Part shown: positions 1-64,000 of the stretch, piece after piece
Numbering within the stretch: the first letter of the stretch is position 1
Layout of the letters: each line of letters starts with the position of its first letter
Assembly: GCF_003334405.1 (NCBI RefSeq)
Contig: NZ_QOWM01000009.1
Length of the DNA: 64,000 bases
Reading direction: 5' to 3' (one strand)
Source of the DNA: Escherichia coli
GTDB taxonomy: Bacteria > Pseudomonadota > Gammaproteobacteria > Enterobacterales > Enterobacteriaceae
Position numbers and translations under genes: made by a program
The notes under the pieces: generated by a model
Databases searched by the model: none
Told to the model about the DNA's origin: nothing
What the model saw: the letters and a program-made list of their open reading frames with translations, nothing else

Positions 1-1627
1 ACCCTTGGGCAAACAGAATTTCACTTTGCTGGATTAAACTCCACAAAGCGTAGTGCCAGACATCGTGCTGGCGTGCCATCTGTTCGGTTTGCTGCATTAG
101 CGCCAGTGAGCGGGTCAATTCGCCTTTGCAGTGCAGCACTTCACCCAGCACCGAGGTTGCCACAATGCGGCTATAGAACCAGCCCGGCGGCAGCTCTTCC
201 AGTGCCAGTTTTGCCAGCCGTTCCGCTTCATCCGGATTACCATCGTTAATCGCCACCTGGGCGCGCAGAGCGTTAAATTCTGCGTGCATGGTGTCTTCTC
301 TGATGTCCTTGATTTCATGTTCAGCACGGGCTAGCAGGGTGTTAACTTCGCCGTAGCGATGTTGGCTTTGCATCAGCCACGCCTGCAATAACACCAACTG
401 CGGATTTTCCAGCAAGCTGTCCCACGGCAGGGCCTTAAGCGACTCTTCCAGCAGCGACAGTTCGCTATGGTTGAACAGACTCCAGGCGTGATTAAGCAGA
501 ATATCGCGCAGCATCAGCGCATCGCCTGCCGCCAGCGCATGATGAATCGCTTCGCTGGGAAATCCCTGGGCCATCCAGCTTTCTGCGGCGGCACGGTGGA
601 TTTCCGGCAGCTCCGCCGCCAGTTCCCACTGGCAGCGCTGGCGCAGGAAGTTACCAAACAGCGGGTGATAGCAGAACCACTCGCCGGTATCATCCATCCG
701 CTGTAAAAACAGCCCCTGACGCTCAATCTCTTCGAGGCGCATTTGCCCGTTTTCTTCGCCGGTCACACGGGTGATGAGGGCATCGTTCATTGAGCGCAAA
801 ATGGCGCTTTTCAACAGAAAATGGCGCGTTGCGAGATCGACGTTATCCAAAACCTCATCGACCAGATAATCCGAAAGATGGCTGGCATTGATTCCCGCCA
901 GGCGGCGTGCCGACTTATGGGCTGAGTGGGTATTCTGCCGGGCGGAGAGGGCGATTAGCTGTAGTGCCGTCGCCCAACCGGAAACGTCATCGCAAATCCG
1001 ACTGCTTTCTGCGGCTTCAATCGGCGATGACAGACGGCAATCAAAAAACTGCTTCGCTTCCTGATGGGTAAATGCCAGTTGCTGACTGCCAATTTCCAGC
1101 AGTTGATCACGAACACGCAGATTGGCAATGCCCAGTTGCGGAAGGTTGCGTGACAACACCACCAGGGTGAGATTTTCTGGTTGATGGCGAATAAAGAAGC
1201 GCATTGACTCGTGGATCACTGGATTAGTGATCAGATGATAGTCATCGATGACCAGATAAAGTGGGCTATGCCATTCCGCCAGCTCAATGAAAAGCTGGGC
1301 GAAGAGTGACGTCAGGCTGGCATATTGCCGTTTTTGCGCCATCGTCTCACATATCGCACAGTGACCGTTGGTTGCCTGCTGCACGGCGGCAATGAGATAG
1401 CTGGCGAAACGCTCTTGCTGGTTATCACCTTCATCCAGCGAGTACCAGCCGATATCGTTTTTGCCTGCCGCCCACTGGGAAATGAGGGTGGTCTTTCCGT
1501 AGCCCGCAGGACTCGTGATCAGCGCCAGCCGGAAGTTGTTCGCGCCGGAAAGTTTAGCCAGCAGGCGCTCACGAACCACGGTATGGTCGAGTCGAACCGG
1601 ACGACTTAGTTTTGACGGAATCAGCAT
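1..1627 (-). CDS. malT: Maltose regulon transcriptional activator MalT, N-terminal ~542 codons; 3' end lies beyond the window start
   Basis: Reverse-strand reading from ATG at 1625-1627 gives [52 protein letters not shown] (P-loop GYGKTT). Frame stays open to position 1, which is why the ORF track omits it. Divergent from malP. Confidence 0.9.
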
Positions 1628-1750
1628 AGTTAATCACTTCACTGTGGAAAATGAGGAAATATTATTTTTTTTGCGCTTCGTAATTAATGGTTATAAGGTC
1701 GGCCAGAAACCTTTCTAATGCAAGCGATGACGTTTTTTTATGTGTCTGAA

Positions 1751-1766
1751 TTTGCACTGTGTCACA
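1751..1766 (-). promoter_or_regulatory. CRP-like site in the malT promoter region
   Basis: Reverse strand TGTGACACAGTGCAAA, partial match to TGTGA-N6-TCACA, about 125 bp upstream of the malT ATG; consistent with catabolite control of malT. Confidence 0.5.
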
Positions 1767-2124
1767 ATTCCAAATCTTTATTAACAACTCACCTAAAACG
1801 ACGCTGATCCAGCGTGAATACTGGTTTCCCTTATGTTCATCAGATTCATTTAAGCAAGGGTTTCTTCTTCATTCCTGATGAAAGTGCCATCTAAAAAGAT
1901 GATCTTAATAAATCTATTAAGAATGAGATGGAGTACACTGGATATTTTACTTATGAAACTGTTTCACTCCTTTACTTAATTTATAGAGTTACCTTCCGCT
2001 TTTTGAAAATACGCAACGGCCATTTTTTGCACTTAGATACAGATTTTCTGCGCTGTATTGCATTGATTTGATGCTAATCCTGTGGTTTGCACTAGCTTTA
2101 AGTGGTTGAGATCACATTTCTTTG

Positions 2125-2170
2125 CTCATCCCCGCAACTCCTCCCTGCCTAATCCCCCGCAGGATGAGGA
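2125..2170 (+). promoter_or_regulatory. Cluster of MalT boxes in the malPQ promoter
   Basis: GGA(T/G)GA cores: CTCATCCCC (reverse complement GGGGATGAG), TCCTCC (GGAGGA) and GGATGAGGA, 70-115 bp upstream of the malP ATG. Confidence 0.7.
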
Positions 2171-2214
2171 AGGTCAACATCGAGCCTGGCAAACTAGCGA
2201 TAACGTTGTGTTGA

Positions 2215-4632
<2,418 letters not shown>

Positions 4633-4641
4633 GGAAGCTCG

Positions 4642-6726
4642 ATGGAAAGCAAACGTCTGGATAATGCCGCGCTGGCGGCGGGGATTAGCCCCAATTACAT
4701 CAATGCCCACGGTAAACCGCAGTCGATTAGCGCCGAAACCAAACGGCGTTTGCTTGACGCGATGCATCAACGTACCGCCACGAAAGTGGCGGTAACGCCA
4801 GTCCCGAATGTCATGGTTTATACCAGCGGCAAAAAAATGCCGATGGTGGTGGAGGGCAGCGGCGAATATAGCTGGCTGCTGACCACCGAAGAAGGAACGC
4901 AGTACAAAGGCCATGTAACGGGGGGCAAAGCGTTCAATCTACCGACGAAGCTGCCGGAAGGTTATCACACGCTGACACTCACCCAGGACGACCAGCGCGC
5001 GCATTGCCGGGTGATTGTCGCCCCGAAACGCTGTTACGAACCGCAGGCGTTGCTGAATAAACAAAAGCTGTGGGGTGCCTGCGTTCAGCTTTATACGCTG
5101 CGATCGGAAAAAAACTGGGGTATTGGGGATTTTGGCGATCTCAAAGCGATGCTGGTGGATGTGGCAAAACGTGGCGGGTCGTTCATTGGCCTGAACCCGA
5201 TTCATGCGCTCTATCCGGCAAATCCGGAGAGCGCCAGCCCATACAGCCCGTCTTCTCGCCGTTGGCTGAATGTGATTTATATCGACGTTAACGCCGTTGA
5301 AGATTTCCATCTTAGCGAAGAGGCTCAGGCCTGGTGGCAGTTGCCGACCACGCAACAGACGCTGCAACAGGCGCGCGATGCCGACTGGGTCGATTACTCC
5401 ACGGTTACCGCCCTAAAAATGACAGCATTACGAATGGCGTGGAAAGGTTTCGCGCAACGTGATGATGAGCAGATGGCCGCGTTTCGCCAGTTTGTTGCAG
5501 AGCAGGGCGACAGCCTGTTCTGGCAGGCAGCCTTTGATGCGCTACATGCCCAGCAAGTGAAAGAGGACGAAATGCGCTGGGGCTGGCCTGCATGGCCAGA
5601 GATGTATCAGAACGTGGATTCACCAGAAGTGCGTCAGTTCTGCGAAGAACATCGTGATGACGTCGATTTTTATCTCTGGTTGCAGTGGCTGGCTTACAGC
5701 CAGTTTGCCGCCTGCTGGGAGATAAGCCAGGGCTATGAAATGCCGATTGGCTTGTATCGTGATCTGGCGGTTGGCGTAGCGGAAGGTGGGGCGGAAACCT
5801 GGTGTGACCGTGAACTATATTGCCTGAAAGCATCGGTTGGCGCGCCGCCGGATATCCTCGGCCCGTTGGGGCAGAACTGGGGATTACCGCCAATGGACCC
5901 GCATATCATCACCGCGCGTGCCTATGAACCGTTTATCGAGCTGTTGCGTGCCAATATGCAAAACTGCGGCGCATTACGAATTGACCATGTGATGTCGATG
6001 CTGCGTTTGTGGTGGATACCGTATGGCGAGACGGCAGATCAGGGCGCGTATGTTCACTATCCGGTGGATGATCTGCTCTCGATTCTGGCACTCGAAAGTA
6101 AACGTCATCGCTGTATGGTGATTGGTGAAGATCTCGGTACCGTACCGGTAGAGATTGTCGGTAAGCTGCGCAGCAGCGGTGTGTACTCTTACAAAGTGCT
6201 CTATTTCGAAAACGACCACGAGAAGACGTTCCGTGCACCGAAAGCGTATCCGGAGCAGTCGATGGCGGTTGCGGCGACACATGACCTGCCAACGCTGCGC
6301 GGTTACTGGGAGAGCGGGGATCTAACGCTGGGCAAAACCCTGGGGCTGTATCCGGATGAAGTGGTACTGCGCGGTCTGTATCAGGATCGCGAACTGGCGA
6401 AGCAAGGGCTGCTGGATGCACTGCATAAATATGGTTGTCTGCCGAAACGTGCCGGGCATAAGGCATCGTTGATGTCGATGACGCCGACGCTGAACCGTGG
6501 TTTGCAGCGCTACATTGCCGACAGTAACAGTGCTCTGTTAGGACTACAGCCGGAAGACTGGCTGGATATGGCCGAACCGGTGAATATTCCTGGCACCAGT
6601 TACCAGTATAAAAACTGGCGACGCAAGCTTTCCGCAACGCTTGAGTCGATGTTTGCCGATGATGGCGTGAACAAGTTGCTGAAGGATTTGGACAGACGGC
6701 GCAGAGCTGCAGCGAAGAAGAAGTAG
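4642..6726 (+). CDS. malQ: 4-alpha-glucanotransferase (amylomaltase)
   Basis: 694-aa ORF immediately downstream of malP; product recognised as amylomaltase. Confidence 0.95.
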   Translation: MESKRLDNAALAAGISPNYINAHGKPQSISAETKRRLLDAMHQRTATKVAVTPVPNVMVYTSGKKMPMVVEGSGEYSWLLTTEEGTQYKGHVTGGKAFNLPTKLPEGYHTLTLTQDDQRAHCRVIVAPKRCYEPQALLNKQKLWGACVQLYTLRSEKNWGIGDFGDLKAMLVDVAKRGGSFIGLNPIHALYPANPESASPYSPSSRRWLNVIYIDVNAVEDFHLSEEAQAWWQLPTTQQTLQQARDADWVDYSTVTALKMTALRMAWKGFAQRDDEQMAAFRQFVAEQGDSLFWQAAFDALHAQQVKEDEMRWGWPAWPEMYQNVDSPEVRQFCEEHRDDVDFYLWLQWLAYSQFAACWEISQGYEMPIGLYRDLAVGVAEGGAETWCDRELYCLKASVGAPPDILGPLGQNWGLPPMDPHIITARAYEPFIELLRANMQNCGALRIDHVMSMLRLWWIPYGETADQGAYVHYPVDDLLSILALESKRHRCMVIGEDLGTVPVEIVGKLRSSGVYSYKVLYFENDHEKTFRAPKAYPEQSMAVAATHDLPTLRGYWESGDLTLGKTLGLYPDEVVLRGLYQDRELAKQGLLDALHKYGCLPKRAGHKASLMSMTPTLNRGLQRYIADSNSALLGLQPEDWLDMAEPVNIPGTSYQYKNWRRKLSATLESMFADDGVNKLLKDLDRRRRAAAKKK

Positions 6727-6735
6727 AGTGCAGTT

Positions 6736-6826
6736 GATGCCGGATGCGATGCTTGACGCGTCTTATCCGGCCTACTAATTCATCCCGAATCGTAGGCCGG
6801 ATAAGGCGGTCACGCCGCATCCGGCA
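6736..6826. repeat. BIME: two inverted REP palindromic units between convergent malQ and gntT
   Basis: GATGCCGGATGCGATGCTTGACGCGTCTTATCCGGCCTAC followed by the inverted copy GTAGGCCGGATAAGGCGGTCACGCCGCATCCGGCA. Confidence 0.85.
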
Positions 6827-6836
6827 GTCAGTGTTA

Positions 6837-8153
6837 TCAAATCACCATATTCAGCAGCAGACAGCCTACCAGACCGCACACCGAGATAATGGTTTCCAGC
6901 ATCGACCAGGATTTGATGGTCTCGCCGATAGTCAGGTTAAAGTACTCTTTGAACAGCCAGAAGCCCGGATCGTTCACATGAGAGAAAATCACACTACCGG
7001 AACCAACCGCAATAACCATCAGCTCCGGGCTAACACCCGTCGTTGCAATCAGCGGTGCCGCGATACCACCCGCAGTGATTGCCGCAACGGTTGCGGAACC
7101 CAGCGCGATACGCAGTACGGCAGCAATCGACCAGGCCATCAGCAGCGGAGAAATGTTGGTTTCGTGCATCATGGAAGCAATGTATTTGTCCACGCCGCTG
7201 TCTACCAGCACCTGCTTGAACGCACCGCCACCACCGATGATCAACAGCATCATCGCAATGATTTTGATGGAAGAAACCAGCGTGTCGTTAATCTGATCCA
7301 TTGAACGACCACGGTTTAGACCAAAGGTGAACATCGCAATCAGCACGGCAATCAGCGTTGCCATTACCGGGTCACCGAGGAACTCCGCTACCGGCAGGAA
7401 AGCGTGACCTTTCGGCAGGATCATTTCGGCAATCGCACGCATCGCCATCAGTACTACCGGCACCAGAGAGGTCCAGACGCTGACGCCAAAGCTCGGCATC
7501 TCTTCTTCGCTGAAGGTTTTCGCGCTGTAGAGACCTTCCGGAATTGGCTTATCGATACCTTTCAACACGCGAGCGTAAACCGGACCGGCGAGAATCACGG
7601 TCGGGATTGCCAGAATAGTACCGTACAGCAGGGTTTTACCCATATCGGCATTGAAAATGGTGGCAATCGCAGTCGGACCCGGATGCGGTGGCAGGAAGCC
7701 GTGGGTCACAGACAGTGCAGCCGCCATTGGTACACCAACATACAGCAGTGGAATATTCGCAGAAGCCGCGATGGTAAACACCAGCGGCAGCATCAGCACA
7801 AAGCCCACTTCATAGAACAGGGCAAAACCAACGGTAAAACCGGTCAGTACCACCGCCCACTGGATGTGTTTTTTACCAAATTTGGCAATCAGCGTGGTGG
7901 CGATACGTTGTGCGCCACCGCAGTCTGCCAGCATTTTGCCCAGCATTGCGCCAAAACCCATGATCAGGGCAAGGCTACCGAGCGTCCCGCCGACACCGGC
8001 TTTGATGGAGCCAATAACTTTATCCAGCGGCATTCCTTGCATTAATCCAACAGCAAGCGCCACGAGGACGAGAGCGATGAAGCCGTTCATTTTGAAGCGG
8101 ATCATCAGGAGCAACAACAAGATTACACCGATAGCAACAATGACTAATGGCAT
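6837..8153 (-). CDS. gntT: High-affinity gluconate transporter (GntP family)
   Basis: 438-aa polytopic hydrophobic ORF starting MPLVIVAIGVILLLLLMIRF; convergent with malQ. Confidence 0.94.
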   Translation of the reverse strand: MPLVIVAIGVILLLLLMIRFKMNGFIALVLVALAVGLMQGMPLDKVIGSIKAGVGGTLGSLALIMGFGAMLGKMLADCGGAQRIATTLIAKFGKKHIQWAVVLTGFTVGFALFYEVGFVLMLPLVFTIAASANIPLLYVGVPMAAALSVTHGFLPPHPGPTAIATIFNADMGKTLLYGTILAIPTVILAGPVYARVLKGIDKPIPEGLYSAKTFSEEEMPSFGVSVWTSLVPVVLMAMRAIAEMILPKGHAFLPVAEFLGDPVMATLIAVLIAMFTFGLNRGRSMDQINDTLVSSIKIIAMMLLIIGGGGAFKQVLVDSGVDKYIASMMHETNISPLLMAWSIAAVLRIALGSATVAAITAGGIAAPLIATTGVSPELMVIAVGSGSVIFSHVNDPGFWLFKEYFNLTIGETIKSWSMLETIISVCGLVGCLLLNMVI

Positions 8154-8313
8154 GATTTACCTGGCCTTTCATTTGTTATGGGTAACGTCAATTTTCTGAC
8201 GACAAACTCTAATTATCCCAATCGGGAACAGAGATATTGCGGCACCACGACTGATACCCACTAAAACTAATTATTGTAGTCAGATGTCAGGAGTATGTTT
8301 GGTACCCATGTGA

Positions 8314-8329
8314 ATGATACGGGTAACAT
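8314..8329 (-). promoter_or_regulatory. GntR-like operator in the gntT upstream region
   Basis: Reverse strand ATGTTACCCGTATCAT, near-palindromic half-sites ATGTTAC/GTATCAT, about 165 bp upstream of the gntT ATG. Confidence 0.5.
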
Positions 8330-8453
8330 CTGGCGTTTGAGAATCACCAGAGCGGGGTAAATTTAAATTATGAGAGGTTGGTCATATTATCGCGGGGAAA
8401 CGAACCGAGGATTTGACAAAGCAATGCTGCGCCAACGTCTGGCACATGTTCAA

Positions 8454-8512
<59 letters not shown>

Positions 8513-9088
8513 TTAGTAGTAGGAGTGTTCGCCGCGCTGGTGTTCGGTGAGATCGCGCACACCTTTCAGCTCCGGGAATTCGTTCAGCAGCTGCTTCTCG
8601 ATCCCTTCTTTCAGCGTCACATCGACCATGGAACAACCGTTACAGCCGCCGCCAAATTGCAGAATGGCGTAACCGTCTTCGGTGATTTCCATCAGCGAAA
8701 CGCGACCACCGTGACCAGCAAGCTGTGGGTTGATCTGCGACTGCAGCATATACTCCACGCGCTCCATCAGCGGTGCATCGTCTGCCACTTTACGCATTTT
8801 GGCGTTCGGGGCTTTCAGCGTTAACTGGGAACCCAACTGGTCGGTAACAAAATCGATCTCTGCATCTTCCAGGTATGGTGCGCTTAACTCATCAACATAC
8901 GCGGTCAGCAGGTCAAATTTCAGGGCTGTGTCGGTGGCTTCCACAGCGTCCGGCGGACAATAAGAAACGCCACATTCAGCGTTAGGCGTGCCAGGGTTAA
9001 TCACAAATACGCGGATTTGTGTCCCTTCTTCCTGATTTGCCAGCAGTTTGGCAAAGTGCGCTTGTGCAGCATCGGAAATACGGATCAT
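8513..9088 (-). CDS. nfuA: Fe/S biogenesis protein NfuA
   Basis: 191-aa ORF with C-terminal Nfu-type CxxC motif ([11 protein letters not shown]). Confidence 0.95.
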
Positions 9089-9146
9089 AGTAATGGCCTA
9101 ATAGTTGACTATTTTAGTTGGTTATAATACGCCCATCATCGAGGCT

Positions 9147-10638
<1,492 letters not shown>

Positions 10639-10666
10639 GTGGCTTTTGAAATGGCGAGACAGAACT

Positions 10667-11545
10667 TTACTGACTCGCCGCAGCCAACTCTTCTTCTGAC
10701 AGCCCGGTAAAGCGCATGATGTCTGCAAGAGGAACTCCGGATTCAAGCATTATTTTGGCTATATGCAGGGCTTTGGATTGTTCCCCCTCCTGCCGCAATC
10801 TTTCCGCAATAGTCATTAAACTCTCCTTGTGTTTCGGTGAACGTTCGGCAACGCCGTCGATAAAATCGTTAAAACGTACAGCGTCGCCAGTTTGCAGTAT
10901 GTAATTAAACAGCCCTTTGATTTGTCTGTCATTAGCGTATCCACTACTTAATAAGCAGGCCATTTGCTCTACCAGCCCCATCAGGTCGCGTTGACGAATA
11001 TGTTTTTGAATTAACTCCAGCAGCGCCATACGTCGGTGCTGCATGATTTCATCATCAGGCATGACGGTGACATCAATCAGCGGAAATGCGGAGGCATAAA
11101 GCTGCCTTGCCAGTTTGGGATCGGCGAAACAATCCAGCCAACACAGCGAATAGGGATAGGGGCTTTCAATACCGTGGTAAAACAACAATGGCACCACCAT
11201 CGGCAACGTTTTGTATCCAGCATCAAGGTGATTTTGCATTGCGGCAATAGCGTAACGCATCATGCGAAATGCGATCAGTTTGTTTGAGGTGCTTTGATGT
11301 TCAATCAGACAATAGATGTATCCTGGTCCTTGTTCCGTTTTCACCGACCACAGCACATCGGAATAGCTTTCACGCAGATCGTCATCAATAAAGCTGCTCG
11401 ACTCCAGCTTGAGGGTTTTCATATCACAAAGCGCGTGAATGGGTGCCGGTAAATGAAACGCAAGAAAATCACGAGCCGTGTCCGGTTGGCGTAAAAAGAG
11501 TTTGAACAGCGCATCGTGTGGGGTGGAACTCTGCTTTTTGCTCAT
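10667..11545 (-). CDS. rpnA: Transposase-like recombination-promoting nuclease (Rpn/YhgA family)
   Basis: 292-aa ORF starting [33 protein letters not shown], recognised as the YhgA-like family; no flanking inverted repeats seen. Confidence 0.9.
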
Positions 11546-11688
11546 GGCGTTCCTTCACCTGTTGTTTGAATGCCGCGACTCTACGCGCCACTCCACACCT
11601 GTGTATTAGCGAGTTTTCATCCCTGCGAGATGCTTTCAAAGGAACTTACGCCGTGCTGCAAGAGTTGCATTTTTATGGAAAGCCGCAC

Positions 11689-11726
11689 GCAAAAAAGCCC
11701 GGATGCAGACGCATACCGGGCTTTCC
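11689..11726 (-). terminator. Rho-independent terminator of the feoABC operon
   Basis: Reverse strand: GC-rich stem GCCCGGTATGCGTCTGCATCCGGGC followed by TTTTTT, just 3' of the feoC stop. Confidence 0.7.
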
Positions 11727-11747
11727 AAAACAGGCGATGGAGTAAGG

Positions 11748-11984
11748 TTAACGCAGCGCCCACCACTCGCGCAGACAGGCTTTTCCTTCCGGGCAGCTTT
11801 TACAACTGCCAGAGAGGCAGCCGTCAGGTTCTTCCTGAATCCGCACGGCTTTGCCCATACTTTCCAGTTGTTGCAGCATGGCGTTAATCATTGGCTGTGG
11901 AGTGTTCAATGTCTGGCTTATCTGGGCCGCTTCCATACGGCCCCGTAACGCCAGCAAATCGCGCACCTGAATAAGTGAAGCCAT
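11748..11984 (-). CDS. feoC: Ferrous iron transport protein FeoC
   Basis: 78-aa product [24 protein letters not shown]... with Cys cluster [15 protein letters not shown]. Start ATG overlaps the feoB stop by 1 nt; the track's ORF is 3 codons longer. Confidence 0.9.
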
Positions 11985-14305
11985 TAATGGCAATCACCGG
12001 TGGTGCTGGCTGCGCAGCAACTGCTTACCGACTTGCGGGTTGCCAGCAGTTCGATATCCACCCGGCTACGCGCGCGGCGCAGCAGACCGATAACCACGAT
12101 GTTAAACAGGATAACCGCCAGAATGCACACCAGGCTGTAAGTTGGATGCTGACTGTAGCTGGCGACCTGATAGAACAATGTTGCCAGTGAGTAAGCGATA
12201 TTCAGCCCCCACAGGATGGAGAAGCCCATCCAGCCACGGCTTGATTCACGGGCGATAGCCCCCATCACCGAGATACATGGTACATACAGCAGGACGAAAA
12301 TCAGGTAGCTGTAAGCTGCTGCTGCGCTACCGAATTTCTGATCCATCACGCCCATCGCCCCGGTACCCATTTCGCCGTCGCCTTTGCTGGCTTCAATGGG
12401 GTTCATCAGTACGCTAAGGCTGAAGGTGTCTTTCAGGCTCTGCCAGGTTTCATCTATCGCACTGAACAGCTCTTCACCGAGGTTAAATTCTGCCGGATTG
12501 AACTCTTCGTCCTGAATATTTTCTGCGGTGTAGAGGGTGTTGAGCGTACCCACTACCACTTCTTTCGCCATGGCACCTGTAAACAGGCCAACCGTTGCCT
12601 GCCAGTTATCTTCATGCACGCCAATTGGCTTGAAGACCGGGGTGATCACCCGGCTGACGGACGCCAGCGCCGAGTCGTTGATGTTATCGACGATTTTCCC
12701 GCTCAGCGAGAAGCTGTTGAAAGCGCTCAGGAAAATGCTGACGATGATGATCACTTTACCAGCACGCAGAACGAAGCCTTTCAGACGCTGCCAGGTCTGG
12801 ATAATCAGGCTTTTAACGTGTGGTACATGATAGACCGGCAACTCCATGACAAACGGCGTCGCTTCACCGCGCATGATGGTGTACTTGAGCATCAGGCCAG
12901 TCAGCACCGCCATCACAATACCCAGCATATACAGCGAGAAGACCGCCAGCGCACCGTTCTGCCCGAAGAAGGCAGCCGCGAATACTGCGAAGATAGCCAG
13001 ACGCGCGCCGCAGGACATAAACGGTGCCATCATGATGGTCATCAGACGTTCACGCGGTGCATCAAGCGTACGTGCACCCATTACCGACGGTACGTTACAA
13101 CCGAAACCGACGATCAGCGGCACAAAGGATTTCCCCGGCAAGCCCAGCGCCTGCATCAGACGGTCCATCACAAACGCCGCACGCGCCATATACCCGGAGT
13201 CCTCAAGGAAGGAGAGGAACAGGTACATCATGCCAATCTGCGGCACCAGTGGCAGCACGGTGTTAATGCCGCCACCCAGGCCCTGGGCGAGGAAGATAGT
13301 CAGCCAGTCCGGGAAGTGGAGCGTGTAGCCAATCCATTGAATACCATGCACAAATAGCGCCACGGAGCCGACGTCAAACAGCGGCTGTAACGCCCCGCCG
13401 ATGTTGATAGCCAGCAGGAACATCAGGTACATCACAAAGAGGAAAATCGGCAGACCGAGGAAACGGTTGAGCACGATTTTATCTACCGCAGTGGTGAAAC
13501 GGCTGGGTTCTGCCGTCAGGGTGTTGCTTACCACATCACAGATGGCAGCAATGCACTGGTAACGCGCATCGGCAATGTGCAGCGCCGGATCGTCCATCTC
13601 ATTACGCAGACGGGCGAGGGCGGCATCCAGATGCTGCGACGCTTCACCGGCGTAGGCGCGGCTGTAGATATCGCCTTCCAGCATTTGCAGGCCCAGCCAG
13701 CGACGTTGTTTCAGCGGGATGTCGGAAGGCATCACTTTTGCCAGTGAATCTGCTTCGTTGAGCAGCGGCTGTGCGTAATGCACCAGTTCCACATTCTCGT
13801 TAGCTTTATAGCGATCAATCGCCAGCTTGAGCGCTTCAATACCGCGACCACGGGTTGAAACCAGCGGGATCACCGGACAGCCCAGACGCGCCGACAGAGC
13901 ATCAATTTCAATACGAATATTTTGCTTCTCGGCAATGTCGAGCATGTTCAGTGCCACAATGCAGGGAATGCCGAGTTCCAGCAGTTGTAGCGTCAGGTAC
14001 AGGTTACGCTCAAGGTTAGACGCATCCACCACGTTAATCAGCAGGTCGGCGTCGCCACTCAAAATGTAGTGACAGGCGATTTGCTCATCGAGCGAGGTCT
14101 GCGATGAGATGGTGGTCAGAGAATAGGTGCCGGGCAGGTCCACCAGCGTGACCTGATGATCGGTGGTGGAGAATTGCCCTTCTTTACGTTCGACGGTAAC
14201 GCCAGCCCAGTTACCTACACGCTGACGTGAGCCAGTGAGCTGGTTAAATAACGTTGTCTTGCCAGAATTTGGATTACCAATTAAGCCAATGGTTAATTTT
14301 TTCAT
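11984..14305 (-). CDS. feoB: Ferrous iron transporter FeoB (GTPase plus permease)
   Basis: N-terminal G-domain motif [12 protein letters not shown] followed by a long polytopic membrane region; start placed at [10 protein letters not shown] (773 aa), 4 codons inside the track ORF. Confidence 0.95.
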
Positions 14306-14321
14306 TGTTGTTATCACCGTA

Positions 14322-14549
14322 TTAACAGGAAACCGCTTCCACTTCTAATAAGGCCAGATCTTTTTTGCGTAATACCAGGCTCACACGACGGGTTTCGATA
14401 TGAATGGGGTCGCCGAGTGGAGCGACGCGCACCACATTAAAAGAGGAGCCAGGTAACATGCCAAGAGAAAGCAGTTTTTGGCGATATGCCGGGCTGATTT
14501 CACGGGAAAAGCCAGTGATTTTCCACGCAGTATCTGGAGTGTATTGCAT
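14322..14549 (-). CDS. feoA: Ferrous iron transport protein FeoA
   Basis: 75-aa ORF immediately upstream of feoB on the same strand; product recognised as FeoA. Confidence 0.93.
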
Positions 14550-14662
14550 AGGTGCCTACTTGTTTCTCATTAACTGGATAACTACCTCATGGGGCGTTTG
14601 ACAGCGACATGAGACCAGATGATTTGCCAACAAAGGAGAGATTAAATAATCAACAACACAAT

Positions 14663-14681
14663 GATAATGAGAATGGTTTCT
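14663..14681. promoter_or_regulatory. Fur-box-like sequence upstream of feoA
   Basis: GATAATGAGAATGGTTTCT matches about 13 of 19 positions of GATAATGATAATCATTATC. Confidence 0.5.
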
Positions 14682-14875
14682 ATCAGCAATACTTAAAATG
14701 TGTGCGAATGTTGGTTTGAATAATAATCTGACTCAATGTTGATGTGGCTCAAGGTTATATCGCAGCGAAAATATAATTCGAATAGTGAATTACCCGGACT
14801 GGCTAATGTTTAATTAAGGTTTCAGTTGTTAATGAAATGATAAATATTGCCGGAATATATTATGAGTTTGGCTGT

Positions 14876-14912
14876 GGAATAAAAATGCCGGAGATATTCT
14901 CCGGCACTTTTA
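14876..14912. terminator. Bidirectional hairpin terminator downstream of yhgF
   Basis: Stem GCCGGAGA-TATT-CTCCGGC flanked by AAAAAT on one side and TTTTAT on the other. Confidence 0.65.
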
Positions 14913-14934
14913 TGTCAGGCAAGGCGTTCGTTGC

Positions 14935-15000
14935 CAGATGCGGCGTGAACGCCTTATCTGCCCTACGATTTCGTGCAAATTCGAACCGTAGGCCAGTACG
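14935..15000. repeat. REP element(s) just downstream of the yhgF stop
   Basis: GATGCGGCGTGAACGCCTTATCTGCCCTACG plus an adjacent partial unit CGTAGGCCAGTACGGGCG. Confidence 0.7.
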
Positions 15001-15005
15001 GGCGT

Positions 15006-17327
15006 TTAACGTTTTTTGCCCATTGCCGCCGCCAGCGCATCCATCATCGCGCTATTACCGGCAGGCTGCGCTTCACGACCGCGTGGTTTGGCTGCCGGGC
15101 GGTTGTTTTGCGGGCGTTCATTACCGCCGCCGCGACGAGCGTTGGTTTCGCCAGGCTGCTCATCCAGGCGCATAGTCAGGGCGATACGTTTACGCTGAAG
15201 ATCCACTTCCAGCACTTTCACCTTCACAATGTCGCCCGCTTTCACCACGGTATGCGGATCTTCCACAAACTTGTTCGACAATGAAGAGATGTGAACCAGG
15301 CCGTCCTGATGCACGCCAATATCGACAAACGCGCCAAAGTTGGTGACGTTGGTCACTGCGCCTTCGAGGATCATACCCGGTTGCAGGTCGTTCATTGTCT
15401 CGACGCCATCGGCAAACTGAGCGGTTTTAAATTCCGGACGCGGATCGCGACCCGGTTTTTCCAGCTCTTTGATGATGTCGGTTACCGTCGGCACACCGAA
15501 TTTCTCATCAGTAAAGTCAGACGCTTTCAGGTTACGCAGTTCGCTGCTGTTACCCATCAGATCTTTCAGTGCCTGCTGTGTTGCTGCCAGAATGCGTTCC
15601 ACCACCGGATAGGCTTCCGGGTGAACGGTAGACGCGTCCAGCGGGTTATCACCGTGGTTAATGCGCAAGAAGCCCGCGCACTGCTCGAAGGCTTTCGGCC
15701 CCAGACGGCTCACTTTTAACAGTTGCTGACGGTTCTGGAACTGACCGTTCTCATCGCGCCAGGCAACGATGTTTTGCGCCATCATGCGCGTCAGGCCCGC
15801 CACGCGGGTTAACAGCGGAACAGAAGCAGTGTTGAGATCGACGCCAACGGCGTTTACGCAGTCTTCTACTACTGCGTCCAGTTTGCGGGCCAGTTGCGTC
15901 TGGCTGACGTCATGCTGATACTGACCTACGCCGATAGATTTCGGATCGATTTTCACCAGCTCCGCCAGCGGATCCTGCAAACGGCGGGCGATAGACACCG
16001 CGCCACGCAGCGAAACGTCGAGATCCGGGAACTCCTGTGCAGCCAGCTCGGAAGCCGAGTAAACCGACGCGCCTGCTTCGCTGACGATTACTTTCTGCGC
16101 GGTCACTTTCGGGAACTGCTTCTGCACATCGAGATAGAAACGCTCAGTTTCGCGGGAAGCTGTACCGTTACCGATCGCTACCAGTTCAACGTTATGTTTT
16201 TCACACAGCGCAGCAACGGTCATCGCTGCTTTTGCGGCCTGTCCGGTGTGCGGGTAAATGGTGTCGGTCGCCACCAGTTTGCCAGTGGCATCGACCACCG
16301 CCACTTTTACCCCAGTACGCAGACCCGGATCGAGGCCCATCGTTGCACGCAGTCCGGCAGGGGCCGCCATCAGCAGATCGTGCAGGTTACGGGCAAAGAC
16401 GTTGATTGCTTCATCTTCCGCACGTTCGCGCACGGTGCCCATCAGTTCGGTTTCCAGATGCATCAGCACCTTGATGCGCCACGTCCAGCTCACCACGCCT
16501 TTGCGCCAGCTATCCGCCGGGGCATTGTTCAGGCGCAGGCCAAGGTGATCCATGATGATTTGCTCGCAATAGCTCTCTTTGGGCGGCTCATCGAACTGTG
16601 GATCGGCATTCAGCGAAAGCTGAAGTACGCCTTCGTTACGCCCACGGAACATCGCCAGCGCGCGGTGAGAAGGCACCGTGGACAACGGTTCGTGATGATC
16701 GAAATAGTCGCGGAATTTCGCCCCTTCCTCTTCTTTACCGCTCACCACCGTAGAAACCAAATGCGCGTTCTTCCACAGATAATCACGCACTTTCGCCAGC
16801 AGCGCGGCATCTTCGGCAAACCGTTCCATCAGGATATAGCGCGCGCCATCCAGCGCGGCTTTGGTATCTGCCACGCCTTTATCGGCATCAACATATTGTG
16901 CAGCGGCGACTTCTGGCGTGTGTGACGGATCGCTCCACAGCAGGTCAGCCAACGGCTCAAGCCCTGCTTCAATGGCGATTTGCCCGCGGGTGCGGCGTTT
17001 AGGTTTGTAGGGCAGGTAGAGGTCTTCGAGTTCGGTTTTGCTTAGGGTGGCGTTGATGGCCTTCGCCAGATCATCGGTGAGTTTGCCTTGCTCGGAAATG
17101 GACTTGAGGATCGCCTGACGTCTCTCTTCCAGCTCGCGCAGATAGCTCAGACGCGTTTCCAGATTACGCAGCTGCGTGTCATCCAGACCGCCGGTGATTT
17201 CCTTACGATAACGTGCGATAAACGGCACGGTATTCCCTTCGTCAAGCAGGCGAACGGCAGCGTCAACCTGTTCCGGGCGCGCCTGAATTTCACCCGCAAT
17301 AATGCGGCAGAACGAATCATTCATCAT
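15006..17327 (-). CDS. yhgF: Tex-like transcription accessory protein (S1-domain RNA-binding)
   Basis: 773-aa ORF starting [43 protein letters not shown]; basic C-terminal tail. Confidence 0.94.
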
Positions 17328-17423
17328 GGTTTGAGTTCATCTTTTCGGATCAAAAATCAGGGGATAGTTATACGGACTGGCTGGCAAAAATGCCAGCCAT
17401 CGGCAGGAGGTTAAGACTCTTCC

Positions 17424-17900
17424 TTACGGTTTCACGTACTCGATAGCATTAACATACCAGCTCGCTTCCCCGGCAGGGGTATTCACCACCGCCAGATCGC
17501 CGACTTCTTTTTTCAGCAATGCGCGGGCCATCGGGGAATCGATAGAGATGTAATCTTTACGGCCAAAAATTTCATCGTAGCCGACAATACGGAAACGGTG
17601 AGTCACGCCATCGTCGTTTTCAATCTCCACCCACGCGCCAAAAAAGACTTTGCCTTCCTGCTGAGGGGAATAATCGACGATTTTGAGATTTTCCAGGCAT
17701 TTAGTGAGATAGCGCACGCGACGGTCGATTTCACGCAGACGCTTTTTATTATACTGATAGTCAGCATTTTCGCTGCGGTCGCCCAGACTTGCGGCCCAGG
17801 TCACCTTTTTTGTGACCTCCGGGCGTTCTTCACGCCAGAGATAATTAAGCTCTTGTTTGAGTTTTTCATACCCTTCCCGGGTAACCAGGGGCGTTTTCAT
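17424..17900 (-). CDS. greB: Transcript cleavage factor GreB
   Basis: 158-aa product MKTPLVTREGYEKLKQELNYLW...; start placed at the internal Met, 12 codons inside the track ORF. Confidence 0.94.
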   Translation of the reverse strand: MKTPLVTREGYEKLKQELNYLWREERPEVTKKVTWAASLGDRSENADYQYNKKRLREIDRRVRYLTKCLENLKIVDYSPQQEGKVFFGAWVEIENDDGVTHRFRIVGYDEIFGRKDYISIDSPMARALLKKEVGDLAVVNTPAGEASWYVNAIEYVKP

Positions 17901-18127
17901 CTCGTTGATTCCCTTTGTCTGTTTGATAATGCGCACATTGGGTATAACGTGATCATATCAACAGAATCAATAATGTTTCGCCGAATAAATTGTATACTTA
18001 AGCTGCTGTTTAATATGCTTTGTAACAATTTAGGCTGAAATTCATACCAGATTTAGCTGGTGACGAACGTGAGCTTTTTTAAGAATACACGCTTACAAAT
18101 TGTTGCGAACCTTTGGGAGTACAAACA

Positions 18128-20196
<2,069 letters not shown>

Positions 20197-20201
20197 ATAA
20201 A

Positions 20202-20231
20202 CGGGAGGCGAAGGTGCCTCCCGTTTTGCTT
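20202..20231. terminator. Bidirectional rho-independent terminator shared by convergent envZ and pck
   Basis: CGGGAGGCG-AAGGT-GCCTCCCG followed by TTTTGCTTTC on the + strand and preceded by AAATAAA (a U-run on the reverse strand). Confidence 0.8.
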
Positions 20232-20271
20232 TCTATAAGATACTGGATAGATATTCTCCAGCTTCAAATCA

Positions 20272-21894
20272 TTACAGTTTCGGACCAGCCGCTACCAGCG
20301 CGGCACCCGCAGGGGTGTCGGTGTATTTATCGAAGTTGTCGATAAACAGTTTCGCCAGGGTTTCGGCTTTTTCCTGCCACTGTTCCGGAGAAGCGTAGGT
20401 GTTACGCGGATCGAGAATCTTCGTGTCTACGCCCGGCAGTTCGGTTGGGATCGCCAGGTTAAACATCGGCAGAGTGAAGGTTTCTGCATTATCCAGCGAA
20501 CCGTTGAGGATGGCGTCGATAATGGCGCGGGTATCTTTAATCGAGATACGTTTGCCAGTGCCGTTCCAGCCAGTGTTAACCAGATAAGCCTGCGCGCCCG
20601 CCGCCTGCATACGTTTCACCAGCACTTCTGCGTACTGAGTCGGGTGCAGCGACAGGAATGCCGCGCCGAAGCAAGCGGAGAAGGTTGGCGTCGGTTCGGT
20701 GATGCCACGCTCAGTACCGGCCAGTTTGGCGGTGAAGCCAGAGAGGAAGTGATACTGGGTTTGATCGGCAGTCAGGCGAGAAACCGGCGGCAACACGCCG
20801 AAAGCATCAGCAGTCAGGAAGATAACCTTAGTCGCGTGGCCCGCTTTGGAAACCGGCTTAACAATGTTATCGATGTGATAGATCGGATAAGAAACGCGGG
20901 TGTTCTCGGTTTTTGAACCATCATCAAAGTCGATAGTGCCATCTTCACGCACGGTGACGTTTTCCAGCAACGCATCACGACGGATAGCGTTGTAGATTTC
21001 AGGTTCCGCTTCTTTCGACAGCTTGATAGTTTTTGCGTAGCAGCCGCCTTCGAAGTTAAACACGCCGTCATCGTCCCAGCCGTGTTCGTCATCGCCAATC
21101 AGGCGACGTTTCGGGTCGGTGGAAAGGGTGGTTTTACCGGTGCCGGAAAGGCCGAAGAACACCGCAACATCGCCTTTCTCACCAACGTTGGCGGAGCAGT
21201 GCATAGAAGCGATACCTTTCAGCGGCAGCAGGTAGTTCATCATCGAGAACATCCCTTTCTTCATTTCGCCGCCGTACCAGGTGCCGCCAATCAGCTGCAT
21301 GCGCTCGGTCAGGTTAAACGCCACGAAGTTTTCGGAGTTGAGACCCTGTTCTTTCCACTGCGGGTTAGTGCACTTCGCGCCGTTCATAACGATAAAGTCT
21401 GGTTTGAAACCTGCCAGTTCTTCATCGCTCGGGCGAATAAACATGTTTTTGACAAAATGCGCCTGCCAGGCCACTTCGGTGATGAAACGGACGGAAAGAC
21501 GAGTATCCGGGTTCGCACCACAGAAAGCGTCGACAACGAACAGACGTTTGCCGGAAAGCTGCCTGGTCACCAGGCCTTTCAGATGCTGCCAGGTTTCCGG
21601 AGAGAGAGGTTTGTTGTCGTTCTTACCTTTGCCTTTGTCTGCCCACCAGAAAGTATCGCGAGTGGTATCGTCACGGACGATATACTTATCTTTTGGTGAA
21701 CGACCGGTGAAGATCCCGGTATCGACGGCAACGGCACCCAGATTAGTTAACACCCCGCGCTCATAACCTGTCAGGCTCGGATCGAGCTCTTCCTGATACA
21801 GCAGGTCGTAGCTTGGGTTGTAAACGATATCATGTACGTCACTGATACCATAAGCCTCGAGTTCTTGCGGGGTCAAACCATTGTTAACGCGCAT
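20272..21894 (-). CDS. pck: Phosphoenolpyruvate carboxykinase (ATP)
   Basis: 540-aa product from [17 protein letters not shown] with P-loop GLSGTGKTT; the track's ORF extends 23 codons further upstream. Confidence 0.95.
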
Positions 21895-22012
21895 TTCACT
21901 GCTCCTTAGCCAATATGTATTGCCTGAATAGTAAAGTCTTTTTGGGGGTGTTAACCGCGACAAGGCTCATAGATTTACGTATCTGGAGAAATTCATATTT
22001 GACAAAAAACTC

Positions 22013-22028
22013 CGTGATTCCTGTCACG
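22013..22028. promoter_or_regulatory. CRP-like site upstream of pck
   Basis: CGTGA-TTCCTG-TCACG, palindromic, 8 of 10 half-site positions match TGTGA-N6-TCACA; about 120-135 bp upstream of the pck ATG. Confidence 0.45.
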
Positions 22029-22272
22029 AAACGGTTGCTATTATCGCAGAAATAGCATTTTAGGTGTGGAAAATGTTCTCAAAAGGTTAAATCTTGGTTT
22101 ATATGGCGGGAATATTGTGAGTGGAATCGCATTCCTGAATGAAATTGATGCAAATTCAACCGGTAAAGTATCGATTCACCACGCTAACTTTTTTTGATTA
22201 TTTTCTGAAAAAAGCAAAATACTACTGCCCGGATGCGATAATTAACCCACCTTTTGATTCTGGATAACCAAC

Positions 22273-23997
22273 ATGGATAACGTTGAACTTTCACCCGCAA
22301 CACGCTGGGGGATGATTGCTACCGGATTACTTCAGGGTCTGGTTTGCTACCTGCTGATCGCCTGGCTTTCCGGAAAAAATCACAGTTGGATTGTTTATGG
22401 CGTGCCTGCGACCGTCGCGTTTTCATCCGTTTTACTCTTCTCCGTGATCTCTTTTAAACAGAAGCGCCTTTGGGGATGGCTGGCGCTAGTGTTTATTGCC
22501 ACGCTGGGGATGAGCGGCTGGCTGAAGTGGCAAACTGATGGCATGAACCCCTGGAGAGCTGAAAAGGCGCTTTGGGATTTTGGTTGCTATCTGCTGTTGA
22601 TGGCAATGTTGTTGCTACCGTGGATACAACAAAGCCTTCGCATCCGCAATGACAGTAGCCGCTATCGCTATTTTTACCAGTCAGTATGGCATAACGTACT
22701 TATATTACTGGTGATTTTTCTCGCCAATGGCTTGACGTGGCTGGTGCTTTTACTGTGGAGTGAGTTGTTTAAACTTGTTGGCATCACGTTTTTCAATACG
22801 CTCTTTTTTGCAACCGACTGGTTTATTTATCTCACGTTAGGTCTGGTTACCGCGCTGGCGGTGATCCTCGCGCGAACACAGTCACGTTTAATCGACTCTA
22901 TTCAAAAGTTGTTCACGTTAATCGCCACGGGGTTGCTGCCGTTAGTATCATTGCTAACCCTGATGTTTATCATCACCCTGCCGTTTACGGGCCTGAGCGC
23001 GATTTCTCGCCACATCTCCGCCGCCGGGTTGCTGTTGACGCTGGCCTTTTTGCAATTGATCTTAATGGCTATTGTCCGCGATCCGCAAAAAGCGTCACTT
23101 CCCTGGACAGGGCCGTTGCGTTGCCTGATTAAAACCGCTTTGCTGGTTGCTCCGCTGTATGTGTTCGTCGCCGCCTGGGCGTTATGGCTGCGGGTCGCTC
23201 AGTACGGCTGGACTGTCGACCGCTTGCAGGGCGTGCTGGCGGTGCTGGTGTTACTGGTGTGGTCGCTGGGGTATTTTGTCAGCATCGTCTGGCGTAAAGG
23301 GCAAAATCCCGTTGTTCTTCAGGGCAAAGTGAACCTTGCGGTTTCGTTATTGGTGTTGGTGATACTGGTGCTTCTTAATTCGCCGGTGCTGGACAGTATG
23401 CGCATTAGCGTGAACAGCCATATGGCGCGTTATCAGAGCGGCAAAAACACGTCAGACCAGGTAACTATCTACATGCTCGAGCAGAGCGGTCGCTATGGAC
23501 GTGCTGCGCTTGAGTCGCTGAAAAGCGATGCCGGGTTTATGAAAGACCCGAAACGCGCGCGGGATCTGCTGATGGCGTTAGATGGAGAGCAACATCTTCA
23601 GCAACAGGTATCGGAAAAAGTATTAGCCGATAATGTGTTAATTGCCCCTGGTTCTGTTAAACCTGATGCGACATTCTGGTCGGCCTTAATCCAGGATCGC
23701 TATAACGTGATGACCTGTATTGAAAAAGACGCCTGCGTCCTGGTCGAGCAAGATCTGAATAGTGATGGTCAGGCGGAGCGGATCCTGTTTGCTTTTAATG
23801 ATGACAGAGTCATTGTCTATGGCTTTGACTCAGACAGAAAAGAATGGGACGCGCTTGATATGAGTTTACTTCCGAACGAAATAACGAAAGAAAAATTACT
23901 CACAGCTGCGAAGGATGGAAAACTGGGGACGAAGCCTAAAGCGTGGCGCGATCTTGTAGTGGATGGTGAAAGGCTGAATGTGAATCTGAATGAGTGA
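22273..23997 (+). CDS. yhgE: Putative inner membrane protein YhgE
   Basis: 574-aa ORF, N-terminal two thirds strongly hydrophobic and polytopic, soluble C-terminal region. Confidence 0.88.
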
Positions 23998-24020
23998 CAA
24001 AGCGCATCAGGTGTATTAGT

Positions 24021-24050
24021 CGTAAAATCCGGCAGAGCCCTCTCTGCCGG
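24021..24050 (-). terminator. Putative terminator downstream of hslO
   Basis: Stem CCGGCAGAG-CCCTC-TCTGCCGG; on the reverse strand it is followed by ATTTTA. Confidence 0.5.
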
Positions 24051-24059
24051 ACATACTCA

Positions 24060-24938
24060 TTAATGAACTTGCGGATCTGCCGGAGACGCGTTGTTGCGGA
24101 TTTCAGCAATATCCATCGCATTGAACAGATAGTGGTTACCGCAGTAATCACAATGCATGTCAATTTCGCCATCTTCCGCCAGGATGCTATCAACTTCTTC
24201 ATCAGGCAGCGTTTTCAGCGCATCGGCGCAACGTTCACGCGAGCAGGTGCATTTGAACTCCACATCCTGCGGATCGTAAACCGTCACCTCTTCTTCGTGA
24301 TACAAACGCCACAACACTTCGTTTGCCGGTAAGGTCAGCAGTTCTTCGGTTTTGATGGTTTCGGTTAGCGTCGCCAGGTGGTCAAAGTCGTCCTGCTGGG
24401 CATTTTGCGCAGGCATTACCTGCAACAACATACCGCCTGCAGCCGGTTTGCCGTCTACGTCGCCGGTGCGAATAAACAGGCGCGTCGGCAGCTGTTCAGA
24501 ACGCATAAAGTAATCTTCCAGGCAGGCCGCCAGGGTATCACCTTCCAGACCAACTACGCCCTGATAGCGTTCGCCTTCGCTCGGGGTAATGGTGATCACC
24601 ACGTAACCATTGCCGACCAGCGTTTTCAGGTCGGCATTTTCTGGAATTTCGCCCTGCACGCGCGCCACACCGCGCATCTGCTGGTTATTGTTACCGTTAA
24701 TAACCGCCAGATTCATCGGACCGTCGCCCTGCAGCTGTACGGTGATATCACCATCAAACTTCAGCGTAGCGGTTAACAGGCTGGTCGCAACCAGCAGTTC
24801 TGCCAGCACGTTTTTAACGGGCTGCGGATAATCGTGGTTCTCAAGGATCTGTTGCAGGGTTTCCGAAACGGTTACCAGTTCGCCGCGCACGGCAAAGTTT
24901 TCAAACAGATAGCGATGTAATTGGTCATGTTGCGGCAT
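24060..24938 (-). CDS. hslO: Redox-regulated chaperone Hsp33
   Basis: Product [22 protein letters not shown]... with C-terminal zinc-centre cysteines (CTCSRERC and CDYCGNHY). An alternative ATG two codons upstream (24944) is possible; SD spacing favours 24938. Confidence 0.93.
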
Positions 24939-24962
24939 AATCATCTCTCTTGCAGGTGACAG

Positions 24963-25364
24963 TTATTCACTGTCGCCGTGTTTAAATCGTAACAGGTCGC
25001 GGCGCTCTTTTTTGTCCGGGCGTCGGTCCGGGTGCGGCATGGTTAAGGCATTAAGTTTACGTGCCAGCGCCATTTTTTCGCGTTTCTCTACACTTTCCGC
25101 AGTCTCTTCATACAGCAAGGCTGCCTCGCTGGCGGGGCGACGCTGTTCAGTAATCGCCTTTACAATCACCGTGCGTTCGTCATTTCCCTGGCGCAGAGTG
25201 AGCGTGGCATTCAGCTCGACGATTTTGCTCGGCTTGCTGCGCTGCCCGTTGTAATGCACCTTACCGCCTTCAATCATTTCACGGGCCAGCGCGCGGGTTT
25301 TATAAAAACGGGCAGCCCATAGCCATTTATCCAGTCGAACCTCAACAGCAGGTTTCTCTTTCAT
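24963..25364 (-). CDS. hslR: Ribosome-associated heat shock protein Hsp15 (S4 domain)
   Basis: 133-aa basic protein MKEKPAVEVRLDKWLWAARFYKTRA...; immediately upstream of hslO on the same strand. Confidence 0.94.
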   Translation of the reverse strand: MKEKPAVEVRLDKWLWAARFYKTRALAREMIEGGKVHYNGQRSKPSKIVELNATLTLRQGNDERTVIVKAITEQRRPASEAALLYEETAESVEKREKMALARKLNALTMPHPDRRPDKKERRDLLRFKHGDSE

Positions 25365-25374
25365 GGCGTCTCCT

Positions 25375-26043
25375 TCACATTAGCGAGGGGATCAGGCGGC
25401 GGTAGTCATTCAGTGACGGATGGCGTTGATACTGTTTCTCGGCAATCCCGGAATCAGGATTAGTCACGCCGAGGCAGTAACGAATACCAAATTGCGCGGC
25501 AGCATCGAGAATCGCTTCGCTGTCATCAATAAACAGCGTTCTTTCAGCTTTCAGACCCGTAGCTTCGGCCACCGCATGCCATAACCGCTGATCCTCTTTC
25601 GGATAACCAAATGTGTGGGTGGAAAGTAATAAATCAAGGTGTGCGTCCAGACCGGTATGCTCAAGTTTTACCGCCAGGTTGTGCGGATGCGCATTGGTGA
25701 GCAAAATTCGCTGCTTACCGCTGGCTTTCAGTGCCTCAAGAAACGGAATGGTATCTTCACGCAGTACGGCACGCGGTCCCATCTCGGTGGTCATCGCACA
25801 GATATCCAGACCCAGTTGCTCACTCCAGTAATCAAGACAGTACCAGTTTAGCGTATGCTGTACGTCGTGATATTGCTGGCGCATATATTCCATCGCTTCC
25901 TGTGGCGTAACCCCGTTTTTCGCGCCCCATGTTTCAGGCACCAGCTTTTGCCAGAAATAGTTATCGAAGGCGAGGTCGAGCAACGTGCCGTCCATATCCA
26001 GCAGAACGGTATCTACGTCCTGCCAGGCAATGTTGATATGCAT
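25375..26043 (-). CDS. yrfG: HAD-family nucleotidase (GMP/IMP phosphatase)
   Basis: 222-aa product with HAD motif I (LLDMDGTLLD); start placed at MHINIAWQDV, 15 codons inside the track ORF. Confidence 0.9.
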   Translation of the reverse strand: MHINIAWQDVDTVLLDMDGTLLDLAFDNYFWQKLVPETWGAKNGVTPQEAMEYMRQQYHDVQHTLNWYCLDYWSEQLGLDICAMTTEMGPRAVLREDTIPFLEALKASGKQRILLTNAHPHNLAVKLEHTGLDAHLDLLLSTHTFGYPKEDQRLWHAVAEATGLKAERTLFIDDSEAILDAAAQFGIRYCLGVTNPDSGIAEKQYQRHPSLNDYRRLIPSLM

Positions 26044-26107
26044 GAGGGAAATCTCCAGAGTGAAGCAATTTGCGCGACAGGGTAGCATAACCTGCCGCGC
26101 AAACGTG

Positions 26108-28243
26108 TTATTCGATAAGGCTTTCTGAAGGGGTGATCAGTTGCGGGTTCAGGCAGCTTTCATAATAGGCCTGAATCTCCATCATGCGAGTGCGATGACG
26201 CTGGTAACGACGCCAGGCCTGTACGCCATTGTAAATGGCGCTACCCAGCATCGTCAGTAGCAGCAATGTGGTGCTGAGATAGCGCCACAGGCCGGAACGA
26301 TCCGGGATCGGATGAAGGCCAATATGCTGCGTACCATTGGCGTCAGTGAAGATTTTTGTGACGATACCCTCGGCGTTAAACGGCGTATGCATCAGCATTT
26401 GTGCCAGTTTCTGGAAAGCGTTCCACTGTTCTTGCGGCGGGTAGTCGTAAAGTGATGCCGAAGGCCAGGGCTGATCAACAAAATCGCTGCCTTCGTCGCT
26501 GACAATCAGGAATCCGCCGGGGGCCGGACTGTTTAGTGATTGTGCCGCTCGCGCCGTTTCATGCGTGATAAACGGCGCGGTGGAGGTTGCCACCAGGTTA
26601 TCCAGCGATTCCGCACTCACCGGGCGTAATAACACATTCACGCCATCGAGCTTCCCGGCGTTGGCGCGTTTTACCAGCGCGTCCCAGTCTTTACTGTTGC
26701 CGAGATTGACCAGCGCATTTTTCAGTCGCACACAGTCATCTTTGGCAGAACATAAATCCGCTGTCTTCAGTACAATGTCGCCAAAATCATCAAGCAATAC
26801 CATGCCGGATTTTTGAATTGCTGAACGTAATGAGGCACTGACGCGAGATTCATCTTCCGGTTTAGGGTGCAGCTGGCGATTAACTGCTTCAGTCAATGCC
26901 GTCGCTTTGTTGACCAGTTCAGATTCTGGTAATGGCAATGAGCGGGCGTCGTTCCAGATGATCTGCGAGCAGTCAAACGGTAAAAAAGGTGAATTGGTTT
27001 TCGCGCTCCAGGTTCCGGAAGTTCGAATATTACACATTCCCGTACCGCTAATACGTAATGTATCGCCTACCCGCACGCCAGCGTCAGCCAGTTGTTTTAC
27101 GCTGGTGGCTTCAATGGTCTGCGCGCCTTTCATCCATGAGAGAGTGAATTTCAGCGGCATATCCAGCGGGATCCAGAATAACAGCATAAACAGCACCAGC
27201 AGCGAGCCCGCAGCGATAATCGTACTGCGCAGCCAGTGCTGTAACGGAAAGTTTTTTACTTCATCATGCAGCGAAAGATATCGTCCCTGACGCACTACAT
27301 GGCGGTCGAGATAGATATCGATATCGGTTTGTTGACCGAGATCCTGAGCAATGTATGGCTGCCAGTGTGCGGGATAGACCAGGTCGATAATACCGAGTGA
27401 AATATTGTTGATCTGTTCCTGATCGTTTTCGCCAAACAATCCCCAACGACGGGGTGTACCGCGCAGACAATGAATTTCCCGCAGGGAGGATTTTGCCGGG
27501 GGCGCGAATAGCCCCCACAGACCTGCGCCCAGCAGCAGTAACGCGCCGCCTGCCAGCCACGGAACAAATACATCCGGGGTAATCAGGCAGAAAAAGAACA
27601 TCAGGAAGGAGGCGACGATCAGCAACGCTTCACGCAGCCCGCGCGGACGACTCAGCGCATATTCTTCATGCGTTTCTTTGCGAATATTGAGTAGCTCGAT
27701 TTGCTCACTCTCTTCCCCGCGAATCGACGCCTGCGTTGACGGAACAGGTTGCAAGGCATAGCTGCGAGTTTCCTGCATGTACTCCTGCAGCGTATGACCG
27801 TTGAGTGAAATAACCAGCGGCAGCGAATCGGTATGAATCAGTTCAACGGTATTCTCATCGTTGATGTACTGTTCCCAGAAAGGGGGCAGGTGGACTTCTA
27901 CCGAATCGAGGTAGTAACGCCATTTATTCGGATCGTCGGTAGAGATGCCGTAACGCGTGATAGCGTGTGTCAGCATCATGACGTTGTTGCTTTCGGCATT
28001 CAGCGCCAGAGAGATCGGTGCCGCGCTGGCTCCCGTTGGGCCAGGCACCTGTAATACCTGCGTCAGGCTCTCAAGATAATTTTCAACGGCGCTACGTTCT
28101 TCAGGTGTGAGTTTACGCGTTTGCGCATCCGCGAAGGCGTTGGTCCAGGGCAGCTGACGCCGTCTGGATCGCACTTTTATCAGCCATCCCGCAAGTAGTG
28201 AGCAGGCCAGCAAAGCAGCTAAAAAAATCACAATGGTGCTCAT
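26108..28243 (-). CDS. igaA: Inner membrane protein IgaA (Rcs phosphorelay attenuator)
   Basis: 711-aa ORF starting MSTIVIFLAALLACSLLAGWLIKVRSRRRQLPW with several TM segments. Confidence 0.93.
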   Translation of the reverse strand: MSTIVIFLAALLACSLLAGWLIKVRSRRRQLPWTNAFADAQTRKLTPEERSAVENYLESLTQVLQVPGPTGASAAPISLALNAESNNVMMLTHAITRYGISTDDPNKWRYYLDSVEVHLPPFWEQYINDENTVELIHTDSLPLVISLNGHTLQEYMQETRSYALQPVPSTQASIRGEESEQIELLNIRKETHEEYALSRPRGLREALLIVASFLMFFFCLITPDVFVPWLAGGALLLLGAGLWGLFAPPAKSSLREIHCLRGTPRRWGLFGENDQEQINNISLGIIDLVYPAHWQPYIAQDLGQQTDIDIYLDRHVVRQGRYLSLHDEVKNFPLQHWLRSTIIAAGSLLVLFMLLFWIPLDMPLKFTLSWMKGAQTIEATSVKQLADAGVRVGDTLRISGTGMCNIRTSGTWSAKTNSPFLPFDCSQIIWNDARSLPLPESELVNKATALTEAVNRQLHPKPEDESRVSASLRSAIQKSGMVLLDDFGDIVLKTADLCSAKDDCVRLKNALVNLGNSKDWDALVKRANAGKLDGVNVLLRPVSAESLDNLVATSTAPFITHETARAAQSLNSPAPGGFLIVSDEGSDFVDQPWPSASLYDYPPQEQWNAFQKLAQMLMHTPFNAEGIVTKIFTDANGTQHIGLHPIPDRSGLWRYLSTTLLLLTMLGSAIYNGVQAWRRYQRHRTRMMEIQAYYESCLNPQLITPSESLIE

Positions 28244-28562
28244 GCTTTCCCCATCTTACTTAGTCTGTCAGGCGTGGTCAGTCGCACCGGACACAATACA
28301 TGATTCTGCGGTTGGCTATCGGCAAGCGTGGAGTTTAACTTGAGCATCATTAAGCACATCACAGTAACCGCTGATCATAGCAAACCCTCTGAAGGCGGAA
28401 TATCAGCAAATTCCTGGAGTTATTTCAACCTATTGACTTTTAATTTGATTTGAGGACGATTATTTATTAAGTTACATAAATGTAAATAACATGCAATTCA
28501 CATTGCCGAAAGCGTGTCCGATATCGCACAATAACCGCTGATTTCACAGCATAGATCCCACG

Positions 28563-29123
28563 ATGAGCAAATCATTACAAAAACCCACCATTCTGAATGT
28601 TGAAACTGTAGCCCGTTCCCGACTGTTTACCGTCGAGAGCGTGGATCTGGAGTTCAGCAATGGCGTGCGGCGTGTTTATGAACGAATGCGTCCAACCAAC
28701 CGGGAAGCAGTGATGATTGTGCCGATTGTGGACGATCACCTGATCCTGATCCGCGAATACGCAGTGGGAACTGAATCCTACGAATTAGGTTTTTCGAAAG
28801 GATTAATTGATCCGGGTGAAAGCGTCTACGAAGCCGCTAACCGCGAGCTAAAAGAAGAGGTTGGATTTGGAGCGAACGATCTGACTTTTTTGAAGAAGCT
28901 CAGCATGGCACCGTCTTACTTTTCCAGCAAAATGAATATCGTGGTAGCGCAAGATCTCTACCCGGAATCACTGGAAGGCGATGAGCCAGAGCCGCTACCA
29001 CAGGTGCGCTGGCCGCTGGCGCATATGATGGATTTGCTGGAAGACCCTGACTTCAATGAAGCGCGCAATGTCAGTGCGCTGTTCCTCGTGCGCGAATGGT
29101 TGAAAGGGCAGGGGCGAGTGTAA
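28563..29123 (+). CDS. nudE: ADP-sugar / ADP compounds hydrolase NudE (Nudix)
   Basis: 186-aa ORF with Nudix box GLIDPGESVYEAANRELKEEVGF. Confidence 0.94.
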   Translation: MSKSLQKPTILNVETVARSRLFTVESVDLEFSNGVRRVYERMRPTNREAVMIVPIVDDHLILIREYAVGTESYELGFSKGLIDPGESVYEAANRELKEEVGFGANDLTFLKKLSMAPSYFSSKMNIVVAQDLYPESLEGDEPEPLPQVRWPLAHMMDLLEDPDFNEARNVSALFLVREWLKGQGRV

Positions 29124-29203
29124 ATGCGTGAAGTTTGCCTGATGCACAATGTTTATCAGGCTTATGGGGTTTCTGCAATTTATTGAGTTTTCACGATTTT
29201 GTT

Positions 29204-29236
29204 AGCCGGATAACGCGTTCACGCCGTATCCGGCAT
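29204..29236. repeat. REP palindromic unit between nudE and mrcA
   Basis: GCCGGATAACGCGTTCACGCCGTATCCGGC. Confidence 0.75.
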
Positions 29237-50754: not shown

Positions 50755-51540
50755 CTACCAGGCACCGTGGTACTGAATGGTTTTCGCCGCGCACGCCGTT
50801 CCCTGCGCTATCGCCTGCGGTAATGTCATCCCCGCAGACCAGCCGCAAAGGAATCCGGCAATGAACGAATCTCCGGCACCCATGGTGTCGATAACCGTCA
50901 CCGGTTCAGGAGCCTGACGCCAGAACTGCGCGCCATCCCAGGCAATGCTGCCGTTTTCACCCAGCGTGACAATCACTGTTCCTGCGCCACGGGCAACAAT
51001 CGCTTTCATCTTCAGACGCAGCGTTTCGTCTTCTTGCGGTGCGGAGGCAAAGGCAAAATCGAGATGCGGCACCAGTGTCTGCCAGAGCGGGCTGTCCCAC
51101 TTGTCGGAGAAGTCGAAAGCGGTAAGTTTGCCCGCAGCGTGCAGCTGTGGGAATGCGTCTTCCGCATGTCCCCAGATTGCCGCGTGCACAATGTCATACT
51201 GCGCCAGCCAGGCGTAATCCTCTTCACTCAGGGCAAAGTCGGCCATCACGCCTTCGGTGTAGTCGCCAAAAACGCGATCATTGTCGTGCAGTTCCACCTG
51301 AGTTTGTGCGGTAACGCCGTGTTTCGTATGGACATGGCTGATATCGACGCCCATGCGGGCGAGATCCTGCTTCAGCTTTGTGCCGTAGTCATCGTCACCC
51401 ACCCAGGTAATGCATCCCGGCTGTATGCCGTAGCGAGTGCAGTACACCGCCACATTGACCGCATTACCGCCAGAAAACGCTTTATTCAGTTGCGGGTAGA
51501 TATCGACGCAGTTATCGCCGATTGTCGCCAGGGTTTTCAT
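50755..51540 (-). CDS. frlD: Fructoselysine 6-kinase (PfkB family)
   Basis: 261-aa ORF with ribokinase/PfkB C-terminal signature (DTMGAGDSF). Confidence 0.92.
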
Positions 51541-52367
51541 CTCTCATCCTCCGGCAGCAGCGCGCGAAAGCGTTCCAGCGCCTGGCGGGCATAGAGTCTG
51601 GGCTCGTTCATATACATCGTCACCAGCTCCACCGTACAGTAACCCTCATAGCCCCGCTCAATAATATCGCGCATCAGTTCCCGCAGCGGCATTTTGCCTT
51701 CTCCAGGAATGTAATGCGTGTCGCTGGCCCCGTCGCTGTCGACAATATGCAGATGACGTAATTTATCGCCCAGTTTGTCGAAATAACTCATCACCGGTTC
51801 CGCCTGGACATACGGCGCGCAAATGTCGACCATGCTGAACAGGCGCGGCGAAGGCACCAGCGCCAGCGCATGAAGCACATCATTAGCATTACACACGACG
51901 TTCGATTCATACGGCGTTAACGGTTCGAGGATTAGATCCATGCCGATGTTTTCCGCGTACTCACACAGTTCGCTTAGGTTCTCTGCCAGCCGTCCCCAGA
52001 TAACATTAGGTGGCGTGAGATAGCCCGCGTGGGCCGCGGAAATCAGCGTATAACCCGCGTTCATCTCTTTTGCCATATCCATCGCCAGCTTGATCATGTC
52101 GAGGCTTTCGCGACGCATATGTTCATCGCCCAGCATCATGTTATACGGATAGCCGTTGGTTTCTGGCGTATAGCCGATAATCGGCATCTGATACGTCTGC
52201 GCCAGCGCCTTGATTTGTTTGATGCCGCCCGCTTTTAAGTCCGGCGCGAACGCGTGCGGGCGACCGCCCCAAATTTCGATGCCGTCGTAACCCAGCTCGC
52301 TTGCATCACGAAATGCGTGTTCAATAGGCAGCCGCTGGTGGCCGCAGGTAAACATACCTGTTTTCAT
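51537..52367 (-). CDS. frlC: Fructoselysine 3-epimerase (xylose-isomerase-like TIM barrel)
   Basis: 276-aa product [33 protein letters not shown]...; stop overlaps the frlD start by 4 nt; start 29 codons inside the track ORF. Confidence 0.9.
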
Positions 52368-52416
52368 CGGGTAACTCCTTGCGTAAATCCGGCCCGTTGC
52401 CGGGCCGGGAGAGGGA

Positions 52417-53439
52417 TTAATATTCCACCAGACCACCGTAATAGCGGCGTTCATCCGGGTTGTGATCTTTGTAAATAGACAAGTAGTAGCAGAGCCACTC
52501 CATTGGCACGAACATCAGGAACGGTGCCAGCCACGGGTGCAGCCCTTGCGAAATTTCGGCGTAATCGATGACGATCACGTTGTCAGTACGCTGTTTAACA
52601 AAGTTAATGGCGCGTTCGGTGGTGTGGCGACTTTCATCATTGCCGAGCAGGAACAGGAACGGAACGCCCGGTTCGACAATCTCCAGCGGGCCATGGCGGA
52701 ACTCTCCGCTCTCAATCACGCAGCCGTGCGTCCAGGTAAATTCCATCAGCGTTACAATGCCTTCTTTGTAACCCAGCGGACGCAGCGGACCCGCAGCAAC
52801 GGTATAAATCATCGGCCACTGGCTGGCCAGTTCACCAAGCTGGCGGCCTTTTTCTTCCCAGGTGCGTACCAGATGACCGAGCGCATTCGGCAACTGCTTG
52901 AGATCGTTTTTGATCTTGCCGATTTCCGCGTTCGGCGCGAGGCGGGTGATCATCTCCAGCACCACGCTGTAGCAGAGCAGCAGGTGAATTTCCCAGATAC
53001 AGTCGGCCTGATAATCAATGCTAAATTCCGCCGCCGAGGTAATCGGGCTATCCGCGCGTTTGGTGAACGCCGCAGTGAGTGCGCCGCAGGCCCGGCCCAG
53101 CTCCAGCGCTTTGATTACCTCTTCGGTTTTACCGTAGTCAGAAACGCCAATTACTGCGCAACGATCGTCGAGGCGATACGGGGTGTTATCGCAGAACTCC
53201 CAGCCGGAAATGGCGTAGACCTGAAGATCGGAAAAGCGATCCGCCAGATGTTTCGCCGTTTGCGCCGCGTTGAGTGGCGATCCGCAGGCAACGAAATAAA
53301 TACGATCAATGTCGCGCTTCACCATCTCTTCCACGATGGCGTGCACCAGCGGAACGTCATGGCTGAGAACTTTTTCCACTTCCTGAACCATATTTTCGGT
53401 GACCAGAAAGTCCACGGTGCTTTTATCAATATCCAACAT
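52417..53439 (-). CDS. frlB: Fructoselysine-6-phosphate deglycase (SIS domains)
   Basis: 340-aa product [19 protein letters not shown]... with SIS-domain signature ([11 protein letters not shown]); start 7 codons inside the track ORF. Confidence 0.9.
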
Positions 53440-53459
53440 TTTATTTTCTCCAGATAACA

Positions 53460-54848
<1,389 letters not shown>

Positions 54849-55014
54849 TTAAAAGGTAACATGACAATGCATGATGAATATAACAACATATGATGTTATG
54901 TAATGTGGAGGAAGATCACAAAATTTCGCACAGGATCGCGCTGTGGCTAATGGATGTAGTTATCAAATTGAATTTAAAGTGAAAATATTTTTACGGGCGG
55001 GGGCAAGAAGGACA

Positions 55015-55050
55015 TAGAAACAAATACGCCCTCGGAAAATCCAGAGGGCG
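55015..55050 (-). terminator. Putative terminator downstream of yhfL
   Basis: Stem CGCCCTC ... GAGGGCG (55027-55050); on the reverse strand followed by TATTTGTTTC. Confidence 0.35.
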
Positions 55051-55091
55051 TCGGGCAATTAAACCGGTGTTAGCCGATTTCTGTCAGAGAC

Positions 55092-55259
55092 TTACTGTGC
55101 AGTAGGACCGCAACCGCCAATGATTTTAGAAATAGAAATTGCCGGGTGCAGCAGGTAGTCGTAAGAGCAGTTCTTATCACGGTTTTCAATATGACCAGTA
55201 CATGCAGTTAACGTAGCCAGTACTGCACCTACCAGTGCAACTTTAATAAATTTGTTCAT
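55092..55259 (-). CDS. yhfL: Small putative lipoprotein YhfL (55 aa)
   Basis: Manual reverse-strand translation: MNKFIKVALVGAVLATLTACTGHIENRDKNCSYDYLLHPAISISKIIGGCGPTAQ, with lipobox-like LTAC. Below the ORF-track size cutoff; AT-rich upstream region. Confidence 0.8.
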   Translation of the reverse strand: MNKFIKVALVGAVLATLTACTGHIENRDKNCSYDYLLHPAISISKIIGGCGPTAQ

Positions 55260-55473
55260 TTACATTCCCTATGTATTATATATTAATTAATATTCATTGA
55301 TTATATGAATATAAGCAGACTGCTCGTTAAGAACGATACAGGAATATTTAATTGGCGTCAGTGAGCGAATGACTTAATTTTGTAAGTCGCTGTAACGGTG
55401 AATATAACCCATTAGCAGATAATATTTATTAAGGGGCTATGTTTTATTTGCTGAATATATAAAAAGAGTCATT

Positions 55474-55497
55474 AAGAAGGCCAGAATTCTCTGGCCC
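55474..55497 (-). terminator. Putative hairpin terminator downstream of cysG
   Basis: Stem GGCCAGA-ATTC-TCTGGCC just 3' of the cysG stop; on the reverse strand followed by TTCTTAATG (weak U-tract). Confidence 0.35.
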
Positions 55498-55505
55498 GGG
55501 TTAAA

Positions 55506-56879
55506 TTAATGGTTGGAGAACCAGTTCAGTTTATCGCGCAGGCCAACAACCCGACCAATAATAATTAGCGATGGACTGTTCATTTGCTGCGCCAGTTCTC
55601 CCAGCTGTGTGAGCGTACCGTCAATCACGCGCTGCGTGACTGCCGTACCGTTTTCGACAATTGCCACCGGCATTTCGCCTGGCATTCCGTGTTCAATCAG
55701 CTTTTGCTGAATAGTCGCGGCCTGATTCAACCCCATATAGAACACCAGCGTCTGTTTTTCTGCCGCCAGGTTTTCCCAGTCCAGCTCGCCACCGGTTTTT
55801 AAGTGTCCGGTAATTAAGCGTACGCTCTGGGCATAATCGCGATGCGTGAGTGGAATACCCGAATAGGCAGAGCAACCAGAAGCTGCGGTAATACCCGGAA
55901 CCACCGAGAACGGAATACCCGCGTTGCACAGTGTTTCCAGCTCTTCGCCACCACGGCCAAAAATAAACGGATCGCCACCTTTCAGCCGCACCACGCGTTT
56001 GCCTTTTTGCGCTTCCCGCAGCAGGATCTGGTTAATCTCTTCCTGGGGTACGCAGTGGTATCCCGCGCGTTTGCCGACGAAAACACGGTCCGCATCGCGG
56101 CGTACCAGATTCATAATATCGTCAGAAACCAGACGGTCGTAGACCACCACATCTGCCTGCTGAATTTGTTGCAGTCCTTTCAGTGTCAGCAGCCCGGCAT
56201 CGCCCGGACCTGCACCAACCAGCACCACTTCACCGCGATGGTCGAGCGGTTCGTTGATTAACTGTTCGGTCGTTTCAGTAATGGCTTTCTGATCGTTGTT
56301 TGCCAGCGACTGCGCCAGGCGGTCGTTAACGAACAATTTCTCCCAGAAACGGCGACGCTCACCCATCGTGGCGAACTGTTGTTTCACTCGCCCGCGTAAT
56401 TGCCCGGCGTATTTCGCTACCTGGCCCAGATGTAACGGCAGCAGTGATTCAAGTTTTTCGCGCAACAGGCGTGCCAGAACCGGAGAGGTGCCGCCAGAGG
56501 AGACCGCTACCATGAGCGGTGAGCGGTCAATAATCGACGGCATAATAAAGCTGGCGGCTTTCGGCGCATCGACCACGTTACAGAAGATGCGACGAGCTTC
56601 AGCGGCTTCGCTGACGCGCTGGTTAAGCGCGTCATCATCCGTCGCTGCAATCGCCAGCCAGCAGGTGTCGAGAAGGCTTTCATCAAATGGCCCTTCGACG
56701 AGGGTTAACATGCCTGCATCTGCCCATGCGGTGAACTGTGGAATAAACGCTAATGCATTCACCGTTAAGCGAGCGCCTGCGTCTAACAGCAACCTTGCTT
56801 TGCGTTCCGCGACATCACCACCGCCGACAATCAGACAGTCGCGATCGCGTAATTGGCAAAATATAGGCAAATGATCCAC
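55506..56879 (-). CDS. cysG: Siroheme synthase (multifunctional)
   Basis: 457-aa ORF: N-terminal NAD-binding glycine-rich segment ([12 protein letters not shown]) and C-terminal uroporphyrinogen-III methyltransferase signatures ([27 protein letters not shown]). Confidence 0.96.
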
Positions 56880-56897
56880 GTAAAAACCCCTTAGTAA

Positions 56898-57704
56898 TTA
56901 ACCGGCAGCCGTTTCAGTTTGATTAAATTTGTCCGCAACCGGACGATTCGCTTTCGGCGTAGCATACCAATAACCCAATCCCATGAATACGGCACCTGAT
57001 AAAGTATTACCCAGCGTCACCCACAGCAGGTTATGACCAATACCCGCCAGCGTGTAGGCTTCGCTGTGGTTGCCGAACCAGGAGAGCGCGAACAGCGTCA
57101 TGTTAGCGATAGAGTGCTCGTAGCCGGACGCGATAAATGCCAGCAGACACCACCAGATAGCGATAAATTTCGCCGCCCCTTCAGTGCGCAGCGCCATCCA
57201 GATTGCCAGGCAAACCAGCCAGTTACACAATGCACCTTTGAAGAAGAGTACCATTGCCGGTGCAGTGGTTTTAGCCAGCGCGACGGAGTGAACGATGCTG
57301 GTATCTACCGGCAGCAGGCTACCGCCGCCCCAGCTATAGAGCATGGCAACGAAGACGGAACCGACCAGGTTACCCAGCCAGGTTTGCGGCAGGATTGCCC
57401 ACATTTGCCCGTGGCTGATGCTGCCCGCTTTTACCCCAAAGGTGAGGAACATGGTGTGTCCGGTGAACAGTTCAGAACCGGCGATAATCACCAGCGTTAA
57501 GGCGATACCAAAGGTCGCGCCCATCACCAAAGGGCGTACGGATGGATCGAGCAAATTACCGAGCGTGAAAATCAGGATGATCCCAAGACCCACATACGCG
57601 CCCGCCATGGCGGAGCTGACCCAAAAGCCGAGCGGGTTATTTGCCGACAGGCGTGCAATGCGCGCAGCGTTAGCCGCACACTTATTAATAGTGTCTGTAA
57701 ACAT
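56898..57704 (-). CDS. nirC: Nitrite transporter NirC (formate/nitrite transporter family)
   Basis: 268-aa hydrophobic ORF directly upstream of cysG on the same strand. Confidence 0.95.
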   Translation of the reverse strand: MFTDTINKCAANAARIARLSANNPLGFWVSSAMAGAYVGLGIILIFTLGNLLDPSVRPLVMGATFGIALTLVIIAGSELFTGHTMFLTFGVKAGSISHGQMWAILPQTWLGNLVGSVFVAMLYSWGGGSLLPVDTSIVHSVALAKTTAPAMVLFFKGALCNWLVCLAIWMALRTEGAAKFIAIWWCLLAFIASGYEHSIANMTLFALSWFGNHSEAYTLAGIGHNLLWVTLGNTLSGAVFMGLGYWYATPKANRPVADKFNQTETAAG

Positions 57705-57829
57705 TTGATTATCCTTTAAAAAATAAAAACAAAAAATAAAACAAAAAGTTTAAAAAATGTCCTGCAATATACCGAAGATTATTACAGGACCATGCAAAAA
57801 GGGGAGGCATTGCGCCTCCCGTTAAAACA

Positions 57830-58156
57830 TTAACCGCGCAGCTGCACCACGCCGTCTTTCACTCGCGCTTCGTAATGTTTGACGGAAAACTGTTCGTCTT
57901 CCATGCACAAGCCGTCGCTTAAGCGAAAACGCTGTTTTTTCAGCGGGCTGGCGACCCACAGCTCGCCCTGGTGTTCCGCAATCAGTCCGCGTGACAGCAC
58001 GCTGGACTCGAAGAACGGGTCGATGTTGCTGATCGCAAACACCTGATCGCTGTGATACGGGCGGAAAATCGCGACCTGCTCGTCACCTAACAGCGCGCAG
58101 ACGCCGGTTTCAGGCAGGATGTCATCGATTTTGCAGATGTCTTTCCACTGGCTCAT
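57830..58156 (-). CDS. nirD: Nitrite reductase (NADH) small subunit
   Basis: 108-aa Rieske-like ORF; start overlaps the nirB stop by 4 nt (ATGA). Confidence 0.95.
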   Translation of the reverse strand: MSQWKDICKIDDILPETGVCALLGDEQVAIFRPYHSDQVFAISNIDPFFESSVLSRGLIAEHQGELWVASPLKKQRFRLSDGLCMEDEQFSVKHYEARVKDGVVQLRG

Positions 58157-60696
58157 GCGTTGTCCTCCACCAGAGTTACTGGGATACGTTCATACGGCGT
58201 TGCCGGACGGTGCTGTTCGCGCTCTGGCACCATCTGCACGTTCGGGTCACGCTTGTCGCTGTTGATGAAGTGTTTGAAGCGAGTCTGCGCAGACGGCGTA
58301 TTGACCGTTTCAGTCCACTCACACAGTACCGCTTCACGCAGGCGCGCCATCTCTTCTTCCAGATGTGCGTTCAGCCCCAGTTTGTCGTCAATGATCACTG
58401 CTTTCAGGTAATCGATGCCGCCTTCGAGGTTTTCTAACCACGGTGCGGTACGCGTCAGTTTGTCGGCAGTACGGATGTAGAACATCATGAAGCGGTCGAG
58501 ATATTTGATCAGCGTTTCGCGATCGATATCCGCCGCCAGCAGATCCGCATGACGCGGTTTCATGCCGCCGTTACCGCAAACATACAGGTTCCAGCCTTTT
58601 TCAGTGGCGATAATACCCACGTCTTTACCCTGAGCTTCTGAACATTCACGGGTACAGCCGGAGACACCGAACTTCATTTTGTGCGGCGTACGGATGCCTT
58701 TGTAGCGGTTTTCCAGTTCCACGCCGAGGCCGACGCTGTCGCCAACGCCGTAGCGGCACCAGGTGCTACCCACGCAGGTTTTCGCCATACGCAGTGCTTT
58801 CGCATAGGCATGACCGGTTTCGAAGCCGGCTTCAATCAGCTGACGCCAGATCTCCGGCAGATCGTCTTTCTGTGCGCCAAACATCGCCAGACGCTGGGAG
58901 CCAGTGATCTTGGTGTAGAGATTAAATTCACGCGCGATACGACCTACCGCCATCAGCCCTTCCGGGGTGATTTCACCGCCCGGAGAACGCGGGATCACCG
59001 AGTAGGTGCCGTCTTTCTGGATGTTAGCGAGGAAGTTGTCGTTAGAATCCTGCAGCGGAGTATGTTCCGGCTTCAGAATGTATTCGTTCCAGCAGGAGGC
59101 CAGCAGCGAACCGACGGTTGGTTTACAAACTTCACAACCGTAGCCTTTGCCGTGTTTCGCCAGCAGTTCTTCGAAGGTTTTAATGCCTTCAACGCGGATC
59201 AAATGGAACAGTTCCTGACGCGAATAAGCAAAGTGTTCGCACAGGTTGTTGTTAACTTCGATGCCCTGTTTCGCCAGTTCCGCGTTCAGTACCTGAGTGA
59301 CCAGCGGGATACAGCCACCGCAGCCAGTACCCGCTTTGGTTTCAGCTTTCAGCGCCGCAACTGTGTGGCAGCCTTTGTTGATGGCAGCAATCAGATCACC
59401 TTTGGTGACGTCGAAGCAGGAGCAGATTTGCGCGCTGTCCGGCAGTTTATCAACACCGATAGACGGCTTGCCGCTACCCGAGTGTGCTGGCAGGATCAGG
59501 GAATCCGGGTTTTCCGGCAGTTCGATAGCGTTCAGCACCAGTTGCAGCAGGTTACCGTAGTCGCTGGTATCGCCCACCAGTACCGCACCGAGCAGGGTTT
59601 TGTTGTCTTCGCTGACAATCAGGCGTTTGTAGATCTCTTTACTTTCGTCGAGGTAAACGTAGCTACGTGCGCCAGGCGTGCGACCGTGCGCATCACCAAT
59701 ACCGCCTACGTCTACGCCCAGCAGTTTCAGCTTGGCGCTAAGGTCAGCACCTTCAAAGGCGTTTTCGCTACCGAGAATATGGTCAACGGCGACCTGCGCC
59801 ATTTTGTAGCCAGGTGCTACCAGACCAAATACACGGTTGTTCCAGCTTGCGCATTCACCGATGGCGTAGATATCCGGATCGGAAGTCTGGCAGGAATCAT
59901 TAATGACAATACCCCCACGCGGAGCAACGTCCAGACCACACTGGGTTGCCAGCTTATCGCGCGGACGGATACCGGTAGAGAAGACGATAAAGTCGACTTC
60001 CAGTTCGCTGCCGTCGGCAAAACGCATGGTTTTACGCGCTTCAACACCTTCCTGCACAATCTCAAGGGTGTTTTTGCTGGTGTGAACGCGCACGCCCATA
60101 CTTTCGATTTTGCGACGCAGCTGCTCGCCGCCCATCTGATCAAGCTGTTCTGCCATCAGCATAGGGGCAAATTCGATAACGTGGGTTTCAATACCTAAGT
60201 TTTTCAGCGCGCCTGCGGCTTCCAGACCTAACAGGCCGCCACCAACAACGGCACCGCGTTTGCTGCGACGGGCGCAGGATTCAATGGCGTTGAGGTCTTC
60301 AATAGTGCGATAGACAAAGCAGTCCTGAGTATCAGAACCTTTGATTGGCGGGATCCACGGGTAGGAACCGGTTGCCATGATCAGCTTGTCATAAAAAACG
60401 GTACGTCCGGCGCTGGAGTGAATCACCTTCTCCTGACGGTTGATGGTGATAGCGCGTTCGCCGACCAGAACTTTGATGCCGTGTTTCTCGTAGAAGCCTT
60501 CGCGCACCAGCGACAGCTCTTCGGCGGTGTGGTGAGAGAAGTAAGACGAGAGGTGTACGCGGTCATAAGCGATGCGCGGTTCTTCACAGAAAACGGTAAT
60601 ATCAAAGTTGGCCGCATCAGATTTATCAAGAAGATCTTCGATAAAGCGATGGCCGACCATACCGTTACCGATAATTGCGAGTCTGACTTTGCTCAT
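58153..60696 (-). CDS. nirB: Nitrite reductase (NADH) large subunit
   Basis: 847-aa ORF with N-terminal FAD/NAD dinucleotide-binding GxGxxG (IIGNGMVG), Cys clusters for Fe-S, and the sulfite/nitrite reductase siroheme domain. Confidence 0.97.
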   Translation of the reverse strand: MSKVRLAIIGNGMVGHRFIEDLLDKSDAANFDITVFCEEPRIAYDRVHLSSYFSHHTAEELSLVREGFYEKHGIKVLVGERAITINRQEKVIHSSAGRTVFYDKLIMATGSYPWIPPIKGSDTQDCFVYRTIEDLNAIESCARRSKRGAVVGGGLLGLEAAGALKNLGIETHVIEFAPMLMAEQLDQMGGEQLRRKIESMGVRVHTSKNTLEIVQEGVEARKTMRFADGSELEVDFIVFSTGIRPRDKLATQCGLDVAPRGGIVINDSCQTSDPDIYAIGECASWNNRVFGLVAPGYKMAQVAVDHILGSENAFEGADLSAKLKLLGVDVGGIGDAHGRTPGARSYVYLDESKEIYKRLIVSEDNKTLLGAVLVGDTSDYGNLLQLVLNAIELPENPDSLILPAHSGSGKPSIGVDKLPDSAQICSCFDVTKGDLIAAINKGCHTVAALKAETKAGTGCGGCIPLVTQVLNAELAKQGIEVNNNLCEHFAYSRQELFHLIRVEGIKTFEELLAKHGKGYGCEVCKPTVGSLLASCWNEYILKPEHTPLQDSNDNFLANIQKDGTYSVIPRSPGGEITPEGLMAVGRIAREFNLYTKITGSQRLAMFGAQKDDLPEIWRQLIEAGFETGHAYAKALRMAKTCVGSTWCRYGVGDSVGLGVELENRYKGIRTPHKMKFGVSGCTRECSEAQGKDVGIIATEKGWNLYVCGNGGMKPRHADLLAADIDRETLIKYLDRFMMFYIRTADKLTRTAPWLENLEGGIDYLKAVIIDDKLGLNAHLEEEMARLREAVLCEWTETVNTPSAQTRFKHFINSDKRDPNVQMVPEREQHRPATPYERIPVTLVEDNA

Positions 60697-60727
60697 TTTT
60701 GCCTCGATTTCTTTTCTATTACCGCCT

Positions 60728-60798
60728 ACCTTAACGATTCAGCAACCCCGCTTATTGATGTAAATCAAATTCACCTTTATATACTCCTTAATGGGTAT
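60728..60798 (-). promoter_or_regulatory. nirB promoter: -10 element, FNR site and NarL/NarP 7-2-7 site
   Basis: Perfect FNR consensus TTGAT-GTAA-ATCAA at 60755-60768; NarL heptamer pair TACTCCT-TA-ATGGGTA at 60782-60797 (28 bp from the FNR centre, matching -41.5 and -69.5 geometry); -10-like TAAGGT on the reverse strand at 60728-60733. Confidence 0.8.
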
Positions 60799-60957
60799 AT
60801 TGCTGATTTGTATAAATTTTCTTAAGTCACGGAATTGTCTGATATTTCATGTTTGTGCAAAAAATAGACAAAATGAGCGGGTTTATAGAAATAGATGCAC
60901 GTAGCGGGGGAAGAGAGGAAAAGGCCGGACGACGATAGTGCCGTCCGGCATGAGCAA

Positions 60958-62139
60958 TTAATGAGAGGTCAGGGTGTTATGCTGACGGTGACGGCTGACG
61001 AAACCTAACAGGAAGCACATCACAAAGACGACAGCGTACAGACCGTTTGCTGTAAGCAGTGCCGCCTGCGGACCGCTATGTTCAACGATCGGGCCGGTAA
61101 CCACAAAGGTCAACATAGTACCGATGGTTCCGCAGGTCAGGACAAAGTTAACCAGTTTTGGCGACGGTACTTTGGTCTGCTGTGAACCCAGGGTGATGAT
61201 GGTGGTATAGATCGCGCTGGAGAAGAAGCCCAGAGCGAGAATTGACCACGCCATATGTGCTGGTGTTCCGGTGTTAAAGACGTACATCAGAATCGCAGCC
61301 AGACCAGCCAGTACGGTCAGAATGCGTTGCAAATCAAAGAAGCGAAGAATAAAGCTGAACGCCCACATGCCGACCATGTATGACATCCAGAAGTTACTCA
61401 CCAGCGTGCCCGCGTCGTTCAGGCTCATGCCCAGGCCTTTGGCATACTCAGGCACCCAGGAGATAAAACCTAACTGACCGAGGATGTAGCACAACGCCGC
61501 AACAGAGAGAAACAGTACGCCGATCCCCCACTTTTCTTTCTCTACCGGAGCATCCGTTTTTGGCGCATGTTTGCCCAGCGCCGGGAACTCACAGCCGAAG
61601 GTCAGAATAAAAATAGCGACATACACCAGCCCGATGCAGGCATAAACCCAGTACCACTCAATGCTGCGCGCCAGTAGAAACGCGGCGATCATTGGGAAAA
61701 TCATCCCAGCCATACTGAAGAAGGAGTCGGTAAATAACAGGCGGGAACCGCGCTGACGCCCTTCATACATTTGTGTTACCAGGAATGTACCAATCGACAT
61801 GGTGATGCCGCTGACCACCCCGAGAATGAACATCGCCGCCGAGAACAGCGCCAGGCTGTGGCTGAACATCAAACCGGCAACCGCCAGCACCATCAGGAGA
61901 AAGCCAAAACGTAACTGCGTTTTCAACGGGACGATTTCCATCAGCCAGGCGTTGAGGAAGATAGAGATTAAAATGCCGGCGTTGAGGAAGGTGAAGGTAT
62001 TACTCATACTGGAAACAGGCAGATTGAAATAATCGGCGATATTTCCCATCACCATCCCGGTGACAATAACCAACGCACCAGTCAGTGCGTAGGAGAGAAA
62101 GCTAATCCATGTGAGCTTGATGCGATTGCTGTTAGTCAT
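60958..62139 (-). CDS. tsgA: MFS-family membrane protein TsgA
   Basis: 393-aa polytopic [31 protein letters not shown]...; same strand as nirB. Confidence 0.92.
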
Positions 62140-62198
62140 GATTGGCCTGCGTTCAAAAATAAAATGGCATAGCGGGATATGCCGCGAGCGGGCGATTT

Positions 62199-62277
62199 TA
62201 GGTGATTTTGTGATCTGTTTAAATGTTTTATTGCAATCGGTTGCTAAATTGCATTTTAAGAGGTGATTTTGATCACG
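62199..62277. promoter_or_regulatory. Repeated CRP-like motifs in the tsgA-ppiA divergent promoter region
   Basis: AGGTGATTTTGTGATC (62199-62215) and GGTGA-TTTTGA-TCACG (62262-62277); the second is a reasonable TGTGA-N6-TCACA match. Confidence 0.35.
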
Positions 62278-62400
62278 GAATAAAAAGTGAACGTCAGGTT
62301 ACATATATTTCAGATACGTAAAATTAGGTAAAGGGATGGCCTTGTTCTTGAAGGCTATTTAGAATCTCTTCACTTGCTTTTTTTCTGCTCTGTTTGTTAA

Positions 62401-62982
<582 letters not shown>

Positions 62983-62987
62983 TGATT

Positions 62988-63018
62988 TCTCGCGCGGGCA
63001 ATCTTGCCCGCGCTTCTG
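62988..63018 (+). terminator. Putative terminator downstream of ppiA
   Basis: Stem CGCGCGGGCAA-TC-TTGCCCGCGC followed by TTCTGCTCTC (interrupted T-run). Confidence 0.45.
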
Positions 63019-63086
63019 CTCTCCCGGCGTAACCCGGATTTGCCGCTTATACTTGTGGCAAATGGACACGTTCAGGGAGGCATCAA

Positions 63087-63254
63087 GTGAAGAAACTCAC
63101 CGATAAGCAAAAGTCCCGTCTCTGGGAGCTTCAGCGTAATCGTAATTTTCAGGCCAGTCGCCGTCTTGAAGGCGTCGAGATGCCTTTAGTCACTCTTACT
63201 GCCGCAGAGGCTTTAGCGCGCCTTGAAGAGCTGAGGAGTCACTATGAGCGATAA
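63087..63254 (+). CDS. yhfG: Small antitoxin-like partner of Fic (YhfG, 55 aa)
   Basis: Manual translation from GTG 63087 preceded by SD AGGGAGG: (M)[54 protein letters not shown]. Contains S-x3-E-G (SRRLEG). 3' end overlaps the fic start by 11 nt. Confidence 0.8.

Positions 63255-64000: not shown

Follow-up and report, generated by a model that had tools for sequence, protein, structure and literature searches.

In E. coli K-12, feoC begins on the last base of the feoB stop codon, and this overlap arose by an 11-base deletion that removed a ribosome-binding site kept in relatives. The deletion is the only fresh point to come out of our analysis. The start overlap is annotated in RefSeq and the cysteine cluster of FeoC is published, so both features, as they were noted from the sequence, are already known. 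We analyzed a window of 64,000 nucleotides of E. coli DNA, in which the gene at 11748–11984 on the minus strand is feoC of E. coli K-12. This gene closes the feoABC operon, which serves ferrous-iron uptake. Its identity, its start codon and its cysteine motif, taken as one joint claim, are almost certain. The explanation as a whole, in which K-12 feoC encodes a cluster-binding protein and its translation is coupled, is quite likely.

A deletion at the feoB/feoC junction

Around feoC, the window matches E. coli K-12 MG1655 at 100% identity, and all but one of the 5426 complete E. coli genomes (5425) have the feoC locus. We rejected a plasmid-borne feoC in E. coli: the matches labeled as plasmids are mislabeled chromosomes of 4.8–4.9 Mb. 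RefSeq places feoC of MG1655 at 4249–4485 and feoB at 4485–6806 (locus L001), which correspond to the feoC and feoB positions in Table 1. Upstream, feoA is separated from feoB by 16 nt, and the program-made feoB open reading frame (ORF) reaches further upstream than the annotated gene, to a GTG at 14317. On the minus strand, the junction reads ACC GGT GAT TGC CAT TAA, the end of FeoB (TGDCH*), and ATG GCT TCA CTT, the start of FeoC (MASL), begins on the last A of the TAA. The TAATG overlap proposed by the sequence-only reading of this DNA is thus borne out, both by the minus-strand reading and by the RefSeq annotation of MG1655. The gene order itself is constant: feoC comes directly after feoB, in the same orientation, at every one of the 80 species loci and at five distant loci. 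A 1-nt overlap of stop and start codons is a common gene arrangement in E. coli (PMC6728339, PMC12548453).

Table 1. Features of the feoABC locus in the window (positions are those of the 64,000-nucleotide stretch)
Feature	Position	Strand	Details and basis
Intrinsic terminator of feoABC	11691..11721	-	stem GCCCGG(U)AUGC / GCAUCCGGGC, then U6
feoC (yhgG)	11748..11984	-	78 aa + stop; ATG 11984-11982, stop codon 11750-11748; translation, RefSeq WP_000157586.1
Cluster-binding wing, codons 56-70	11775..11819	-	C56-X4-C61-X2-C64-X5-C70
Overlap-allele junction block, 37 nt	11964..12000	-	11-nt deletion (point between 11986 and 11985 as aligned) and four linked synonymous transitions (11996, 11987, 11976, 11973); alignments
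Predicted hairpin	11974..11998	-	GGUGA-UU-GCCA-UUAA-UGGC-U-UCACU; encloses stop/start; weak, without statistical support
TAATG, feoB stop and feoC start	11982..11986	-	feoB TAA 11986-11984, feoC ATG 11984-11982; 1-nt overlap, base 11984 common to both
feoB	11984..14305	-	773 aa, C terminus ...TGDCH*; RefSeq annotation and C-terminal translation
TTG	11991..11993	-	program-made ORF start, in frame, MPLMASL
GGUGAU in feoB Gly-Asp codons	11993..11998	-	sole Shine-Dalgarno-like element, 8 nt before AUG
feoA, first gene of the operon	14322..14549	-	RefSeq annotation mapped from L001 6823-7050
FNR-like site (candidate)	14739..14752	+	TTGATGTGGCTCAA, 1 mismatch; consensus match

We compared this junction across 80 species genomes, retrieved by a locus search with the FeoC alignment that reached only the Enterobacteriaceae. 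[quoted passage not shown] The one species with a -1 overlap is Escherichia sp. MOD1-EC7003. Unlike K-12, the Klebsiella and Raoultella species that we read have a 9-nt spacer with TAAGGAG and no feoB/feoC overlap, and in Salmonella enterica the feoC ATG follows 12 nt of spacer, TAAGGGATG-AAAAA (L022, L032). Closer to K-12, E. albertii and E. whittamii carry TAAGGAYACAGCA-ATG, from which the K-12 form lacks exactly 11 nt. Among distant homologues, independent feoB/feoC overlaps occur as TAATG (L092), TGATG (L091) and ATGA (L089).

Both forms are present within E. coli. An 80-mer across the K-12 junction, matched at no less than 95% identity, found the overlap in 4595 of the 5426 complete genomes (~85%), and a 90-mer across the LF82 junction found the spacer in 830, including UTI89, LF82, NRG 857C and BEN2908; the two sets add up to 5425, all of the E. 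coli genomes that have the locus. We take the four named strains to belong to phylogroup B2. The spacer-type E. coli junction is a 10-nt spacer, TAAGGAYACRRCA-ATG. Spacer-type E. coli, E. albertii and E. whittamii have the same genes as K-12, with a FeoC that is the same or nearly so, and the difference lies in the junction. From the spacer to the overlap allele, the codons change from GGC to GGT (Gly), CAC to CAT (His), TCG to TCA (Ser3) and CTC to CTT (Leu4). These four GC-to-AT transitions all fall within 12 nt of the AUG and are completely linked to the deletion. The resulting 37-nt block is at least 99% identical over its aligned part in 4593 of the 4595 overlap genomes, and its flanks recombine: ESM1.4 holds the overlap block inside LF82-like flanks. 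Of the FeoC proteins, WP_000157585.1 is found alongside either junction type, and WP_000157586.1 is encoded next to the spacer as well. The junction comparisons show that the TAATG overlap is the derived state, produced by an 11-nt deletion of the SD-bearing spacer.

Probable translational coupling of feoC to feoB

The canonical anti-SD ACCUCCUUA pairs with the K-12 junction at -3.0 kcal/mol, more weakly than with any other of the 84 junctions. The mean for the others is -7.4 kcal/mol (range -12.0 to -3.6), and the spacer-type junctions of E. coli, E. albertii and E. whittamii, with a UAAGGA SD, reach -5.7 to -5.8 kcal/mol. The GGUGAU that stands upstream of the K-12 AUG (Table 1) pairs in a distal register with GAUCACC of the extended 16S tail, at -9.9 kcal/mol for a 13-nt tail. 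Its GGU codon is found only in the overlap allele; the spacer alleles have GGC at this position. The two genes form a co-directional pair with a -1 overlap, and the only strong terminator comes after feoC. The coupling of FeoC to FeoB translation that the sequence-only reading put forward is plausible, by analogy with other overlapping gene pairs of E. coli, and the absence of a canonical SD makes it more so.

Because the 11-nt deletion took the SD-bearing spacer, FeoC is most likely made by termination-reinitiation. Ribosomes just off the feoB UAA would start feoC at the AUG that shares its A, the GGUGAU upstream would perhaps assist this reinitiation, and FeoC output would thereby be tied to FeoB output. 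On our analysis of the junction, FeoC in K-12-type strains is probably synthesized mainly by ribosomes that end feoB, a view that we hold with moderate confidence. In reporter assays, termination-reinitiation coupled the majority of the overlapping E. coli pairs examined (Huber et al. 2019, PMC6728339), and removal of the SD cut reinitiation by 60–100% in four of five pairs (PMC6728339). Coupling efficiency is highest at minimal spacing (PMC12548453). The pairs of Huber et al. resemble feoBC in their -1/-4 architecture and differ in that most have an SD inside the upstream gene, whereas K-12 feoBC is without a canonical SD. In the literature searched, we found no experiment on feoB-feoC coupling, on the feoC SD or on the mapping of the feoC start.

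A different account holds that the overlap is incidental and that free 30S subunits start feoC de novo, through GGUGAU and its A/U-rich context and independently of feoB translation. Pairing of GGUGAU with the 16S GAUCACC is strong enough that it could permit some independent initiation. The GGU that distinguishes the overlap allele is at least 99% conserved over the 4595 overlap genomes, a pattern that compensation for the lost SD would predict, and there is precedent in the bioBF overlap, which initiates de novo despite a very weak SD (PMC6728339). However, at 8 nt from the AUG, GGUGAU occupies the far 3' register of the anti-SD, and the duplex with the canonical core is merely that -3.0 kcal/mol, which argues against de novo initiation. 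Under the scheme reportedly set out by Chen et al. in 1994, we reckon the aligned spacing of GGUGAU at ~11 nt against an optimum near 5, and this too speaks against de novo initiation. A ribosome terminating at the feoB UAA physically covers the GGUGAU site (PMC12548453), and the prevalence of coupling among the overlapping pairs tested so far weighs against an incidental overlap (PMC6728339). Independent initiation is thus unlikely as the main route, and termination-reinitiation is the reading that we prefer.

The FeoC protein and its function

FeoC matches the NCBIfam equivalog NF011960 at 176.3 bits (cutoff 111) over residues 1–78 of 78 and Pfam PF09012 (FeoC) at E = 5e-13, and the TrmB and HTH_24 profiles also match. 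It is 100% identical to PDB 1XN7, a "hypothetical protein YhgG" solved by NMR, and the winged-helix fold is assigned through this identity. The gene is the same as that of E. coli K-12 FeoC/YhgG (WP_000157586.1, 1XN7), with sequence, position, start and motif all identical; its UniProt entry is FEOC_ECOLI. FeoC of K. pneumoniae, known from structures 2K02, 4AWX (the NFeoB-FeoC complex) and 7WQU, is ~71% identical and shares the winged helix, the Cys-rich wing, the [4Fe-4S] cluster and NFeoB binding, but its cysteines are spaced CX4CX2CX6C. Salmonella enterica FeoC is 86–90% identical and has the same 4-2-5 motif as E. coli.

The translation gives the four-cysteine arrangement of Table 1, in agreement with the CX4CX2CX5C cluster that had been read from the sequence, and it fits the subclass motif CxxGxCKxCPx4-7C (definition from PMC8749426). 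Of the 80 Enterobacteriaceae species, 78 have the 4-2-5 spacing and two have 4-2-6. Among 37 homologues with identities as low as 33%, C64 never varies, conservation of C61 and C70 is at least 90%, and C56 is less constant. This retention of the spacing across species and homologues puts the motif far beyond chance. The same motif has been published for E. coli FeoC as 56-CX4CX2CX5C-70, and a C61S/C64S mutant has the phenotype of a feoC deletion (PMC8749426), so the Cys-to-Ser mutants suggested as a check with the sequence-only reading have in part already been made. FeoC of both E. coli and K. pneumoniae binds a [4Fe-4S] cluster via the Cys-rich wing, with rapid breakdown in O2 (bioRxiv 10.1101/2022.02.26.482101). 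Hence the further proposal of an oxygen-sensitive Fe-S site on a winged helix stands, confirmed by published work on the identical protein.

As published work describes it, the 78-residue winged-helix FeoC binds an oxygen-labile [4Fe-4S] cluster through C56, C61, C64 and C70 on its flexible wing, and its partner on the transporter is the N-terminal domain that FeoB has in the cytoplasm. In Salmonella, FeoB is shielded by FeoC from FtsH, and Lon degrades FeoC once O2 is present (review PMC10710835). Under this Salmonella model, transporter abundance would be tied to oxygen through the shielding by FeoC and its removal. The FtsH/Lon model was established in Salmonella, not in E. coli. Deletion of feoC in E. 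coli impairs Feo function in part only, and the role of FeoC is still called elusive (PMC8749426).

RefSeq and NCBIfam name FeoC as a transcriptional repressor, and it could be mainly an [Fe-S]-dependent repressor that binds DNA via the winged helix, not a stabilizer that binds FeoB. We regard this as quite unlikely. The fold itself and the TrmB and HTH_24 matches would suit a repressor. FNR, to which FeoC has been likened, differs from it in being a DNA-binding dimer of the CRP family that has its Cys cluster at the N terminus, and we know of no DNA target for FeoC. The likeness, an analogy drawn by the authors themselves, is that the Fe-S site of FeoC resembles those of sensor regulators such as FNR, which also combines an oxygen-labile [4Fe-4S] with a winged helix-turn-helix (bioRxiv 10.1101/2022.02.26.482101). 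The same authors state that the transcription-factor idea lacks experimental verification, and feoB expression was unchanged by feoC deletion in V. cholerae or Y. pestis (PMC8749426, PMC5519574). The crystal structure 4AWX has FeoC bound to NFeoB. V. cholerae FeoC belongs to the family too, as a small winged-helix protein that partners FeoB and is needed for Feo; unlike E. coli FeoC, it lacks both cysteines and a cluster, its wing is short, and it is functional all the same (bioRxiv 10.1101/2022.02.26.482101, PMC8749426). These observations favor a FeoC that acts by binding and stabilizing FeoB.

Predicted structure and start codon at the junction

The predicted hairpin that encloses the stop and start codons has a folding energy of -10.3 kcal/mol (z = -1.65), and the 120-nt context gives z = -0.86. 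Were it to hide GGUGA and the AUG until a ribosome at the feoB end opened it, coupling would proceed by RNA unfolding. Both allele types are predicted to form the hairpin, Gly-3 and Ser-3 changed in concert between the alleles (C-G to U-A), and pairing in register 0 is far better than in shifted registers over 51 distinct junctions, all of which would fit such a role. We nonetheless consider it improbable, since the stability of the hairpin against shuffles gives z values of -1.65, -1.4, -0.4 and -0.3, four of its five outer pairs are fixed by the conserved Gly-Asp and Ser-Leu codons, and at least 24 of 84 junctions have a C-A mismatch at the sole free pair. At a -1 overlap, moreover, a terminating ribosome on the site blocks the binding of a new ribosome (PMC12548453), which argues against unfolding.

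Two structural candidates were rejected. The hairpin as a selected structure does not exceed shuffles in stability, and constraints on the codons account for its pairing. The four linked transitions as a structure-lowering compensation bring the predicted opening energy only 1.7 kcal/mol below that of a deletion-only allele, and reversion of Gly-3 alone lowers the predicted structure, against such compensation. A scan of the whole window at Rfam gathering thresholds matched no RNA family, so the feoB/feoC junction holds no known cis-regulatory RNA.

The start of FeoC is well conserved. From the aligned ATG, 80 of 80 species loci encode MAS[LMI] or MATL; of 37 diverse homologues, 35 have the aligned Met as their first residue; and RefSeq uses the same ATG in both junction alleles. 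This evidence supports ATG 11984 as the true feoC start and TTG 11993 as the start of a program-made ORF. Only in the deletion allele does the TTG share a frame with feoC. The sequence-only reading had suspected that the upstream start (MPLMASL) was false, and RefSeq, the conserved N terminus and the out-of-frame TTG of the spacer alleles agree with it; the range 11748–11993 that it gave corresponds to the program-made ORF from TTG 11993, and was not upheld, the true coding sequence being 11748–11984. Translation from TTG 11993 into an 81-aa FeoC is scarcely credible: TTG is a permitted bacterial start codon and no stop intervenes before the ATG, but the SD-like GGUGA adjoins it with a 0-nt gap, it forms part of GA-TTG-C in the Asp-Cys codons of FeoB, in the E. 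coli, E. albertii and E. whittamii alleles that keep the spacer it is at -20 and out of frame, an in-frame upstream start is absent in 41 of 80 species, the MPL extension is conserved in no homologue examined, and both RefSeq and the PDB construct use the ATG.

Operon signals

The intrinsic terminator of feoABC starts 27 nt past the feoC stop codon, with a predicted stability of -25.2 kcal/mol (z = -3.65) that none of 200 shuffles equaled. At the other end of the operon, the candidate FNR-like site lies ~190 nt upstream of the feoA ATG. FNR control of E. coli feo is attributed to Kammler et al. 1993, as cited in PMC5519574. No match to the Fur-box consensus within three mismatches was found in the window.

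Discussion

We regard the junction polymorphism as the one result here worth keeping, a side result of modest practical value. Studies of E. coli FeoC are done with K-12-type constructs, which carry the derived junction without a ribosome-binding site. Salmonella, Klebsiella and uropathogenic E. coli retain the site that the K-12 junction is missing. The overlap and spacer junctions, which differ between K-12 and UTI89 by insertion or removal of AGGACACAGCA, offer a ready-made pair of natural alleles for studying coupling and FeoB stabilization.

Whether the polymorphism has a measurable physiological effect is doubtful, and we raise it as a tentative prospect. In the same speculative vein, the feoB/feoC junction might be a natural two-allele switch, in which the deletion makes FeoC synthesis strictly dependent on FeoB translation and probably lowers it relative to FeoB. 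If FeoC dosage is altered, this could help explain differences in feoC phenotype between species. If such a switch exists, major E. coli lineages would differ in their FeoC:FeoB ratio and, as a consequence, in the oxygen-dependent stability of their ferrous-iron transporter.

Synonymous transitions accompany the feoB/feoC deletion

The 11-nt deletion that produced the K-12-type feoB/feoC junction is in complete linkage with four synonymous GC-to-AT transitions (window 11964-12000, compared with loci L082 (LF82), L083, L086, L087, L002 and L003 of other genomes). Two of these, the Gly-3 and Ser-3 transitions, fall on mutual pairing partners in the hairpin predicted around the feoB stop and feoC start, and one of the four creates GGUGAU. 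Compensation or hitch-hiking may explain the linkage, as may an older haplotype that was imported.

Downstream of feoC, the K-12 arrangement includes an intact rpnA (window 10667-11545), and LF82 carries only a truncated Rpn-family pseudogene (L082 1120-1290). The 801-nt region here is 90-95% identical in 955 genomes, a divergence that seems high for E. coli.

FNR-like and Fur sites

Within the window, the perfect FNR consensus is the sole zero-mismatch match (Table), and we take it to be, probably, the nirB promoter site. A search of the whole window for the Fur-box consensus, allowing up to three mismatches, returned none.

Table. Regulatory-site matches and the FeoB tail in the window
Feature	Position	Strand	Description
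Perfect FNR consensus, TTGATGTAAATCAA	60755-60768		Consensus match, zero mismatches
Candidate FNR-like site	14739-14752		One mismatch; ~190 nt upstream of feoA
Cys-rich C-terminal tail of FeoB	11987-12025	minus	Also in loci L002-L087

feo genes in other records

Enterobacteriaceae-type feoB-feoC, with 71% FeoC identity and a TAAGGA spacer, was found at L074 (CACSKA010000004.1), labeled Chryseobacterium sp. 18061; this assembly is probably contaminated or wrongly labeled. The PLSDB records examined were NZ_OL790696.1, NZ_CP134663.1, NZ_CP141089.1 and OW848834.1; three of these are E. coli entries of 4.8-4.9 Mb, evidently chromosomes misfiled as plasmids. A genuine 123-kb K. pneumoniae plasmid in PLSDB bears a feoB with ~79% identity to its E. 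coli counterpart. In two giant proteins, P0166 (2574 aa) and P0187 (2510 aa), 4-8 distinct segments look like the FeoC winged helix, with ~30% identity.

The FeoB tail and recurrent tight junctions

Cys-His forms the final two residues of FeoB at every junction read (84/84; TGY CAY stop). The conserved Cys/His tail of the transporter thus directly adjoins the gene for Cys-rich FeoC. Stop-start overlaps are also present at feoB/feoC in L089 (ATGA), L091 (TGATG) and L092 (TAATG), loci whose FeoC homologues are distant (38-49% identity). Because these overlaps arose independently in distant homologues, tight junctions are a recurrent feature of the feoB/feoC pair.

Follow-up and report, generated by a model that had tools for sequence, protein, structure and literature searches.

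The minus-strand feature located between frlA and cysG is the known gene yhfL, which very probably forms a transcription unit on its own, and the most likely identity of the AT-rich tract that precedes it is the core promoter of this gene together with its A/U-rich leader. Positions refer to the window, the whole 64-kb stretch of Escherichia coli DNA that was analysed, and the features of the unit are listed in Table 1. The ORF (55092-55259) begins with ATG, has no upstream in-frame start and, according to the ORF listing, encodes the product MNKFIKVALVGAVLATLTACTGHIENRDKNCSYDYLLHPAISISKIIGGCGPTAQ. It is flanked by cysG (55506-56879) and frlA (ending at 54848/54797), both also on the minus strand. 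The longest frlA ORF starts at 54848 and codes for 462 aa; the RefSeq product of this gene comprises 445 aa, with the start located 51 nt further in.

In the MG1655 genome (NC_000913.3) yhfL is b3369, annotated as "DUF4223 domain-containing lipoprotein YhfL", and the RefSeq product of the ORF in the window is "YhfL family protein" (WP_001031834.1). The Pfam family PF13978 (DUF4223) matches residues 1-54 over model positions 1-54 of 54, with a score of 129.1 bits and E=5.4e-38. A 657-bp query comprising the spacer and yhfL is 100% identical to E. coli laboratory strains and found a match in every complete E. coli genome (5426/5426). The ORF listing, the RefSeq and NC_000913.3 annotation and the full-length Pfam match confirm the 55-codon gene which an earlier note on this DNA had placed between frlA and cysG. 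The same note had remarked that the ORF track lacks this gene, which is explained by its length, because a product of only 55 aa falls below the default cutoff of 60 aa. Such a cutoff loses real, strongly conserved small genes, of which yhfL is an example. The reference annotation already records the gene, the family to which it belongs and the prediction that its product is a lipoprotein, and the promoter region is present in published genome-wide binding lists, so that yhfL carries little weight for discovery; it represents a well-defined and very conserved small protein, predicted to reside in the envelope.

Table 1. Features of the yhfL unit and its borders (positions in the window)
Feature	Position	Strand	Details
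yhfL CDS	55092..55259	-	55 codons plus stop; mature part of 36 residues, Cys20-Gln55, including Cys31 and Cys50
Signal peptide, codons 1-19	55203..55259	-	Lys3, Lys6, hydrophobic core, Leu17-Thr18-Ala19 of the lipobox; predicted from regex patterns
Cys20 codon TGT	55200..55202	-	predicted lipid-modified first mature residue; alignment and patterns
Shine-Dalgarno AGGGA	55266..55270	-	6 nt before ATG
Predicted 5' leader	55260..55293	-	about 34 nt, A/U-rich, unstructured; length inferred from the predicted -10
Second TATAAT	55275..55280	-	perfect hexamer; start would be near 55268
Candidate -10 TATAAT	55300..55305	-	6/6; predicted start near 55293; invariant in six E. coli strains
Candidate -35 TTAACG	55325..55330	-	4/6 vs TTGACA; located in the sequence
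Inverted repeat ATATTCAT-N7-ATGAATAT	55290..55312	-	perfect, brackets the -10; ATA-N9-TAT at 55290-55304; possible operator, not statistically significant
cysG terminator hairpin GGCCAGA-GAAU-UCUGGCC	55479..55496	-	10 nt past the cysG stop; -13.7 kcal/mol, z = -2.8 vs shuffles; upstream boundary of the yhfL unit
yhfL intrinsic terminator	55016..55050	-	hairpin CGCCCUC...GAGGGCG (55027-55050), then UAUUUGUUUCU; -18.1 kcal/mol, z = -4.07

On the coding strand the tract has the layout TTAACG-agcagtctgcttatattca-TATAAT-caatgaatattaattaatataatacat-AGGGA-atgtaa-ATG. RNA polymerase would start transcription from a perfect -10 hexamer, combined with a weak -35 and a long spacer of 19 bp, and the transcript would end at the hairpin terminator beyond the coding region. 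The AT-rich tract would then consist of the promoter spacer, the -10 region and the short leader carrying the Shine-Dalgarno sequence, and its composition would be what an easily melting promoter and an open ribosome-binding site require. The leader has a predicted minimum free energy of -1.8 kcal/mol (z = +0.66) and folds no better than its shuffles. A 19-bp spacer is poor for σ70, for which 16-18 bp was taken as the criterion, and the consensus promoter scan of the region upstream of yhfL gave no hit on the yhfL strand. Several weaker candidates are present besides the second TATAAT, which is unlikely to be a productive promoter since its start would fall inside the Shine-Dalgarno sequence. 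The same arrangement, TTAACG-19-TATAAT, was predicted as the yhfL promoter in a genomic SELEX study, where the cysG>yhfL spacer is listed among the sites of the RpoD holoenzyme in vitro (PMC3946193, Table 3), and a SELEX peak of the RpoS holoenzyme at 3497370 in the cysG-yhfL spacer (PMC5493296) maps to about position 55359 of the window. Resemblances to the Fur box and the RcsB box, compared by eye only, are both too weak to count as findings. A scan of 54700-55700 against Rfam, with E up to 1, found no RNA family.

The yhfL terminator combines a G+C-rich hairpin with a U-rich run, and none of 200 shuffled sequences folded as well. This hairpin was missed by the terminator scan, probably since its rule allows only loops of 3-8 nt. 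The genes next to yhfL differ between genera, being bigA and trpS in Salmonella, cysG and yhfS in Citrobacter, frlR and trpS in Cronobacter, and unrelated genes in Serratia, Mixta, Erwinia, Xenorhabdus and Edwardsiella. Examination of the gene neighbourhood in these eight other genera revealed no conserved partner gene of yhfL. In all eight the gene is accompanied by its own AT-rich spacer (63-80% over 70 bp), the sequence of which is not conserved between genera, and an AAGG(A/G)-type Shine-Dalgarno motif is found at the same distance from the start codon. Since a terminator hairpin lies on each side, the neighbours differ between genera and the gene keeps its own upstream spacer, yhfL is a self-contained single-gene unit.

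The frlABCDR genes (49900-55090) represent a presence/absence polymorphism beside yhfL in E. coli, the yhfL-frlA spacer being covered in 3296 of the 5426 complete genomes. In strain TUM14771, the one genome without frl that was examined, yhfS directly follows yhfL, as in Citrobacter, and in Cronobacter the frl genes are located on the other side of yhfL. According to a 2026 preprint, the yhfL/frlA spacer is a target of parallel adaptation in the mouse gut.

The 70 bp upstream of yhfL (55261-55330) contain 77.1% A+T, against the original estimate of about 80 percent, and the 46-mer quoted earlier (55270-55315) contains 89%. The contrast with the flanking DNA, also pointed out at that time, is evident in the sliding profile, where the G+C content is 16-24% in the tract versus 39-53% in the flanking 70-bp windows. 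The 70-bp segment richest in A+T in the entire 64 kb is located at 55245-55314 (85.7%), and values of at least 77% are reached by 0.17% of all 70-bp windows, which are confined to three loci. About 1% of the fully intergenic 70-bp windows (mean 59.2%, sd 8.6%) attain the A+T content of the tract, and among 58 annotated genes the upstream 70 bp of yhfL rank second, behind nirC; for both the intergenic set and the gene ranking the window was mapped onto MG1655 and the annotation of this strain was used. The tract is therefore a genuine composition outlier, but not a unique one. The nirD-nirC spacer (57670-57790) is as AT-rich as the yhfL tract. No 46-mer of the window is richer in A+T than the one that starts at 57715 in this spacer (91%), and nirC ranks first of the 58 genes by the A+T content of its upstream 70 bp (80%). 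The third locus with at least 77% A+T over 70 bp, at 28417-28505, is the divergent nudE-igaA spacer.

To account for this composition, the earlier note suggested curved DNA or a promoter bound by a nucleoid protein, and these two ideas fared differently. The region 55260-55330 contains no run of four or more A or T, and its curvature in the Bolshoy/Trifonov wedge model has a maximum of 24.5 degrees (86th percentile, the 95th percentile of the window being 30.8) and a mean equal to that of the window; control sequences validated the calculation, with 63-81 degrees for phased A6 tracts and 3-8 degrees for those that were unphased or random. The predicted curvature is thus average for the window, and the idea of curved DNA can be dropped in favour of a core promoter and an A/U-rich leader. 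The highest wedge-model curvature of the window, 68.7 degrees, is found at about 60868, in the nir promoter region between tsgA and nirB. The TpA steps number 14 of 70 in the tract (20%), versus 4% across the window. TpA-dense DNA is flexible and easily melted, of the kind that H-NS favours, and the tract would for this reason be a natural target of H-NS in vitro; such binding is plausible. The suggestion of a nucleoid-protein-bound promoter agrees with the published in vitro data, namely the RpoD site with an H-NS mark (PMC3946193, Table 3) and the RpoS peak (PMC5493296). The H-NS mark stands on the spacer in the row cysG>HNS>yhfL of the main table; the machine-read supplements of the same paper contain only a yhfL>frlA peak, lack the cysG>yhfL row and place the H-NS mark on yheS>yheT.

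These observations bear on a different view of the tract, according to which it is mainly a silencing platform, where H-NS or another nucleoid protein nucleates, perhaps with the contribution of intrinsic curvature, and keeps yhfL off outside particular conditions. The H-NS mark in the main table, the A+T content of 77-89%, the density of TpA steps and a 99th-percentile peak of predicted curvature at about 55467, upstream of the tract, are all consistent with this role. However, the tract itself is free of long A/T runs and of average curvature, the H-NS mark differs between the main table and the supplements, and yhfL is expressed in ordinary culture (value 120.8). The H-NS 10-mer TCGATAAATT, with up to two mismatches, was also not found within 55260-55340; the scan as a whole gave 73 matches versus 55 expected, none of them in the tract, and is uninformative. 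Silencing as the main function of the tract is possible but unlikely. A repressor of another kind is suggested by a ChIP-seq and RNA-seq study of Nac, in which yhfL is the most strongly Nac-repressed gene, its RNA-seq value falling from 120.8 to 0 on induction (fold change 0.008), and a Nac ChIP region covers 3497026-3497383 with the summit 314 bp upstream of yhfL, inside cysG (PMC5217608). In the window this region reaches position 55346 and the summit lies at about 55573. The inverted repeat bracketing the -10 hexamer could be the operator of a dimeric repressor, for which Nac is the obvious candidate; its occupation would block RNA polymerase and explain the shut-off of yhfL. The repeat is invariant in six E. 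coli strains, and one of only seven ATA-N9-TAT matches in the 64 kb overlaps the -10 hexamer. Nevertheless, the ChIP summit is located away from the repeat, a count of zero reads on a gene of 168 nt is noisy, an 8-bp repeat arm occurs by chance in 6-11% of composition-matched sequences, and the Nac-like motif has a chance occurrence of 24%. Altogether, the assignment of the repeat as a Nac operator is doubtful, and a coupling of the role of YhfL to nitrogen status via Nac is conceivable.

The tract could also be regarded as devoid of a function of its own, being a junction scar or a mutational by-product in a recombination-prone, island-bearing region. The locus is plastic indeed, about 40% of complete E. 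coli genomes having no frlABCDR next to yhfL; independent insertions of IS1 and deletions have taken place in or beside the tract, and the spacer shows 6% divergence and indels in its distal part. On the other hand, conservation within the spacer is highest in the AT-rich core, this core accommodates a Shine-Dalgarno sequence and a perfect -10 hexamer, and the unrelated spacers in the eight other genera are AT-rich as well, all of which makes a mere scar very improbable. The comparison of six E. coli strains, drawn from different identity bands, revealed 13 variable sites in a stretch of 90 nt and only one in the 56 nt that follow it, from just upstream of the -10 to the ATG (Fisher p=0.018); with so few strains, which are moreover related, the difference is indicative only. 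Of the 5426 genomes, 5405 carry the 96-bp core with an identity of 95% or more. The identity of the whole 657-bp query is bimodal, being 99% or more in 2611 genomes and 90-95% in 2212. Together with the layout described above, these data favour the reading of the tract as the core promoter and leader of yhfL.

Within the spacer, the distal cysG-yhfL part (55340-55505), just past the cysG terminator, is unusually diverged in E. coli and carries many SNPs and indels, with the YhfL protein nevertheless identical in the strains examined. At position 55326 the candidate -35 hexamer varies: it reads TTAACG in the window, which is the K-12-type allele and the closer one to the consensus, and TTAATG in the five other E. 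coli strains that were compared. Independent IS1 insertions at the cysG-yhfL spacer (55261-55312 region) are present in NZ_CP023371.1, NZ_CP065615.1 and NZ_CM172715.1. In strain 1283 an IS1B element is located between the Shine-Dalgarno sequence of yhfL and the ATG, with the 9-bp target duplication GGGAATGTA; in FDAARGOS_943 an IS1A joins after ...GCAGTCTGCTTA (about 55312), and the genes from yhfL through yhfU are deleted; in FCI56 an IS1A lies about 60 bp past the cysG stop, with deletion of yhfL through frlC. Elsewhere in the window, a few SNPs distinguish it from MG1655, as well as a 5-bp indel at about 43706, near the yhfX/yhfY spacer.

The product of yhfL has the organisation of a bacterial prolipoprotein. 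The criteria for a lipoprotein were Lys or Arg near the start of the chain, a hydrophobic stretch free of charged residues, and a lipobox [LVI][ASTVI][GAS]C whose Cys falls within residues 15-35. The N-terminus of YhfL contains Lys3 and Lys6, the stretch VALVGAVLA and L17-T18-A19-C20, and it fits the PROSITE PS51257-type and G+LPP-type regexes. The lipobox-like LTAC and the two further cysteines described in the earlier note are present as Cys20, Cys31 and Cys50, and the lipobox check proposed there, performed with these two standard patterns, fits the lipoprotein reading. The sequence TLTAC, including Ala19 of the lipobox, is invariant in 21 of 21 diverse members of the family. K-12 has Thr at position +2, the 21 aligned homologues have either Thr or Ser there, never Asp, and +3 is Gly in all of them. 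According to the +2 rule, Asp at this position is the signal for retention in the inner membrane, and other lipoproteins are transferred to the outer membrane by Lol; since +2 is Thr rather than Asp, sorting of YhfL to the outer membrane is predicted. As judged from these sequence rules, the 55-residue prolipoprotein would be exported by Sec, modified by Lgt with diacylglycerol at Cys20, cleaved after Ala19 by signal peptidase II (LspA) and N-acylated by Lnt, after which the Lol system would carry the mature form to the outer membrane.

A secreted or periplasmic peptide, freed by signal peptidase I and bearing no lipid, would be the rival interpretation of the product. It finds an argument in the older name "conserved secreted peptide", quoted in PMC5493296, and in the searchable literature no lipidation experiment on YhfL was found. 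However, the L-T-A-C sequence is invariant in 21/21 homologues while the rest of the signal peptide varies freely, distant relatives retain a lipobox of the L-[AS]-[AG]-C type, and the current RefSeq name is that of a lipoprotein. A secreted peptide released in this manner is thus highly improbable, and YhfL is regarded here as a predicted lipoprotein.

The mature protein of 36 residues, with a computed mass of 3.9 kDa and pI of about 6.9, is nearly invariant from Escherichia to Xenorhabdus and Edwardsiella. In the alignment of 21 sequences the invariant positions are T16-L17-T18, C20, G22, N26, C31, Y33-D34-Y35, H38-P39, S42, S44-K45 and I47-G48-G49-C50-G51, and the variable ones are mostly in the signal peptide. 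The core of the family, C-x-Y-D-Y-L-L-H-P-x-x-S-x-S-K-x-I-G-G-C-G, is present throughout this alignment. A search of 5.8 billion proteins produced 269 clusters of homologues, all with PF13978 and with 69-89% identity to the query; those with a named source all belong to Enterobacterales, including Escherichia, Salmonella, Citrobacter, Cronobacter, Leclercia, Serratia, Erwinia, Mixta, Hafnia, Xenorhabdus, Edwardsiella and others. An exhaustive profile search against 1.84 billion representatives returned only 74 hits, and the family is therefore small. Its distant members that are of full length and look intact (e.g. P0141, P0142, P0150, P0152, P0161, P0179 and P0180) retain the signal peptide, the lipobox and the two cysteines that follow it, spaced roughly as in YhfL. 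A few further hits, of low score, seem to be fragments or decayed sequences.

Because Cys31 and Cys50 are both invariant, it is proposed that mature YhfL probably forms a loop closed by a disulfide between them. The AlphaFold2 model built on the 21-sequence alignment (pLDDT 62, pTM 0.31) is too poor to support a fold or a disulfide. The search of PDB sequences with the family profile, at E values up to 10, found no match, and comparison with NCBIfam, PADLOC and PHROGs revealed only similarity at the level of the signal peptide. Membership in the LptM family (NCBIfam NF047847) was considered and rejected, the score being 12.6 bits versus a cutoff of 27.7 (E=0.11), over residues 1-20, that is, the signal peptide only.

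The extreme conservation of the protein, in the absence of any conserved neighbouring gene, suggests that YhfL may bind a conserved partner in the envelope. A more specific proposal, that it is a small and so far overlooked subunit or regulator of some conserved envelope machine of Enterobacterales, is made by analogy with tiny lipoproteins discovered recently, such as LptM, and should be considered rather unlikely. Searches of the literature found no study of YhfL concerning lipidation, localisation, the protein itself or its function, and nothing relevant for DUF4223 or b3369. In published lists, yhfL expression is correlated with antibiotic resistance, the gene is up-regulated by FeSO4, and it belongs to a multi-stress gene set; yhfL was also a hit in a Salmonella CRISPRi screen, and its deletion was reported to have no phenotype in one assay.

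Among known systems, the tract resembles the AT-rich, H-NS-bound promoters identified by SELEX (PMC3946193) in its high A+T content, its many TpA steps, and the reported H-NS mark together with binding of RNA polymerase holoenzyme. It differs from them in that yhfL is not foreign DNA but a gene conserved in enterobacteria, and in that the tract is not predicted to be curved and does not contain the 10-mer. With respect to the YhfL family (PF13978) and b3369 of K-12, the gene in the window is the same one, with equal length, the same lipobox and three cysteines and no difference, the stretch being identical to that of K-12-like strains. The lipoproteins processed by Sec, Lgt, LspA and Lnt and sorted by Lol (PS51257 class), of which Lpp is the classic example, share with YhfL the charged N-terminus, the hydrophobic core, L-T-A-C with Cys20 and the lack of Asp at +2. 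Compared with the Lol-sorted proteins, YhfL has a mature part of only 36 residues with a probable disulfide loop, and its lipidation and outer-membrane location are predicted. LptM (YifL) is a small lipoprotein chaperone of the LPS translocon. Both it and YhfL are very small enterobacterial lipoproteins, in the case of YhfL by prediction, and LptM can serve as a model for what a tiny lipoprotein can do.

Follow-up and report, generated by a model that had tools for sequence, protein, structure and literature searches.

Known intercistronic control elements

The closest described relative of the element considered here is located in the nir operon of Salmonella. Northern blots of this operon revealed a weak 5.4-kb full-length transcript and stronger species of 2.8 kb (nirBD), 2.5 kb (nirC-cysG), and 1.4 kb (cysG) (Wang et al. 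2020, PMC7038943). [quoted passage not shown] Upon inactivation of RNase E, the nirC-cysG RNA is lost and the full-length RNA accumulates (PMC7038943). Deletion of the stem-loop together with the U tract decreases nirBD and increases nirC-cysG, and it reduces the repression of a nirDC reporter by the sRNA NarS from ~30-fold to ~5-fold (PMC7038943). These deletion data are consistent with termination; they do not separate termination from stabilisation.

Two further types of intercistronic element are relevant. In the rpsU-dnaG-rpoD operon, the rpsU-dnaG spacer harbors a leaky internal intrinsic terminator that sets the cistron ratio, and the malE-malF pair represents an intercistronic junction stabilised by a REP or a stem-loop. 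A further stem-loop-stabilised junction, that of iscR-iscSUA with RyhB, is discussed in PMC7038943.

Organisation of the E. coli nirD-nirC spacer

The window, i.e. the whole stretch of E. coli DNA analysed, is 64,000 nucleotides long and carries the nirB-nirD-nirC-cysG operon on its minus strand. Since the nirD TAA occupies 57832-57830 and the nirC ATG 57704-57702, the gap between the two genes is exactly 57705-57829, in agreement with the 125-bp gap assigned by the first-pass annotation of this DNA. The features of the locus are as follows, in sense order:

58153-60696, minus strand: nirB
57830-58156, minus strand: nirD
57830-57832, minus strand: nirD stop codon TAA, 9 nt upstream of the hairpin 1 stem
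57802-57820, minus strand: hairpin 1, GGGAGGC-GCAAU-GCCUCCC, a 7-bp GC-rich stem with a 5-nt loop (folding, terminator scan, covariation)
57709-57810, minus strand: 33-codon ORF, presumably the historical 'nirE', product MPPLFAWSCNNLRYIAGHFLNFLFYFLFLFFKG, with its ATG in the hairpin 1 loop and its stop overlapping the nirC ribosome-binding site (translation)
57795-57801, minus strand: U tail of hairpin 1, CUUUUUG (read from the sequence, terminator scan)
57759-57790, minus strand: hairpin 2, an AU-rich imperfect stem, GUCCUGUAAUAAU-CUUCGG-UAUAUUGCAGGAC as RNA and GTCCTGTAATAAT-CTTCGG-TATATTGCAGGAC as DNA (folding, distribution)
57718-57758, minus strand: U-rich tract, 32 U in 41 nt (T-richness ranking)
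57718-57747, minus strand: imperfect tandem repeat in the U tract, sense unit GUUUUUAUUUUUU, 12-13 nt, 2.4 copies (TRF)
57703-57717, minus strand: nirC translation-initiation region, target AAAGGAUAAUCAAAU of the sRNA NarS (exact complement of narS)
57712-57716, minus strand: Shine-Dalgarno sequence AAGGA
57702-57704, minus strand: nirC ATG
56898-57704, minus strand: nirC
57676, minus strand: peak of a Rho-dependent termination region published for K-12 (MG1655 3,497,031(+)), 29 nt into nirC (Adams et al. 2021)
55506-56879, minus strand: cysG

From 5' to 3', the sense strand reads: nirD TAA, 9 nt, hairpin 1, CUUUUUG, 4 nt, hairpin 2, the U tract, AAAGGAUAAUCAA, and the nirC AUG. Every base of the 125-nt spacer is the same in MG1655 (3,496,878-3,497,002), and a 501-nt query spanning the gap has a match, annotated as nirD and nirC, in every one of the 5426 complete E. 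coli genomes. Three matches to window 57500-58000 lie on E. coli records labelled as plasmids; these replicons may have been mis-assigned, or plasmids may carry large pieces of the chromosome.

The calculation of folding energies, proposed as a check by the first-pass annotation, speaks for a structured spacer. A 146-nt stretch folds at -40.6 kcal/mol, as compared to -25.3 +/- 3.8 kcal/mol for its shuffles (z = -4.08). Each hairpin is likewise more stable than its shuffles, with z = -4.09 for hairpin 1 alone and z = -3.65 for hairpin 2 (-13.5 to -14.9 kcal/mol), and in all three cases none of 200 shuffles was as good. The three sequence strings quoted in that annotation are all present in the order given, while both hairpins had been misplaced: hairpin 1 was put at 57798-57816, 4 nt below its real site at 57820-57802, and hairpin 2 at 57749-57780, 10 nt below its real site at 57790-57759. 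The T-rich run, put at 57717-57747, was about right, as the TRF repeat covers 57717/57718-57747 and the whole tract 57758-57718.

The Salmonella terminator (PMC7038943) resembles the E. coli element in its operon and in its position, a few nucleotides past the nirD stop. The stem GGGAGGC/GCCUCCC of hairpin 1 is identical in both, and the loop reads GCAAC in Salmonella and GCAAU in E. coli. Both species also possess the U tail, U5 in E. coli against U6 in Salmonella, a downstream U-rich region, and a NarS target block over the nirC ribosome-binding site. Hairpin 2, in contrast, is Escherichia-specific and is an extra feature of E. coli relative to Salmonella. The E. coli spacer is compact (125 nt), whereas that of the studied Salmonella strain is longer, its NarS site being ~200 nt away from the U tract (PMC7038943). 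From a comparison with the spacers of Citrobacter and others, we infer that this strain carries an ERIC-type insertion in its spacer. The functional tests all come from Salmonella.

The mal and isc junctions share with the scheme put forward for nirD-nirC an intercistronic stem-loop that shields the upstream message from 3' exonucleases, the removal of the downstream part by an sRNA or a nuclease, and, as an outcome, discoordinate expression within a single operon. Hairpins 1 and 2 are not REP elements, and hairpin 1 carries a U tail, so that termination is also possible, unlike at REP junctions. As in the rpsU-dnaG spacer, a hairpin and a U tract between cistrons would lower the expression of the distal genes without uncoupling them fully; what sets the nir spacer apart is that RNase E processing, an sRNA target site, and a Rho-dependent component accompany its terminator. 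SroE (Rfam RF00371), from the spacer of another E. coli operon, displays a similar two-hairpin layout, in which the first stem is GGGA-GC-rich and a U run comes after the second. The likeness is one of layout only, as the spacer scores 22 bits against a gathering threshold of 51 and is not a member of the sroE family. The rimP leader of Rfam, for which both strands were searched, is rejected as well (18 bits against 47).

Hairpin 1 as a probable intrinsic terminator

Six of the seven base pairs of hairpin 1 are G-C, and its energy amounts to -13.6 kcal/mol alone and -14.7 kcal/mol with its flanks. The tail that follows the stem, CUUUUUGC, contains 5 U among its first 8 nt. Hairpin 1 thereby exhibits two characteristics of an intrinsic terminator, a stable GC-rich stem-loop on the transcribed strand and a U-rich tract directly 3' of it, and the terminator scan flags it together with its U tail. 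Hairpin 1 and its own short U tail form a self-contained terminator-like unit, separate from the long U tract. The first-pass annotation overlooked this tail, and its terminator layout has to be redrawn: the unit consists of hairpin 1 and its own U5, and not of two hairpins followed by the long U tract.

The nirD-nirC spacers of 77 Enterobacterales genomes range from 30 to 432 nt in length. A homolog of hairpin 1 is found in 47 of them, and in all 47 its stem begins 3-10 nt past the nirD stop. At least 5 T are present among the first 8 nt after the stem in 37 of these 47 homologs, and fewer in the other 10. In the lineages with such a poor U tail, hairpin 1 may be mainly a stability element and not a terminator. 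The copy of S. enterica subsp. diarizonae, GGGAGGCGCAACGCCUCCCCUUUUUUG, has the E. coli stem unchanged and a single loop substitution.

Covariation was analysed in a gapless 39-column alignment of 38 sequences, each from one genome. Paired cells account for 90.9% of this alignment and four pairs display double changes. The covariation score is 0.378, as compared to 0.217 for shuffled alignments (0/500 as good) and to at most 0.15 for slid registers. Compensatory changes are found for pair 8-26, which is GC in 21 sequences and CG in 11, and for pair 11-23, which is AU in 21 and GC in 15. G-U pairs are frequent, and their frequency points to selection on the sense RNA. Position, alignable sequence, and a conserved structure with compensatory changes all identify hairpin 1 as the ortholog of the Salmonella nirD terminator.

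The loop GCAAU/GCAAC (window 57809-57813; columns 15-19 of alignment A2) is more conserved between genera than the stem or the 5' flank. Such conservation is not usual in the loop of a simple terminator, and hints at a further constraint, e.g. a contact with a protein or an RNA.

Where hairpin 1 is missing, most genera have a different stable hairpin, or a palindromic repeat, downstream of nirD. The presence of different stem-loops at the same place suggests that a stem-loop at the post-nirD position is selected for. In three Serratia species, the gap is only 30 nt long.

The nirD-nirC gap is a hotspot for the insertion of repeats. REP/BIME-like units occur in the gap of many Citrobacter, and ERIC-like units in that of C. 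amalonaticus, C. youngae, Phytobacter, and Pseudescherichia. The gaps of Cedecea, Buttiauxella, and Superficieibacter harbor CCCTCACCC..CCCTCTCCC..GGGAGAGGG palindromes, some of them in tandem arrays, with spacers of up to 432 nt. In these other genera, the inserts (REP/BIME-like, ERIC-like, or of the CCCTCTCCC type) lie downstream of the terminator hairpin and upstream of the nirC ribosome-binding site.

The U-rich tract and hairpin 2

On neither strand of the 64-kb window does any other 41-mer contain as many T as the tract at 57718-57758, the runner-up having 24 out of 41. A high T content ahead of the nirC ribosome-binding site is a conserved trait: over the 70 spacers that were not flagged by the ERIC search pattern, the median is 55% T. 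By analogy with Salmonella, given the 5' RACE, RNase E, and U-tract-deletion data obtained there, the U tract is probably a single-stranded zone of RNase E entry or cleavage; it is also a candidate binding site for Hfq or S1. A role in sequestering the nirC ribosome-binding site was considered and rejected, the weak predicted pairing not going beyond that of shuffles (z = -1.52).

The length of the tract varies between strains. Natural E. coli spacers of 113, 114, 120, and 125 nt were read directly, and match lengths imply further variants 1-2 nt longer. The spacers of strains 1002W03 (120 nt), B25FEP (114 nt), and AH20I049 (113 nt) have deletions inside the U-rich repeat. In strain 1002W03, nirC is a frameshifted pseudogene.

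Hairpin 2 is followed by AUUUUUU at 57758-57752. Each of the 5426 complete E. coli genomes carries it at the nir locus, and the median number of places per genome is one. Its sense RNA is more stable than its antisense RNA (-14.9 against -9.7). In E. coli variants, substitutions fall mainly at the apex, and the hairpin still folds, with energies of -10.9 to -18.6 kcal/mol. A second allele, whose loop is unrelated, is carried by E. albertii, one Escherichia sp., and one genome labelled E. coli. It retains the base of the stem, with one pair changed on both sides (G-C to A-U) and another changed from U-G to C-G, and is followed by CUUAUUUAG. At 95% identity or more, this albertii-type allele was found in none of the 5426 complete E. 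coli genomes. The genome labelled E. coli that carries it is that of SCPM-O-B-8794 (NZ_JAATUR010000004.1), which suggests a cryptic-clade or mislabelled Escherichia.

Hairpin 2 was not found in the other genera examined, and the terminator scan did not flag it. Its compensatory support amounts to one or two independent substitution events. Its role may be that of a back-up terminator or of a stabiliser, or it may have none. An assignment to the REP/BIME elements is rejected, as hairpin 2 does not occur in multiple dispersed copies in the 5426 genomes. The idea of a REP relic is not supported either: of nine Citrobacter inserts aligned locally with hairpin 2 (z = -0.8 to 2.6), a single one reached p ~0.02. 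Both the Escherichia-specific hairpin 2 and the strain-variable length of the U-tract repeat appear undescribed in the literature consulted.

It may be asked whether hairpin 2 and the U-tract repeat have any role, i.e. whether they represent a decayed REP-like insertion and a slippage-prone simple sequence, leaving hairpin 1 and the NarS site as the only parts that matter. The restriction of hairpin 2 to Escherichia, with unrelated inserts or nothing at its place in other genera, fits this explanation, as do the insertion hotspot, the free variation of the U tract in E. coli (spacers of 113 to at least 125 nt), and the small number of covariation events in hairpin 2. It is harder to reconcile with a stable fold that persists in 5426 of 5426 E. 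coli genomes despite apical substitutions, with an albertii-type allele that keeps the base of the stem through a compensatory G-C to A-U change while its loop is wholly different, with the lack of significant similarity to the Citrobacter REP inserts, and with the single place that hairpin 2 typically occupies in a genome. On balance, an absence of function for these two parts is possible and somewhat unlikely.

The nirC start region and NarS

The 15 nt at 57717-57703 are an exact complement of MG1655 narS (b4813), retrieved by an exact-complement search at position 144 of this gene, where narS contains AUUUGAUUAUCCUUU. Complementarity to the NarS seed extends across the nirC ribosome-binding site, and the AAGGATAATCAA block of the initiation region is kept across genera. 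In Salmonella, the NarS-nirC duplex and its footprint span -12 to +1 of nirC, and seed mutants have been tested (PMC7038943). RIL-seq support for NarS-nirC pairing in E. coli is cited in the same paper (PMC7038943), and the interaction is already recorded for E. coli.

E. coli narS itself (L091:538-721, MG1655) contains an ERIC-like segment, CACCCCAGTCACTTACTTTAGTAAGCTCCTGGGATTC, presumably the '170-nt insertion' of Wang et al. The kind of element found in E. coli narS also invades the nirD-nirC spacer of other genera.

Transcript coverage in K-12

Published DirectRNA-seq data of K-12 document a steep fall in coverage at this junction. Without bicyclomycin (BCM), 586 reads were counted upstream and 24 downstream, and with this Rho inhibitor 920 upstream and 149 downstream, in 800-nt windows, with a Rho score of 3.95 and p = 6e-12 (Adams et al., eLife 2021, supplementary file 2). 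The conversion of MG1655 coordinates to those of the window rests on the identity of the spacer. Coverage thus drops 24-fold, and 6-fold when Rho is inhibited, so that about 6-fold of the drop is Rho-independent. This fits an intrinsic terminator or a stability barrier combined with a Rho component, and could also reflect differential RNA stability instead of termination. Between 3,496,800 and 3,497,099, the Term-seq tables of Adams et al. 2021, from aerobic K-12 cultures, contain no 3' end, although the nir operon is poorly expressed under these conditions, and the TERMITe supplements have no nirD or nirC entry.

The same data set reports an antisense Rho-termination region at MG1655 3,496,855(-), corresponding to 57852 on the plus strand of the window, with coverage values of 262 and 12 across it without BCM and of 405 and 66 with BCM (Adams et al. 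2021). The sole promoter-like site found by the scan thereabouts, TTGCCA-17-CACAAT at 57203-57231 on the plus strand, lies inside nirC, upstream of the antisense region. An antisense RNA seems to start inside nirC, to run through the spacer, and to end just past hairpin 1.

Proposed mechanism and alternatives

We consider it probable that the spacer serves the nirB-nirD-nirC-cysG transcript as a composite RNA control region that works at the level of the sense (minus-strand) RNA. Located 9 nt past the nirD stop, hairpin 1 and its U5 tail would be a leaky intrinsic terminator that ends some of the transcripts, and would also cap the nirBD RNA with an exonuclease-resistant 3' stem-loop. Termination and capping together would yield more, and more stable, nirBD than nirC-cysG message. 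RNase E would cleave read-through transcripts within the U-rich, single-stranded segment, and the resulting nirC-cysG fragment would be the main target of the Hfq-dependent NarS. By pairing with its target over the nirC ribosome-binding site and start codon, NarS would repress nirC alone. The Escherichia hairpin 2 with its U6, located between the terminator and the U tract, would most likely act as a back-up terminator or a stabilising stem, and a Rho-dependent component just inside nirC would add polarity. The terminator, RNase E, and NarS steps have been shown in Salmonella and are transferred here by orthology, the Rho step is taken from the published K-12 data, and the hairpin 2 step is our own suggestion.

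The spacer may instead be a tunable, translation-sensitive attenuator rather than a fixed leaky terminator. As the stem begins 3-10 nt past the nirD stop in all 47 homologs, a ribosome terminating on nirD would mask its 5' arm and favor read-through. Hairpin 2 and U6 would then provide a further terminator in tandem, or would cap the processed nirC-cysG RNA at its 5' end, and the copy number of the 12-13-nt repeat (spacers of 113 to at least 125 nt) would alter the access of RNase E or Hfq, leading to strain-specific NirC levels. We regard such an attenuator as unlikely.

A further alternative deprives the hairpins of any terminating activity: they would be RNA stability elements only, barriers that protect nirBD from exonucleases after RNase E cleavage in the manner of REPs, and the U tract would mainly be an S1 translation enhancer for nirC. 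The 10 homologs of hairpin 1 without a good U tail can be read this way, and so can the REP/BIME palindromes in the same gap of many Citrobacter and the other palindromic repeats that take the place of hairpin 1 in Cedecea and Buttiauxella. T-richness adjoins the nirC ribosome-binding site regardless of what lies upstream, and the E. coli spacer has no Term-seq 3' end listed in the aerobic tables. Against this stand the fit of hairpin 1 and CUUUUUG to the intrinsic-terminator pattern, the retention of the U tail in 37 of the 47 homologs, and the 6-fold coverage drop that remains with Rho inhibited. The increase of nirC-cysG in the Salmonella deletion is moreover expected from more read-through (PMC7038943). 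As for the U tract, ERIC-type inserts place it ~150 nt away from the ribosome-binding site, and an enhancer acting through S1 would require the two to be adjacent. Stability and enhancement as the sole functions are decidedly unlikely.

A promoter for nirC-cysG inside the AT-rich tract is highly improbable: AT-rich DNA does lie directly upstream of nirC and a separate nirC-cysG RNA exists in Salmonella, but the sigma-70 scan yields no promoter-like site on the minus strand of the spacer, and the Salmonella nirC 5' ends, being monophosphorylated and RNase E dependent (PMC7038943), are processed ends and not primary starts.

The probability that the spacer encodes a small hydrophobic protein is negligible: the 33 codons are open, a GGAGG motif precedes their ATG by 4 nt, and five ORFs were at one time ascribed to the E. 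coli nir operon, to go by the title of Harborne et al. 1992, but the frame varies from 6 to 45 codons in natural Escherichia variants through frameshifting indels and substitutions, 14 of the 37 loops matching the search pattern read AAC and thus offer no ATG, hairpin 1 encloses both the start codon and GGAGG, a phenylalanine/leucine composition is the default yield of a U tract, and RefSeq has no annotation there. The 33-codon frame, not conserved among relatives, is a chance ORF and not a gene, and no 'nirE' was found in open-access text.

Significance of the spacer

The feature is real, and the model of a mid-operon terminator and processing site is already published for Salmonella. The suggestion of the first-pass annotation that a terminator or attenuator sets the ratio of nirBD to nirC-cysG has been demonstrated for the Salmonella ortholog by deletion and Northern blots, and its alternative, an RNA processing site, by the monophosphorylated 5' ends and their RNase E dependence (PMC7038943). 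The present analysis adds a modest amount: many enterobacterial genera share the terminator hairpin, whose stem exhibits compensatory changes; E. coli possesses an extra, lineage-specific hairpin and a length-polymorphic U-tract repeat; and the gap is an insertion hotspot elsewhere. These additions are small refinements and not surprising, and are useful for annotation and for the transfer of the Salmonella model to E. coli. For the biology of the operon, the element explains how NirBD (nitrite reductase), NirC (nitrite channel), and CysG (siroheme synthase) are made in unequal amounts from one promoter. It also explains how NarS silences the nitrite importer alone during nitrate respiration, by which nitrite toxicity is limited.

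Follow-up and report, generated by a model that had tools for sequence, protein, structure and literature searches.

Fic of Escherichia coli is the founding member of the FIC family. The systems described so far that most resemble the pair formed by Fic and its small partner YhfG fall into three groups. The prototype of class I FicTA modules is VbhA–VbhT of Bartonella schoenbuchensis (PDB accession numbers 3SHG and 3ZC7), which shares with YhfG–Fic the antitoxin-first operon, the salt bridge between the glutamate of the [S/T]xxxE[G/N] motif and the R2 arginine, and the overall architecture of the complex. VbhT matches E. coli Fic with an E value of 6e-33. The respective antitoxins differ in that VbhA folds into three antiparallel helices whereas YhfG comprises two helices and a 10-residue loop, which reflects an 8-residue deletion (PMC5033356). 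VbhT also differs from E. coli Fic in being an active, plasmid-borne gyrase/topo IV AMPylase that is delivered by a T4SS.

The second system is AntF–Fic-1 of Pseudomonas bijieensis 2P24 (PDB accession number 8WT0; PMC13327609). Like YhfG, AntF is a small α-inh protein of the DUF2559/YhfG family encoded upstream of its Fic partner. The numbering of this complex is identical to that of YhfG–Fic, with S24 and E28 of the small subunit contacting R146 of the large one. E. coli Fic aligns to Fic-1 without gaps over residues 1–196 (E = 2e-49), so that the two Fic proteins share their residue numbering. In contrast to E. coli Fic, Fic-1 possesses a canonical catalytic loop, HPFREGNGRAQR, AMPylates GyrB and is toxic, and AntF carrying the E28G substitution loses its protective effect; the E. 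coli pair is not known to possess any such activity. The third group consists of the class II and class III Fic proteins FICD/HYPE, EfFic and NmFic, in which the glutamate of the [S/T]xxxE[G/N] motif likewise obstructs the R2 arginine; deAMPylation by FICD and EfFic also depends on this glutamate. Unlike YhfG, the inhibitory helix of these proteins is not a separate gene product but resides in the same polypeptide, at its N- or C-terminus.

The E. coli K-12 pair has itself been described. The yhfG gene was predicted by Makarova et al. in 2009 to represent a Fic-associated antitoxin family (PMC2701414), and Stanger, Harms, Dehio and Schirmer in 2016 renamed the two genes ecficA and ecficT, assigning YhfG as the class I FicA partner of Fic (PMC5033356). 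The proteins associate into a stable 1:1 complex, as determined by SEC-MALLS, with a Tm of 63 °C (PMC5033356). In the crystal structures (PDB accession numbers 5JFF and 5JFZ) the two helices of YhfG wrap round Fic and the SRRLEG segment protrudes into the Fic active site, where S24 and E28 form bonds with R146 (R2), and R25 with T40 (PMC5033356). The E28G mutant (5JFZ) exhibits a Tm lowered by 10 °C and an unchanged structure, and in the authors' view this substitution may be insufficient to relieve inhibition (PMC5033356). Thus, the interaction by co-expression and the E-to-G motif mutant, both of which the initial annotation of the present sequence had proposed as checks, are already in print.

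The window analyzed here is a 64,000-nucleotide stretch of E. coli DNA extending from malT to pabA. Close to its 3' end, the coding sequence of yhfG (ecficA) spans positions 63087–63254 of the plus strand, with a GTG start, 55 codons and a TAA stop at 63252–63254. By reading of the sequence, the GTG at 63087–63089 is the earliest possible start downstream of the preceding in-frame stop. A Shine–Dalgarno (SD) element, AGGGAGG (63074–63080, plus strand), is separated from it by the 6-nt spacer CATCAA. The reading frame ends 11 nt inside fic, the overlap being ATGAGCGATAA (63244–63254, plus strand) with the fic ATG at 63244. All of these features were read directly from the sequence, and the GTG start, the 55 codons, the SD and the 11-nt overlap are as the initial annotation had given them. 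The fic (ecficT) gene occupies 63244–63846 of the same strand and encodes a 200-residue FIC-domain protein, the binding partner of YhfG, which scores 430 bits against NCBIfam NF007672 and corresponds to PDB chains 5JFF_A and 5JFZ_A.

The small open reading frame is the annotated E. coli gene yhfG (b3362; EcFicA) and not a new gene. Its product scores 126.9 bits against the NCBIfam equivalog NF007573, for which the cut-off is 77, and residues 2–55 match Pfam PF10832 (YhfG) with an E value of 5.4e-24, the sole Pfam match of the protein. The name yhfG, already assigned from the sequence in the initial annotation, agrees with these families and with RefSeq, where the gene order of the region is ppiA–yhfG–fic–pabA. 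Apart from the tag, the 55 residues are identical to PDB chain 5JFF_B, titled 'Uncharacterized protein YhfG', and chain 5JFZ_B differs only by E28G, so that its motif reads SRRLGG. The yhfG gene is therefore the one studied as EcFicA in K-12 (PMC5033356), without any difference, whereas the crystallized Fic chains 5JFF_A and 5JFZ_A depart from the protein encoded in the window at three positions: Gly2 and His27, where the window (and here MG1655) encodes Ser2 (63247–63249) and Arg27 (63322–63324), and the engineered G55R. Over 62900–63900 the identity to E. coli K-12 MG1655 is 100%, and each of the 5,426 complete E. coli genomes contains this 1-kb segment. Over its full length, the window is 99.97% identical to the MG1655-derived record NZ_CP032667.1, with 15 substitutions and a single 5-nt indel between them; the indel lies near 43709 in the yhfY–yhfX intergenic region, and an A/T difference is located at 62291, between tsgA and ppiA. 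The window is therefore K-12-type DNA that closely resembles, but is distinct from, this record.

Both the observation and its interpretation are thus already published in detail. The gene is annotated, its complex with Fic is solved, the motif is on record, and both the suggested mutant and the mapping of the initiation site are in print, so that nothing new is added on these points. The case does show that a small regulatory protein and its mechanism were recoverable from the raw sequence by a first-stage reader. The residual value of the locus lies in the function of E. coli Fic.

The SRRLEG motif occupies codons 24–29 of yhfG (63156–63173, plus strand), at the end of helix 1 (α-inh), and conforms to [S/T]xxxE[G/N], as had been noted from the sequence; the published structures place it in the Fic active site. 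Taken alone, the motif is weak evidence because a match to [S/T]xxxE[G/N] occurs in 3.8% of 100,000 composition-preserving shuffles of the 55-residue YhfG. A profile built from 26 YhfG homologues matched AntF (8WT0_B), the validated antitoxin of Fic-1, with an E value of 0.0032, aligned across ASxRLEG. Together with the published structures and the conservation, translation, promoter, Fic loop and synteny data presented below, this match makes it highly probable that yhfG is the translated and conserved first cistron of a σ38-dependent yhfG-fic transcript, that YhfG is a class I FicA-type partner of Fic, and that the pair constitutes a domesticated FicTA module.

Under the domesticated-module reading, YhfG is a trans-acting inhibitory-helix partner, of the class I FicA type, for Fic. 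The published structural work showed that it binds Fic 1:1 through a large hydrophobic interface and that the end of its helix 1 enters the Fic active site, where S24 and E28 lock the R2 arginine, R146. By analogy with VbhA–VbhT and AntF–Fic-1, this arrangement would block productive substrate binding. Several points weigh against this reading. EcFicT has no known enzymatic activity, so that inhibition is argued by analogy; the complex carrying E28G is structurally unchanged; two reviews, discussed below, ascribe a growth-inhibiting or gyrase-AMPylating activity to EcFicT, in conflict with the primary authors; and VbhA was not detected when the YhfG profile was compared with the PDB.

Conservation was assessed in 81 enterobacterial loci, comprising 80 species-level loci retrieved by means of Fic alone and the MG1655 reference locus (L001). 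A small open reading frame directly upstream of the FIC-domain gene, on the same strand, in the same operon and in the same relative frame, is present in 81/81 loci. Of the 74 loci retained by a first motif filter, 73 show the 11-nt overlap, and inspection by eye showed that the small frames of the other seven loci likewise terminate in frame, 11 nt inside fic. Among the 74 filtered loci the start codon is GTG in 37 and ATG at the same codon in 22, while in the remaining 15 an ATG is present one codon upstream. The yhfG SD core is kept in 79/81 loci. In the yhfG alignment the column entropies at the three codon positions are 27.8, 26.6 and 65.1, and the median dN/dS is 0.10 in the yhfG frame and exceeds 2.5 in each of the two shifted frames. 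This frame-specific pattern, together with the codon-position entropy, indicates protein-coding selection on yhfG. The dN/dS of fic is 0.094, a constraint as strong as that on yhfG. Among 26 diverse YhfG sequences S24 never varies, and E28 and G29 show a conservation of 90% or more. The motif takes the form SxxLEG in 74 of the 81 loci, SRRLEN in three, SRRLER in three and STALDG in one.

Of the rarer forms, SRRLER and SRRLEN occur in Trabulsiella (L039, L046 and L081) and in Kosakonia and relatives (L040, L043 and L048); SRRLER violates the [G/N] position, whereas SRRLEN is the permitted N form. STALDG is found in Edaphovirga cremea (L080), where an aspartate replaces the 'invariant' glutamate beside a fully canonical Fic loop, HPFRDGNGRAQR. 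An E. coli 55-residue YhfG with the motif SRRLGG (E28G), the same change as in the 5JFZ mutant, is present in NCBI and in Logan on a 28.7-kb contig, and may represent a natural variant or a laboratory strain. In Klebsiella pneumoniae and K. aerogenes records of a plasmid collection (H15–H17), tblastn matches to YhfG span residues 1–35 only, with 77–80% identity. The C-terminal helix thus appears much more divergent in those records, since the matches stop at residue 35.

One locus carries an interrupted gene. In Escherichia albertii NBRC 107761 (L005:2336-2503) codon 13 of yhfG is changed from TGG to TGA (W13 to stop) and fic is intact. In nine other E. albertii genomes that encode an identical Fic protein yhfG is intact, with one of them carrying W13R, so that the stop is either strain-specific or an error. 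For the same reason the allele was rejected as proof that YhfG is dispensable. It could represent a tolerated loss, read-through of UGA by tRNA-Trp, or a sequencing error.

Translation of yhfG from its GTG has been observed. In the TRAINSPOTTER N-terminomics study (PMC13245402, Table S1 row 826) b3362 is listed as a database-annotated GTG start with Ribo-RET, INRI-seq and elongation evidence and an N-terminal peptide, which provides the evidence for initiation at 63087 that the initial annotation had proposed to obtain by ribosome profiling. Neither of the two outcomes named there as refuting, a lack of interaction between the proteins and a lack of initiation at 63087, was thus borne out by the published experiments. 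The fic gene possesses its own SD, GAGGAG (63233–63238, plus strand), located inside yhfG codons 49–51 and 5 nt before the fic ATG, and an SD core lies no more than 16 nt from the fic ATG in 69/81 loci. Judged from the conserved 11-nt overlap, translational coupling of yhfG and fic is plausible, but coupling would not be required because fic has its own GAGGAG. An RNA structure coupling the two genes was considered and rejected, as the fold of 63150–63265 yields a z-score of −0.42. An 11-nt inverted repeat (63164–63174 and 63219–63229) was likewise discarded, since it is not conserved, with a median of 7/11 positions pairable. By these two measures, the fold z-score and the conservation of the repeat, no conserved mRNA structure masking the fic SD was found.

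The placement of yhfG at the head of the transcript follows from published promoter work. A 'fic promoter' fragment served as a strictly σ38-dependent template in vitro (PMC3089606). The primers of that study map to 62881 and 63139–63157 of the window, and a BanI site lies at 62901. With the fragment ends given in that study, −157 and +99, +1 falls at C63059 in either case. This start is 5 nt past a σ38 −10 box, TATACT (63048–63053, plus strand), and gives a leader of 28 nt. It follows that the classical fic transcript has yhfG as its first cistron. The hexamer is conserved, with TATACT in 75 of the 81 loci and TATAAT in five more, mostly 38–42 nt before the start codon. The yhfG-fic pair is also RpoS-dependent in strain EDL933 (PMC2907692). 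The promoter was placed from the published primers and not from a generic σ70 promoter scan, which returned no match in the ppiA–yhfG spacer. That result is expected because the promoter is of the σ38 type without a −35 match. Upstream of the promoter, a terminator-like hairpin of ppiA, GCGCGGGCAA-TC-TTGCCCGCGC (62992–63013, plus strand), is formed by a perfect 10-nt inverted repeat followed by a weak T-run, and probably separates ppiA from the yhfG-fic transcription unit.

The signature loop of Fic comprises residues 135–146 (63646–63681, plus strand). H135 and R146 (R2) are kept, but the D/E position is V139, the asparagine is replaced by S141 and R1 by L143, so that the protein does not match the canonical HxFx[D/E]GNGRxxR signature. 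This degeneration is shared by 73/81 loci. All 81 loci retain H135 and R146 without variation, and position 143 is hydrophobic in 73 of them. No auto- or target-adenylylation by EcFicT was observed by the primary authors, even with the motif mutated, and they ascribed the inactivity to the degenerate loop (PMC5033356). In the favored reading, this enterobacterial Fic lineage descends from gyrase-AMPylating FicT toxins and has since acquired hydrophobic residues in place of the Mg-binding acidic residue and R1. The designation of the two genes as an antitoxin–toxin pair in the initial annotation holds for architecture and ancestry but not for the toxin label. With a degenerate loop and no adenylylation detected by the primary authors, 'antitoxin–toxin' here denotes descent and arrangement and not a demonstrated toxin.

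A covariation between the two proteins was noted at the same loop. Residue 25 of YhfG (63159–63161) is arginine in 72 of the 73 loci in which Fic residue 143 (63670–63672) is hydrophobic, and in none of the eight loci that keep the Fic R1 arginine, where the motif reads SNRLEG, SSALEG, SCLLEG, SQHLEG or STALDG. Together with this pair, Fic position 36 switches between A and E, and position 67 between Y and F. The covariation may reflect a single evolutionary event because the eight R1 loci are the most divergent taxa.

The alternative that survives best, albeit an unlikely one, is that YhfG–Fic is a two-subunit demodifying enzyme, an active hydrolase of the deAMPylase type in which E28 of YhfG is catalytic and YhfG is a subunit rather than an inhibitor. 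The Fic-1–AntF complex deAMPylates GyrB using only H135 of Fic-1 and E28 of AntF, and the Fic-1 mutants E139A, R143A and R146A keep deAMPylation and are affected in AMPylation only (PMC13327609, 2026). EcFicT has lost E139 and R143 and keeps H135 (81/81 loci), YhfG keeps E28, both genes evolve with a dN/dS of ~0.1, and the complex is very stable, with its Tm of 63 °C. On the other side, a literature search turned up no report of such an activity of EcFicTA, no FicT AMPylase is known in K-12 that would leave marks to be removed, and a new hydrophobic pocket conserved in the subgroup suggests a non-nucleotide substrate (PMC5033356). If true, a deAMPylase-only holoenzyme would account for the conservation of an 'inhibitory' glutamate next to an enzyme without a known activity to inhibit, for the vertical inheritance and for the stability of the complex. 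In stationary phase, a complex of this kind might remove AMP-type marks from GyrB, ParE or some other target; such marks could stem from FicT toxins that arrive with plasmids or conjugative systems. The 2026 result on a FicT–FicA deAMPylase makes this one specific E. coli hypothesis directly testable.

It is less probable still that the locus is an active type II toxin–antitoxin (TA) module, in which unbound EcFicT would AMPylate GyrB and ParE, growth would be arrested and cells would depend on YhfG for survival. Homology to VbhT, Fic-1 and AntF and the antitoxin-first overlapping operon are consistent with such a module, and the E. coli fic-1 (G55R) allele causes filamentation, a phenotype that the primary authors left without an explanation (PMC5033356). 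Two reviews (PMC10886550 and PMC8097203) attribute to EcFicT an inhibition of growth or the AMPylation of gyrase/topo IV. These statements contradict the primary structural paper, which originates from the same group as the source that they cite and reported no adenylylation even with the motif mutant. Moreover, the Fic loop lacks the D/E, N and R1 residues that are needed for AMPylation in Fic-1. The E. albertii allele with its intact fic points the same way, though only as a weak hint, since sequencing error or UGA read-through is possible.

The genomic setting also argues against a mobile TA module. Type II TA modules are patchy in distribution, horizontally transferred and often carried on plasmids or islands, whereas yhfG-fic is chromosomal and syntenic. 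The ppiA gene lies upstream in 80/80 species-level loci and pabA adjoins in 76/80. Stanger et al. (2016, PMC5033356) found the close homologues to be confined to enterobacteria, with conserved synteny and vertical inheritance. A search of a plasmid database yielded seven hits only, four of them in chromosome-sized records (4.8–5.4 Mb) filed as plasmids and none predicted to be mobilizable, and thus gave no evidence for a plasmid-borne yhfG family among close relatives. Given the degenerate loop, the lack of detectable adenylylation, the vertical inheritance and the fixed position in the chromosome, the pair is most aptly termed a domesticated FicTA module and not a working TA addiction system.

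A role of YhfG mainly as a DNA-binding autorepressor, as in typical type II antitoxins, is very unlikely. Such a role was predicted by Makarova et al. in 2009 from the basic, helical composition of the protein (PMC2701414), and YhfG is indeed rich in arginine and lysine. However, the structure consists of two helices round Fic with no DNA-binding fold (PMC5033356), and the strict σ38 dependence of the promoter in vitro was obtained without YhfG (PMC3089606). The YhfG family is the only Pfam match of the protein, with no DNA-binding domain, and no operator-like inverted repeat occurs between the −10 box and the SD. FicA antitoxins in general are without a DNA-binding domain. The idea of a chance, untranslated open reading frame with a coincidental motif, for which only the 3.8% of shuffles could be invoked, has practically no probability left and is refuted by the 81/81 conservation, the frame-specific dN/dS of 0.10, the Ribo-RET, INRI-seq and N-terminal peptide data and the crystal structures.

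Some further features of the region were recorded. In two loci (L027 and L035) the distance from fic to pabA exceeds that of the other loci by ~850 nt, implying an insertion between the two genes, and in a third (L065) pabA is absent from the 2.5-kb flank. A search of the whole 64-kb window against Rfam at the gathering threshold gave no match, and PADLOC contains no model matching YhfG. Fic (63244–63846), by comparison, matches a candidate phage-defence family of PADLOC, PDC-S04, with an E value of 3.9e-75 and almost full-length coverage.
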